DNA of 63,885 nt, counting the filler, from Octopus bimaculoides (taxonomy: Eukaryota), in NCBI RefSeq assembly GCF_001194135.2. It is 7 parts of 6 records of this genome, joined end to end, with 100 filler letters (N's around TTAATTAATTAA, not from the genome) between each part and the next. Parts side by side here need not be neighbours in the genome. Positions count along the whole stretch, not along the records: positions 1 to 13,701 come from NC_068997.1; 6 more parts are not named here. One strand, 5' to 3'. Positions 1 through 63,885 of the stretch are shown here, one piece after another (positions within the stretch are counted from its first letter, which is position 1; each line of letters starts with the position of its first letter). A program made the translations under genes and the position numbers. The notes under the pieces are model-generated. The model saw only the letters and a program-made list of their open reading frames with translations. It did not search any database and was not told the DNA's origin.

Positions 1-312
1 TATATATATGGTAATCTTCCATTATACGGATGTAAAAAAAATAAATAAAAATACAAGGGAAATAACTTACGTCTTACTAGTATCATCCGTACTACTCTGA
101 AATGTGTTTTTTAAAATCTGTTTATATATAAATCACACACGTGATTGAAGGTAACTGTTTATATATAAAGTTCAAACTACCCCCAATGTATATAGCTGAA
201 TTCTCCTAGTATATGTATTGATTAGATTTCCCGATGAGAAAAGGGCAGGAATTAATTAGATCATCAGAATTTATGAACATAAAAACATTATTTTAAGTAT
301 TATGAGTCAAAG

Positions 313-791
313 AAGACAGCAAAATGGAATTTTGATTTAAAAAAAATAATAACAGAACAGAATTTCTTGAGTTGTCTCCTCTTCTTAATCGGAATCATTT
401 GTAATAGCTTCTTGGGGTATGCTTACATGTAGATTGACAGGGAGGTAACTATTGTCAGTGTTTAAATCATAGGAAATTTAATCATATTATTTCCATAATA
501 TCATTTGTTTCCATTAATTAATTTTTATAATCCACGAATATAATTGGAGATTTCCCAGCTTCTCCCTTCAAAATTTATCACCAATTTAATTTTAACCTGT
601 AGCTTTCACATTTTGTCTGCACTTAAGTAGACTCTCCTATGATTTAAACACTGACAATAGTTACTTCCCTTTCAATCTACATGTAAACATACCCCAAGAA
701 GCTATTACAAATGATTCCGAATAAAAAGAGGAGACAACTCAAGAAATTCTGTTCTGTTATTTTTATATTCAGAATTCCATTTTGCTGTCTT
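313..791. mobile_element. Foldback/MITE-like element with ~160-bp inverted arms (313-474 and 635-791)
   Basis: AAGACAGCAAAATGGAATT...GTTTAAATCATAGGA is mirrored as its reverse complement TCCTATGATTTAAAC...AATTCCATTTTGCTGTCTT with few mismatches; no ORF. Confidence 0.75.
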
Positions 792-1247
792 ATTTTTGTA
801 TGTAATATAATTTTAATCTTCGGATTTTTTTAATATGCTAGACCACTGGTTTTAATTGATTAATATCAATTTCTACCCTCATTAATAACTTATATATATA
901 CGTATATATATATATATATATNNNNNNNNNNNNNNNNNNNNNNNNNNNNNNNNNNNNNNNNNNNNNNNNNNNNNNNNNNNNNNNNNNNNNNNNNNNNNNN
1001 NNNNNNNNNNNNNNNNNNNNNNNNNNNNNNNNNNNNNNNNNNNNNNNNNNNNNNNNNNNNNNNNNNNNNNNNNNNNNNNNNNNNNNNNNNNNNNNNNNNN
1101 NNNNNNNNNNNNNNNNNNNNNNNNNNNNNNNNNNNNNNNNNNNNNNNNNNNNNNNNNNNNNNNNNNNNNNNNNNNNNNNNNNNNNNNNNNNNNNNNNNNN
1201 NNNNNNNNNNNNNNNNNNNNNNNNNNNNNNNNNNNNATAATATATAC

Positions 1248-1298
<51 letters not shown>

Positions 1299-1403
1299 TA
1301 TACATACATATATATATATACATATATATATACACATACATATATATATATACATACACATATATACATACACATATATACATATATATATATATATATA
1401 TAC

Positions 1404-1640
1404 GCTTTATTTAAAAGCAGCAGAAATATAACAAAAGCTATTACTCAAAGTTTCACGTTCCCGTTCATCGGACAGTTGTTCCTTTCAACAAAACTGTCCG
1501 ACGAATGGGAACGTGAAACTCTGAGTGACAGCTTTTGTTATATTTCTGCTGCTTTTAAATAAAGCATATCACTCTACCTCTGGTATTTGAGTACTCTTTT
1601 TTCCACCTAGTTTCACATTTATATACTTACCCGGTAAGTG
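1404..1640. repeat. Interspersed repeat with ~74-bp inverted arms (1404-1477 and 1492-1565), Penelope-terminus-like
   Basis: GCTTTATTTAAAAGCAGCAGAAATATAACAAAAGC...CGGACAGTT mirrored by AACTGTCCG...GCTTTTGTTATATTTCTGCTGCTTTTAAATAAAGC. The Penelope label is inferred from a degenerate CCGATGA..GAACG motif. Confidence 0.6.
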
Positions 1641-3312
1641 AACTACAATCCTCACTTATATAAATGTTTGTTTTTATATCAAGTTATAATGAAAACACTC
1701 TTACATTATACCGAAACATTGCTCAATACCTTTTGGAGAGTGTTTATAGTCTTTTGATAAGAATAGGGTTGACAGTGGCTGCGAAATTTCGGCCTGCTCA
1801 GCTCTTATCGACATGTGGACATTTGAGCTCATATTGACCTTATATAATTTCTGGCAAGTTTAATTTTTCTCCGGTAGCTGGAGCTCTATTGAATCATAAA
1901 TAATTGATAAAATGAAGCAATCTGATACAAAAAAACAAAGAACATTTAGTTTATAGTTTATTTTTTTCGTTAATAGTTTTTTTTTTTATTTTTTAAGAGA
2001 ACAATCTTTGTGAAACTTTACTAATGTAATTATACATGAAATTATATGATATTATATGCATTAGACGTATATAGTTATAATATAAAAAACACATCGATAT
2101 GGAGTACAATATTTAATTTCATATATGTAAGAAGAAAAATGAATATCAACATGAAGCTTTATTCGTTATTTGTTCTACATCTCTAAAAGATATTAGTTTC
2201 TTTTTTTTTAATTTAAAAAATTTTTTTTACAAGCCAGTTTCTGAAGTACCGGCAACTATTCAATAAGCGATTTATTTTTACTTGAATATTTATGTTTTGT
2301 TAGACTGTTCTTTTTAACTCCAATCTCCACTAATTTCTCTTAACATTTTTATCTGAAAAGAACTGATTCAGATCATAACTAGATTTATTTAGCAATAAAA
2401 ATGAAACACAAATTATTTCATATTTAGTCTATAACTGCATATTATTATTCGAGGACATTATTTAAAATTAAGTTACCTGAGTGAGATCGGATTTTTTAAA
2501 GATTTTGCTTATTTATTTAAAGAGCATAAGATGTACATTTGTTGGACATGCGTTTATGAAAGTTAAAATTGCGTGAAATGAAGCTTTGGTTATAAATAAT
2601 TTTTCTAAACATTTTAAACATTAATCAGAACCAAAAGCTTTTACTGACATTTGTAACAGATTGAGGTATAGAATCTGTTTGGGAAATGTTGCGTTTCCGA
2701 TACCAAACTGAATATTTTGATTTTGTCTTTCGTTTGTAATACTCAAGTGGCAAACTGTATCTACAAATAACACCCTCTGCAAGCAATATAGCCAAGTACT
2801 ACTGTTAAATCAACTAATACAATGATATAATCTAAAATGTGTCACTTTACAAAGTGTGACCAATAAATTTTAGCGTTCACAAAATGTTCTTAAATGTCTT
2901 AGACATAATATTAGTAATCTATATTGATGTCTAAGATGAATCTGTATGAGTTGTACAATGAAAATATCGTTGAAAATAGATTAGCAGAGTGGAGTAGATT
3001 TAAATTCTTGAATAGTCTTAAAAGGTGAACGAGAATGTAATACGTAGTATGCACTTTGTTTATGTCACTGATGCAACTGAGAAGGGAATGACAGCCGCAT
3101 ATTCTGCTTTGCTTTGAAACCAGTTAAGGAGATCATCCATTAATTGACAATTCTGATCGTAACATTTCAACCAAATGGCTTGAATACCGTGCTAGAAAGT
3201 GGAATAAATAATTATATAATTTTTGTTATAATTTAAATGAGTCGCAAATTGCTCAGCCACCAAGTCGTTTGTTTACTAACCAAAGCGTCAACTGTTCCTA
3301 TTTCGTCATCAG

Positions 3313-3357
3313 CAAATACAAAACTCCAGTCGACCGATGCGCCTTATATGGGAAGTG
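3313..3357 (+). CDS. Candidate 45-nt phase-1/1 exon (xNTKLQSTDAPYMGS)
   Basis: TACTAAC branch-like motif at 3274-3280, pyrimidine tract, CAG acceptor and GTGAGT donor at 3358; open frame. No recognisable homology. Confidence 0.3.
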
Positions 3358-4004
3358 GTGAGTTCAAACAGCGACATCAATCTTATTAAATAAATTATTG
3401 AGATGTGGATGGCAAGAATATTAGAGACTATGCACAAAGTCACACACGTAAAGAAGGGTCCCGCAGATAAAATCTAACCCTTCCCAATGCAAGAAGTAGT
3501 CAATCTTATTGAGATTTGAGAAAGTAAACGGATGTGCTGCGAATCCTTTTGTCCGACTGTCAGCCGATAACGCCAATTTCACATAAATATTAAACAGTGA
3601 TACTGGGATATTTCAACCTGACAGTTACACCTTAATTATTCTACCAAACAAATAAATGTAAATTTGTAAAGCTAAGCTTACGATATTTTACTCGTGAATG
3701 TAAATTATGAATGTTAATATGGAGAATATCTTACATTTCTATTTTAGTTCTACGGGAGAACTTGTATAAAATAATCCAAAACATTCATTATAATTGATTT
3801 TTAAAAAAATATCTTGATGAACATATCCTGAAAATTAATTTCGAAGCAGAATGTTAATTAATGTCCCATTGAGATTAAAAACAATTACAGGAAATTTTTC
3901 TGTGTATGAAAGAGAGGAGAATGGAAGTGTGCGTGTGTATGTGTGCGCATGTGTGTTATTACCTGTCTTATGACACTTTTTCACACTGCCTCAGCTTGAT
4001 ACAG

Positions 4005-4072
4005 ACTCGACCGAAACAGCAGGACCTTTTGCTCAACAATCTGCTCTTCTACTCCTAACAGCAAACTGCTGA
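4005..4072 (+). CDS. Candidate terminal exon (DSTETAGPFAQQSALLLLTANC*)
   Basis: ACAG acceptor at 4001-4004; phase matches the 3313-3357 candidate; short hydrophobic end. The alternative acceptor at 3994 gives an immediate stop. Confidence 0.2.
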
Positions 4073-4199
4073 GACTGGTTGCTAACTATAATGTTGTACG
4101 TAGATGTGTGTGTAATGCTTTGCTTATATCTGTGCGTATGCACTTGTATTTTTGTTGTTACTATTTGTTTATCCCTAGGTTAGCCCTGATTAGGCTCAA

Positions 4200-4330
4200 A
4201 TAGCCGTGATTATGCAGGGAGTCATAACAAATACTATAAGGTTTGCTATCCGACACTTGGACGATTCTGTCAATTACTTCAAAGGATAACCAACGAGTGT
4301 TAAACCGTGCATTGAATTCAGTTTGATTTT
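4200..4330 (-). mobile_element. Possible hAT transposase remnant
   Basis: Peptide FNTRWLSFEVIDRIVQ resembles the hAT TRW.S motif; nothing else supports it. Confidence 0.25.
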
Positions 4331-4609
4331 TGCCAAGAAAAACAAATGATAAAATATTGAAAGCAATAACAAAATATAACAAGACAACAGTTATGGTAAC
4401 AATTAACTTCAGTCGTATAATATCAACTATTGCAATATAGAAAATTAATAATAATTTCTTATGTAGATTCAAGATGAGATTTTGATGGCGGCGATTTGAA
4501 CTCAAAATGTAACGAGACATAATTGAATGTTGTAATGCTTTTTTGTCCGACATAATACCGACTGTGCCATTTACTAGCCTCAATTTAATAATAATAATAA
4601 TGATTTCTA

Positions 4610-4922
4610 AGAGGGGCAAAAGGCAACACGAACAGAATTAAAGTCAATTTAATCGAGCACGCTGCTTCCCCAACATCAGAACAACATAAGGCAAAGTTGT
4701 CCTGGCAGGTTTTGAACTCAGAACGTGAAGTTTTTTGTTCGTCGTTCTACCAATTGTTATTTATCGCCCTCCTGCCATACATCAACCATAATAATAATGA
4801 TAACAATGATGATAATAATGATGATGATTATGATGATAATATGACTAAGAGCGTAGCAACGGTCAAAATACTGCTAAGCATTTCGTCCGGCGTGCTAACG
4901 ACTCTGCCAGCTCACCGCCTTC
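4610..4922 (-). mobile_element. Degraded tRNA-derived SINE pieces
   Basis: CCGGCGTGCTAACGACTCTGCCAGCTCACCGCCT and TTTGAACTCAGAACGT match the SINE copies at 18491, 32402 and 34334. Confidence 0.6.
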
Positions 4923-5041
4923 TAATAATGAGTAATAATAAAATGATTACAGTTTCAATAAATATTAATAGGAATTGTCATCATTATCATTATTGTTTTA
5001 AAAGAAATGATAATGACAGGGTATATAAACAAAATACACAA

Positions 5042-5076
<35 letters not shown>

Positions 5077-5718
5077 CCAATGTAAATATATATGAAGTGT
5101 GTGTGTGTGTTTGTGTGTGTATGAAAAACAAGAATATAAAGGATGCTAAATAATGTCAAATGAGTAAAAGTGTAAAATAAGTTAAATTGATGTTGCTGTG
5201 TTGTGCTCTATGGATAGAAATCCATGATTTGCCTACAATATTACTAGTTGTTTAATGGAGTGAACGGTGAAAGCAAGTTTGGTTGTAGTAAACAACAATA
5301 ACAGCAGCAGCAAGGATAATGTTAAATAAATTATAAAATTGGTTTCGTAGTTTTCAAAAGTATTCGATGATACTGTCAAAATGATTTTTTTTCTTCTTTA
5401 AATGAGAAACTTTGGAAATGTGCTTGACAATGATTTTGTATACATCTTTCGTGCATCCGTCCAAAATTCTTTTGAATTAATTGAAATATCATGTCTGATG
5501 ATGACATTTTCGATTAAAAATTGATTACTAATTATTTTCACAACACTCAGATTACAAATGATATTCTTTACCATTTCCATAAGAAATGTCGTACAAAATT
5601 TTGATTATAAACACGTACACATCACATTATTACCACCGGCAATATCCTCAAATTTCAGCGACAAAATAGCTGTACACGAATATATTGTGTGTCATGGAAC
5701 GAGCGATCAGGTTCATTT

Positions 5719-5963
5719 CTATTGATAAAACAGTTTGACAGATCCAGCTTGATCGGCGTCACCGAAATTACAATACATTTTACTTGCTGTATAGGGCATA
5801 TAAGTACCGGCATCCATCGTAGTGGCTTTAACAAACACTTGGCCGTCATTATTGAAGATAAAAGTAACAAAATTCAACACATATCTTGGATAGTTTCTGA
5901 AATATGTCAAACGTCGACTCATGGATACTTCTATCATTTTTTCAGATTCCATAACATCGTAAT
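5719..5963 (-). CDS. VirK-like domain protein, terminal exon (DYDVMESEKMIEVSMSRRLTYFRNYPRYVLNFVTFIFNNDGQVFVKATTMDAGTYMPYTASKMYCNFGDADQAGSVKLFYQ*)
   Basis: Pyrimidine-rich TTACAG acceptor at 5964, 245-nt open frame to TAG at 5719-5721, phase-1 join with the 7507 donor. The F..F.F..DG.V...ATT and C.FG motifs fit the VirK (PF06903) pattern as I recall it. Confidence 0.8.
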
Positions 5964-6164
5964 CTGTAACGATACAAAAAGAAAACAAGATGTGTTACAA
6001 AAGCTACCCTAAATATTTTCAGATCAGATTTTAATTGTTCTGAGACTGCATTTTAAATCTGAGCACAATTTTATCAAAGTCTACAACAATGTTCAGATAA
6101 TTCCATCTGTATCAAAGTACAAGCGTTAACTTGTTTTGTCCATTCGTTTTGTCTTTGTTTGCAG

Positions 6165-6187
6165 GTGTGTGTGTGTGTGTGTGCGTG

Positions 6188-6240
<53 letters not shown>
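6165..6240. repeat. (GT)n/(GTGC)n alternating purine-pyrimidine microsatellite in the VirK-like intron
   Basis: Direct reading of the sequence. Confidence 0.95.
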
Positions 6241-7201
6241 GGCGGAACGCCCGTGGGAATTTATTCTATATTTTGTCACCACAAAATAATCGTAACTAAA
6301 ACTCAGTTATGGAACCGTACTTTATCTATTTTTTTTAGTAATGAAGACAATCATAAACCTCAAACTACAAACATTTATTCTTGGACCTTTGAAGTCTAAC
6401 CCCAAACTTTATTTGGATTAAGGAGATAATTTTAAATTACAAAGCCAGCGAGGAACAGGCCACTGCTTTAATAGATATACATGCAGCATAATAGTTAAAT
6501 CTCATATACCTGTTAAAGTAGATAAAGAAGCTGATATCTCAAGATTGAAAGAGCGTCATGCTGTATATAAAGCAGTATTTAGTTAGATGCCATTATATTC
6601 TGAGTTCAAATCAAGGTCTCCAGATGCTTATCATACAAGAGCTGTAGGAACAGCGAATATGAGCCGGGGTATATATGAATTCTTGAGACTGTAATCTAGC
6701 CTACGTGAAAGGAGTGATGGGAATGGATTTGATAATGGAAGTTGCTCCTTCATTATTGTTTCTAATTTATGCACAAGGCCAGCATTTTAAGAGGGAGGGT
6801 GAGTTGTCGATAGCATCGATTCCAGTACTTGAACAGTATTTTATTTTTTATTGATCTCGAAAAGAAGAAATGCAAAGTTGATCTCGGCGGCATTTAAGCA
6901 CAGATAAAAAATCGGAGCAAATATATATATTCGATATTTGCTACTAGTAAATCTAATTTCCTTTTGCACGTACTCCTTTTTATATGCATCAGTAACGACA
7001 TTCTCACTGGCAATGCCTTCTCTGTATATTCCACAAATGTAATTCTTTTTTTCCCAAATAAATTGCACTTCATATTAAACGCTTCGATGAAGCTGTGGGG
7101 TGCCATTCACACACTCAACCACGAGTCCACTGCATTTTATAGAAGAAACAGCTGTAAGTTAATGAAGTCAATAACATAACCATTGCTTTTCCTCTGTTAT
7201 C

Positions 7202-7249
<48 letters not shown>

Positions 7250-7506
7250 ACACACACACATATATATATTGACTTTCCAAGTTCTACAAATTCGAAATAA
7301 CCTACAACGGAATAGTCTCCACAACACCTACATTAGTAACATTCATGTAAGAGGTCTCCAGTTCACGTACTTACATTACACATATGTGTCATATATATTT
7401 TACATGTTAAAGGAATTCATATTACATGCTTTTTTTCGAAAAATGACTTTAGATAGTAAGAATGGTGTCAAATGTTTTAGAGAATCGTAAGTATCAAATC
7501 TTTTAC

Positions 7507-7676
7507 CTGTGATTTCACCGCCAGAGATGGCTTTTGTTCGGGCTCCAGCGCAGGTTGTATAATCAACTGACATACGTACAAGACGACCCTTCCTCAACAG
7601 TGATAGCAACGACGTAAACCTTTTGATTGGCATGACATCTTTGTGAGGTTCGGTGATGAATTTTAAATTGCCATCC
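7507..7676 (-). CDS. VirK-like domain protein, internal exon (xDGNLKFITEPHKDVMPIKRFTSLLSLLRKGRLVRMSVDYTTCAGARTKAISGGEIT)
   Basis: CTCTACAG acceptor at 7677, CAG|GTAAAA donor at 7506, 170 nt (phase 2 to phase 1), stop-free. F..L...L..G..VR..VD...C and GG motifs fit the VirK N-terminal half. Confidence 0.8.
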
Positions 7677-7954
7677 CTGTAGAGTTAATTGCAAGATTTA
7701 GTAAAAGAACATTTATATATATACACATATAGCAAAATAATTGAGATTCAGATGAATTAGGTACTTAAGTTGAAGCATCAAAGGTTAGTGCAGTTTTATC
7801 CGTAAGACATCAAGTTCACGTACATACATTCCCCTATGTATCAACATTCTCCCATTACAACAACTCAATTTGGCAATTCTCTTGCATCAAAAATAGAGTT
7901 TATTCTCAGCAGTTTCTATAGAATTTAAAAGTTGTCGAGATGCTTGAAAAAGTT

Positions 7955-8837
7955 CTAATCGGTAGGCGAGAGGTCTGGTGAGTATGGCGGTCGAAGTAGA
8001 GTTTCGTAGCCCAATTTGTTCAACTTCAGCAGGGTCAGTTGTGCGACGTGCGGCCGAGCATTGTCGTGGAGAAGAATTGGTCCTTTTCTATTGACCATTG
8101 CTGGCTGTTGTTGTCGGAGTTTCTTATGCATTTCATCCATTTGCTGACAGTACTTCTCCGTCGTAATGGTTTCGCCTGGATCCAAAAAACTGTGATGGAT
8201 GNNNNNNNNNNTGAGCTGATCGTCGCCGGTTGTAAAGAATCCACTTTTCATCGCAAGTCACAATCCGGTCAAGAAACGGATCGTTCTTCTTGCATAAAAG
8301 AAGGGAAGACAACACTTCAAAACGGGTTCTTTTTTGTTTTTTTTTTTCAATTCGTGCTGCACCCATTTCTCAAGTATTTTTGTTTTTCCACTCTCTTTCA
8401 AGTGGTCGGTAAACATCCGATGGCCGACCGCTACGCTTATCATCTTCAAGACTCTCGTCACCGCTACGAAATTTCTTGAACCATCTTTGTGCTGTAAGTT
8501 CATTAGTGGTTCCTGGGCCAAACGCATCGTTGATATTGCAAGCTGTTTCAGCAGCTTTTCGGCCTAGCTTGAACTGGAATAAGAAAATTGTGCGAATTTG
8601 CTTTTTGTCCCTGTTGTATTCAACGTTCCGGAAAAAAATGGCCTAATTATTCAAAAAGAAAAAGAGTAACACCTTTAGATAGAGCGAAAAACGGGCTTCA
8701 AAATGATATATAAAGTCAAAGTAATTTAACGGAAATTAATTTGAAAATACATAATTTAAAACGGAAATTAATTTGAAAATACATAATTTAAAACGGAAAT
8801 TAAAAAATTTCGCAAGAACTTTCTCGAGAACCTAATA
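7955..8837 (-). mobile_element. Decayed mariner transposon
   Basis: Frameshifted transposase motifs DRIVTCDEKWILYN, HDNARPH and PPYSPDLSPTD; TIR-like TATTAGGTTCTCGAGAAAAGTTCTTGCG at 8837-8811; 32-bp internal tandem at about 8723-8803. Confidence 0.92.
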
Positions 8838-9289
8838 ATTGAATGTAAAGTGGAGTTATCCGTTTTAGATCGTTCCAGCTACATTTTAAACATATCAGAG
8901 TATAATCGATTACTTTTCCTTATTCGACAAACGGTGAATTTCATGTTTCCAACATGAATTTCTTCTGATGAAGGCACCGGTTAAACGTCTTTTTAGAATT
9001 TAAGGTCTCCAGATCAGGTGAGTTTTTCAGGGTTCTTGTTCTCTCAGCCAAGCAATGCTTACATCATTTTCCCCGTTGAGGTATAACTCCAGTTGTTCCA
9101 GGAGCCTCCGTTTAATTATGTGTAGTGTACCTTTCTCATTTAAATGGCATACGTAGCTAGCCAAGTACGTGATGTAGTATTCTAAAAAGTATTCTAAAAA
9201 GTATTCTAAAAAGGAACCTGTGATTTTTAAAACGATGCTTGAATGGATACCCTGTAAATTCAGCATATTTTCGTTTGTGCCCTTGTTCT

Positions 9290-9600
9290 GGTGGTGTTAC
9301 AGTTGCTATTGTTGCTGTCGTTATCGCTGACGTTGCTTTTGTTACAGCAAGATCCGTTGTTGCTGCTGCTGCTGCTGCTGCTGGTATTGCTGTTATTGTT
9401 GGACGCGATGCTGGTGCCATAGTTGCCGTCATCATAGCCACTGTTGCTACTACTGATGGACGCATTGTTGTTGCTGCTTTAGCTGTCGCTATTGCCATCG
9501 TAGGTGGCGCTACTTCTCAGTGCGCTGCTGGTATTGCCACCGCCGCTGCTGCAATTGTTGCTGCTATCGCTATTACCGGACACTACCTCAGCGTCGTAGA
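9290..9600. repeat. GC-rich (GCT/GTT/GCC) low-complexity tract giving Ala/Thr/Val-rich spurious ORFs
   Basis: Degenerate triplet repeats; ORFs on both strands have no recognisable domain. Confidence 0.55.
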
Positions 9601-10620
9601 CCATTCCTTCAGAGGAAATTCTTGGTGGAATCATGAAATTCCACGTTTGCCGGAAAAGCAATCGACTATATGCTGACCCGTTTTAGACGCAACTGGAACA
9701 ACCGATCTACATTTATTTCCAGTAGAATTTCGTTTTGGAATGTTTTCTTTAAGGCCTTAACCTACTACGACGCATTCCTTCCGCCTCTTGTTCAGAATTT
9801 ATATACCTTTGGCCAACGAGTCTGACGAATCACGTATACAGCTAAGAGCTTTATAGATACGAAACCAATGGTCACTCTTTAACCGGCCGTAACAAACAAC
9901 GTTGTCATTCTCTCTCTCTCTCTCTCTCTCTCNNNNNNNNNNTATACACACAGAGAGAGAGAGAGAGAAAGGGGGAGAGAGAGTGCTCTATGTATGTAAT
10001 TATTCACTCGCCTTCTCATTGTGTTGTCAAGCATTAACATGAGTATCTAAATACCACGCTGGTGAGCCCGCTTTGCCGCGAGTTTATCCTTCACCAAAAG
10101 ATATAAAGAAAGGATGACATCAAGTAACCAAAATCTCTCTTACAACTGAGAGAAAGCAAATTAACAATGCATGCTACAGATGCTGGTTGTGTGCAAATGT
10201 TAGACTAGGAAACGACATGAAATCAGGCTCACATGTCCCATATAAGTGTCACTGATAGATATACTGGTCGACCGTAATAATATGTAACTTGCTGACTGTC
10301 GTCGGTTTCAATCTAAAGCATTACAGTAGAATACATGGAATAGATGTGGTGTGTAGAAACCTCGCCAATGTTCATCTAGTGTGAGTCAGTTGGATCTTAG
10401 ATCCAGTTTGGTGGTCCTCGGTCTTGATTCTGGTAGCTAGAGTTAAATCAAGCAAGGGATTACAGCGATATTGTACACACTCAATATGAGTATAAAAGAC
10501 GAAAAGTTTTTATTAAATGTATTTAATTTAAAAGAAATAACCATAACCACAAGACCATGAGCCTACAAGTTCAAGTTTTAATTGAAGGGAATCAACAGTT
10601 TTGGGTTGCGTAGATCTCAC

Positions 10621-10679
10621 CCTGGCGGCATATATATTGAGATAGTTGCAAGGCTGCATACACTGCCTTTCATTCTCAT
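10621..10679 (-). CDS. Candidate first coding exon of the VirK-like gene (MRMKGSVCSLATISIYMPPG)
   Basis: CAGG|GTGAGA donor, phase 2 matches the 7676 acceptor, in-frame ATG. One of three competing candidates. Confidence 0.25.
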
Positions 10680-12773
10680 GCAATGTATGAAGCAACAAAG
10701 TTAGTTTACATAATATAGAAGAGTAGAGACGGCTTACAAGAATCTGATCTCCGACTAACATAACTGAAGGTTAACTCTATGCTTACAAAAAATAAATTCA
10801 CAGGAAAGCAAGTCAGTATAATGAATATTTGTAAAACAACAGAAAATAGTTGTATTAAATAGAAGATAACAAATCGAAGAAAAAGATCCTATGGTCTTCA
10901 AACGAAACCTAAATAAATTTCTTCAAGAGATACCAGATTAGCCACCTATACCCGGATACATCTCAGCCAACAACTTACTACTTGAATGGGCCATAATACC
11001 ACAAAATTTGACTTTAAAATGACTTAACAGATCCTCTCAGGTGGTGCTATTAAGCTAGACATGGTCTGGGACAATCTTTGGCCGAAACACATCTAAGTTA
11101 TCTAACACATTGATTAGAGTTGCACGAGCAATGTTAAAGGCCAGTAAAGCATAGTGCTAAATGTGACAGTTGTAAAACTGAAACTGTAAAGCTATTTGAT
11201 GGTGATGGTTTAATACATGTCTAAGAGTGTATCCAACATTTTTATGTGGTATCCGCACGATATCTATAACAGACAATTGGATGAGAATTTTTGTTAATAT
11301 TCTGGGTACCTTTAAGGAGAAAATTAGTTCTGAGGTCTATCGTGATGTGCCTCACAGCAAAACAATATGAATGTTGGTTAGGGCAAATAAAAGCTTTTAA
11401 AATATGGATGTATTGCAGAAATATAAAAAAGACTTCCGAATTTAATTGTCTTTTTCAATAGAGTTTATATAAAAATACCAGATTTGTTCATTCCAGTCTT
11501 AGCAGCAATGTAAGTCAATTAAGGATGCTGGGATAACAAAATCAAAGTAAAAATGCAAAAACAAAAGTTGTTTAGGGCTACAATTGTTGTCATTGAGAAG
11601 GGGTTGACACTAACGCTTGTGTTGAGTAACTAAGTTCAGCTCGTACGAAAATGTTTGTGGGGGATTAGAACTAAATCTGTTTTTATTGGAGCGAATTAGT
11701 AGTAACAACTTGCATTATGCTATCTTGTTACAAAGCCACATCTTTTATTGGAATAATGCTTTGGCGAAGAATACATACTGCAAAATCTCCATGTTACTTC
11801 AGTAACATACATGACTCGCATTTTAAATCTTCATTTTTAAGAGGAAATATACTAGAAACTGAAGTTATTCAAGGAAGAGAACATAAACTTGAGTAAACAT
11901 TTTATTATTAATTGTGAATTCTACAACTAACAAGATACTTAATTCGTTGAAATGTGTTTGAATTAATGCCATAGAAACAGAAATGTTTGTAATGATGCTG
12001 CATAAAATGTGACAAGAATGATTATACATTACAGTTACAAAGAAGAGGCATTGAACTTATTAACTCCAACTTTAAACGGAAGAGGTTATTAACCTTCAGC
12101 AGAAAAGTTTCCCTTTCAACTAATTGTCATAGTGTGTGATGAGCATTCATGAAAAACAAAAATCAAAAAAGTACCACTTCCATTAAGGCCTGCAGAGGTA
12201 GTATGATTGAAGAGATATCGATTTTGCTAATCACTAACTTGAATCTTATTAGCATTTTGCGCTTGGAAACACATCAAAAGTACAGGTTGGCTAAAATTAA
12301 TTCTGATTTAGCTCTTTTCTCTGTTATGATTTCTCTAAATTAATTCAGCTCTTCTTGCCATAAAAATAACACCCTCGATCTCATCAACAACATTTTATAG
12401 TTGAAACATGCCAATCTAGACAAGTTCCAATAAAAGGCAATCTGGAATCATAAAACTTTTATACTGATGGATCAGATCTCAGAGAAGCCAATGATTTCCA
12501 GTTTGCGTATAATTCAATCATGTTCAGCTCACTTAGCACAAAATCCCAAAACTGCTGTTATTACTGAAGTAAATCATCTTAAATCTGCTGCATTTCGAAG
12601 CTACTTGACCATTAAATACCAGAGGAAACAGTCTGTTACACGCGCGCGCGCGCATTGACATAAATATACCCACACCTAAGTATGTGTATATACTTGTATA
12701 TAGATGTGTATATACACATGCATATATACACTTATATACATACATATAAGTGGTATACATACACACACATACA

Positions 12774-12815
<42 letters not shown>

Positions 12816-13151
12816 GTAGAGTCTCTCTAACGAAATCGTAATCTACTTTGCACAATAAGCATCACTCTAAATCAAGATGGAAAGCTATTTATATGAAATA
12901 GTAAAACATTCGTGATAGAGTAGACATAACTGAAATTTAATTCAATTTAACAACTCAAGTAGAATCATTTTGAATTTGTAAAAATTGTTTCCTGAACTTG
13001 AGAAAAACAGTAAATTTCCTACAAGAAAAAATTTTTAAATGTTTTCTTTTTCGTGTATATTCTCCGAAACTTAATCAATACTATAATATTCTTTGGTCGA
13101 CCCACTGATTTTGTTAAACCGCTATTCCCTGCCATATCTATCTATCTGTCG

Positions 13152-13183
<32 letters not shown>

Positions 13184-13189
13184 ATATTA

Positions 13190-13400
13190 CTTGTTTCAGT
13201 CATTAGACTGCAGGCATGCTGGGACACCGACTCGACGTATTTTGGTCGAATGAATCGTCCCCAGTACATTTTAAACCTGGTCCTCATTCTATTGATCTCT
13301 TTTGCCTAACTGCTAAATTACTGGGACGTAACACTGCAACACCGGTTGTCAAGCGATGGAAGAAGACAAACACAGACACACACACATACACACACACACA
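13190..13400 (-). mobile_element. SINE copy (second octopod-type family)
   Basis: TTTCAGTCATTAGACTGCAGGCATGCTGG...GGTTGTCAAGCG, similar to copies near 27970-28370, 31325, 54370, 55005 and 59170. Confidence 0.7.
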
Positions 13401-13423
13401 CATACATACATACAATATGTATG

Positions 13424-13464
<41 letters not shown>

Positions 13465-13745
13465 CGGAGATGTACTTGCATAGCAAGTGACCTGATCTGA
13501 GATTGTGTGTTGAAACAAAAACAGTTGCAGCGTGGAAGGTGTTTATAAACCATTTAAAAACACACAAACACCGTTAGATTCACTTCAACATTTAAATTTA
13601 ATTTTTCAAAATATTTCCGTCGCTTTGAAACCGCGACCTGTACCCTGACAAAATTCCGTGCTGCATCTCTGTGATGCGGCACGGAATATTCTTTCAAAGT
13701 TNNNNNNNNNNNNNNNNNNNNNNNNNNNNNNNNNNNNNNNNNNNN

Positions 13746-13757
13746 TTAATTAATTAA
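13746..13757. other. Artificial TTAATTAATTAA linker inside N gaps (also 20596, 33612, 42811, 54167, 59621)
   Basis: Identical 12-mer with stops in all six frames, always flanked by runs of about 44 N. Confidence 0.95.
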
Positions 13758-16178
13758 NNNNNNNNNNNNNNNNNNNNNNNNNNNNNNNNNNNNNNNNNNN
13801 NTTTTCAGAACACTCCAAAAATATAATAGTGCAAACAGATGTTTTGGATAAAAAATTCAAACTTACCGCCAGGCTGTTCCAAGAATTATGGCTAATTATA
13901 GCAGTTCCTGAGAACTGCTTTAGTTCCGATCAAAAAGTAGAACCAGCTTAGCAACAATTCTACACTAACAAAGAGATAGAAAGGTGGGGTCATGCTATTA
14001 TCACAACGCATGACTTCCTATGATAAATTTGTGGAATCACTGACATAGAGAGGAAGGGGGTACAAAATATATATGCTATCGGTCTTAGCATATCTTTTGA
14101 CAGGTCACTAAGAGAGAGAGGAAGGAAGGACAAACTAACATAGATAGGGAGTTAGGGAGTGTCTATATGCGGGATCCTTAAATGTATGCCTTGTCAAAGC
14201 AAAAGTACTAGTCACTGAGAGAGAGGAAGGGGAGACAGAATATTTCGAAAACAACTGAACGAATTTTTCTTTGCAAGAAAGTAACTATTTTATCTAATTT
14301 TCCGATGATATGGATAAGGTCATGCGGTGCATAGCTTGCATGTCTGAGTGCACGCCTCTGAACAGCTTGACAGGAGCTGGCAAGGCCAGGGCCCATACCA
14401 GGTCCCATAGTCTGTTTTAGCTTGGTTTCTACAGCTGGATGCCACCCTTCCTAATGCCAACCACTTTACAGAGTGTACTGGCTGCTTTTTATGTGGTGCC
14501 ATCACTTTGGTTTTAGGATATCAATTTTGTTGTGGTTAGTAATTTTCTTGAGTACAGCAATGTGCCACTATAAAAATATCTTGTTTTTGCTATGTATATC
14601 AGTGAAGGTGGAGTCATGATGTTAGGTGACTCCTCACTGAAAATCTTTAGAAGAAATGGTTTGTCTACAGTTTGGTGATTAGTTGGATGTTATGGCATAT
14701 CTCACAGAAGGATCACATAGATGGTTTCCATTTCAACCAGTTATAGTTTACACTTGATATAATATTTGTGGTGAGGGTAAACTCAAAGTGGTTAGTGATA
14801 TGGAATTGTGATTAAGGTCCAGTTATGAGCATGCAAAAGGAGATAAAGGGACAAGTGCAGCATATAGAATGGGAGCTTTAAAAAGTGCTGGGATGTTTAT
14901 TACAAGGAGAAGGAAGCTTCTATAATGGGGTCACAAAGTTTTTGTCTCTTTTGAAAGACATGAGAGGAGGATTGGCAAAGGTAAGAGTGGTTAGGGGCTC
15001 AGAGAAAAGGTACTGAAAGTTGGAGAAAATAGTTTAACCCATTTTGGCACCGTGTTTCTATTGAAATACTATGCTTCTGTTTCAATTATTTTTTTAAATA
15101 ACAAAGAATTTAATTAATTATTAAACTGGTGTTTGGAGCATGAATTAGCATGAAATTTTGATGGTAGATTTTAACTATAATCTGTTTGTATCATAGAATT
15201 AAGGCAGCTTCAGATGGGTTTGTTTCAAAAGGGTTATTGAAGTGGCTGGGCAGATGAGTGAAAGGTGGTAGAAAATAGGTGTGTGTGTTTGAGTTTGGAG
15301 TGATGATTTCTGACACTGGCCTAGTATTGATGAAGTGAACTGTGATTAAGTACAAGTAACTGAATATGAGGAAGAACTGGAACTCGGAGTTGGAAAGAAA
15401 ATTCAAATTTTTATTGTTGGAGTTGAAGTGTGTGTAGGGTGAGAGGACAAAAAGTTGAGGTAGGAGTCAGTAGAAATGTAAAGGTTATCAATGTTGATGT
15501 TCAGAAAGGTAATTCAAATGTTGAAGATGATAAATTCAAAAGCAGGTGGAAAGTGTTGAAAGAAATGAAAGGTACATAAAAGGCTGTGGTTCTGTCGACA
15601 TTATCAGTGTTCATGTTATAGTTAATAATTGTGAATAACCACTGAAGTTAATTCTGAAATAGTCTACTTCCATTTACCCTACATTGGCAATGTCAAGTGT
15701 TCCAATCTTACATGTGATTCTATTCAATGAGTATCCTTCTCTAAAATGCTTTTTAAGCCTTTAACTGTGAAATTAAAATTTCCATGTTTATTCCAGTAAC
15801 CATGTTAGATATCTACCAAAAAATAGAATTGGTATTGTCAGAAAGTCGTGTTGTCCCAATAAACTTGACATGTCTCAACAAAAAAATAGTTTTAAACATG
15901 ACATTATTCAGCAAAAGATAGATTGGTATATCGGTATATAAAACTGCTTTCCATAGTTAAGGGTAATGAAATTTTAAGTGAATATATCTGGTTCTGTTTC
16001 AATGCTAGCTTAGGTTCTAAGCTAATCTTTTTAAGCTGATTAAACACTGAGATTATGGAGTTAATAGGTTAAACTAATGACTATGTAGTTATAACCCCAA
16101 ATTGGGTTACAGATCTACTTTGATTAAGAAGGTGGAAGAGTTTAACAGTATGGTCTATCTTTGTTAATTACCTTCTAA

Positions 16179-17877
16179 TCTTAATATATAAATCTGAAAT
16201 TGTGTGTTTGTGTGAAACCTTTTTGAAAGTTTATAGAAATCCACATTTTCCACTTTTTCGTAAAAATGTTTACATCAATGGAATTTTCTCGATCTGAACT
16301 TTCCAGTGCAGTAATTAGATTTTTAAAATTCCGTTTACTTTGTGTGATTTAAGGGAGATTTGGCTGTCGTTTCTAGCAACATTTATATTCCTTCCCTTCT
16401 CCCTGTACCGGCGTTGTTATAGGGAGTAAGAGTAGGAGAGGGAGAGAGAGAGAAAGTGATACATACAAAGTCATAGATTAACTTGGTTACATTTTACACT
16501 CTTACTTCTTCTTCCTCTCTCTAATATAATACCTTTCCTCTACCTCTAACATATTTTTCATAANNNNNNNNNNNNNNNNNNNNNNNNNNNNNNNNNNNNN
16601 NNNNNNNNNNNNNNNNNNNNNNNNNNNNNNNNNNNNNNNNNNNNNNNNNNNNNNNNNNNNNNNNNNNNNNNNNNNNNNNNNNNNNNNNNNNNNNNNNNNN
16701 NNNNNNNNNNNNNNNNNNNNNNNNNNNNNNNNNNNNNNNNNNNNNNNNNNNNNNNNNNNNNNNNNNNNNNNNNNNNNNNNNNNNNNNNNNNNNNNNNNNN
16801 NNNNNNNNNNNNNNNNNNNNNNNNNNNNNNNNNNNNNNNNNNNNNNNNNNNNNNNNNNNNNNNNNNNNNNNNNNNNNNNNNNNNNNNNNNNNNNNNNNNN
16901 NNNNNNNNNNNNNNNNNNNNNNNNNNNNNNNNNNNNNNNNNNNNNNNNNNNNNNNNNNNNNNNNNNNNNNNNNNNNNNNNNNNNNNNNNNNNNNNNNNNN
17001 NNNNNNNNNNNNNNNNNNNNNNNNNNNNNNNNNNNNNNNNNNNNNNNNNNNNNNNNNNNNNNNNNNNNNNNNNNNNNNNNNNNNNNNNNNNNNNNNNNNN
17101 NNNNNNNNNNNNNNNNNNNNNNNNNNNNNNNNNNNNNNNNNNNNNNNNNNNNNNNNNNNNNNNNNNNNNNNNNNNNNNNNNNNNNNNNNNNNNNNNNNNN
17201 NNNNNNNNNNNNNNNNNNNNNNNNNNNNNNNNNNNNNNNNNNNNNNNNNNNNNNNNNNNNNNNNNNNNNNNNNNNNNNNNNNNNNNNNNNNNNNNNNNNN
17301 NNNCAGATATGTGAAAAGTACAGACCCTGCCATCTATTATAACTTTTGTTGTTCTGTTTAATATATACATAGATTATGCCTCCAAAGAAGAGAGTTTGCT
17401 AGGGAAAGAAAGCAACCAGTTTAAAATGACAGCAACAGACTGCAGCAATTCACCACATTCCAGAAGCTACTTTGAACATAATGCAAAATGGTGCATCAAC
17501 ATCTTCTGCCTAATCTGATAGAATTCTGGCAAAACTGTGTAGCAACAGATCGCCAGCAATTGCTTCATCAGAAATTGCCATCCTACCTCCTACTAAAAGG
17601 GATTACTCTGCTATATATATAATCAGGGCAGCGCAAAAAGTTGTTTTGCACAAGCATTTCTGCAGCCATTTAGACAGATGAAATATACGTATGCGTAATA
17701 ACGTTACGCCTTCAGACTTTCCCTATTAATTTCATCGTCTTTTGAATTATGAACATATTTACATCATACGGGTTTTTCCGTTGTAAGGCTTTCTTTTTTA
17801 GTTGATTTTCACCTAGCAAGACTTATCGTAGAAGGCGTAATAAGTCACACCCAGACAAGGTCGGGTTATACTGCTAG
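16179..17877 (+). mobile_element. Non-autonomous Helitron (spans an N gap)
   Basis: 5' A|TC followed by ATATATAAATCTGAAATTGTGTG; 3' hairpin CCCAGACAAGGTCGGG (17850-17865) then CTAG|T (17874-17877); internal MPPKKRVC*GKK fragment resembling a Rep/Hel N-terminus. Confidence 0.7.
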
Positions 17878-18063
17878 TTATTCTATAAAATCAAATATAG
17901 AACTTGAAAGTGACACTAATCTAACAAATGTTAGCAATGTCCAAGTCAACTATTTAAAATTTTACCTCATGATGATGATGATAGGTCGCATTGTGATGTA
18001 ATTTTTTATGATTTCATTAAATAAAATTCTATTGAAATAGCTGTCATAAATTTTAAACTCCAT

Positions 18064-18105
18064 ATGTTTACTATTTTATTCCTACATCGAATAAAGGATC
18101 CAGTG
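18064..18105 (+). CDS. Candidate exon A (MFTILFLHRIKDPV) of an unidentified spliced transcript
   Basis: GTG|GTGAGT donor, phase 0; splices in frame to 18352. Confidence 0.3.
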
Positions 18106-18351
18106 GTGAGTTGGATCAATGATTACAAATTGGATTTGGTACTTGCATATATACAGTTTCCTGCTAGACTTAAAATCTACACTGTTTTAATTCACCATGA
18201 GTTCTGTGTGTTTGTACCTAGTCATTTTCTAATGTTTTACATGTTGATGTGCCTTGATTCTTGAAGAACTCTTATAACTAATTTACATATATCAATGTCA
18301 TGTGTGTATGTATATATATTTTGTAGTTGTTGGTTATGGCTGGTGTTTCAG

Positions 18352-18408
18352 GAGTTTTTTCACTGCCATGCTGACGAAGACTGTATTGCTACCTCCATTA
18401 ATAAAGAG
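18352..18408 (+). CDS. Candidate exon B (EFFHCHADEDCIATSINKE)
   Basis: TTTCAG acceptor, GAG|GTTATG donor (weak), phase 0/0. Confidence 0.3.
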
Positions 18409-18490
18409 GTTATGTGCTTTCAGCCAGCAGTCACCTATATTACTAAGGGCTAATAATTGACAGGAAATCAATGGTAACTTTCTCATTTCT

Positions 18491-18709
18491 TTATTGCCCA
18501 CAAGAGGCTAAACATAGAGGGGACAAACAAGGACAGACAAAGGGATTAAGTCGATTACATCGACCCAGTGCATAACTGCTATTTAATTTATCGTCCCTGA
18601 AAGGATGAAAGGCAAAGTCGACCTCGGCGAACTCAGAATGTAATGGCAGACGAAATATGGCTAAGCATTTCACCCGGCGTGCTAACATTTCTGCCAGCTG
18701 ACCGCCTTA
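18491..18709 (-). mobile_element. tRNA-derived SINE
   Basis: Reverse complement has an AGGCGGTCAGCTGGCAGAAATGTTAGCACGCCGGG head, B-box-like TTCTGAGTTCGCCGAGGTCGAC and family tail. Confidence 0.88.
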
Positions 18710-19108
18710 ACTAATGGTAACTTTCTGACTGGCCATAATCAATGACTACAAAAAATGCTTTTTAGAGTGTGGGATTTTTTTTTCGAACTTATGAACAACT
18801 GACCAGTGCCATTCATTTCCAAACTCCTATAAAAAAAAAATGTGCAACCTTGGAAAGATATTATCTTGTATGGAAACAGGTGTGTGTTGGTGGCACAAAG
18901 AGCATCTGGCTATAGAAAATCTCATCATCATCATTTCACATCCACTCTCCATGCTGGTTTGGGTTAGACAGTTTGACTGATGGTGATAAGCCAAAGATCT
19001 GCACCAAGTTCCAGTCTGATTTGGCATGGTTTCTATGGCTGGATACCCTTCCTAAAGCCAACTAGTCTATGAGTGTAAGGGATGATTTTACATGCCACCA
19101 GCATGGGT

Positions 19109-19338
19109 GCCATTTACATGACACCAGCAATGATCATGACTATGATTCATTGGTGCCATTTACATGGCATTGGCAGCAACCATGACTACAATTCGTGGGT
19201 GACATTTACATGGCACTAGCAGCGACCATGACTATGATTCATGGATGCCATTTACATGGTACTGGCAATGGCCATGACTATGATTCACAGGTGCTACTTA
19301 CATCACACTGGCAATGGCCAAAATTATGATTTCATTTG
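19109..19338. repeat. 46-bp minisatellite, about 5 diverged units, within a retroposon-derived segment (about 18920-19440)
   Basis: Units GCCATTTACATG.CAC..GCA..G.CCATGACTATGATTCA..GGT repeat at 46-nt spacing. Confidence 0.85.
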
Positions 19339-19709
19339 GCCTGACGAGTTTTCTATGCACAACATATCTTATCATCTCCATGGTGAGGCCCAACATTTGA
19401 AGAAATCTGCCTTAACAAATTCCTTCTAACCCATACAAGCACAGAAAAAGGAAGTTAAAATGGTGAGGGTGACATAATTGTCTTAAAGAAGTAAATATCA
19501 AAATTTTGCTATACATTTCTTGACCCTGTTAAACATCAAATGACCATATTCAACCTCTGAATTAGATATGTCTTTTTGAACATAAAAGAGCACAATATTT
19601 ATCTAATTACCTTCTCACCTCAAGCCTTGACCATTATACTATTGTTGCTTTAACATTATCACTACCAATAGTTACAAAATATATTTTAACAATACTTTAT
19701 ATTCCACAG

Positions 19710-19784
19710 GGACGTCTTTTGACCAGTCAAGCTGCAGCAGTACATGATGTGGACACATCTAGCTCTCTACAACCAGTTACCAAG
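19710..19784 (+). CDS. Candidate exon C (GRLLTSQAAAVHDVDTSSSLQPVTK)
   Basis: TTCCACAG acceptor, AAG|GTAGGT donor, 75 nt; only one frame is stop-free; GC-richer than the flanks. Confidence 0.5.
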
Positions 19785-21228
19785 GTAGGTTGGCTTAGCT
19801 ACGTAGTTGATATTAAGGAATTACGCATATAAGCGTGAAGGTAAATATCGTTTTCTTTTAAATGTATATTTGAAATTAATAAAATTTGGTTTTTATGTGG
19901 TTTGATATGGAGAATGAGTTTGTTTCCATAGCATTTTGAGGTACTTCACTGTCTATTGATATTTCATCAACTACTGTACCATATATTGTGGTAACTCTCT
20001 CATTGTACTGTGAATCTGCTACCTCATTAACAATACATTACTAATACTCAAATTTATAAACAAGAGACTATCTGCTTTTGATGCTTAAAATTTTACATTA
20101 CAATCTCTTATATCCTTTGCCTGATAAATCCATAACTTCAAACTTATGTAAATAAAAAAAATAGTTATTAATAAGTTTTTTGTAAATATACTTATTTGTT
20201 ACTGTGAAATGGTTTCTGTGTTGAAGCTCACTTAAAATATTCCAGTGTGGTGAAAGGCAACAAATTGGACTGTTATATAAATATCATGGCCAATTTTATC
20301 ATTGTTACATTGTTATAAGTTATACAAGATTTGTTACTGTAGTTTCACTTGCATAACATTGAATAAAATTGCATCCAAAGATTTGGTTTCCTTTTTAGAA
20401 CCAGGAATTACTTTCTGTTGTTGAACTTCTATAAGGACAGAGATTTTGCTGCACACACTACCAATCTACATCACATCCAAAAACAAAACCTAAAATGATG
20501 ATGATACATGTGTGTGTGCATACCTATAATATATATATATATATATATATANNNNNNNNNNNNNNNNNNNNNNNNNNNNNNNNNNNNNNNNNNNNTTAAT
20601 TAATTAANNNNNNNNNNNNNNNNNNNNNNNNNNNNNNNNNNNNNNNNNNNNATATATATATATATATATACTCGTCTATATGTGTGTGTTTGTGTGTAAG
20701 GATGTATGCATCATTGTGTGCGTCAATCAATGTATCTGCGTATGTATGTCCATGAGTATATGTGTGTGTAGATGTGAATGCAAACGTGTGTGTGTGTGTG
20801 TGTATAAGCATGTGTGTATGACAATTTTTGTCTACGAGTGTGTATGTGCGTGTATGACTATGATTGTATTGTTTGTATATATCTTTATCTTTGTGTATGT
20901 ATGTAAATATTGTGAAAGTGCATAGCTTAGGAGTTAGCATATTCGACTCACGATCGTTAAGTCGTGAGTTCGATTCCTGGCGGCGCGCTGTGTCCTTCGG
21001 TAACATACATGATTTTACGTTGCCCCAGAATCTAACTGGTACCTATTTTGCCAAACCTTAAAGGACGAAAAGCAATGTCGACCTGGGCGGAATTTGAACT
21101 TAGAACGTAGAGAAGGGCAAAATGCCGGTAAACCTTTTGCCCCGAGGGCAAACGATTCTGTCAGCCAACTCGCAGGCCTAACTGCCTGATATAATCATTC
21201 TGTGTATATGTATTCCACTATTCTGACC

Positions 21229-21298
<70 letters not shown>

Positions 21299-21956
21299 NN
21301 NNNNNNNNNNNNNNNNNNNNNNNNNNNNNNNNNNNNNNNNNNNNNNNNNNNNNNNNNNNNNNNNNNNNNNNNNNNNNNNNNNNNNNNNNNNNNNNNNNNN
21401 NNNNNNNNNNNNNNNNNNNNNNNNNNNNNNNNNNNNNNNNNNNNNNNNNNNNNNNNNNNNNNNNNNNNNNNNNNNNNNNNNNNNNNNNNNNNNNNNNNNN
21501 NNNNNNNNNNNNNNNNNNNNNNNNNNNNNNNNNNNNNNNNNNNNNNNNNNNNNNNNNNNNNNNNNNNNNNNNNNNNNNNNNNNNNNNNNNNNNNNNNNNN
21601 NNNNNNNNNNNNNNNNNNNNNNNNNNNNNNNNNNNNNNNNNNNNNNNNNNNNNNNNNNNNNNNNNNNNNNNNNNNNNNNNNNNNNNNNNNNNNNNNNNNN
21701 NNNNNNNNNNNNNNNNNNNNNNNNNNNNNNNNNNNNNNNNNNNNNNNNNNNNNNNNNNNNNNNNNNNNNNNNNNNNNNNNNNNNNNNNNNNNNNNNNNNN
21801 NNNNNNNNNNNNNNNNNNNNNNNNNNNNNNNNNNNNNNNNNNNNNNNNNNNNNGCTATACTTTCCCAAGCGTCAAAAATTAACTGCGAACACATTCAGCT
21901 GTTGACTACAGTATCTTTCATTTTGATCATTATTAAGAGGGTGTTACTTGTAACGT

Positions 21957-22030
21957 GGCCGGTTAGCTCAGTTGGTTAGAGCGTCGTGCTAATAACGCGA
22001 ATGTCGTGGGTTCGAGCCCCATACTGGCCA
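21957..22030 (+). tRNA. trnI-AAT: tRNA-Ile (anticodon AAT)
   Basis: Full cloverleaf: acceptor GGCCGGT/ACTGGCC plus A73, D arm GCTC/GAGC, anticodon stem TCGTG/CGCGA with loop CTAATAA, T arm GTGGG-TTCGAGC-CCCAT. Confidence 0.95.
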
Positions 22031-22034
22031 GCAA

Positions 22035-22041
22035 TTTTTTT
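22035..22041 (+). terminator. RNA polymerase III T7 terminator of tRNA-Ile
   Basis: TTTTTTT beginning 5 nt after the tRNA 3' end. Confidence 0.8.
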
Positions 22042-23844
22042 GTCTTTAGACATGTACGTGTAATTTTACCAAATCAACAGCTTCAAACACTCGTGTTATT
22101 CACACAAAAAAAAATGTAGCACATTATACATATTCTATTGGGTTGGTACACGTAATAGCACATTGGAAAACTGCTAAGAAGTAGTATTTAGTTTTAGTTC
22201 TTCTGCCGGATATTATCCGATAGGCTACGTTATATGTTATTCTTGATGAAGGATCACAGTCAGAAATGTCAAACAATCAATTCTTTCAACAACATCAGAC
22301 AATAAGATAACTTGTAATCTTTCTTTTGCGTTTTTTTTATTTTTCGATTTCATGAAACTGATTAGTGCTGATCTAGTTTTAGACAACAACAAATTGAACA
22401 ATATTTTGTTTAATTTTTGCCTCATAAATTTTATTGTCTGCGTTTCACAATTCAACTCCGTTTCTGTACTTACCATGGCGTCCCGCTTCAAGTGTCGTAC
22501 TCGTCATCGAGTACCCAATTCTTAATAGATGATCACATAGTTGTATATTGAACTAAGGCTTTCAGTTTATACAGTTATGCACGCAGCTACACTCGAACAT
22601 CTTACAATGATTTCTGGATTTAAGAAGTTAAAGAATTAATTATTTCATTCATTAATTACCAGAAAATCTGTTAAAGAAACAAAACAAGAAATGAAAAAAA
22701 AAAAAAAAGAAACTACATCAAAGAAATTATATTACTTTATTTTATTTTATTTTATTTTAGTTTAGTTTAGTTTATTTTAAATTACCGTTAAATTCATTCT
22801 GGGCGGGGGGAAGGACTGTCCTTCATTATTTGAGCGTAAACTTGGCTCCAGTATTTTCCTAAATATTTGTGTCATATCCATTACAAGTTAATGAAACAGA
22901 GGTGTGCGTCAGTTTGGTGGAGTCATAAACAGTTCGCATTCACCGCTGGAAAAAAAGTAAGGAAATGAAAAAAAAAGCATTCATTGATGATACGCGAAAA
23001 ATGCCGCTCGAGGGGCTAGAAATAGCAACGAAATCTTACACGCTATCACCTTCAATATAAAAAGATGTGTATGGTGGAATGTTGTCCCTACTATTTTCTT
23101 AGAGTTTAGGTCTATCATGAACCCCAGGACTTGTAAAGCCAGAGTTTAACCTGGTTTCCATTGTGATAAGGAATTGAGATCCAAACACCCTCGCCTGAAA
23201 AGTGCCGCCAGTCTGTCACAGGGATACTGTGCAGCTATTGCTGGAACGTAATAACAGCTGTGTTGAGTAAAGCTTAGTAAGGTGAGGTGTTTTGCTCAAG
23301 AACACAACGCACTGGCCTGTCTGGGAATCGACACGACAGTCTTTCGATTGTATGCGCAACACCACAACCAACAGGCCACGCGCCTCCACGTGTTACCGGA
23401 TAGAAAAAAAAAACATACAAATATACGGGATAGACATGACAGGAATTTATGTTTTTCATACATGGTTCGCTTGACTGACGCTGAGCTAGAGCTAAATAAC
23501 AGCGACAACAATAACAACAACAACAACAACGACGATGCAGACGATTAGGGCTTGGATTACTGATTAAGATTAGAAATAAGAGACAGCGTTAATTAAGGCT
23601 CGGATTACAAGTTGGAATTAGAAATGAGCCAGGGTTAAGGTTTAGAGTAGGGCTTAGCTGCAGGTGGGCCTGGCTGCAGGTGGGCCTGGCTGCAGGTGGG
23701 CCTGGCCGCAGCCGGCACATACACTAGTGAAGAATTCTCTGTGGTATCAATATTTCTAAAATACCAATAATAATAATAATCATAATCATAATAATAATAA
23801 GAAGAAGAAGAATAACAACAACAACTCTGAGCAACTCTGGACCC

Positions 23845-24345
23845 CTATAACAACTGGAAGCCACCCGGACATGATAAGATCCCTAACTTCTGGTTAAAAT
23901 ATCAGATAGGAACATAAAAAGCTAGCAGAGCCAGAGACGGCTCACTGAAGAGAAAACTATCCTAATTTCCAAATCCACTGAAACGGCAAACCCACAAAAT
24001 TACAGACCAATAACTTGTCTACCTACAATCTACAAAGCCTTTACTGCAATAGCATCACAGAGAATGAGCAAGCATCTGGAAGAAAACAACCTGTTTCCAG
24101 AAGACCAGAAGCGATGCTGCAAGGGCTCATACGGTTGTAAAGATCAACTAATGATCAATAAAGTCATAACTGAAGACAGCCGCAGAAAGAAGAAAGGTCT
24201 AAGTATGGCCTGGATCAATTACCGAAAGACTTTTGATAGTATTCCCCACACATGGATCCTAGAAATACTAGCCATGAACAAGGTAGCACCAATAATCATA
24301 AGATATATGACACATTCCATGAATAAATGGCAGACGAATGTTACG
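23845..24345 (+). mobile_element. R4/Dong-clade non-LTR retrotransposon, RT fragment
   Basis: GHDKIPNFWLK; NYRPITCLPTIYK; EDQKRCCKGSYGCKDQLMI; MAWINYRKTFDSIPHTWI. Confidence 0.9.
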
Positions 24346-24479
24346 TAACCTCAGTTTATGAGAGACAAGAGTTTCCGAAGAAATTCTGATTACAACAGCG
24401 AAAATGAAGCTGGACCTTTAAGGGAAGGCCTCTCTCTTGGCAGTGGTTTAGTAAAGATGCAGATTGACCACAGCTGTTA

Positions 24480-24700
24480 TACTAATACAACATCAGCAGA
24501 TAATAGAGCAAGGAATTGGAAGTGGGCCAGCGAAGAAAACAGGATAGTGATGCAGTGCTACTTTGAAAGTGAACCTAAAAGAAGGGGCTATGGAAAGCGG
24601 ATGTTAAAGTAACTGAACAGAGATTAGTTGATCAAGCAAATACTATTGAGAGAAGAAAGTGAATGACAGAAGAGATCACAAGAGAACTGGAAAATCTTTT
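24480..24700 (+). mobile_element. R4/Dong-like N-terminal ORF fragment
   Basis: KWASEENRIVMQCYFESEPKRRGYGKRML resembles the N-terminal region of these elements. Confidence 0.55.
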
Positions 24701-24743
24701 GTGGAACCCTAGGGTTCCGGAGAACCCCGGTTGAGAAACGCTG
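24693..24743. mobile_element. hAT-MITE-like terminus
   Basis: GGAACCCTAGGGTTCCGGAGAACCCCGGTTGAGAAACGCTG, a typical hAT MITE end. Confidence 0.5.
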
Positions 24744-25003
24744 ACCTACAAGTACAGTGAGTGAATGACTGAACGTGAAATTGTTGATAGTTTGGAGCTA
24801 CAAACCGTCATATTATATTCTAACAGACCAAATCTTATATATTCCATCCATCCATATATGTGTGTGTGTGCGTGTGTGTACATGAGTGTACATGAGTGTA
24901 TTATGTGTGTGTATGTGTGTTCTCACTCATTCTCAATTCTCACCTTCCTTTCTTGCACACACTCTATCCATTCCTTTCTTCTATTCCTCATTTTATTTCT
25001 CTT

Positions 25004-25073
<70 letters not shown>

Positions 25074-25566
25074 TTATGGAATCTATCCTGTCATTCTCTC
25101 AAAGTATCTCTCAATATATCAAGCGCTTCCTCTATACCTATACGAATAGATAACACACATACATGCATGCATACACATACACGCGTATACATACATACAT
25201 ACATACATACATACATACATACATACATACATACATACATACACACAAAATCTTTGACATCTTTTATTTACTTCTGAGAGTTCTTCAAACGCGACGAACG
25301 AATATGGTAATTATCAGAATAGGCTTGGAGAAGATTAGAAAATACTTATGGCTATCGAATAGATATCAATAGATATCAATAGCGAATCAGTTAAAAGGCT
25401 CTTTGCAATAATTGGTATTTCAATAACTGGTGGCTTATACATGTCAGCCATTCATTACTTACCGCCGACAGGTGGCGTGTTAGTCAATACATACATACGT
25501 TTATGTATGCTTGTATACATATAGATATTTATGTATGCATGCATGTACGCATGTATATGCATGCAT

Positions 25567-25604
<38 letters not shown>

Positions 25605-25688
25605 GTGTATACTACATGTGTACAGGTGTGTTTTTGTATATGTATATGTTTGTGTATATATAGATACTTGTGTATGCATGTATGTACG

Positions 25689-25722
<34 letters not shown>

Positions 25723-27518
25723 NNNNNNNNNNNNNNNNNNNNNNNNNNNNNNNNNNNNNNNNNNNNNNNNNNNNNNNNNNNNNNNNNNNNNNNNNNNNNN
25801 NNNNNNNNNNNNNNNNNNNNNNNNNNNNNNNNNNNNNNNNNNNNNNNNNNNNNNNNNNNNNNNNNNNNNNNNNNNNNNNNNNNNNNNNNNNNNNNNNNNN
25901 NNNNNNNNNNNNNNNNNNNNNNNNNNNNNNNNNNNNNNNNNNNNNNNNNNNNNNNNNNNNNNNNNNNNNNNNNNNNNNNNNNNNNNNNNNNNNNNNNNNN
26001 NNNNNNNNNNNNNNNNNNNNNNNNNNNNNNNNNNNNNNNNNNNNNNNNNNNNNNNNNNNNNNNNNNNNNNNNNNNNNNNNNNNNNNNNNNNNNNNNNNNN
26101 NNNNNNNNNNNNNNNNNNNNNNNNNNNNNNNNNNNNNNNNNNNNNNNNNNNNNNNNNNNNNNNNNNNNNNNNNNNNNNNNNNNNNNNNNNNNNNNNNNNN
26201 NNNNNNNNNNNNNNNNNNNNNNNNNNNNNNNNNNNNNNNNNNNNNNNNNNNNNNNNNNNNNNNNNNNNNNNNNNNNNNNNNNNNNNNNNNNNNNNNNNNN
26301 NNNNNNNNNNNNNNNNNNNNNNNNNNNNNNNNNNNNNNNNNNNNNNNNNNNNNNNNNNNNNNNNNNNNNNNNNNNNNNNNNNNNNNNNNNNNNNNNNNNN
26401 NNNNNNNNNNNNNNNNNNNNNNNNNNNNNNNNNNNNNNNNNNNNNNNNNNNNNNNNGCAACTGGTTTGCTTCTGATTGGAATTCAAAAACTTGAGTCATG
26501 TTCTCTCATTAAAAATAAAAAGACACTGTTTGAATTCCAATCAGGAGCAAGGCAGTTGTAGCATAGTTCCACTTCTTTCTCTCTCAACTTCAGAGAAGCC
26601 TGTAAAGCCGGTTAAATTCTTTAAAATTAAAAAATAAAAAAATCTACACGAATCCCAGTGTATTTCTAGCTGCTTTTTTTTTTCTATATTTCAACCCGTG
26701 TGGAATAAAATAACTTAGTTATGTGTGTGAATGTGTGTGTGTGTGAATGTGTATGTGTGAATGTGTGTCTGTGTGTGTGTAAATGTGTGCGTGCGAATGT
26801 GTGTATGTGTGTGTAAATGCGTGTATATTTACACAGATTTAAATATACACATATATATTTAAATGTGTGTATTTAAATACACACTTTTAAATCCATATTT
26901 AAATGTATTTAAATGTGTGTGTATACACACACACACACACACATGTGCGTGTATATATGTGTGAATGTGTGTGTGAAATTGTATGCGTGTATGTGTGTAT
27001 GTGTTCATAAATGCACACACACACATACACGTGTGTGTGTATGTGTGTGAGAGTGTTTGTATATGTGTGTGTGAAATTGTGTGCGCGTGTGTGTGTGTGT
27101 GTGTGTGTTTATAAATGCATGTATGTATATAGCAACGTAGATTGAAACACGATACATTTGGATATGAATGCCTCCTAGTATTTAGACCTTCCTTAATTGT
27201 TTTTCTTTTTATGCTTGTACCCACTGCGCAGTTCCATCTTTAGGGGGAACGACGAAATATGTGCGACAAAAGGGGGTTGATATAAACAACAACAAAGAAA
27301 CACTTTGAAGTGGCTGGATGCCCCAGTATGGCCGCCAACCTGTGACTGAAACTAGTAAAGGGAAAAAGAATAACCAACTGTATCACCTGCAGTGAGTACC
27401 GGAAATGGTGACGCCGAAAACCCGGAAACATGGGTGGTATGAAGAAAAAAAATGATTGATGCGTTTGGAGAAGAAGGGAGAAACAGAGGGTGGCAGTAAT
27501 AATGATATGTAGAGAGTG

Positions 27519-27579
<61 letters not shown>

Positions 27580-27630
27580 NNNNNNNNNNNNNNNNNNNNN
27601 NNNNNNNNNNNNNNNNNNNNNNGAGAGAGT

Positions 27631-27683
<53 letters not shown>

Positions 27684-27969
27684 GGGGATGAGAGAGAGAG
27701 ATAGTGAAAGAAGTGAGTCTTAAAGTCCAGATGACTACGACCGGAAGGGTGGTTGTTTATACGTAGATTAGCCGTGACCGGATAAACAGGTTTGGGTGGA
27801 TCGCTAGAGGATTGAACCTCTAGAGCAGGATACTACACAAAGTTTCTTATTTGATCTGGTTAAAGAGTAATGGGAAAAAAAACTACGGAAGAGCATAACA
27901 TCACGTTTGAATCAGACATGGGTGATGTATGGATGTATCGTTCGCGTATCTTCTCTTTTATTCTTTATC

Positions 27970-28180
27970 TTTTAGTTGTTCAAATCATTAGACTGCGGCC
28001 ATGCTAGGGTACCGCTTTGAAGAATTTTAGTCGAACGAATCGATCTCAGTACCTTTTTTTTAAAGCCTGGTATTTGTCCCATCGGTCTTTTTGCTGAACT
28101 GCTGAGTCAGGAGTACGTGAACACATAAATATTGGTTATCAAGCGATGATAAAGAACAAACACAAACACAAAAACACATA

Positions 28181-28230
<50 letters not shown>

Positions 28231-28370
28231 GTGTAGGTACGTACGACTGCTTTTTTTTATTTCCCATCTAACAAATGAACTCACAAGGCTTTGGTCAGCC
28301 CAGTGCTATAGTAGAAGACACTTGCCCAAGATGACACGCTCTGGGACTGTAGACCAAACCTGTAAAGATT
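27970..28370 (-). mobile_element. SINE with internal (CA)n
   Basis: Same family as 13190; includes ACAAGGCTTTGGTCAGCCCAGTGCTATAGTAGAAGACACTTGCCCAAG. Confidence 0.75.
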
Positions 28371-28419
28371 TGTGAAAAAAAAAAATCTTAATCTTATGGC
28401 GATTCCTAACAACCATACT

Positions 28420-28612
28420 GATATTTGTCTCGTCCGAATTTTACAGAAATTTTCTGTTACATTTATTGTTTTAAATGCAGTAATTAAGAAGCTTCCATGG
28501 CCAAGCGAGTCACCAGATATGAAACCAATTGAACACTTCTGGGGTATAATGGACAGGACACTTCGTAAAAAGAACAAGAAAGCATCCCCAAAGCCAGATC
28601 TTTAGAGATTAC
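28420..28612 (+). mobile_element. Tc1-like transposase C-terminal fragment
   Basis: LPWPSESPDMKPIEHFWGIMDRTLR matches the Tc1 WPxxSPDLNPIExxW motif. Confidence 0.85.
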
Positions 28613-29004
28613 TGTATNNNNNNNNNNNNNNNNNNNNNNNNNNNNNNNNNNNNNNNNNNNNNNNNNNNNNNNNNNNNNNNNNNNNNNNNNNNNNNNNNNN
28701 NNNNNNNNNNNNNNNNNNNNNNNNNNNNNNNNNNNNNNNNNNNNNNNNNNNNNNNNNNNNNNNNNNNNNNNNNNNNNNNNNNNNNNNNNNNNNNNNNNNN
28801 NNNNNNNNNNNNNNNNNNNNNNNNNNNNNNNNNNNNNNNNNNNNNNNNNNNNNNNNNNNNNNNNNNNNNNNNNNNNNNNNNNNNNNNNNNNNNNNNNNNN
28901 NNNNNNNNNNNNNNNNNNNNNNNNNNNNNNNNNNNNNNNNNNNNNNNNNNNNNNNNNNNNNNNNNNNNNNNNNNNNNNNNNNNNNNNNNNNNNNNNNNNN
29001 NNNN

Positions 29005-29039
<35 letters not shown>

Positions 29040-29526
29040 GTATGTATATATACGACGGACTTCTTTCAGTTTCCTTCTACCAAGTCCACTCACAAGGCTT
29101 GGTTGCCCTAATGCTGTTGTCGAGGAAACTAGCCCAAAGTGTCATGCAGCGGTACTGAACTCAGAACCATGTGATTGGGAAACAAAATTCTTATCTCAGT
29201 CATGCCTCCGCTTATATATTACGTGTGTACATGCGTGTGTTCGTGTGTATGTACGCGTATGCATGCGTGTGTATATGTTTATGTGTATACGTATGCATAT
29301 GTGTGTTTGTATGCATATGTGCTTCTATGCATGTGTGTGTGCGTGTGTGTATGCTTAAGTCTATGCGTCCATTTCTATATGTATGTATATTTACGTGTTT
29401 GCATGTATGTGTATATGCACGTATATGTTTGTATATGTACGTAAGTGTGTATAAGGGGCGTGTTACTGTTTGAGTGAATGTTTGAATGTGTGTACATATT
29501 AGTGCGTGTGTATGTATCTGTGCGCA

Positions 29527-29594
<68 letters not shown>

Positions 29595-30396
29595 TGACGA
29601 TCTTTCCAGAAAGGTTTCTCACTGTGTGACTTTGAATTCTTTCTTCTTAATCATTCCTCAAAGACATTTCATTTGAAAAACTTTTGGTCCGATTTTCTTT
29701 TATTTATTTTTTCACTTTATTTATTTATTGATTCATTTATGTTGAGAGGCTAGAAACTTTTGTTGTTGTTGTTGTTGTTTTTGCTGTTATTCCAACAAAT
29801 ATGCTGGTACCTCCTACTAAATACTTTTAAATAGCCAACCACCTCTTCCTATTTTTTTTTCCTGCTGGTAATGAGAAACTTAACACCGAACCAATCTTGA
29901 GACCACCACCACCACCACCACCATCATATTCACCCCCGCCTCTCTCAAAAAAATTATCTCCAGCAGCCTCTGAAAGTACAAGAAGCTTTTTAAGTTTAAT
30001 AGCAATGTCGACACCAAGTATATATATACATTATATATGCTAGGTATGTATGTACGTATGTATGTATGGATGGATGGATGGATGGATGGATGGATGGAGA
30101 AAAGGGGAGTATTTTCACGCAGAAAAATATAGAATTTGTTTTTGAAAATTCACCTGAATTTGAAAAAAACTTGTAATTGTTTTTAAATAAATTGATTTAC
30201 ATACATACCAAACTAGTTTCAACAATTTTTTTGTTTATCAATGATATAAACGTATTGGATTTTAAAACAAAAACATTTAAATAGCGAAGTAGGAAACATG
30301 CTTAAATGATTAAATGTTCACAAAATTTAAAAGTATCAAAAGTGTTCGGCGAAGAATATAAAAAATGTGGATTACCAAATGTTCGGTCATAATGAG

Positions 30397-30484
<88 letters not shown>

Positions 30485-31429
30485 AGACGAAATTAAATAA
30501 AAGGGGATTTGTTACAGTTTCTGTCATCTTTCGTGTGATTCTTTTTCCCGTCTTGTACTGGGATTTTCTTCTTTCTTAACTCAATATGACCGAACTATCG
30601 TAGATCCACATTTTTATATTCCTGTTTTCTACATTGTAATTTAAAAATCTTTAAAAAAAAAAAAAAAAATCTATGTTTGTGAAAAAATTGTTGAAACTAG
30701 TTTGGTCTCATGTATGTATGTATGTATGTATGTATGTATGTGTGTGTGTGTATATGCATATGTGTATGTGTATTTATGTATGTATGCATGTATGTGTATA
30801 TGTATGTATTTTTGTATGTATGCATTTATATATGCGTGTGTGTGTGTGTATGTGTGTGTATTGACATCATATTGCTAATCCGTAAATATATAAAGAACCC
30901 ACTTGGGGGCGGAGAATTGTAGAAACCAGAGTTTCTAATTTGCCATTTAATAATTCTGTAATGAATGTGACGGAACGCTGGCTCTTTTAGCTGCCAGCTT
31001 AGATAGAGGCCAGTCGCCTTTTGGCTTTTGAAGGCTTCCACTGACTGAAAGATATATCATAATTTGTTTTGTCTTTTTTTTTCTTCCTTCACTTATTTTA
31101 TTTTTTGTTTTTGTTTGTTTGTTTATTATGAGTATGCGTGTAATATTTTGGTGTGTTTGGCTTGTTTTTAGATTATTTTTGTTTTTCCGTGTCGTACCCA
31201 GGTTTCCGACGGAATTAGCTAAGAAACATTAGTTTATCTCGACTTCATCGCATAAAACGATACGTATATATATACATACAAATATGTATGTATATTTCTA
31301 TGTGTGCATTCATATGCACTTTTACTTGTTTCAGTCATTTGGTTTCGGCCATGCTGGAGCACCACCTTCAATTCAATAGTCTGGTGATTGGTGTGTTACA
31401 AGTGATATATATACATATGTGTAAATATA

Positions 31430-31469
<40 letters not shown>

Positions 31470-32352
31470 TACATGCGTGCATAAATACTAACAAACATAT
31501 AGACATAAATTTACGTTGCTCGGAACGTAAATTCAAATTAAATTTTGATGGAAGATTTTTAGATCACTTTAAAACAAAGTTTGCACTTATAGAACCAGGA
31601 TTTGTCTCTGGAGGGCTAGCATTAAAAGGAAATCACTTTTCAGAATAAGAATAATTAACTCTAAAATATAACTTTGTTCTAGTAAACACGCCCTACACCC
31701 ACAGTACAGCATGTGGCTAAATTAAAATAATATATATAATGTTTATAAGGAAATTGATGTTTTTATTTTCAAATGGGATATTACTTTTGTAGGTGGTCCG
31801 AATATTAGTCACGCACTTTGGTAGGATTGTAGGCCATAGAAAAGCTTGAGTATCATTGCGCCAGAGAAGTGATATCTCTCACTTGCAACGCATTCTTGAT
31901 ATATTTCCTAAAAGGACAAAAATAATTTTGAAAATAATCGTTGCCTCACGTCTGTTAATACAGGATGGAGATTGGCATAGAGAATGAAGAGCCGAAAGAC
32001 TTCGACATTATCCGAAGTACAGATGAATCCAAAAACGAAATTTCGAAAGTAAATGCTAATAGTGATAATAGGAAATAGTTAGGCACAAGACCACAAATTT
32101 CTTCTTTGTTTTTTTTTTATTCAGGAGTGTGGGGAGGTGTTAGTCGATTACATAAACCCCCAAGTACTTACTTGACTTCTATTTTATTTTGATGATTCCA
32201 AAAAAAGTGAATGGTAAAATTGATTTCGGCATAATTTGAGTTCGGAACTTTAAGAGCCAGAACGAATAACGTAAGCCATTCCCTACTTCTACCCACGTCC
32301 TACTGGTTCTGCTAATCTACCGCCGTACTACAGCAGGAGCATCAACAACACC

Positions 32353-32401
<49 letters not shown>

Positions 32402-32403
<2 letters not shown>

Positions 32404-32618
32404 GGCTTCAAATTTTGCCACAAGGGCAGCGATTTTGAGGTAGGGGATGAGTCGATAACATCGACTCCCAGTGCCCAACTGGTGCTTATTTTGTCGGCCC
32501 CGAAAGGATAAAAAGCAGTCGACCTCGGCGAGATTTGAATTCAGAACGTAGCGAGAGACGAAATACCGCTAAGTATTTTGCCCGGCGTGCTAATGATTCT
32601 GCCAGCTCACCGCCTTAA
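32402..32618 (-). mobile_element. tRNA-derived SINE between (AAT)n and compound (GAT)n(AAT)n(AAC)n tracts
   Basis: Family match to 18491 and 34334; microsatellites at about 32355-32400 and 32620-32780. Confidence 0.88.
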
Positions 32619-32646
32619 TTATGATGATGATGATGATGATGATGAC

Positions 32647-32780
<134 letters not shown>

Positions 32781-33292
32781 GTAATAATAACTAAGAATAA
32801 GTGAGTGCAAAGATCTCAATTCAGTTGATAAATATACATGCTTATTCTAACAAAGAAAAGAAACCAAATTAGTATTCAGAATTTAATACTATAGTAATTA
32901 CATTATAATGATCGTAATTAAAAGTTCAAATATAAGTAAACTAATGTTGTAGAGTTCAAAGAAATGGCGCCCAAATTTTCACCTTACCAAAAGTTATGCT
33001 TTTTAATGAATCTGTACTCCACTATTCATTACAGTTATTACAAAGATATAAATCATTACAGTACGGCAGACACGTTTTATTGCTCTTGTTATTTGTAATT
33101 AATTCTTTAATTTTAGATTTATATATCACTTTCTTTTAAGAGAAAAGATAGACACATATATAGGCGTATATATATGTGTGTGTGTGTCTGTGCGTGCGCG
33201 AGTGTTCGTATCTATATATGCATGTGTTTATATATATATTTGTATATATGTATGTATATATATATATATATATACATATGTATATATGTATA

Positions 33293-33567
33293 CAGTAATA
33301 CCTCAATTTACGAGGACTTGCTTTACGTGGGCTCGCTTTACGAGATCCGGGTGCACAAGCTTTATTTTTCAAGCACAAGATCCAAAGTTTGAACGAAATG
33401 CGAAAGTTTCTACTACCATCACAAATGCTTCTGTGTGTTGCCGTGAAATTCAGAGAGTGAACAAAAAAGCTTCCTCTAAGTAAGCAACTTTAGACTTGTT
33501 TTTGAAAAAGAAATCTACAAGTCCGTCTACGAGCGCTTGTGGATCGGTGATCACGTCTACAACTTAA
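33293..33567. mobile_element. Tigger/pogo-like DNA transposon remnant
   Basis: TA|CAGTAATACCTCAATTTACGAG terminus and a [11 protein letters not shown]-like tail; truncated by a gap. Confidence 0.6.
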
Positions 33568-33868
33568 NNNNNNNNNNNNNNNNNNNNNNNNNNNNNNNNN
33601 NNNNNNNNNNNTTAATTAATTAANNNNNNNNNNNNNNNNNNNNNNNNNNNNNNNNNNNNNNNNNNNNATTCAATAAGACATATTCCATATTTTCAATAAG
33701 ACATCCAATACTTTATTTCATTGTACCATCCATTTTTATATTATATATAATATTAATTTTACAAGAATATAAATAAAACATAAAAAACAGAGTTGGAACT
33801 CTTTTAAATAAAATAATATATTCCTCTATACACAATCATAGAAAACCCCTTTTTTGTATTTATTTTTA

Positions 33869-33979
<111 letters not shown>

Positions 33980-34333
33980 TCAGATGATATTTTGATATAT
34001 ATATATGTGTGTGTGTGTGTGTGTTCAGATCTTCACATGGTTTTAGGAATGTCTAATTGCGAATATATTTTGGGAAATGAATGTGTGTTTTACATCAACA
34101 CAACACAGCTGTAATATATTACTAGCAATTTTTCAGCAACAAGTTTTAATATTCAAATATAATGACTTAATCCTCTCAGAGAATTATCTTTACAAGCAAT
34201 AAATCTCTTCAAACTAGGACTAGATAAAATCTATCTGTGTCTCTCATGGATTAATAGTTGATACACATCTTTGGGGTTGTGACTCAACAAACTAAAAATA
34301 AGAAAATTGTTTAGGTTGCAATATTAGCAACAT

Positions 34334-34734
34334 TAAAGGCGGCGATCTGGCAGAAACGTTAGCACGCCGGGCGAAATACTTGGTCGTATTTCGTCTGCCG
34401 TTACGTTCTGAGTTCAAATTCCGCCGAGGTCGACTTTGCCTTTCATCCTTTCGGGGTCGATATAATCGACTTAATCTATTTGTCTGTCTTTGTTTGTCCC
34501 TTCTGTGTGTAGCCCTTTGTGGGCAGTAAATAAATAAAAAATGTTAGCACGCCGGGCGAAATGCTTGGCGGTATTTCGTCTGTCTTCACGTTCTGAGTTC
34601 AAATTCCGTTGAGGTCGACTTTACTTTTCATCCTTTCGGGGTCAATAAATTAAGTACCAGTTACGTACTGGGGTCGATCTAATCGATTGCCCTCCTCCCT
34701 AAAAATTTCGAGCCTTGTGCCTAGAGTAGAAAAG
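34334..34734 (+). mobile_element. Dimeric tRNA-derived SINE with 14-bp TSD
   Basis: Two GTTAGCACGCCGGGCGAAAT heads; AATATTAGCAACAT at 34320-34333 and 34735-34748. Confidence 0.92.
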
Positions 34735-34782
34735 AATATTAGCAACATCAACTTTGCTAAAGGAGCATTTCTTTTTAATTAG

Positions 34783-34918
34783 CATGGTTCCCTCTGCTTC
34801 TGTGGAAACAGCTATGACAAATATGGTGCTGCTGCTGAAGACCTCTGTTATTCAAGCTGTCCAGGCAACAAAGAAGATTTCTGTGGAGGTTATCTAACAA
34901 ATTCTGTTTACAAAGCAG
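34783..34918 (+). CDS. Tandem-WSC protein exon: WSC1 C-half (HGSLCFCGNSYDKYGAAAEDLCYSSCPGNKEDFCGGYLTNSVYKA)
   Basis: TTAG acceptor, CAG|GTAAGA donor, 136 nt (phase 0 to 1); WSC CxCG...C...CPG....CGG....VY pattern. Confidence 0.92.
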
Positions 34919-35420
34919 GTAAGATTGTTTTTACTTTTGGTCAAATTATTTAACTGTCTATTTATTGACATAATAATATTGTGGCATGGGCAGCTTTGAA
35001 TGAAACAGATTCATGTAAGTTGATTTAAGAAATCCTTTTATCACCAGTTGTAAGCATTGTTAAAGAACTATTATTGGTAATGGGGTAACGGATGATGAGT
35101 AATTTCCCAATATTTTGAATTGAAAGTGTTTCGTGTGTTTTAACAAGCATGGTATTAATTAAAGGCATTTGGCTACAATTTCGGCTGCCTTTAATAGTAA
35201 TGGGAAGACATTTAAACATTATTAAGTAGAATATCACACAAAGAACGGCCGCTTTTTGTGCTGCTATGAGAAAAGTATGCATTATAGGTTGCATATATAA
35301 ATGAAGAACCTATATACAACTAGAATCAGCTAAAAAATTCCATGAAAATAATCTGAAAAATCACACACATAAAAGGACATGAACTCATCGGACTGCATGC
35401 AATTGTTTTATAGCACTTGG

Positions 35421-35793
35421 TTGGCACTCCGTCGGTTACGATGACGAGGGTTCCAGTTGATCCGATCAGTGGAACAGCCTGCTCATGAAATTAACGTGCA
35501 AGTGGCTGAGCACTCCGCAGACACGTGTACCCTTAACGGAGTTCTCGGGGAGATTCAGCGTGACAGAGTGTGACAAGGCTGGTCCTTTACAATACAGGTA
35601 CAACAGAATCATGAAGAAAGAGTGAGAGAAAGTTGTGGTGAAAGAGTACAGCAGGGTTCGCCACCATCCCCTGCCTCGTGGAACTTTAGGTGTTTTCGCT
35701 CAATAAACACTCACAACGCCCGGTCTGGGAATCGAAACCGCGGTCCTGCGACCGCGAATCCGCTTCTCTAACCACTGGCCATTGCGCCTCCAC
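35421..35793 (-). mobile_element. tRNA-derived SINE with conserved central (Nin-like) domain
   Basis: tRNA-like head at 35720-35793 (reverse complement) and core GTGGCTGAGCACTCCGCAGACACGTGTACCCTTAACG; the Nin label is from recall. Confidence 0.7.
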
Positions 35794-35916
35794 TATGTTT
35801 TATAGCTAACAATAGAAAACAATATGTATGCCATTGTCAGCATGTACCTTTAATTGTACAAAAAAGGCTTTCTTCAAACTTTACATATGTAATCATGACA
35901 CCTTTTGTATTTTTAG

Positions 35917-35937
35917 GGAAAATTTCAAAAGAAACGG
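35917..35937 (+). CDS. Tandem-WSC protein 21-nt linker microexon (GKISKET)
   Basis: Long T tract plus TTTAG acceptor, G|GTAAGT donor, phase 1/1; joins the flanking exons in frame. Confidence 0.8.
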
Positions 35938-36704
35938 GTAAGTGAAGTTATATTTTGAAAACATCTAAATGTAATTGCTACTGCTTTGAATAACAGATGC
36001 AAACGGTTTTTATATATTATCTAAATTGTCTTTCTAGATTCAACACATAATTCAGTAATGCATTCTTTTAATTTCTATCAAACAATGCAAAAGCTGACAT
36101 AATGGAGAGTCATACACGTATGATACATCAATACTGCATTTGCTGTTGTACTTTGCTGTTTAAATTGATGTCTTGCAAGTAACTCGCACATGCAAGTGCT
36201 ACCAGTCGAGAACTCCGCATACCGGAAGCCAGCGAGTGAATGGGGTCATTAGGAGAGAATGATCTAGCACCGGCCCCGCTTGCTAGATCAACTGGTTATT
36301 AAAAACAAAGCTCAATATTTCTTTAGCCATCGCTCATCGTCTCTTTTTAACCAAATCCAGTGGCTAGCCTTCTCCACTGTATTTTGCATATCACTCATGG
36401 TGGTATTTACCTTATGATAAGTTAGGCCTAACGATAACAGCAGTCGTCTCACACTGTGTCCTACAAACCCTCTACATCCAACTTCGAATACATTGGAGAA
36501 TGTATTGGAGAATACATTGCTTTCCATTCCTCCAAGTTCAATTATTATAATCTTTTACAAAATGAAATCCAGCAATGTGTATGTGTGGGTGTATATGTAT
36601 GTACAAAACTGTGTATATTTCAACCATATTAGAAGTCATTATTAACATCATGCGAGTGTGTGTGTGTAGGTGGGTGTAGGTATATAAAGATGTATATTTC
36701 CTCA

Positions 36705-37151
36705 TCATCATCATCGTTTGACGTCAGCCTTCCATGCTGGCATGGGTAGAACGCTTCGACAGGAGCTAGCCAGGCAGAAGCCTGCACCAGATTTCTGTGT
36801 CTGTTTTGGCAGGATTTTTTCAGCTGGATGCCCTTCCTAACACCAACCACCCAGCAGAGTGGACTGGGTGCTTTTTACGTGGTACAAGCACAATCGAGGT
36901 CAGTTTTGGCAAGGTTTTTACAGTTGGATGCCCTTCCAAACGCCAACCACTTTACAGTGTGAACTGGATGCTTTTTAAGTGACACCTGAACTGACAGGGT
37001 CACCAAGTAACTTACAAGACAAAAAAATCTTTTGAGATGGGAGGGGGCATTGGAGGAGGTGATCTTGTGTCAGATGATGAAAGGTTATAGTGAGACAAAG
37101 AGACAGAAACAGGTGTCTTGTTGTAGAGGAGTACAAGGCTACCCCGCTGGA

Positions 37152-37207
<56 letters not shown>

Positions 37208-38945
37208 AAGTGGGAGACAGCAGGATAGAGATGGTGGTAAAGTGCCAAGAATACTCACAAAGGACGGAGATCAGAATATAAATGGGATGGTCGAGTAAAA
37301 GAAGGTATAGATGGTGGCAAGTGCCAGGGCATATCCTTGAGGTTCAAACGTCATAATATAAGTGGCAGACATTACCAAAGAAGCGTTATTAGAGAGTAGT
37401 GAGTGGTGAAAAACCTGGGATATAGAGTGGAGGGGTCTACTGGATAGCAATGATACAGGGAAACAGAGCCGTGAGGACAGGCTTGGGGAGTGGGAGGTGA
37501 GCATAGTGCATGATGGAGGAAATGTGAGGAAGAGAAGATATGTAGTTTGGTTTATGTGAGAAGTTTTCTTGTTACGTGTGGATGGAACACACAGTACTTC
37601 TAGAACTCAGTTTCGCTGATGTGGGCGAGTCTTCTCAAGAACCTCATATTGTCAGACATCTCGGTCCATTGTCATTTCTTCCATGAGGCCCAACATCCTG
37701 AGATTTCTTTTCGAATTCTGCTAAAGATTCAGCAATAAGAGCAAGGTTATCCGCATATAGCAATTCTCATAAGCATCCAGTTTTGAATTCCTCTGTTATG
37801 GCCTGGAGGATATAATGAATAAGAGCGGGCTGAGAACTGAGCCTTGATGAACCTCTACTTGTACGCTAGATTCATCACTGTATTCATGGCCAACTTTCAC
37901 CTTAATGACAGCACCACTGTACATGGCTTGTACAGCTTTAACAATCCACTCCTCTACTCCTAACTTCCTTAGAGACCACCAGATAACAGCAGGGAACTAT
38001 GTTGAAAGCTTTCTCCGCGTCGATGAAGGCTAAGTACAATGACTTTCTTTTGGACAAGTACTTTTCCTGTCTCACTAGGAAGTTGACATCTGTGGTACTC
38101 TTCCCAGGTACAAAATCTAACTGCATCTCATCTAGTTTAATTCTATTCCTAATCAATTGAGCTATAACCCACTCAGTAACTTTTATGACTGGTCAAGCAG
38201 TTTGGTACCTTTGTAGTTGTTTCTATCTTAGGCATCACCTTTACCCTTGTAGCAGCTAACTATGATACTACTACACCAGTCATTGAGGAAGGTGCCTTCC
38301 TAAATAATTTGATTAACTATACTGGTGACTAAAGCTGTATCCTACACCACCGGAAATTTTAATAATCTTGGCAGTGATTCCTGATGGCCCAAGGGCTTTC
38401 AACTCTGATGGCTGGTCCCTCAATTGGTTTTTAATATTTGGTAGACTCGCCTTCTCCCATTCATTTTCCACTTTTAGTAACCTTTAATAGTGACACTTCC
38501 ATATATCTTTTTTCTCTGAGTCACTAAGTGCAAGCATATCATTATCCATTCGCACACATTTCTCACCCACCGCATCTCTATTCTCTCTGATACCTGCTTT
38601 GCAATACTAAACACCTCACATCGCTGATCCTCCCGCTATACAACATTTACAAATCTCTTACCTTCTGCTATGTAAACTTGTCGCCTCGCTGCCCTTCTGA
38701 CTACCTGATATAATTCTTTACTTCCACCCCTTTTCCAGTCTTTCCAGGTCTGTCAGTTTGCTTTTATAGCACCTTCTACCTCCTTGTTCCACCACCATGT
38801 CACCCTTGGTCTAGCTAGGATTCTGTACCAACCACAGATTTCGTCTGTAGCCCTCAGTAGATTGTCCCGCAAGAACTTCCAATTGTCCTCTAAGCTATAT
38901 GTCCCCAACTCTTCCTCTCTTTCGTCAGAAACTTCCATTAGTAAA
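36705..38945 (-). mobile_element. RTE-like LINE-derived composite (decayed RT fragments)
   Basis: KLDEMQLDFVPGKSTTDVNFLVRQ, YLAFIDAEKAFNIVP and RVTWWWNKEVEGAIK fragments; (CAT)n-tailed 3' region near 36705. Confidence 0.85.
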
Positions 38946-39399
38946 TATCATTGTGCCAACATTAATAATAGCGGCCCCGAGATTAAGTACTTGGGAGTGA
39001 TGGTGAGAAGGCTGTTGTAGAACTTTCGTCATCACCTGAAAAGAAGATCTGTGCAAATGCTTGCCAGCGAGATTAGTGCTTTGGTACAGAGTTTATTCTG
39101 TGAATTGCAATGAATCACAGTTTCCTCCATTTTCTACAATATCTAGAGCAAGAACTAACAGATGAAGTAGGTGTGAGAATAGGAAATAGAGGTTGACCAG
39201 AAAGAGAGGATAGGGTGGCTACATAGGACGGTTTAAGTATTATATGTCTAAATATTTATATATGAGGTACCTTTAACAGTATACGACACGCATCCGGGCG
39301 CTTGCATGAAGGTATAAGGGTATAAGCAAAATATGTACTCCCACACACACAGTACAGAAGGAGTATATGAGTCGCCAGGTGAAACAGTTCATGTACGGA

Positions 39400-39812
39400 T
39401 TAAAATGATGTGGGGGAGGAGACATAACAGATGTGCAAAAATGGACGTTGTGTACCGACTGTATGTGTACCGACTGTACCGTTGTGTATGTGAATAAAGG
39501 TTATATAAGGATGTTGAACAAAACATCCATGTTTCCAGAGGTGAATTATCAACACCACAAAGAACTCCTCTCAACACACGGCTATGATGTTCCCCCACTA
39601 CTTCTGCTCGTGATCAGAGATGCACATATCATCAGCCACTAAGGTACTCAACTGGTTACGGTCAAACAACTGACAAGCAAATCTGTGGTATTGAGTAGAA
39701 TATTTACTGTAGCCCATCTTTTTTACCAAAACAAAACAATGTACATGATAACGCTTCAAGTCAGTTAAGATGAGAAGCCATGAGAGTTACTGTCTGGTAC
39801 TGCATCAGGGCA
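39400..39812. mobile_element. Interspersed repeat, probably SINE or MITE
   Basis: GC-richer block with SINE-core-like sequence; family not resolved. Confidence 0.4.
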
Positions 39813-40068
39813 TTTATTATCATTATTATTATTGTTGCTGTCGTTGTTGTTATCCTTAGTTATTAATACCAAATTATATATACACTCATACATGTACACA
39901 CATTTATACATCAAAACATACATAAATTTATATAATACTATAATACATTATATATATATCAATTGCATATTTTTGAGTGCGGTGAATTTTGAATGATTAT
40001 ATAAGGGCTTTAAATTTATGACAATATCCAAATTGTATATAAAGCTGAGTATTTAATAAATCTAACAG

Positions 40069-40202
40069 ATTATCTGGGCTGTTTTATTGATACAAAATTG
40101 GCAAGAACTCTGGTGAGCAAGCCATGGACCACGTCAAATATGACTATTGAAAAGTGTAGAAAAGTATGTGGCAAGTGGAAGAATGTTTTTGCTGGTGTGC
40201 AG
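40069..40202 (+). CDS. Tandem-WSC protein exon: WSC2 N-half (DYLGCFIDTKLARTLVSKPWTTSNMTIEKCRKVCGKWKNVFAGVQ)
   Basis: CTAACAG acceptor, CAG|GTAAGT donor, 134 nt (phase 1 to 0); YLGCF.D, MT.E.C...C and AGVQ WSC motifs. Confidence 0.93.
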
Positions 40203-40998
40203 GTAAGTAATGTCGAATTAATTATTTTTAACCAAGAGTCCCAACTTTCCTGTGGCTATTAATCCATGAAATAGATTGACTGACATTAAGACTATTATCC
40301 GATTCTTACCCACAATCGTTGATCTAGCTGAGCAACAGAGGAAAAATCTTGAATGAACTAAAATAAAGAGCAATCTTTGTACAAAGTGCAGCTTCGTGCT
40401 ACACGAAAATTTTGTTCACATGCAGAAAGATATACACATGCACACATTTATACATATAAACACTTAAGCAACATTGTAATCCACAGAGAAGTTGATGTAA
40501 GTCAATGGGATGCTTATAAAAATGTACTTTTGGGAAAAAGTAAGTTTAAATCTAATAGGTTTAAAAGTCTATATAGTTATTTTGACTATATAGTTATTAT
40601 AACTGTGTCTGTTGTTTTGTGCAACAACATATCAAAAGAAAAACAAAAACAGGCCATTGTAGAAATTGTACTCTATATCAGAAAATTTTCCCAAATGTCA
40701 ACCACATCTTCGACTGTATGTGAACCCAATCTTCATCATAAACAAGTTTGATATATGACGCTCAAAATATTTCTAGTAAATATGGGGACAACAGTGGAGC
40801 AGAAATAAATTCCCAGTGAGCCAGGCCTAAAGACCAGCGTGTGTTTATATCTACTAACGCCTTTTCATTTACTTATCTGAAAATTTAAACCTTCAGATAT
40901 AAGCAAAATATAAAAATGCATATTGTTCTTTTAGTTCTTTTTGTTTGTGTTGTTTCTCTTGTAATTCCTGAGAAAAAGCACTTCTTGTCGCACATCAG

Positions 40999-41134
40999 GG
41001 TGGCAGATACTGTAACTGCGGAAACAGTTACGACAAAAATAGTGAAGTTGGTGGAGACAAATGTTTTTATGGATGTCCTGGTAATAAAGAAGAGTTCTGT
41101 GGAGGTCTATCTGCCATCTCGCTTTATCTTTCAA
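40999..41134 (+). CDS. Tandem-WSC protein exon: WSC2 C-half (GGRYCNCGNSYDKNSEVGGDKCFYGCPGNKEEFCGGLSAISLYLS)
   Basis: CATCAG acceptor, A|GTGAGT donor, 136 nt; same length and phases as the paralogous exon 34783-34918. Confidence 0.93.
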
Positions 41135-41215
41135 GTGAGTAATTCTAATTAAATATTTATATTCTCCACGACAGTCAGTTTAAAATTTGCTTCGTCTGAA
41201 AATTTAAATCTCCAG

Positions 41216-41337
41216 ATGTAAAACCATACAACAATGCTAGAGTTGTTTGTAATTGTACATACTATTCCTCCGGATATTACAGTTATTGGAATAGTCGATA
41301 TCAAAGCCAGTTAATATATTACACGTGCCAATGCTAG
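41216..41337 (+). CDS. Tandem-WSC protein probable terminal exon (NVKPYNNARVVCNCTYYSSGYYSYWNSRYQSQLIYYTCQC*)
   Basis: 81-nt intron, CTCCAG acceptor, phase-1 join, open to TAG at 41335-41337. Confidence 0.7.
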
Positions 41338-41622
41338 GCGCCACAGGTGTTCAATATCAACCAATATTCTGCTGAAACATGTATGGCTAGGCTGTATATA
41401 CTAGTGGTCAAGATAATACATGGGCAAATGTAGGTGTATAGACAAATAGAGTATTCGGATATTTTTTTATCATTCAATTAGAGCTATAATTATACGAAAA
41501 TATAATGCTAAGTTGTGTTGCATCAAATTGTCGCTTCCACTGAAGTGGTTGAAAGTTCGAGATTTCTTGTATGTGCAAAACATCCCTAATTTCGTTTAAC
41601 AAGTAATTTGTTATTGTTACCG

Positions 41623-41628
41623 AATAAA
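41623..41628 (+). promoter_or_regulatory. Candidate polyadenylation signal of the WSC gene
   Basis: AATAAA about 290 nt after the stop codon; AT-rich context makes a chance match likely. Confidence 0.3.
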
Positions 41629-41644
41629 ATAATAATACAGTTCT

Positions 41645-41819
41645 ATATTTAAGAGATGAGGAATTATGTACATCATTTACATTATTTACATTTGACGGAT
41701 ATTTGTCCTCATCTTGTTTGTTGTTAACACAACGTTTCCACTGATATACCCTCCAGCCTTCATCAGGTGTCTTGGGGGAAACTTCGAACCTGGGTTCTCA
41801 TTCCTAAGGTATTTTTCGA

Positions 41820-41854
<35 letters not shown>

Positions 41855-41935
41855 CATTGCCTGGAATCGAACTCGGAATCTTGGGGTTAGTAGCCCGCGA
41901 TTTTAACCACTACATCATATGCCCGTGGCTATGGA
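41645..41935 (-). mobile_element. Penelope-type terminal repeat plus tRNA-SINE head
   Basis: Contains a CTGATGA...GAAAC motif on the minus strand; tRNA-like GGAATCGAACTCGGAATC head at about 41850-41930. Confidence 0.55.
41726..41771 (-). ncRNA. Minimal type I hammerhead ribozyme-like motif
   Basis: GACAC-CTGATGA-AGGCTG(GAGGGTATAT)CAGTG-GAAA-CG-TT-GTGTT; stem I GACAC/GTGTT, stem II partly mismatched. Confidence 0.5.
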
Positions 41936-42176
41936 GTGAATTTTTGGGCTTATAAACCTAATACTTTTCTTTCCTTCCTTAATACCGGCTCCCATATGCT
42001 ATTCATATCTGCACTCGGTCTGCTTGGAAAACAGTAAGAAAGTTGTCAAAGATCATGATCAAGAACAAGGATCACTTTACACCAATGAAGTATAGACAAC
42101 TGACTCAACACTACAATAAACTACCACATGTACGGTCTCCCTAAGATTCACAAGGATGGTATTCCATTAAGACCTA

Positions 42177-42766
42177 TTGAAGAGAGGTAAAATCAAATGT
42201 ATGGACGGACTAACGATACCGTCGGGGGAGGTTATGAAGCAGATAGAAGATACGGGCTATAAGTACTTGGGGATTTTGGAAAATGATAAATTTATGGAGA
42301 AAGAAATGACAGAGAAATTTAAGGTGGAGTGCTTGCGCAGACTGAGACTGATCCTTAAGTCCAAATTAAACGGATGGAATAAGATCGAAGCTATCAACAT
42401 CTGGGTGGTTTCACTCCTTAGATATGGAGCAGGGATAGGGTGCACCACCCTAAGGCAGATATAGAACGTCTTTATCTGCCAAGAAAAGAGGGAGGCCGAG
42501 GACTTCTACAGCTGGCATTATCAATGAAGGTAGCCACAATTGGCCTAGACACCTATCTGAAAAACTCTGAGGACTGGATGCTAAAACTTGTCTTAAAACA
42601 TGAAAGCAAGAAAGCATCTTACTCAGTAACAAAACAGGCAAAGGAATATCTAAGTGAATACCAATTGCAACAAATTCACGAATTAGACGAACAAGAAACA
42701 CCTGCAGAAAAAGCTAAGCACCTGAAAACCCGTGCTAAAATTGCTGCCTTAGATATTATGACTGAA
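42177..42766 (+). mobile_element. R4/Dong-clade LINE, post-RT fragment
   Basis: YKYLGILE; LKSKLNGWNKIEAIN; LLRYGAGI; HHPKADIERLYLPRKEGGRGL. Confidence 0.9.
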
Positions 42767-45700
42767 NNNNNNNNNNNNNNNNNNNNNNNNNNNNNNNNNN
42801 NNNNNNNNNNTTAATTAATTAANNNNNNNNNNNNNNNNNNNNNNNNNNNNNNNNNNNNNNNNNNNNTATATATATATATATATATATGTGTATATACATA
42901 TTATATATACACACAAATATATGTATATATATTATTGCATGATTATATATGTCTATTGTTAAAAGACAAACGTTGTGGCAATGTTTTGGCAGCATAAGCA
43001 AATGTACATTATATTTAGAAACGACTAAACTAAAGTCTCATTATGCCTCTATATACCATATTGTTACAGCATCTTGGCGTTAGCATATTCTAAGTTAGTT
43101 GGAGATTCATAGAATTTTCAAAATTTGTTTTCCTGACAATTTAAACTGGACAATCAGATGTAGTTATAACTTTGTTGCTACATTGTTATCTCCCGGTGTA
43201 TTTTCTTTGCATTGGAAATCGATCAATTATACGATGAATACTTTCTTTATAAACACTTCAAATTCGAAAATTCTCACTAAAGCGAAGTAAATTATAGATA
43301 TAATATATAACTTCATATTGCCATCCAGTATATTTAAGAAAGGTGGCTGAGACAGGCCAAATTCTTGTGGCTAAATAAACTAATACGAATAATATGTTGT
43401 ACTATTGTTATGCCAGGGTAATTCAATGAAATGTCTGTTGTGTTTCTTAATACCCATCAGTAGTTGTCCCTCAAGCAGGGGTTTTTATTTATCGTTACTT
43501 ATTTTGTTATCTTGTAATGTTAATGTTATTTAAAATTGCCTGGTTCAGAATGTGAACTTATTGTCATTGTTAATTTTACCATTTATACAAAAAGTAAATA
43601 TCCAGGTGATTGTTGTTTCTTGTTTTCTTCTGGTTTTGCGTTTGTACCACCGTCAATATCTTTGTCCGTGTGTTCACTAAAAGATGTCATTGTCGTCATT
43701 CTCTTCTTCACCTTCTCCTCCCTTCCTTATCATCATCATGTTCATGGACATCATTATGATGTAGGGGTCATGGTGTGTTAATTGTTATGACTTAAAGTCT
43801 CTAAGACAAATGTGAATACATATAGCTACGTTTCTCTCAACTGGTAGTCTGATGAATGTGGTGACTTGTTTATTGCAATTTTCACAGGTTTGGCAGATTT
43901 TTTCATGTATTCTGCTGGATCTTAAACCATTGCTGTTTTCGCGTGTAGTTAAGAACTATGCAGTGATGTCTGTACCATTGAATTGTTTTTTTTGTTTCAT
44001 TTTTTTCACGAGTCCTTGTGGATTGAAAGTACAATATCCGCAGGATATCGTATAATCTTTCAAACCTCTTTATCGAGAATATATNNNNNNNNNNATATAT
44101 ATATATATATATATACTAGAACTGTTGCGTCTGACATCCACGAGATGCATCTCACATACATCATTTATTCTTCCTTGATATGTTGCTCTAAGGAGAGACC
44201 ACACGTAATACAAGTTCGAGAATCGATGGTCTTAAATCACAATTATCAGCTTTCTGTCGCTTCTTCTATTTGTAAGTCTGCGACCGAGGTGTGGTTCTAT
44301 TATCTGTAGCTCTTTCATACAATAGTTTTGCATGATGTCTATGGAGTAGTTTCAGCTTCCAGAGAAATACCACATATGTATTGTATTTGCTTTTAGAACA
44401 GCTTTTGCAGCTCTCTCAAATACGTACTTATATTACTATATTTTGTTTTTTCTTTTGAAAGTACTTTTTCTATTGAAAGTACTTTACATTATTTGCATTC
44501 ACTTCCAAGGAGTAATTTTTTTTTTCATCGTGTTAGGCAAGTGTATTTTACATTTCATTATATATTAATTCGGATATATATTTTGTAGTTTCACTTTAAT
44601 ATTATCTAGATCATTCTATACGTCTCCATTAGAGTATTATATAATTTCCCTGTTTAAGTGGATCTTTATCGTCTTGGATTCGTGGTGAACGCAAAAATAA
44701 TTTGTTGAAATGTATGTGGTATCTTTGAAAAGCAGTGAAGCCTTTTAAATTAGTTTTCTCGTCTACGTTTTACTATTTTTGTTTAGTATGCCTTGAACAA
44801 AACAGTCTACTGACAAAAATTTATCTACTTTTTGATGATTTCCACCACAACATCACACAGATTCCTATGCCACCATTATGAACTTCGAACCAGCTTCTAT
44901 CGATTAATAGTAAACCTAAGATATATTAATTTATTATTATCCTTTGAAAACTATTAACAATTACTAGCCGTGTAAATTTATTTCATTTATAAGTTTTAGT
45001 ATTTCCACAATAGGCGCGCTCTGTCCCTGTTTAATGCATATCCCTGGGAAAATGTTCCATACATGTTAAATATTTGATTATAAATTTCCTTTCCACCCTA
45101 CACCCTGATCTCACATTTGCAATCTCAGCACAGATGCCCTTTGCAAACAACTGCAAATCTTTCTCTTATCCCATCCTACGAACAAGCAATCCAATTATAT
45201 GCGCTTTATGCTAAGTCAAGCAATATAATGTGATGTACAATATATTTACACAGAATCATATAACGACCAACGTGTATTCCCACAGCCTTCATTATGCAAC
45301 TTAAACAATGCAATGACTATTTATAACCTCGACACCATTTCAAAAGATCATATCGATCTGCTATACGCATTACATTTCGGTTGCTGCAATCTAAACAATA
45401 TTATATAATATTCTAAATGTTGATTTTTCATAGTCTTTTACATAAGGAAATTTCGAAATATTTGCATGCGATCTTGATCTCGTTTTATTACTTTTATGGC
45501 GTCCATACGATGAAATCATTCACACATGACTATTGAATAATATATGAACTATTGGATACTTTGGTATGAATATAAATTTATGTTTACATATGCATGCATA
45601 CTGACATATGCACACAGTACTACAATACCTACACACGCATACACTGGCACACACAAACACATACATACGCATACATACTGAAACGAACTAACACACACAC

Positions 45701-45949
45701 ACATACACGCGCGCGCATGAGTATGTAGCTGTGCGCGTTTGTATATGTTTATGTGTATATGAATGTATATGTAGTTTCATTGTGTATAATTATATATACA
45801 TCATGTTATTCAGTTATGCAACAAATGCACTTTCGAAAATACGTCATACATTCTCAATGTGATACTAAAATGATTAGAGATATTTTGTCCGAGGAAGAAA
45901 TTCATTAGCATATTGGCATATATTTATATCAGATCAGCGATTTTATGAG

Positions 45950-47869
45950 ACGTGCCACTTGTAATCATTCATATAAGTCAATACAAAAGTCGATTAGTCG
46001 CATCGTCCGACACTTGCCCAACAACCCCTCTGAGCTTGCTTTGGAAGAGGATTCTTTAAGAAGAAACTTTTGGATACAAAACTTGATAAAAAAATGCATG
46101 GAGCTTGGAATAATCAACAGACATCCAATACAAACTACGTATTCTGCAGCAGCCACAAATGGACCGGCTTATACCACATTAATAACAGCTGCTTTGCAGC
46201 TTTTACTGTGTTGCAGAATCGATATATCGTGGTCTGTTTTTGTTTGCTGTGCATGATACATATCAGTGGGAAATGCAGTTAGCAAATCCTATAGTCTACT
46301 ATATCTGCTGCAAGCAGTGCTATAAATTTGCGTTGATATGCAAACCACTTCTTCGTCGGCTCTGGTATACCAATGATACTGCTGGTTGTTTTATGCCCCG
46401 AAAATATGTGAAAACTTCAGTGGGAAACAAATAACACAAGTCAATTTCAAAAATAACTTAGACTGATATCATATAGATAAGTGCTTATCGCCCGTATGTG
46501 ACCAAAGCACTCATAGAATTTATACTTGATAGCTATAACATCGTTGTAACTGTTCCTTGGAAGACCAGATATGTGAATAAATGTATAAAGTATACGCAGA
46601 AGAAATAAATTCCGTAAACCGAATTGAGGGCAATATATACTGAGCAATTCATTCTATTATGAAGATCGTTGAAAGAGATATAATAATGCAAGCATGTAAA
46701 AAATATAAATGTATGTATAATGAGGCAGGTAGAGAATAGCATGCGTCCCATATGCAACGATAACGTTACTCGGAACCTCATCCTTGAGAAAGAGATGCTT
46801 TTTAACATATTTAGTTGCAACAGCCCTTCCAAAGAACGGTTTTGTGGAAGGATAATACATTGCAAACTCCGGCAGAGATGTAGATAAATGGCTGAACTTA
46901 ATGTAAGCCGGAAGAAAAAAGCATGACACGAACAGAAAGCTTTGGAAAATTTCAGTTCACTTCTGAAACTATAATATGTGCCACTTCGTGCCATTTCGTG
47001 GCATTCACTAATGATATATACCATGAGATGTTTTTAGGTGCATATACCTGCGTCGGTGTATGTGCAAGCGTGTAATGACGTTTACTTGTTTCTATGATGT
47101 GCGTGGTGTATCTACTAAATATAGTGATTAAATTTAAATGTTTAACGTAATAAATTTTAGTTACATTTGTTATATTCAGCTGTTCAGACACTGATAACTT
47201 TGTCCAAGAAGATTTAAAAGTGCACTCGATGAAGGAACAATGATCTCCCCCCTTCTTTTATTTAATCACCATTTCTCATTGTACGTCGCTGTTTTAAAGT
47301 AGCGTTTCCCTTAAGGAATGGCTGGTTTACATACGTCTGTTTCTCGCTATGTTTATGTTTGATCGAACTTATTAGTTTTATTGAAACTATCATTGTTCAT
47401 GCATCACTGGTGTTATTTAGGAACAAACTTTAATTGTTAGTTACTTGCCATTTTGATGTGTATCAAATATCTCTCGTAATAGCAAAAAAAAAACGGCGCT
47501 AATTTTATTGAAGGATAACAACAATAACAGTAGTACAAAGAGGATGCTACAATAAGAAAACAAATACGCACTGCAGGGAAATACACAAATAAAATATCAA
47601 AGAACAAGTCAGTTGAAGGATTGCAAGGAATGCCAATTTCGATGTCTTTGCCAGGAGGTGATCATGGAGACTCTTCGTCAATGTTCCGTAACCCTGCAAA
47701 GCTTACAGATTTCCTGCTGAATCGAAATCTCTCTGTTGCTTTGATGGAACCTTAAGACGTGACAATGTTCGCAATCTCATCTCAAATCACATATCACATC
47801 CTACTACATTCGCCAATGTCTTCCGATATATTGCAAACTAATACTATATATATGTGTTTAGGGGTATGA

Positions 47870-47922
<53 letters not shown>

Positions 47923-49036
47923 TGTGTGTGTGTGTGTGTGCATGTGTGTGTCTGTTTGTCTGTGCCTGTATGTGTATGTGTATGTGTGTATGGAGGCGGT
48001 GCGTGTTGCTAGATATGCATATCACAACAATTTCACAGCTTCTGAAAAACAAACATGATATATAGTAGCGCAAAACCGCCCAAAGGGAAGTGTTTCTGCG
48101 AGTGACTTCATATTGCTGCGATATTTCTTTTATATACGGTTGCGGTGAATAAACTATCTTCTAAATTACGCAGAAATGAAAATAACATTTACATCTCATA
48201 TTTACAGATATATTTACCAAAATTACATACAAATTTGAAATATTAAGGAGTAAATTTATTCAATAAATTCGGCATTGGCTTCAACCACGGTCTCGATACT
48301 ACTTTGGAATCTCCTGCAACACACAAGAGAGTTAAGAAGAAGGGGAGATAACAAAGTAGTAGTGATCCCAAAACGAAGGTGCTTGTGTGTGATAGAATGC
48401 TGGTGATCTTCACGTATGTATATATGTATGTATGCAAGTGTGAAAATGTGGGGATGGGAATTGGTCAGTGCTGGTGTGTGTGTGGTGTTGTGTTGTGATG
48501 TGATGGGTTGTGTGGTATAGTGTAGCGTGATGTGGTATGATGGTGTTGTGTGGTGGGGGAGGCGAGAGTGGGGAAAGCACGGGTGGGGAGTTGGTTAGGC
48601 TGAGGGTGGGGGTAGAGGTGGGGTATGTGGGTAGGCAAAGGTTGGGGTACGTGGGTAGGCAGAGAGTTGGGGTAGAGGGTGGGGGTATATGTGTATTAAG
48701 TTGCGTGATCGGGGAAAAGTATGGGTTCAATGGAGATAAAAATCTGTTTATAATGTTGATCATATGATGTCATACTTCATAACGTAAATATGAAAGGTAG
48801 CATGCCAATGCGATGCGTGTAGATAGGAATGTGTGCCTCTGGCTGTACCCTTGAAGAAACAATTCATGTTATATAATCCAAAAGAGACAAAAAAAACTTG
48901 GCAAAGTGTGCAAAATTATATGTAAAAGTAAATTGAATTGAGGAAGAATGAAAACAGTTATAAGGCACACAATGTTTTGAATACAGAATTAGAATAAAAA
49001 CACACTCACTCTCGCAGTCACACACACACACATTCA

Positions 49037-49094
<58 letters not shown>

Positions 49095-52000
49095 AACACA
49101 AAAGTACATATGCGTAGACTTTTACAAGTGAGTAAATGCATATATGTAGGTGTTTGTTTGTATATATATATACATATATATATATTCATACATGCACATA
49201 TCTGTTAATGGATAAATAGTTGCGTGAGTGTGTATATACATGTATGATTACATTTTATGTGTAAAGGGAAAATACTGGAATTAATTTTAAAATTCTTAAT
49301 TAGTCCAAATATTAATTATTTCTTAAGGAAATGAGAACCTCAGTCTGTTTAAGCATGATATACGTTCTAAAGAATACACACAGAGGTGATAATAAGCAGA
49401 TATCTAAGAATACATAAAATTATAAACATGAATTTGCATAATCAAGAATTAATTTTCTATCAAATATCTTCTAAATATAAAGTTGTGTTGACTAAAAATA
49501 ACTGATGTCTAATTGCTTGCAATACGTATTAACACATAAAAGAAAAGAAAGTTTGTTTCATAATATTGTGAATATTTTAGAAATATTTAATCAAAATGCA
49601 GTAATAATAATAATTGTAAATATATATTTTTTTATTCTAAGTTCATTTTATGAAACGTCTTCATTGTCTAAAGTGGTGTATGTGTATTTAACACTAAATT
49701 TCTAAAATGCTTAGGCGCATTAAATTGATTATTTATAAATTCATACAAGGGGAAATATAATCACGACTCTTCTTGACGTGACGCGTTTTAGAATATCAAA
49801 ATGAGCTTTGTCATCACCGAGTGAGTTCAAAATATAAAATATTATGAGATGAATTTCAGTCGCCATTTAAATTAGTATTATCTCTTAAAGTCATTTGAAT
49901 CATTTTCATATTAATATAACGAAAGCTCTTGGTTACTTTGCCGCAATGAATACAGTACTGTCATCCTTAGTAAAAGTATGATCTGATCTTGTCGGTGCTT
50001 ATGTTTTGGATATTATGTTCCAATGAGGTTATCCCGAAAATGCTTTATCGAGTAGCAAAGTATAATAAATCTATTTTAGAAAATTCAATATAAATAGTTG
50101 TACATTACTTGACATAGGCAATCAAATGCAAATTAACCAACAGAGCATAAATTTATTGATACAAAAATAAGGAGTTTCATACGTAGATACGTTTCATAAT
50201 ATGAAAATGTCATCTGCGCAAACATTATTATCATCCATATTCACTGCGGAACTGGCGTCGATTATTATTGAGTATTGGTACCAGATTGAAATGAGACTCA
50301 ATAAATATGAAACATGATCACGTCGATGTTTGTCAGCTTTAAAATTTATGTAACATAGGTAGTAGGCTGACGCATTGAATGATTGACATTTTTTTAGCTG
50401 AAGGGTTTTGCGGAAAACTCATTTCGAATAAGGGCTCTTTTCGAGAGAGAGAGAGAACTCATTTCGAGAGAGGACAGGAACAAGATCAACAAATTCATAT
50501 GGTACATGGTAACTGTTTGTTTCTAGTAACATCTTAGCATTAGATAGTAAAATTACTTCAAAATTTTTGATCGTATTATTTTTCCTTGAGTGTTTTATTA
50601 ACCTCAATGTACAGAAAATAAACACGTTTTATTCGATCGACTTTTCTCATAGGCGATCGATATACACTATATGTAATTCCGGTGCATGATACAATTTATT
50701 TGAGTCAACTAAACAGTGAAGCCTGTAGGTAGTAATTCAAAAAGCTAAACATGGGAAATATATTTTCTAAAATCAAATACGGTCATATTAAGAAAAGGAT
50801 ATATTAGATAATATGACCACAGTCGTCAAATAAAACATAATCCGGCGCCACTGGCCACAGTCTAAACTACCTGTTAGATTTGGTGGTCTTGATCTCCGTT
50901 CTGGATTGAACATGGCTGTGTCAGGCAATCTTTCCTCGCTCTCCTTCAGCAAGATACTTCATGGGATGGCGAACCAGATATGGCCCACGAACTGGAATCA
51001 GGCTTAGCTGATTGAATCGCTGAAGGCCTTGCCGTTCCCCAGAATGCGGATGTCCAACGTAACCGGGATTTTAACAGGCGCAAGTTCATCTTCGAGCGGT
51101 TAGGCACATCATTAGATGAACAACATCTTGCCTGCCGCCGCCCCGATTTGCAGCCAAAGGGCGTCGATTGGCTCAATTCGATGCCCTTCTCATCTACTGG
51201 TACTTTCTAGATGATGACTGCCCTCGTATTGGAATAGCCCTACACTGTAGCCCCGCATACGTGAGCCTCACAAATGTTGTGGAGCAGTAGAAAATGAATT
51301 CGGCCTGCATCTCTTATCCTGCACCATTAGCGCGGTCCGATCCCCCTAACACGTTGTTCTTAATATCATAAGTAGAAGGGGTCTAGACGTGGCTAGCTTC
51401 CCAACTGAACTGCAACCGATAGGTTCCTGGCGGAATAATCCTCTTCCCATTCGAAGGAGGCACACACTAAGTCTAGGATGCGACAAGGAACAGCAGGTTC
51501 TCCAGCTCCAGCCTTGCTGCATCGGCTGCATACCCGGTGGTCGCCGCCCATTAGGCGGAAGAGAGAAAAACCAATAATTACAGGAGTCTGACAGGCCGCT
51601 ATAAGTTTGTATCGGTCACCGTCGAGAAGTCAGATTTTGTGTGACCCCCATACTACTGATTTCCTCCGCAGAGTCGATATGACGGCAGCCGGTAAGAGAA
51701 ATGAGTCCGGAGATGGGGTGGTTGATGAAACGAGTATCGCTAGTCATCATCTGCGGCAATGCCATCGCGCTTATTACTGCGGGGCGCAGATGAGCAACCA
51801 TTCGTTCCGAGGGGGTGTGACACATTACCCCTCTCCTCTATCTGCTGTTGTTGTATTATTTTTCGTTCTTTTTCTCTTTTCTCTTTTTTTATGTTTCTTT
51901 ACATTTAAATGTTATAATTTAAAATGTTATCTGGTGTATAATTGACTGCAGAAAAAACAAAAAAAAAATCAAAACAATGTCTTTGTTCTTTAATTCAAAC

Positions 52001-53370
52001 ATTTTCATAGTTCATATGCTTTTATGCTCACGGCTGAAATGTTGTTAAACAGCACTGACATCCAGCTATTTTACTCCAAAGCTCAAGTATTCTAAATGCT
52101 TAATCAACTGCAATTAGGATTTAATAACGCATCTAAGACAGTATGTCACTATGCTACCCACCAGTGAGATAACAAATTGCATTTTCTACCATTAGAAATC
52201 CCTGTCACTGACCAGCAGACGTAATTTAAGTGATATATTTTCAGCTACAAATAAATAACTTTATCAGAATTTTAATTCATCAATCAAGAGAAAGAAAAAA
52301 AGATAATACAAAGAGTTGGTTCAATACTTATAAAGAGTATTGTATTTGTTTGTAGAGAAAAATCCTCTAATGATCCAGATTAATTCCATTCTGGAATATC
52401 CTTTAGTTAGGATCCGGAAATCCTCAGATTCGTCACAATTTCAAGGCAGTCCTGATATATTTTGTTTTATAAACCTAATAATAATATAGATGAAAAGAAA
52501 AGTAAATACATGCGTGATATTACTGGAAAGGAAATAAATTTAGAATCTCATAGATTAACAGGCTGTTGCTGCCATGATATGAGGGGTAATGCAATTCGGA
52601 AATTAAGTTAACAGTACGATTGTGCAGTCTTAGACTTCGTGATTTTACTCTATAATATTTTGGAATTTAGAATTTGGAATTAACGTTATCGATTTTAAGA
52701 TAATATCATTCACACGCATGTAGATTTGATTGATTTAATATCTCAAAGAAGGAATATTGTTATCCTAAGGGTAAAAGTAAAAGATATCATGCAGTAATAA
52801 ATATCATTTTGTAGAAAGTTTGAACTTTTCCTACATAAATTGTCTTGAGAATAGATCATGGTGACATTGGTATATGATATTATTTTCAATATCAGAATAC
52901 AATATATTACTACTAAGTTTACTCTGAAGATTAACAATCTTAAAGTTAACTGGGCAAAAAATAAAAGAGGTGTACAATATTTTAAGGAAATGACGTTTAA
53001 ATCCCAACGCGTATAAAAAGTAGCGACAAAAAAAAAAGACAGTCAGAATTGATTTCAAATATAATTTATTAAAGAACTTCATAGGAAACAACAATTATTT
53101 TCTTCAAAGTGATAAATATATTTTCAAAATAAAATAGTATACGTTATGCACATTGAAATTAGTTCCTACCGTTTGTTTCTTACTTCCAAATTTCAGACAT
53201 TTGAAATAATTCACGTGCAAAACCATTATTTCCCATAAATGATACGTCAAATTTCTGGTCTGTTAAACCAATATCTGGAGAGCTGTGACAATATCATCAA
53301 TCCATCTTCGTGCATTATTGTAAGATCTTTTGTATTCCTGCAATGAGAATTTTGCATTTCTTTTTATACT
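45950..53370 (-). pseudogene. Possible heavily decayed LRR plus class-B/adhesion-type 7TM receptor gene
   Basis: AG/GT-bounded segment 52328-52451 reads NLRISGS*LKDIPEWN*SGSLEDFSLQTNTI (LRR-like); 50088-50240 reads MTFSYYETYLR..INLC..LCQVMYNYLY; 46587-46637 reads YIALNSVYGIYFFCVYF. Many stops; AT-rich DNA readily mimics TM segments. Confidence 0.25.
50900..51830. mobile_element. GC-richer decayed retroelement-like block
   Basis: Sharp GC and CpG rise with fragmentary endonuclease-like peptides; family uncertain. Confidence 0.4.
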
Positions 53371-53869
53371 GGGTTAGTGAATGCATCAATCTTTGAAATT
53401 GAAACTAAGAATGTATTTCGATGATGTTTTGTAGCAACATGGAATCAGTTTTTAAACTTATAGAAACTAAGAGGTGCTTCAGTCAAATATTGATCCACGG
53501 CATGCCTCAATTATTAGCAATACATGATTAGTCTATTAAGTCATTAAAATGATGCATTGTTTAGAATGGCAACTAAAGTATACAATAATATAGATTAATG
53601 ACAGCATTGATACTTGTAAGTACCTGTTTGCATTCGTATGTGTTTGGTAAATTAGGTACGAATATATTAACACGACAAATTACACAGATAGCATGTTAGA
53701 CGGGAGCATAATTTCACTAAGATTACTGAATATATACATTCATCGAATATCAATTACACTCTCTTGGTCTCTTTCACACACACACTCTTTCTTTCTTTTT
53801 CTTTCTCTCTCTGTATATATATATATATATAATATAATATTTGTGTATGTTTTGTATGCATATAGGCGC

Positions 53870-54010
53870 AGGCATGGCTGTGTGGTAAGAACTTATTTCC
53901 CGACCACATGCTTCCTGGTTCAGTGGCATCTTGGTTGCGCGTCTTCTACTTTAGCCTTGGGGTGACCAAAGCGTTGGCAGTGGAATTGGTAGACGAAAAC
54001 TGAAAGAAGC
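53870..54010 (+). mobile_element. SINE 5' portion
   Basis: GGCGCAGGCATGGCTGTGTGGTAAGA head and GGAATTGGTAGACGAAAACTGAAAGAAGCC. Confidence 0.7.
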
Positions 54011-54077
54011 CTGTCTTATACATACATATATATATATATATATTAATTTTATTACTAATTGACGATTCCCTGCCCTA

Positions 54078-54122
<45 letters not shown>

Positions 54123-55004
54123 NNNNNNNNNNNNNNNNNNNNNNNNNNNNNNNNNNNNNNNNNNNNTTAATTAATTAANNNNNNNNNNNNNNNNNNNNNN
54201 NNNNNNNNNNNNNNNNNNNNNNAGGGGAGAGATGGGTGGTAGGAGGGAGGGTGGGGGAGAGAGAGAGGAGGAGGGGGTTAGATGAAGAGTGGAGGGGAGT
54301 TGGTCTTGGAGGGGTAGGGTGGTGGGATGGTAGGTGAGGGGAAAAGGGGTGTATTTATGTGTGTGTGTTTGTCCCACCCACCATTGCTTGACAACCGATG
54401 TAGGTATGTTTAAGTCTCTGTAACTTAGTGGTTCAGCTGAACAGACCTAGAGAATAAGTCCCGGGGTCGATTTCTTCAACTAAAAGGTGATGCTCCGGCA
54501 TGGCCACAGTCAAATGGCTAAAACAAGCAAAAGGAAACAATAAAAGAATAGTTCCAAGATTTTGATGATGTGATTATTATTTTACGAATGACATCATAGG
54601 GTAAGCGTGAGAAGTCAGATCACGCCAGTTTGACCATAAAACAGGTAGAATGTGATGTGGTCAGATATGGATGGATACAGTCAGTTTAGATGCTAGCGGG
54701 TAAAGAGAGATTTGACTGCTGTCTCTAGCCGCTTCAGTGGTAAGAAAGAGGCTCCGTCATTGGCTGTGAAGTATTCTTTTTCTATACGGTATGATGCAGT
54801 CATCGTAAGTTTTGAGACGCTAAAAATTAGTCAACATAAAGTACTGAGATCCTTTGAGTGTAAGTATAGCTACTTATACTTCTAATGCAATTTCTTAAGT
54901 ACGCCAGGACAAACAGAATAAAGTGGGAAGCTTCGACTGAGGACCGAAATTGGGTCACAGAGTTTTCTACAGAGCTCGCCTAATAAACAACCAAACTGTA
55001 GTAC

Positions 55005-55390
55005 AGACGGGGATATGTGGTTAAGAAGCTCACTTTGCAGCCATGTGGTCTTGGGTTCAGTCCTACTGCACGGCACCTTGGGCAAGTGTCTTCGACTATA
55101 GCCCTGGGCTGTCCAATGACTTGTGAATAAATTTGGTAGACAGAAACTATGTGGAAGTCCACTGTGCACGTGTGGGGGGGGTCCCCTCTTGTCAAGCTGT
55201 GGGTAGAGGGGACCCACAGCTTGACAATCAGTCTTGGGTTTGTTTACATCCCCATGACTGAGCAGTTTCGCAAAAGAGACCAATAGAATAAATATCAGCT
55301 TTAGAAAATAGTACTAGGGATCAATTTATTCAACTAAGCCTTTCAAGGCGATGCCCCAACATGGCCACAATCTAATGACAGAAACAAGTA
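55005..55390 (+). mobile_element. SINE, near full length
   Basis: GTGGTTAAGAAGCTCACTTTGC...GGTTCAGTCC...CACCTTGGGCAAGTGTCTT head and CATGGCCACAATCTAATGACAGAAACAAGTAAAA tail. Confidence 0.85.
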
Positions 55391-55440
55391 AAAGGATGTA
55401 TGTGGGTGTGTGCATGCATGCACACACACATACACACACA

Positions 55441-55549
55441 CAGGGTGCGGTGAATAGCTTGTCATCTAAGTTACACAAAAATGAAAATAACACTGACATA
55501 TCATGACACGGCGGTGCATCGGCATGGCCGCAGCTCTAAGCTGAAACTA

Positions 55550-55584
<35 letters not shown>

Positions 55585-56220
55585 TTTAACAGTTATATTT
55601 ACCAAAATTACATAAAACTATCTTGAAATACTAAAGAGTAAATCTATTCAATAAAATCACCATTGGCCACCAGACGACTTCGGAATCTCCTGCGACTCTT
55701 CTGGACGGTCTCCTTGTTTTAGTTGGTGAATGCTGCCATAATCCTTGCCTTCAGTTCATCTTTGGTGTTACAAGGAGTTTTGTTGGTCTCTCGCTCAACT
55801 GCACCCCACATATAATAGTAAAAGAGGTTGCAGTGTGGGGAGCTAGGTGGCCAGATGTTAGGGGTGATGTGGTTGCAGAAATTGCCTGACAGCTATGACT
55901 GGGTTCTTCTACTTGTGTGGCATGGTACAGAGTCCTGTTGCCAGATATAGGGTCTTCCAGCAGACACCCCCTTGATCCAGAACGGCAGGCACTTGATGTA
56001 GGCCTCCGTGTTGAGTCTGAGGCCGTGTGGGAAGATGAATGGAGGTATAATGTCGCCATCACTAGTGATCACTCCAAACACCATGATGTTGACTGGATGC
56101 TTCATTTTTATCACTCTCGGTACATGTTTTGGGGACACAGCAAGTCAATGTTTGTTCTGTGTGTTCACCATCTTTTCGTATTGAAGCTTCCAGCATGAAT
56201 GCCAAACAGTACAGTATGTC
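55441..56220 (-). mobile_element. Tc1/mariner superfamily (maT-like) transposon remnant
   Basis: KHPVNIMVFGVITSDG, WQQDSVPCHTSRRTQ, WPPSSPHCN and WGAVERETNKTPCNTKDELKARI peptides; CAGGGTG terminus at 55441. Confidence 0.9.
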
Positions 56221-56395
56221 ATTTCCAAATTTCTAGCTGAGTGAATTACATCATGGTGCTGTTTTTCTCACAGACGGTGCCCAATTGACCCTACTATAAT
56301 GTGTTGTTGACAAAATCAAAAACAAACAATGTGCAAAATCAGAAATATAAAACGGCAACAATTGCACCTTGTATATGTATGTATGTGTATATCCC

Positions 56396-56458
<63 letters not shown>

Positions 56459-56514
56459 AATCCCAAAAAAAGAACAAGCACAAAAAAAAACAACACGAGG
56501 CCGTGGTACATGTA

Positions 56515-56660
56515 AAGTATTAGCAGACGCTCAGGAAAGGGAAGAAAGATGGTTTCACGTTTCAAGCAACGCTCTTCTTCAGGAACAGAGGAGAGTTCAA
56601 TAAAAAGGAAGACAGAGGAAGAAAATCACCAATGATTCACATGTGGTTACAATCAACCCT
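56515..56660 (-). mobile_element. Penelope-type terminal repeat with degenerate hammerhead-like core
   Basis: Reverse complement reads CTGAAGA-AGAGC(GTT)GCTT-GAAACG at 56582-56558. Confidence 0.45.
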
Positions 56661-56728
56661 TTCTGGCATGGAACATAAATGGGAAATGATGATGATGATG
56701 ATGATGATGATATATCATCACTGATTAT

Positions 56729-56839
<111 letters not shown>

Positions 56840-57464
56840 TACAAGCATGCACACACTTATAGATATCTTATAGATATTTTTTCCAAAACTCATGCAATAT
56901 AAATTAGTTATGATTTTAATAATCTCCACCTGTCTCATAACAAATTGCAATTAACCTTATTCTGATATAGGTCGGCTCTACATTCACTTTGATATTAAGT
57001 CATCAAGCTACACATATTTATAACAGAAATGCGGAATCCAGTAATGTATACATAGATGTAACATAGTTAAGGTCTGTAATACAAACTGTCCATGAAAATC
57101 CTGAGTTAGGGCAGACCATACTTGTTTCGTCTGTAGTACAGCTCAACCTAAGCTTGCAATAGAAAAAAAAAAAAACTACACTAGTTGATCAAGCCTTTAC
57201 AAAGTTGTTCAAACTGCTAGAAATAACAAATTTCTCATAGAAATTACACTACCATCTTGAAAATAAAAATTTTAAAATTCAAGAATTTATTAGATTAAGT
57301 AGTCTACATTTGAAATAGTTAAACACTGGACATAGCTGAAACCAACTAGAATGACAATGATCATAGGTATGCACAACCAGGCCTGGCCTGGTGTTAAAAA
57401 ACACCAACACTATATTGAAGGAAGGGTCAGAACCACTGTAAAGTGAGAGTCCAAAAGAACAGTG

Positions 57465-57750
57465 TCGTGAGTTCGAATCTCGGACCGGGCTGCATGTTGT
57501 GTTCTTAAGCAAGACACTTTATTCCACATTGCTGCAGTTCACTCAGCTGTAGAAATGAGTTACAACATCACTGGTGCCAAGCTGTATCAGCCTTTGCCTT
57601 TCCCTTGGATAACATCGGTGGCGTGGGGAGGGGAGGCTCATATGCATGGGGTGACTGTTGGTCTTCCATAAACAACCTTACCTGAACTTGTACCTCGGAG
57701 GGGAACTTTCTAGGTGTAATCCCATGGTCATTCAATGACCAAAGGGGGTC
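57465..57750 (+). mobile_element. tRNA-derived SINE with central conserved domain
   Basis: GTCGTGAGTTCGAATCTCGGACCGGG B-box, TTGTGTTCTTAAGCAAGACAC, then a GC-richer core. Confidence 0.75.
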
Positions 57751-58524
57751 TTTCCTCCTTCTTCCAAAAGAATCATAGAGTACTCCTATCTACTCAGGAA
57801 AAGTGTCAGAGTATTCTACCCAGAACATCTAACAGTACTTTTGTCTTTTCTGCCCACAGTATTCCTGTCTATTCATCCTAAAACATCAGATAGGTACCAC
57901 ATCTATTTTGTCCAAAACATTACAGACTACTCTTGTCTATAACTCTCAAAACATCATATAGTATTTCTGTCTGTTCCTCCCCAAAACGGTTATATAATAC
58001 TCCTGCCAACTCTTATGGAGTCTTCCTGTCTATTCTGCCCAAAACATCCGAATACAGTTATCTATCTTCAATAAAAGATCCACATAGAAACACAGTCAAC
58101 TAAATCGACACAACAAAATCTCTCACCAACAACAATCCTACATCACCGAGACCTTGGTTTACTCCAACAACAGTCCCCTATAAAAGGTACAAAGGCTACT
58201 ACAGCAAATCAGAACCCACGTCTATGACTGCTACTGCAATATAAAATATGTTGGTGTACAAGAATTAGTATATTCACACCTACACACATTGGCGCAATGG
58301 TCTGATGCCAAAATCCACAACAAGAGCTCTCTGCATTTGTCTATCAACAAATGGAATAAAGTTCCAGAAGCTACAATTGGAACCATCCCAGCAGATAGAG
58401 TACAAACTTACCCCCCAAAAAAAGCACAGTGCACACACATGGACCTCCTGTCACTTCTTCACTCCACAATACACTAAACCGGTGATTGAGCTGTTGGATT
58501 CTCTTTCAGATTATAAGTGAACAA

Positions 58525-58680
58525 GTATGGCCATATTGTTGAGAAGCTCACTTTGCGACCACGTGGTTTCAGGTTCAGTTCCACTGTGTGGCACCTTGGG
58601 CAAGTGTCTTTTCCTATAGCCCTCGGCTAATCAGTGCCTTGCTGAGAGAATTTGGCTAACAGAAATGATATTGGAAGCCC
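58525..58680 (+). mobile_element. SINE 5' portion
   Basis: Matches the 55005 copy (AGAAGCTCACTTTGCGACCACGTGGTTTCAGGTTCAGTTCC...CACCTTGGGCAAGTGTC). Confidence 0.8.
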
Positions 58681-58683
58681 CCC

Positions 58684-58750
<67 letters not shown>

Positions 58751-58984
58751 TGAGACAGAGATAGACAGACAGAAAAAGAGAGAGATTGTTTACAATCTGC
58801 GCGTCACACAAAAAAAATCACTGAACTAAAGGCAGCGAGGCTAGTCAATATTCCGCCAACAAATCAACCGCAAGCTTGGCACTTTCAAATGAAAAATCGC
58901 TTATATGAGAAACAAGTATAGGTTAACGACCAGGTAGGCAACTGAGATCACAACACTCCCCTAAGTCTGAAAAGGACACCAGTG

Positions 58985-59345
58985 CATTGAACGGTTATAC
59001 TCTCAGCTATGGCTGGAATTCATTCGCTGTCAAGTAGACTGGAGAAATGTGAAATGAACACGTGTTACCTCATACTGAAATTGAAACCACAGTCATATGC
59101 TCTTGAATGCAGCACACTAACCACTGGCCAAGTACCTTCACGCACGCATGCACACAAGTACGTGCTTTATCGTTTATTTGTTTTAGTCATTAAACTGTGG
59201 AATTTTAATGAATGAATCGACCCCAGTACTTCTTTATTAAGCCTGGTACTTTATTCTATCAGTTCTCTTTTGCTGAGCTGCTAAGTTACAAGGATGTAAA
59301 CACACCAACACCAGTTGTCAAGCAGCAGTAGGGGACAAACCCAGA
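58985..59345 (-). mobile_element. Two adjacent SINE fragments
   Basis: tRNA-like head (reverse complement) near 59070-59130 and family body at 59170-59345. Confidence 0.65.
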
Positions 59346-59376
59346 CACAAGAAAGACATGCATGCATGCATACATA

Positions 59377-59415
<39 letters not shown>

Positions 59416-61367
59416 CAACATACATACATAGTGGTTGTCTACTCCTTGTGCAGAGTTTGACCACCTCCTCTACTTACACCTCAGAACCATCGTGGCATCT
59501 GATGTGGTTTTTTAAAACTAGACAATGTTTTGAAAAGACACCCACATAGATTGCATATGCAATTTGGACCACCAAGNNNNNNNNNNNNNNNNNNNNNNNN
59601 NNNNNNNNNNNNNNNNNNNNTTAATTAATTAANNNNNNNNNNNNNNNNNNNNNNNNNNNNNNNNNNNNNNNNNNNNTATTTATAAGTCTTGGTCGAGCCT
59701 ACTTCTTCGCTTGGGGGCGTCGACACAACAGATTCAAAACTACGCTTCTTACTATTATTTCGTTTTATGCTTACCTACAATAGCCACANNNNNNNNNNCT
59801 ACGCTTCTTACTATTATTTCGTTTTATGCTTACCTACAATAGCCACATGACTTTACTGGTCACGCAACCTGTTAGAAATAGCAACCAATTCCCTCCCAAA
59901 GTGTGATGAATGCTAAAGCACTTCTACCAGCTCAAATGTATTTTTATCGACTTTCATTNNNNNNNNNNATGCTAAAGCACTTCTACCAGCTCAAATGTAT
60001 TTTTATCGACTTTCATTTCCAGATCATGGCTGGTCACTTATTTAGACAAAACCCAAACATGTATATGATAACAATTTTCATTCAATATTTTATTTTTCAT
60101 ATTTCCCTATATTTTAATTTTTAGATGAAAGCTTGAAATTTCGATTTAAATAAGAAACTGCCAGTGTTTTCTCTTTGTAGCTACATGTTAATTTTAATAA
60201 ATACCCTAAAATATCTGACAAATATAATAGTTTGTATAACGTGTCTTTTATGTGAACTAAATCAGCCAAATCTGAATTTTATCCCAACAGAAATGTTATG
60301 GTTTATTTTTTAAAACTTCTGTCCGTTGTGTCAATGCTCATCCATTTCAGAGTCATCACACCTCTGTTCTCAATAAAAGTTTGCTGAAATTGGATCCCAT
60401 TTTGTCACAGAAGAGGCAACTATGGAGTGCAAGAATGTTATGTTAGTAACTTTAGCTCTTTCTTGTAACACTGCATTCAGATCTGCAGAAATGTTCCGCG
60501 ACACAAACGACTCTCACTGAATCATGCAAAGAGTGAAAGAAGTAAGTATTTCATTCTGTCTCTGGTGTGAATGGGGTTTTCTGGAGGTTGCTTCTGTGAA
60601 TTGAAAGATTCTGATATACTTTCAAAACAACCGTATATGATTAATGCTCTAAAACGGAGTCAAAAGGTTTTGAATTTTTGTAGTGTTCATACTTTCAGAC
60701 AAAACAATTCTTAGAAATTACGTGAACAGTTATTCTTTCAATATTTCTCAAAGTCAATCCATTATATTTCCCCATTTTCATGTGAAATTATGTCGTTCTG
60801 AGAGGATGACTTATTTATGAATGCATGATACTCCTTGAGGTTTGTGACTCTCCTCAGTTACATCATCATCATCATCATCATCATTTTCTCTGGTATTATT
60901 CTTTGATTGATTTGACCAATTATGGTAAATATATTTTGTCGTTAATTAAAATATGCCAATTACTGTCACAATCTTTAAGCAAAACATGATGAAGATCTCA
61001 CTCACCAAAGGAATTGATTTGAGTCGTCACAGTTGAAAGTTATACATTATAGTTTTATAGAATCTGTAAAAGATTTATATTTTCTCAGGTTTTCACACTT
61101 GGCCCTTCTAGAAATAAATTTACTGCAACAAATTAAATTCGATACTAACTATGTTTCTCTTAGTATTCATAAAAAGTAACTTGTTTTATAGAACTTTCAG
61201 GAAGAAAGATCATGTTTATATTTTTCTTGTGTTTTTACATCACAGAAAATGTTTGAATATAATTTCGCTTCCAGTTTTTGGAACTAAAAATCAGTCAGAT
61301 ATTATTTGAAATATTTTTATACATTTATACAGAATTTAACACCAAATAATTTGTTTTCATACCAATA

Positions 61368-61625
61368 TGTACCCTGCGAGTAAGCGAAAGCAAAATAGTG
61401 TGGTCAATCGTCGTGGTTTGTTTGTCTGTGTGTTAGAAGCAATAACTGGGAAGCAGCTGAACAGATTTTCACCGAGTTTGGCAGAAATACTCAGTGGGTA
61501 ACTGACTAAAACTGAATAAAATTTGGTTTGATTATCTGCAAAACTGACGGATGTGTGAATCAAAATGTTTTGACTGTGCAAATGTTTTGCGAAAGAAATT
61601 ATGAACGCAGGTTATGGATCGTTGT
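61368..61625 (+). mobile_element. DINE-1/HINE-like (Helentron-associated) element
   Basis: TACCCTGCGAGTAAGCG start, (GTTT/GTCT) microsatellite core, then AATAACTGG...CAGATTTTCACCGAGTTTGG. Confidence 0.45.
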
Positions 61626-63885
61626 GTCATGTTCTCAGCACAAGAAGCTATTAGCAGCACATAAAAACAGGTATTATGTCTACTAAATACTATTTATCAC
61701 TCACCAGATGGGACACGGAACAGTATACAATATATATATGTGTCTGCGTATGCGTGTGTGCGTGTGTGTATGTATGTATGTATGTATGNNNNNNNNNNGT
61801 GTGTGTGTGTGTGTGTGTGTATGATTTGAATCGACCTTGTCTTCATGTGTACAGATCATGGTGTATCTAAATACATAGACACGTGTAGGTACATACATAC
61901 ATAAATACATACATAGATATGCGACTCTGTGTGTGTGTGTNNNNNNNNNNNNNNNNNNNNNNNNNNNNNNNNNTGTTCAGTGATGGATTCGAGAGTTTCG
62001 TTTATTTATGAGTTGATTTCTTATTTTCACCGGAGTATAGATACTTATAATGGTGATACTTAAAAACAAATTTCCCGATAAGCATGTAGCCATATTATTT
62101 ATATCCTGCAGTTGACTACAGTACGTTGAATTCGCCTGCCTTCATTGAAAAACGTTGAAAACACTTCTCAAATTCTATGCAATAGTTTCTATACTTATTT
62201 CATTTTGTTCACTTTCCTTTTCACAACCGTGATTTTTATTTGAATAACCANNNNNNNNNNATTTTGTTCACTTTCCTTTTCACAACCGTGATTTTTATTT
62301 GAATAACCATTTACTTAGTCATTTGCAAATTTTACTTTTATGGTTTGGCATAGACATCGATCAAATCCACTTTTAGCCGCCATCTTCTTAGTCTTCTAAA
62401 TCTCTTTTAGGCAAACAATTACAAAGCTTAAGTTAGTTCAATTAAAAAAGTATGTCTGCGCAACGCATTGTAAGCCACACTATAATTTGAGAAAACCTTT
62501 ATCTGCGCGCAGGGTATGCATCACCCCTGAAATGCCTTTTTTCTTTTCCCTTTCAATAGCAATTTCTAATAAAATATCCGAAATAAATTTGAGACAATTT
62601 AAATAGTTTAGTATTTAATTTCAGAACAACCAGGTTTGTCANNNNNNNNNNGACAATTTAAATAGTTTAGTATTTAATTTCAGAACAACCAGGTTTGTCA
62701 ACTCCTATCATAAAAGAATCCTACAACCAGTGGATAATGGCTATGAGTCTTACAATCTTGTTTCANNNNNNNNNNAATCCTACAACCAGTGGATAATGGC
62801 TATGAGTCTTACAATCTTGTTTCATTAAATTATGTATGGTAGAGCTTTCTGTCACATCCCATAATTTTATAGACAAAGGAAGTNNNNNNNNNNTATGGTA
62901 GAGCTTTCTGTCACATCCCATAATTTTATAGACAAAGGAAGTCCTTCAAGGAAGGTTCATGGTGTTTTACTTATTTAAAATGTTTTCTACGTCTATGGTG
63001 CAAAAAGTCTTGAAATCAAAATGAAAATTAAGATGCGATAACAACCGAGTAGTATGAAGTTAAATATTGTCAGGCAAAATAGTACTTTTCCATTATCTGT
63101 GATTATTTGAAGTTATTCCGATACTGTGGAGTCAGTGTGTCTTTTCCTCAATCACATGGAATTGGTGTAACAAATGCCGTGAATTTGGTAGCTAGTAAAT
63201 AACGAGCATCTTAAAGCTAGGATATAAAACAAAATGATTCTAAATTGTACTCTCACAACCCTACGAATTTTTATACAAGCATCCCCACTTTAAACCGGCC
63301 TTAAACCATAACAGAACAAAGAGAGATATCCTTAGATAAATAATATATCATATAGAAATACTATCTCTATGTGATATATATCAAGAGAAAAAACATCAAT
63401 GTATGCATACCAGACATTTTATTCTAAGCTATAAATGAAGGGAGATAACTCTAAATTTGGCAGAAGATATTAAAACTGTTTAAATAACAATGGACGTGTT
63501 TAGGAAGGGGATTAGATATACAACAACAACAACAACAACAAACGAACTTTGAAAGTTTATCTTTATTTCAAAAGTTAATTTCTAACAAAGGAGCCAAACC
63601 AGTGAAGCGTATCTCTTATGTGGGAGATAGATCTGCTAGAATTAGTAGCTAAATCCACTGCACTCTACACCTCATTATTGTAAAGAAGGACACATAGGAG
63701 AATGNNNNNNNNNNTTATGGGTTCTCTATACTTTGATCAAAGGTATCTCTTTGGTCAGCATTCACCTGGGAGTAAACAACAGCAACATTTACACAGAAAT
63801 TCACCGTTCCTTTAATGAGAGATATCCAAGTGCAGCAAAGCACTCAGCATCTTGCAAAGCTTTTATGAGTGTCTCAAACGTACGT

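What the first reader, a model, noticed from the sequence alone, without database searches (positions are those of the whole stretch)
5719..7676. Intron-containing animal gene encoding a bacterial VirK-like domain
Seen: two canonical exons splice in frame across a 1.5-kb microsatellite-rich intron into a 138-aa stop-free C-terminal peptide. Knowledge, from recall: VirK (Pfam PF06903) is a small exported protein of unknown function in Agrobacterium Ti plasmids, Xanthomonas and Legionella. It is unrelated to enteric VirK/YbjX. The motif order here (F..L...L..GR.V...VD...C, GG.I, I..S....T, F..F.F..DG.V...ATT, C.FG, G.V..F) follows that family end to end. Inference: a domesticated, probably horizontally acquired or patchily retained gene with no described function in cephalopods. 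This is the best candidate for an undescribed system in the window.
Basis: partly seen in the sequence, partly recalled or inferred. Interest (0 to 1): 0.85.

Follow-up and report, generated by a model that had tools for sequence, protein, structure and literature searches.

The report
Octopus gene tail encoding VirK fold
These are the last two coding exons of a conserved octopus gene for a secreted protein made of a CpcT-like barrel and two bacterial-type VirK domains; it occurs across molluscs, is catalogued as "uncharacterized", and its function is unknown.

Summary
On the minus strand, exon 7676-7507 and exon 5963-5719 splice across a 1543-bp intron with two microsatellites. They read 137 codons plus one split codon, ending at a TAG.

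The window is 100% identical to Octopus bimaculoides chromosome CM046617.1. The peptide equals XP_014781777.1 (LOC106877395, 123 aa) and is 98% identical to the C-terminus of O. sinensis LOC115220992 (521 aa).

A cuttlefish mRNA and its genomic contig confirm the orthologous exon borders. Both introns keep position and phase in Argonauta, a mussel and a snail. pN/pS against Argonauta is about 0.04.

The VirK call is right:
- Pfam PF06903 covers the whole profile. The fragment scores 19.8 bits, below the cut-off; the full protein scores 34.8 bits, above it.
- The AlphaFold model has one PDB match, the Legionella VirK protein 5XTA (TM 0.75/0.85).

This is not a small stand-alone gene. It is the second of two VirK domains behind a signal peptide and a CpeT/CpcT-like barrel. 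The family spans cephalopods, bivalves and gastropods, so any transfer from bacteria predates their split; transfer itself is untested. One exon is missing from the gapped assembly, and that exon's absence probably explains why the gene is annotated as two models. No paper describes the family.

The parts
7507..7676 (-). Penultimate coding exon (170 nt). It encodes the last base of an Arg codon, residues D1-T56 of the peptide (helix, first strands and Cys42 of the VirK-2 domain) and the first base of Asp57. The old 123-aa gene model starts at the internal Met at 7633-7631.
   Evidence: sequence, frame. (conservation ends at both splice sites). (cuttlefish mRNA against genomic contig gives the same 170-nt exon). 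(same intron positions and phases in Argonauta, Mytilus, Batillaria). (XP_014781777.1).
5964..7506 (-). Last intron, 1543 bp, phase 1, GT...AG. It contains two microsatellites: (GTGC)19 at 6165-6239 and (AC)27 at 7206-7260.
   Evidence: It cannot be aligned to the 554-bp Argonauta intron.
5719..5963 (-). Last coding exon segment (245 nt). It encodes residues D57-Q137 (the beta-sheet body of VirK-2, including Cys121 at 5772-5770) and the stop TAG at 5721-5719.
   Evidence: 96% identity to O. sinensis residues 439-521. (contiguous with the previous exon in cuttlefish mRNA).
5251..5718 (-). Start of the 3' untranslated region; its extent is not determined. The first poly(A)-signal-like hexamer, ATTAAA, is at 5256-5251, 462 nt after the stop. 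No AATAAA occurs within 2.7 kb.
   Evidence: This is inference only; there is no transcript from this species.
7677..13701 (-). 3' part of the preceding intron (phase 2), at least 6 kb. It holds no further coding exon of this gene. It carries a decayed mariner element and two 10-N assembly gaps.
   Evidence: tblastn of the orthologues finds only the two exons. Mariner. Gaps.

Best explanation
Window 5719-7676 (minus strand) holds the last two coding exons of the Octopus bimaculoides orthologue of LOC115220992. That gene spans about 53 kb.

Shown: the full protein, about 520 aa in sister species, has these parts in order:
- an N-terminal hydrophobic signal sequence ending ...ALA;
- a CpeT/CpcT-like (DUF1001) beta-barrel;
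- a disordered, very basic linker;
- two homologous VirK-fold domains.
The 137 residues encoded here are the whole second VirK domain: one helix packed against a long, curved antiparallel sheet, with the two cysteines conserved in the bacterial family. The gene is transcribed and spliced in cephalopods, is under strong purifying selection, and has kept its intron positions across three mollusc classes.

Inferred, about 0.3 confidence:
- The protein is secreted.
- Cys42 and Cys121 form a disulfide in each VirK domain.
- The protein is a non-enzymatic extracellular binding or carrier protein. The lipocalin-like CpcT barrel would hold a hydrophobic or tetrapyrrole-type ligand, and the VirK tandem would supply a second binding or docking surface.
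- The basic linker has R-x-[KR]-R motifs in several species. A furin-type convertase may cut there and separate the barrel from the VirK pair.

The two separate O. bimaculoides gene models (389 aa and 123 aa) are most likely an artefact. One exon (residues 339-384) is missing from the gapped assembly.

The confidence given (0.85) is for the identity and anatomy shown above, not for the inferred function.
For: Exons, frame and splice sites.
Source: 100% DNA identity to O. bimaculoides CM046617.1.
Peptide identities: identical to XP_014781777.1; 98% and 93% to the O. sinensis and Argonauta full-length proteins.
Splicing: uninterrupted 522-aa ORF on four RNA-type Logan contigs; the mRNA matches genomic DNA only across the 170-nt exon.
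Selection: pN 0.030 against pS 0.78.
Intron position and phase conserved in Argonauta, Mytilus coruscus and Batillaria.
VirK assignment:
- PF06903 covers profile positions 3-98 of 98, E=8e-4.
- Whole proteins score 26-35 bits against a cut-off of 23.7.
- AF2 model has pLDDT 82 and pTM 0.76.
- Foldseek gives a unique hit, 5xta_A, with E=3e-7, TM 0.75/0.85 and rmsd 1.9 A; the next hit has E=0.027.
- Both Cys align with those of 5XTA.
Two homologous VirK domains: hhalign probability 96%, E=3e-9.
CpcT barrel: PF06206 at 42-72 bits; Foldseek 4o4s/4o4o E about 7e-7.
Signal-like N-termini in all full-length members.
Bacterial VirK proteins are themselves Sec-exported and secreted: PMC4768671, PMC6617341.
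Against: - The window fragment alone is below Pfam's gathering score (19.8 against 23.7 bits).
- Sequence identity to 5XTA is only about 15%, and the domain profile reaches it at only E=0.054.
- There is no transcript or protein evidence from O. bimaculoides itself.
- The exon for residues 339-384 is absent from the whole 69.5-kb locus, so a truly broken gene in this species is not excluded.
- Secretion, the disulfide, linker cleavage and ligand binding are not tested.
- No VirK protein has a known biochemical activity, so the functional part rests on fold analogy.
Confidence: 0.85

Rival explanations
1. Origin, option A: ancient horizontal transfer. A bacterial gene or genes for secreted VirK and CpcT-like proteins entered an ancestor of molluscs, or an earlier animal. 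They then gained introns, duplicated the VirK unit and became fixed.
For: - Both Pfam families are described as bacterial or cyanobacterial, and the solved relatives are bacterial.
- A single-sequence search of 1.84 billion representatives found named relatives only in molluscs.
- Bacterial VirK proteins are small secreted proteins. Such a protein could work in a eukaryotic secretory pathway.
Against: - No phylogeny was made.
- No bacterial sequence is close enough to be found by phmmer, and no donor-like fusion was found.
- A eukaryote-looking contig (L010, 53% GC, long non-coding flanks) also carries a 2xVirK protein. It has no bacterial or archaeal close relative. VirK may therefore be more widespread in eukaryotes than thought.
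- The search used only the C-terminal domain.
Confidence: 0.4
2. Origin, option B: vertical descent of an old eukaryotic or animal gene that was lost in most lineages (patchy retention).
For: - Conserved intron positions and phases across three classes indicate great age.
- CpcT-like domains are known in other eukaryotes, such as plant CRL (10.1101/2021.04.25.441383).
- A 2xVirK protein sits on a eukaryote-like contig.
Against: No non-mollusc animal member was detected. Sensitivity was limited and the full-length profile search was swamped by close relatives.
Confidence: 0.3
3. A stand-alone small gene, as in the old annotation: LOC106877395 would encode a 123-aa protein starting at Met 7633, unrelated to the upstream model LOC106877392.
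For: XP_014781777.1 exists with exactly this sequence.
Against: - The reading frame is open and conserved upstream of that Met, right up to the acceptor at 7676.
- In O. sinensis, O. vulgaris, Argonauta and cuttlefish the same exons are the 3' end of 504-531-aa proteins and mRNAs.
- The 123-aa product would lack a signal peptide and the first strand of the domain.
Confidence: 0.04
4. A decaying gene in this species: the exon for residues 339-384 is really lost, and the two terminal exons are relics.
For: That exon is not found anywhere in the 69.5-kb locus. RefSeq's N-terminal model ends in a different, low-complexity exon at window 9604-9479.
Against: - Four N-gaps, including runs of 291 and 1065 N, lie between exon 4 and the 170-nt exon. 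The first gap starts 285 bp after exon 4. In Argonauta the missing exon sits 674 bp after exon 4.
- The two terminal exons are intact and differ from O. sinensis at only 3 of 137 residues.
Confidence: 0.07
5. Bacterial contamination, or a recent cephalopod-specific transfer.
For: Only the bacterial flavour of the domain.
Against: - Spliceosomal introns are present, and the DNA is AT-rich and microsatellite-rich with a mariner remnant.
- The sequence sits in a 57-Mb chromosome.
- Orthologues with identical intron phases occur in bivalves and a gastropod.
Confidence: 0.01

Closest known systems
VirK family, Pfam PF06903. Members include Legionella pneumophila Lpg1832/NttG (PDB 5XTA), Xanthomonas citri XAC0435 and Agrobacterium VirK.
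   Same: - Same fold: TM 0.85 on 5XTA, rmsd 1.9-2.0 A.
- Profile match over the full domain length.
- Same two cysteine positions.
- Exported behind an N-terminal signal sequence: bacterial members, mollusc proteins.
- Function unknown in both.
   Different: - The host is an animal, and the gene has spliceosomal introns.
- The domain is duplicated in tandem and fused behind a CpcT-like barrel in a roughly 520-aa protein, rather than being a single-domain protein of about 120-145 aa.
- Only about 15% identity.
- Each single domain scores about 20 bits, below Pfam's 23.7-bit cut-off.
- There is no type II secretion context.
CpcT/CpeT T-type phycobiliprotein lyases, Pfam PF06206 / DUF1001 (PDB 4O4O, 4O4S). 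This concerns the N-terminal domain of the same protein, outside the window.
   Same: - Pfam match well above the cut-off: 42-72 bits against 21.
- Barrel fold match: E about 7e-7, TM 0.68 on the target.
   Different: - The mollusc protein is secreted, and molluscs have no phycobiliproteins to serve as substrate.
- It is fused to VirK domains.
- Lyase residues and bilin binding were not examined.
- About 18% identity.
Plant CRUMPLED LEAF (CRL) and rice SSG7, which are eukaryotic proteins carrying a CpcT/DUF1001-like domain.
   Same: They show that this 'cyanobacterial' barrel has been reused in eukaryotes for non-lyase roles (papers listed).
   Different: They are plastid outer-envelope proteins of plants with no VirK domain. 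There is no evidence of direct orthology; this was not tested.
Enteric VirK / YbjX (DUF535) of Shigella and E. coli.
   Same: Only the name.
   Different: No Pfam hit to that family in any scan.

Membership tests
VirK (Pfam PF06903) | The window-encoded fragment alone scores at or above Pfam's gathering cut-off (23.7 bits). | tested here: not met
   19.8 bits, E=8e-4, although the alignment covers profile positions 3-98 of 98. The O. sinensis equivalent gives 20.3 bits.
VirK (Pfam PF06903) | The whole protein scores at or above the gathering cut-off. | tested here: met
   Scores: O. sinensis 34.8 bits, Argonauta 31.2, cuttlefish 26.2-28.2, Sinanodonta 31.9, Mytilus 40.9. Each has two matched stretches. 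Mactra (20.6) and Batillaria (15.4) fall below.
VirK (Pfam PF06903) | Three-dimensional fold of the solved family member (5XTA). | tested here: met
   The AF2 model (pLDDT 82.4) hits 5xta_A with E=3.1e-7, probability 1.00, TM 0.75/0.85, rmsd 1.9 A over 123 columns. It is the only hit with E<1e-3. The full-length model repeats this. The model is a prediction, not an experimental structure.
VirK (Pfam PF06903) | The conserved pair of cysteines (...C after strand 1; ...C-x-[FLI]-G near the C-terminus). | tested here: met
   Cys42 and Cys121 of the peptide align with the two Cys of 5XTA and with the pair in VirK-1. That they form a disulfide is inferred, not measured.
VirK (Pfam PF06903) | Export behind an N-terminal signal sequence. 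| tested here: inconclusive
   All full-length mollusc members start with a basic and then hydrophobic stretch ending A-x-A or similar; the maximum 12-residue hydropathy is 2.2-2.75. No dedicated signal-peptide predictor or experiment was used. That exon lies outside the window.
VirK (Pfam PF06903) | Usual make-up: a single-domain protein of about 120-145 aa in Proteobacteria. | tested here: not met
   Here the domain sits in a roughly 520-aa, three-domain, intron-containing animal gene. This is a difference of architecture and host, not of domain homology.
CpeT/CpcT (Pfam PF06206) | HMM score above the gathering cut-off, and the CpcT barrel fold. | tested here: met
   41.5-72.2 bits against a cut-off of 21. 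Foldseek 4o4s_A E=6.8e-7. This concerns the N-terminal domain of the same gene, which is not in the window.
CpeT/CpcT (Pfam PF06206) | Bilin binding and lyase activity. | not testable with these tools
   Needs biochemistry. The catalytic and bilin-contact residues were not compared.
Enteric VirK/YbjX (DUF535) | Match to that family's profile. | tested here: not met
   No such hit even at E<=1-10 in the Pfam scans.

The most novel reading that the evidence does not exclude
A module from bacterial secretomes (a CpcT-like calyx plus VirK) was captured by an early mollusc more than 500 million years ago. It has since been kept as an extracellular carrier for a tetrapyrrole/bilin-type or lipid ligand, for example in pigment handling, mucus or shell and skin secretions. 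The animal protein would then be the first tractable handle on what the VirK fold does, which is also unknown for the bacterial secreted VirK proteins.
Probability: 0.12. Interest if true: 0.7.

Novelty: new variant of a known kind. Interest (0 to 1): 0.42.

Why it matters
VirK is a widespread family of secreted bacterial proteins, found in Agrobacterium, Xanthomonas and Legionella. One structure has been solved, but no biochemical function is known.

This work finds the same fold, duplicated and fused to a lipocalin-like CpcT barrel, in a strongly conserved secreted protein of cephalopods, bivalves and gastropods. That has three consequences:
- It gives an independent system, free of any pathogen context, in which to ask what the fold binds.
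- It is a candidate case of very old domain sharing between bacteria and animals.
- It corrects a split gene annotation in the O. bimaculoides reference.

The find is modest. The gene is already in RefSeq and UniProt as "uncharacterized", with both Pfam domains detectable. Nothing here reveals a mechanism.

Tried and rejected
- More exons in the window: tblastn of six orthologues and a sensitive search for residues 339-384 found none in 7677-13701 or elsewhere in the window. A 'GFVSI' match at about 9866 has no acceptor and no further similarity, so it is chance.
- NCBIfam scan of the peptide: only a spurious 11.5-bit hit.
- Word-indexed homologue searches with the peptide, with P0002 and with a family alignment returned only close cephalopod proteins. 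The family's breadth comes from the single exhaustive phmmer run.
- The phmmer hits P0006, P0008 and P0009 are long repeat proteins that match only the strand segment at residues 69-127. They have no VirK Pfam context and were set aside as compositional.
- A bacterial fusion or donor: the family alignment had no stretch conserved enough to scan. Scanning 185,579 bacterial and archaeal genomes with the 2xVirK protein P0014 found nothing.
- Viral structures (BFVD): no match with E<0.03.
- Rfam and tRNA scans of the window: nothing.
- Literature searches for PF06903, DUF1001, 'chromophore lyase CpcT', VirK + mollusc, LOC115220992 and NttG found no description of an animal VirK or CpcT protein and no function for VirK. 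The paper on the 5XTA structure is not held.
- The ParE_toxin hit on the low-complexity ORF 9157-9498 scores 18.5 bits, below its cut-off, and was rejected.

Full report
**What is in the sequence.**
On the minus strand, a 170-nt exon (7676-7507) has the acceptor ctctacag|G and the donor ATCACAG|gtaaaag. A 245-nt terminal coding segment (5963-5719) has the acceptor tcgttacag|ATTACG and the stop TAG at 5721-5719. Joined, they give one leading base, 137 sense codons and the stop. The upstream intron is phase 2, completing an Arg codon. The last intron is phase 1, inside an Asp codon. The 1543-bp intron contains (GTGC)19 at 6165-6239 and (AC)27 at 7206-7260.

**Source and existing annotation.**
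- The reverse complement of the window is 100% identical to Octopus bimaculoides assembly GCA_001194135.2, chromosome CM046617.1.
- Residues 15-137 of the peptide are identical to XP_014781777.1, 'uncharacterized protein LOC106877395', 123 aa. That old model starts at the internal Met at 7633.
- The peptide is 98% identical to the C-terminus of O. sinensis LOC115220992 isoform X2 (XP_036366343.1, 521 aa). It is 93% identical to the Argonauta hians orthologue and 77% identical to two further cephalopod proteins, one of them cuttlefish-type.
- In all of these, the two exons end a protein of 504-531 aa.

**Is it a real, spliced, selected gene?**
- The 522-aa cuttlefish-type protein P0018 clusters with Acanthosepion pharaonis proteins. 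It is encoded as one uninterrupted ORF on four independent Logan contigs, one of which ends in a poly(A) run, so these are mRNAs.
- A genomic contig of the same or a very close species (L001) matches that mRNA at 99.4%, but only over 170 nt. The match is bounded by ...ttttcag| and |gtacg.
- The same mRNA aligns to the window's two exons back to back.
- Window against L001: similarity begins at the acceptor and ends at the donor.
- Against Argonauta, 67 of 79 differences are at third codon positions. pN is 0.030 and pS is 0.78, which is saturated. The introns do not align.
- Exact splice mapping in Argonauta (L005), Mytilus coruscus (L012) and Batillaria attramentaria (L013) shows the same last intron, phase 1 in the Asp codon after GG-x-x-x. 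It also shows the same penultimate intron (phase 2) and the same intron before that (phase 1).
- The exon structure therefore predates the split of cephalopods, bivalves and gastropods.

**What the peptide is.**
- Pfam gives a single hit, VirK (PF06903), at E=8e-4 and 19.8 bits. It covers profile positions 3-98 of 98 but is below the 23.7-bit cut-off.
- Whole orthologues pass the cut-off at 26-41 bits with two matched stretches. Each single domain scores about 20 bits.
- An AlphaFold2 model of the 137 residues has pLDDT 82.4 and pTM 0.76. It has exactly one significant match in the PDB: 5XTA, Lpg1832/NttG, the VirK-family protein of Legionella. The scores are E=3.1e-7, TM 0.75/0.85 and rmsd 1.9 A. 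The next hit has E=0.027.
- Profile-to-sequence searches also put 5XTA first, at E=8e-4 with the family profile and 0.054 with the domain profile. Both cysteines align.
- No viral structure matches.
- No match to the enteric VirK/YbjX family appears in any scan.

**The whole protein.**
- Full-length members carry a hydrophobic N-terminus of signal-peptide type.
- Next is a CpeT/CpcT (PF06206, DUF1001) domain at 42-72 bits.
- Next is a disordered basic linker.
- Last are two VirK domains, homologous to each other (hhalign probability 96%, E=3e-9).
- The full-length model (pLDDT 74.9) hits the bilin lyase CpcT (4O4S/4O4O, E about 7e-7) and 5XTA (E=1.4e-5) and nothing else convincingly.
- The window holds only VirK-2. 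No other exon of the gene lies in 7677-13701.

**Distribution and origin.**
- One exhaustive phmmer run with the C-terminal domain found 13 hits at E<=1e-3. The named ones were all molluscs: Argonauta, Sinanodonta/Potamilus, Mytilus, Mactra and Batillaria.
- Another unnamed genomic contig (L014) has the same exon layout and is closest to Mactra.
- A 296-aa protein with a signal sequence and two VirK domains (P0014) lies on a 53%-GC contig with long non-coding flanks, so it looks eukaryotic. It has no close relative in 185,579 bacterial and archaeal genomes.
- No bacterial sequence is near enough to be found by sequence search.
- A recent transfer or contamination is therefore excluded.
- The choice between an ancient transfer and vertical descent with losses remains open. 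It needs domain phylogenies that I could not build here.

**Function.**
- Bacterial VirK proteins are Sec-exported. They are found in the culture supernatant fraction or secretomes of Legionella and Xanthomonas, and their activity is unknown (PMC6617341; PMC4768671; PMC7325957).
- I found no paper on an animal VirK or CpcT-like protein.
- My best mechanistic guess, about 0.3 confidence, rests on folds and architecture only. It is a secreted, disulfide-stabilised binding or carrier protein whose CpcT-like calyx holds a hydrophobic or tetrapyrrole-type ligand. It may be split at the basic linker, which has RGRR in octopus isoforms, RSKR in unionids and RNKR/RSKR in Batillaria.

**Annotation problem noticed.**
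- In the O. bimaculoides chromosome the gene runs for about 53 kb. Exon 1 is at L015 10001-10534 and exon 4 at 49329-49628. The two window exons are at 61336-61505 and 63049-63293.
- The exon for residues 339-384 is found nowhere in the locus.
- Four N-runs lie between exon 4 and the 170-nt exon. One, of 291 N, starts 285 bp after exon 4. Another, of 1065 N, abuts the window's edge.
- RefSeq's current N-terminal model (XP_052830077.1, LOC106877392, 389 aa) instead ends in a low-complexity exon at window 9604-9479.
- The simplest reading is a gap-induced split of one gene. A real lesion in this species is a minor alternative.

**Verdict.**
- I class it as a new variant of a known kind, of moderate interest.

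Noticed in passing
window 7955-8527 (minus strand): A decayed mariner-type transposon lies in the intron upstream of the 170-nt exon. Transposase pieces sit in three different frames: 7955-8251 hits Pfam Transposase_1 (PF01359) at E=4e-9, and 8133-8366 reads '...DPFLDRIVTCDEKWILY...'. A 10-N assembly gap at 8202-8211 interrupts it.
   Followed up: partly
window 9479-9604 (minus strand); L015 59408-59533: This stretch is the terminal exon of the current RefSeq model XP_052830077.1 (LOC106877392), with the tail 'MVYDAEVVSGNSDSS...NSDS*'. It lies inside a GC-rich low-complexity region (9157-9676) that is open on both strands. No orthologue has this tail, so it is probably a mis-modelled or cryptic terminal exon.
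   Followed up: partly
L015 49629-61335 (O. bimaculoides CM046617.1), upstream of the window: The exon for residues 339-384 of the orthologues (GFVSIIKEV...CQLYDVIQR) is missing from the assembled locus. Four N-gaps lie in this interval, at 49913-50203, 54246-55310, 59070-59079 and 60801-60810. The gene is annotated as two separate models.
   Followed up: yes
window 922-1236, 8202-8211, 9933-9942: Runs of N, which are assembly gaps. The 10-N gap at 9933-9942 is flanked by (GA)n/(TC)n. The 315-N gap is followed by (AT)81 at 1240-1402.
   Followed up: no
window 8728-8803: A perfect 32-bp tandem repeat (2.4 copies, 100% match) just upstream of the mariner remnant. Its nature is unknown.
   Followed up: no
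window 12133-12302, 12907-13067 and 13228-13393 (coordinates on the reverse complement): Inverted or dispersed repeat copies of about 166-172 bp, 88-92% identical to each other, near the low-coordinate end of the window (roughly 310-1570 in window coordinates). They may be a short interspersed element or a foldback repeat flanking the 315-N gap.
   Followed up: no
orthologous proteins, linker between the CpcT-like and VirK-1 domains (outside the window): The linker is disordered (pLDDT<50 at residues 223-262 of P0016), strongly basic and alternatively spliced (isoforms X1-X3). It carries R-x-[KR]-R motifs in octopus, unionid and Batillaria proteins, which may be proprotein-convertase sites.
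   Followed up: no
L010 544-1434 (Logan SRR24908310): A 296-aa protein with a signal sequence and two VirK domains sits on a 53%-GC contig with long non-coding flanks, so it looks eukaryotic and non-mollusc. It has no close relative in bacterial or archaeal genomes. VirK may occur in other eukaryotes.
   Followed up: partly
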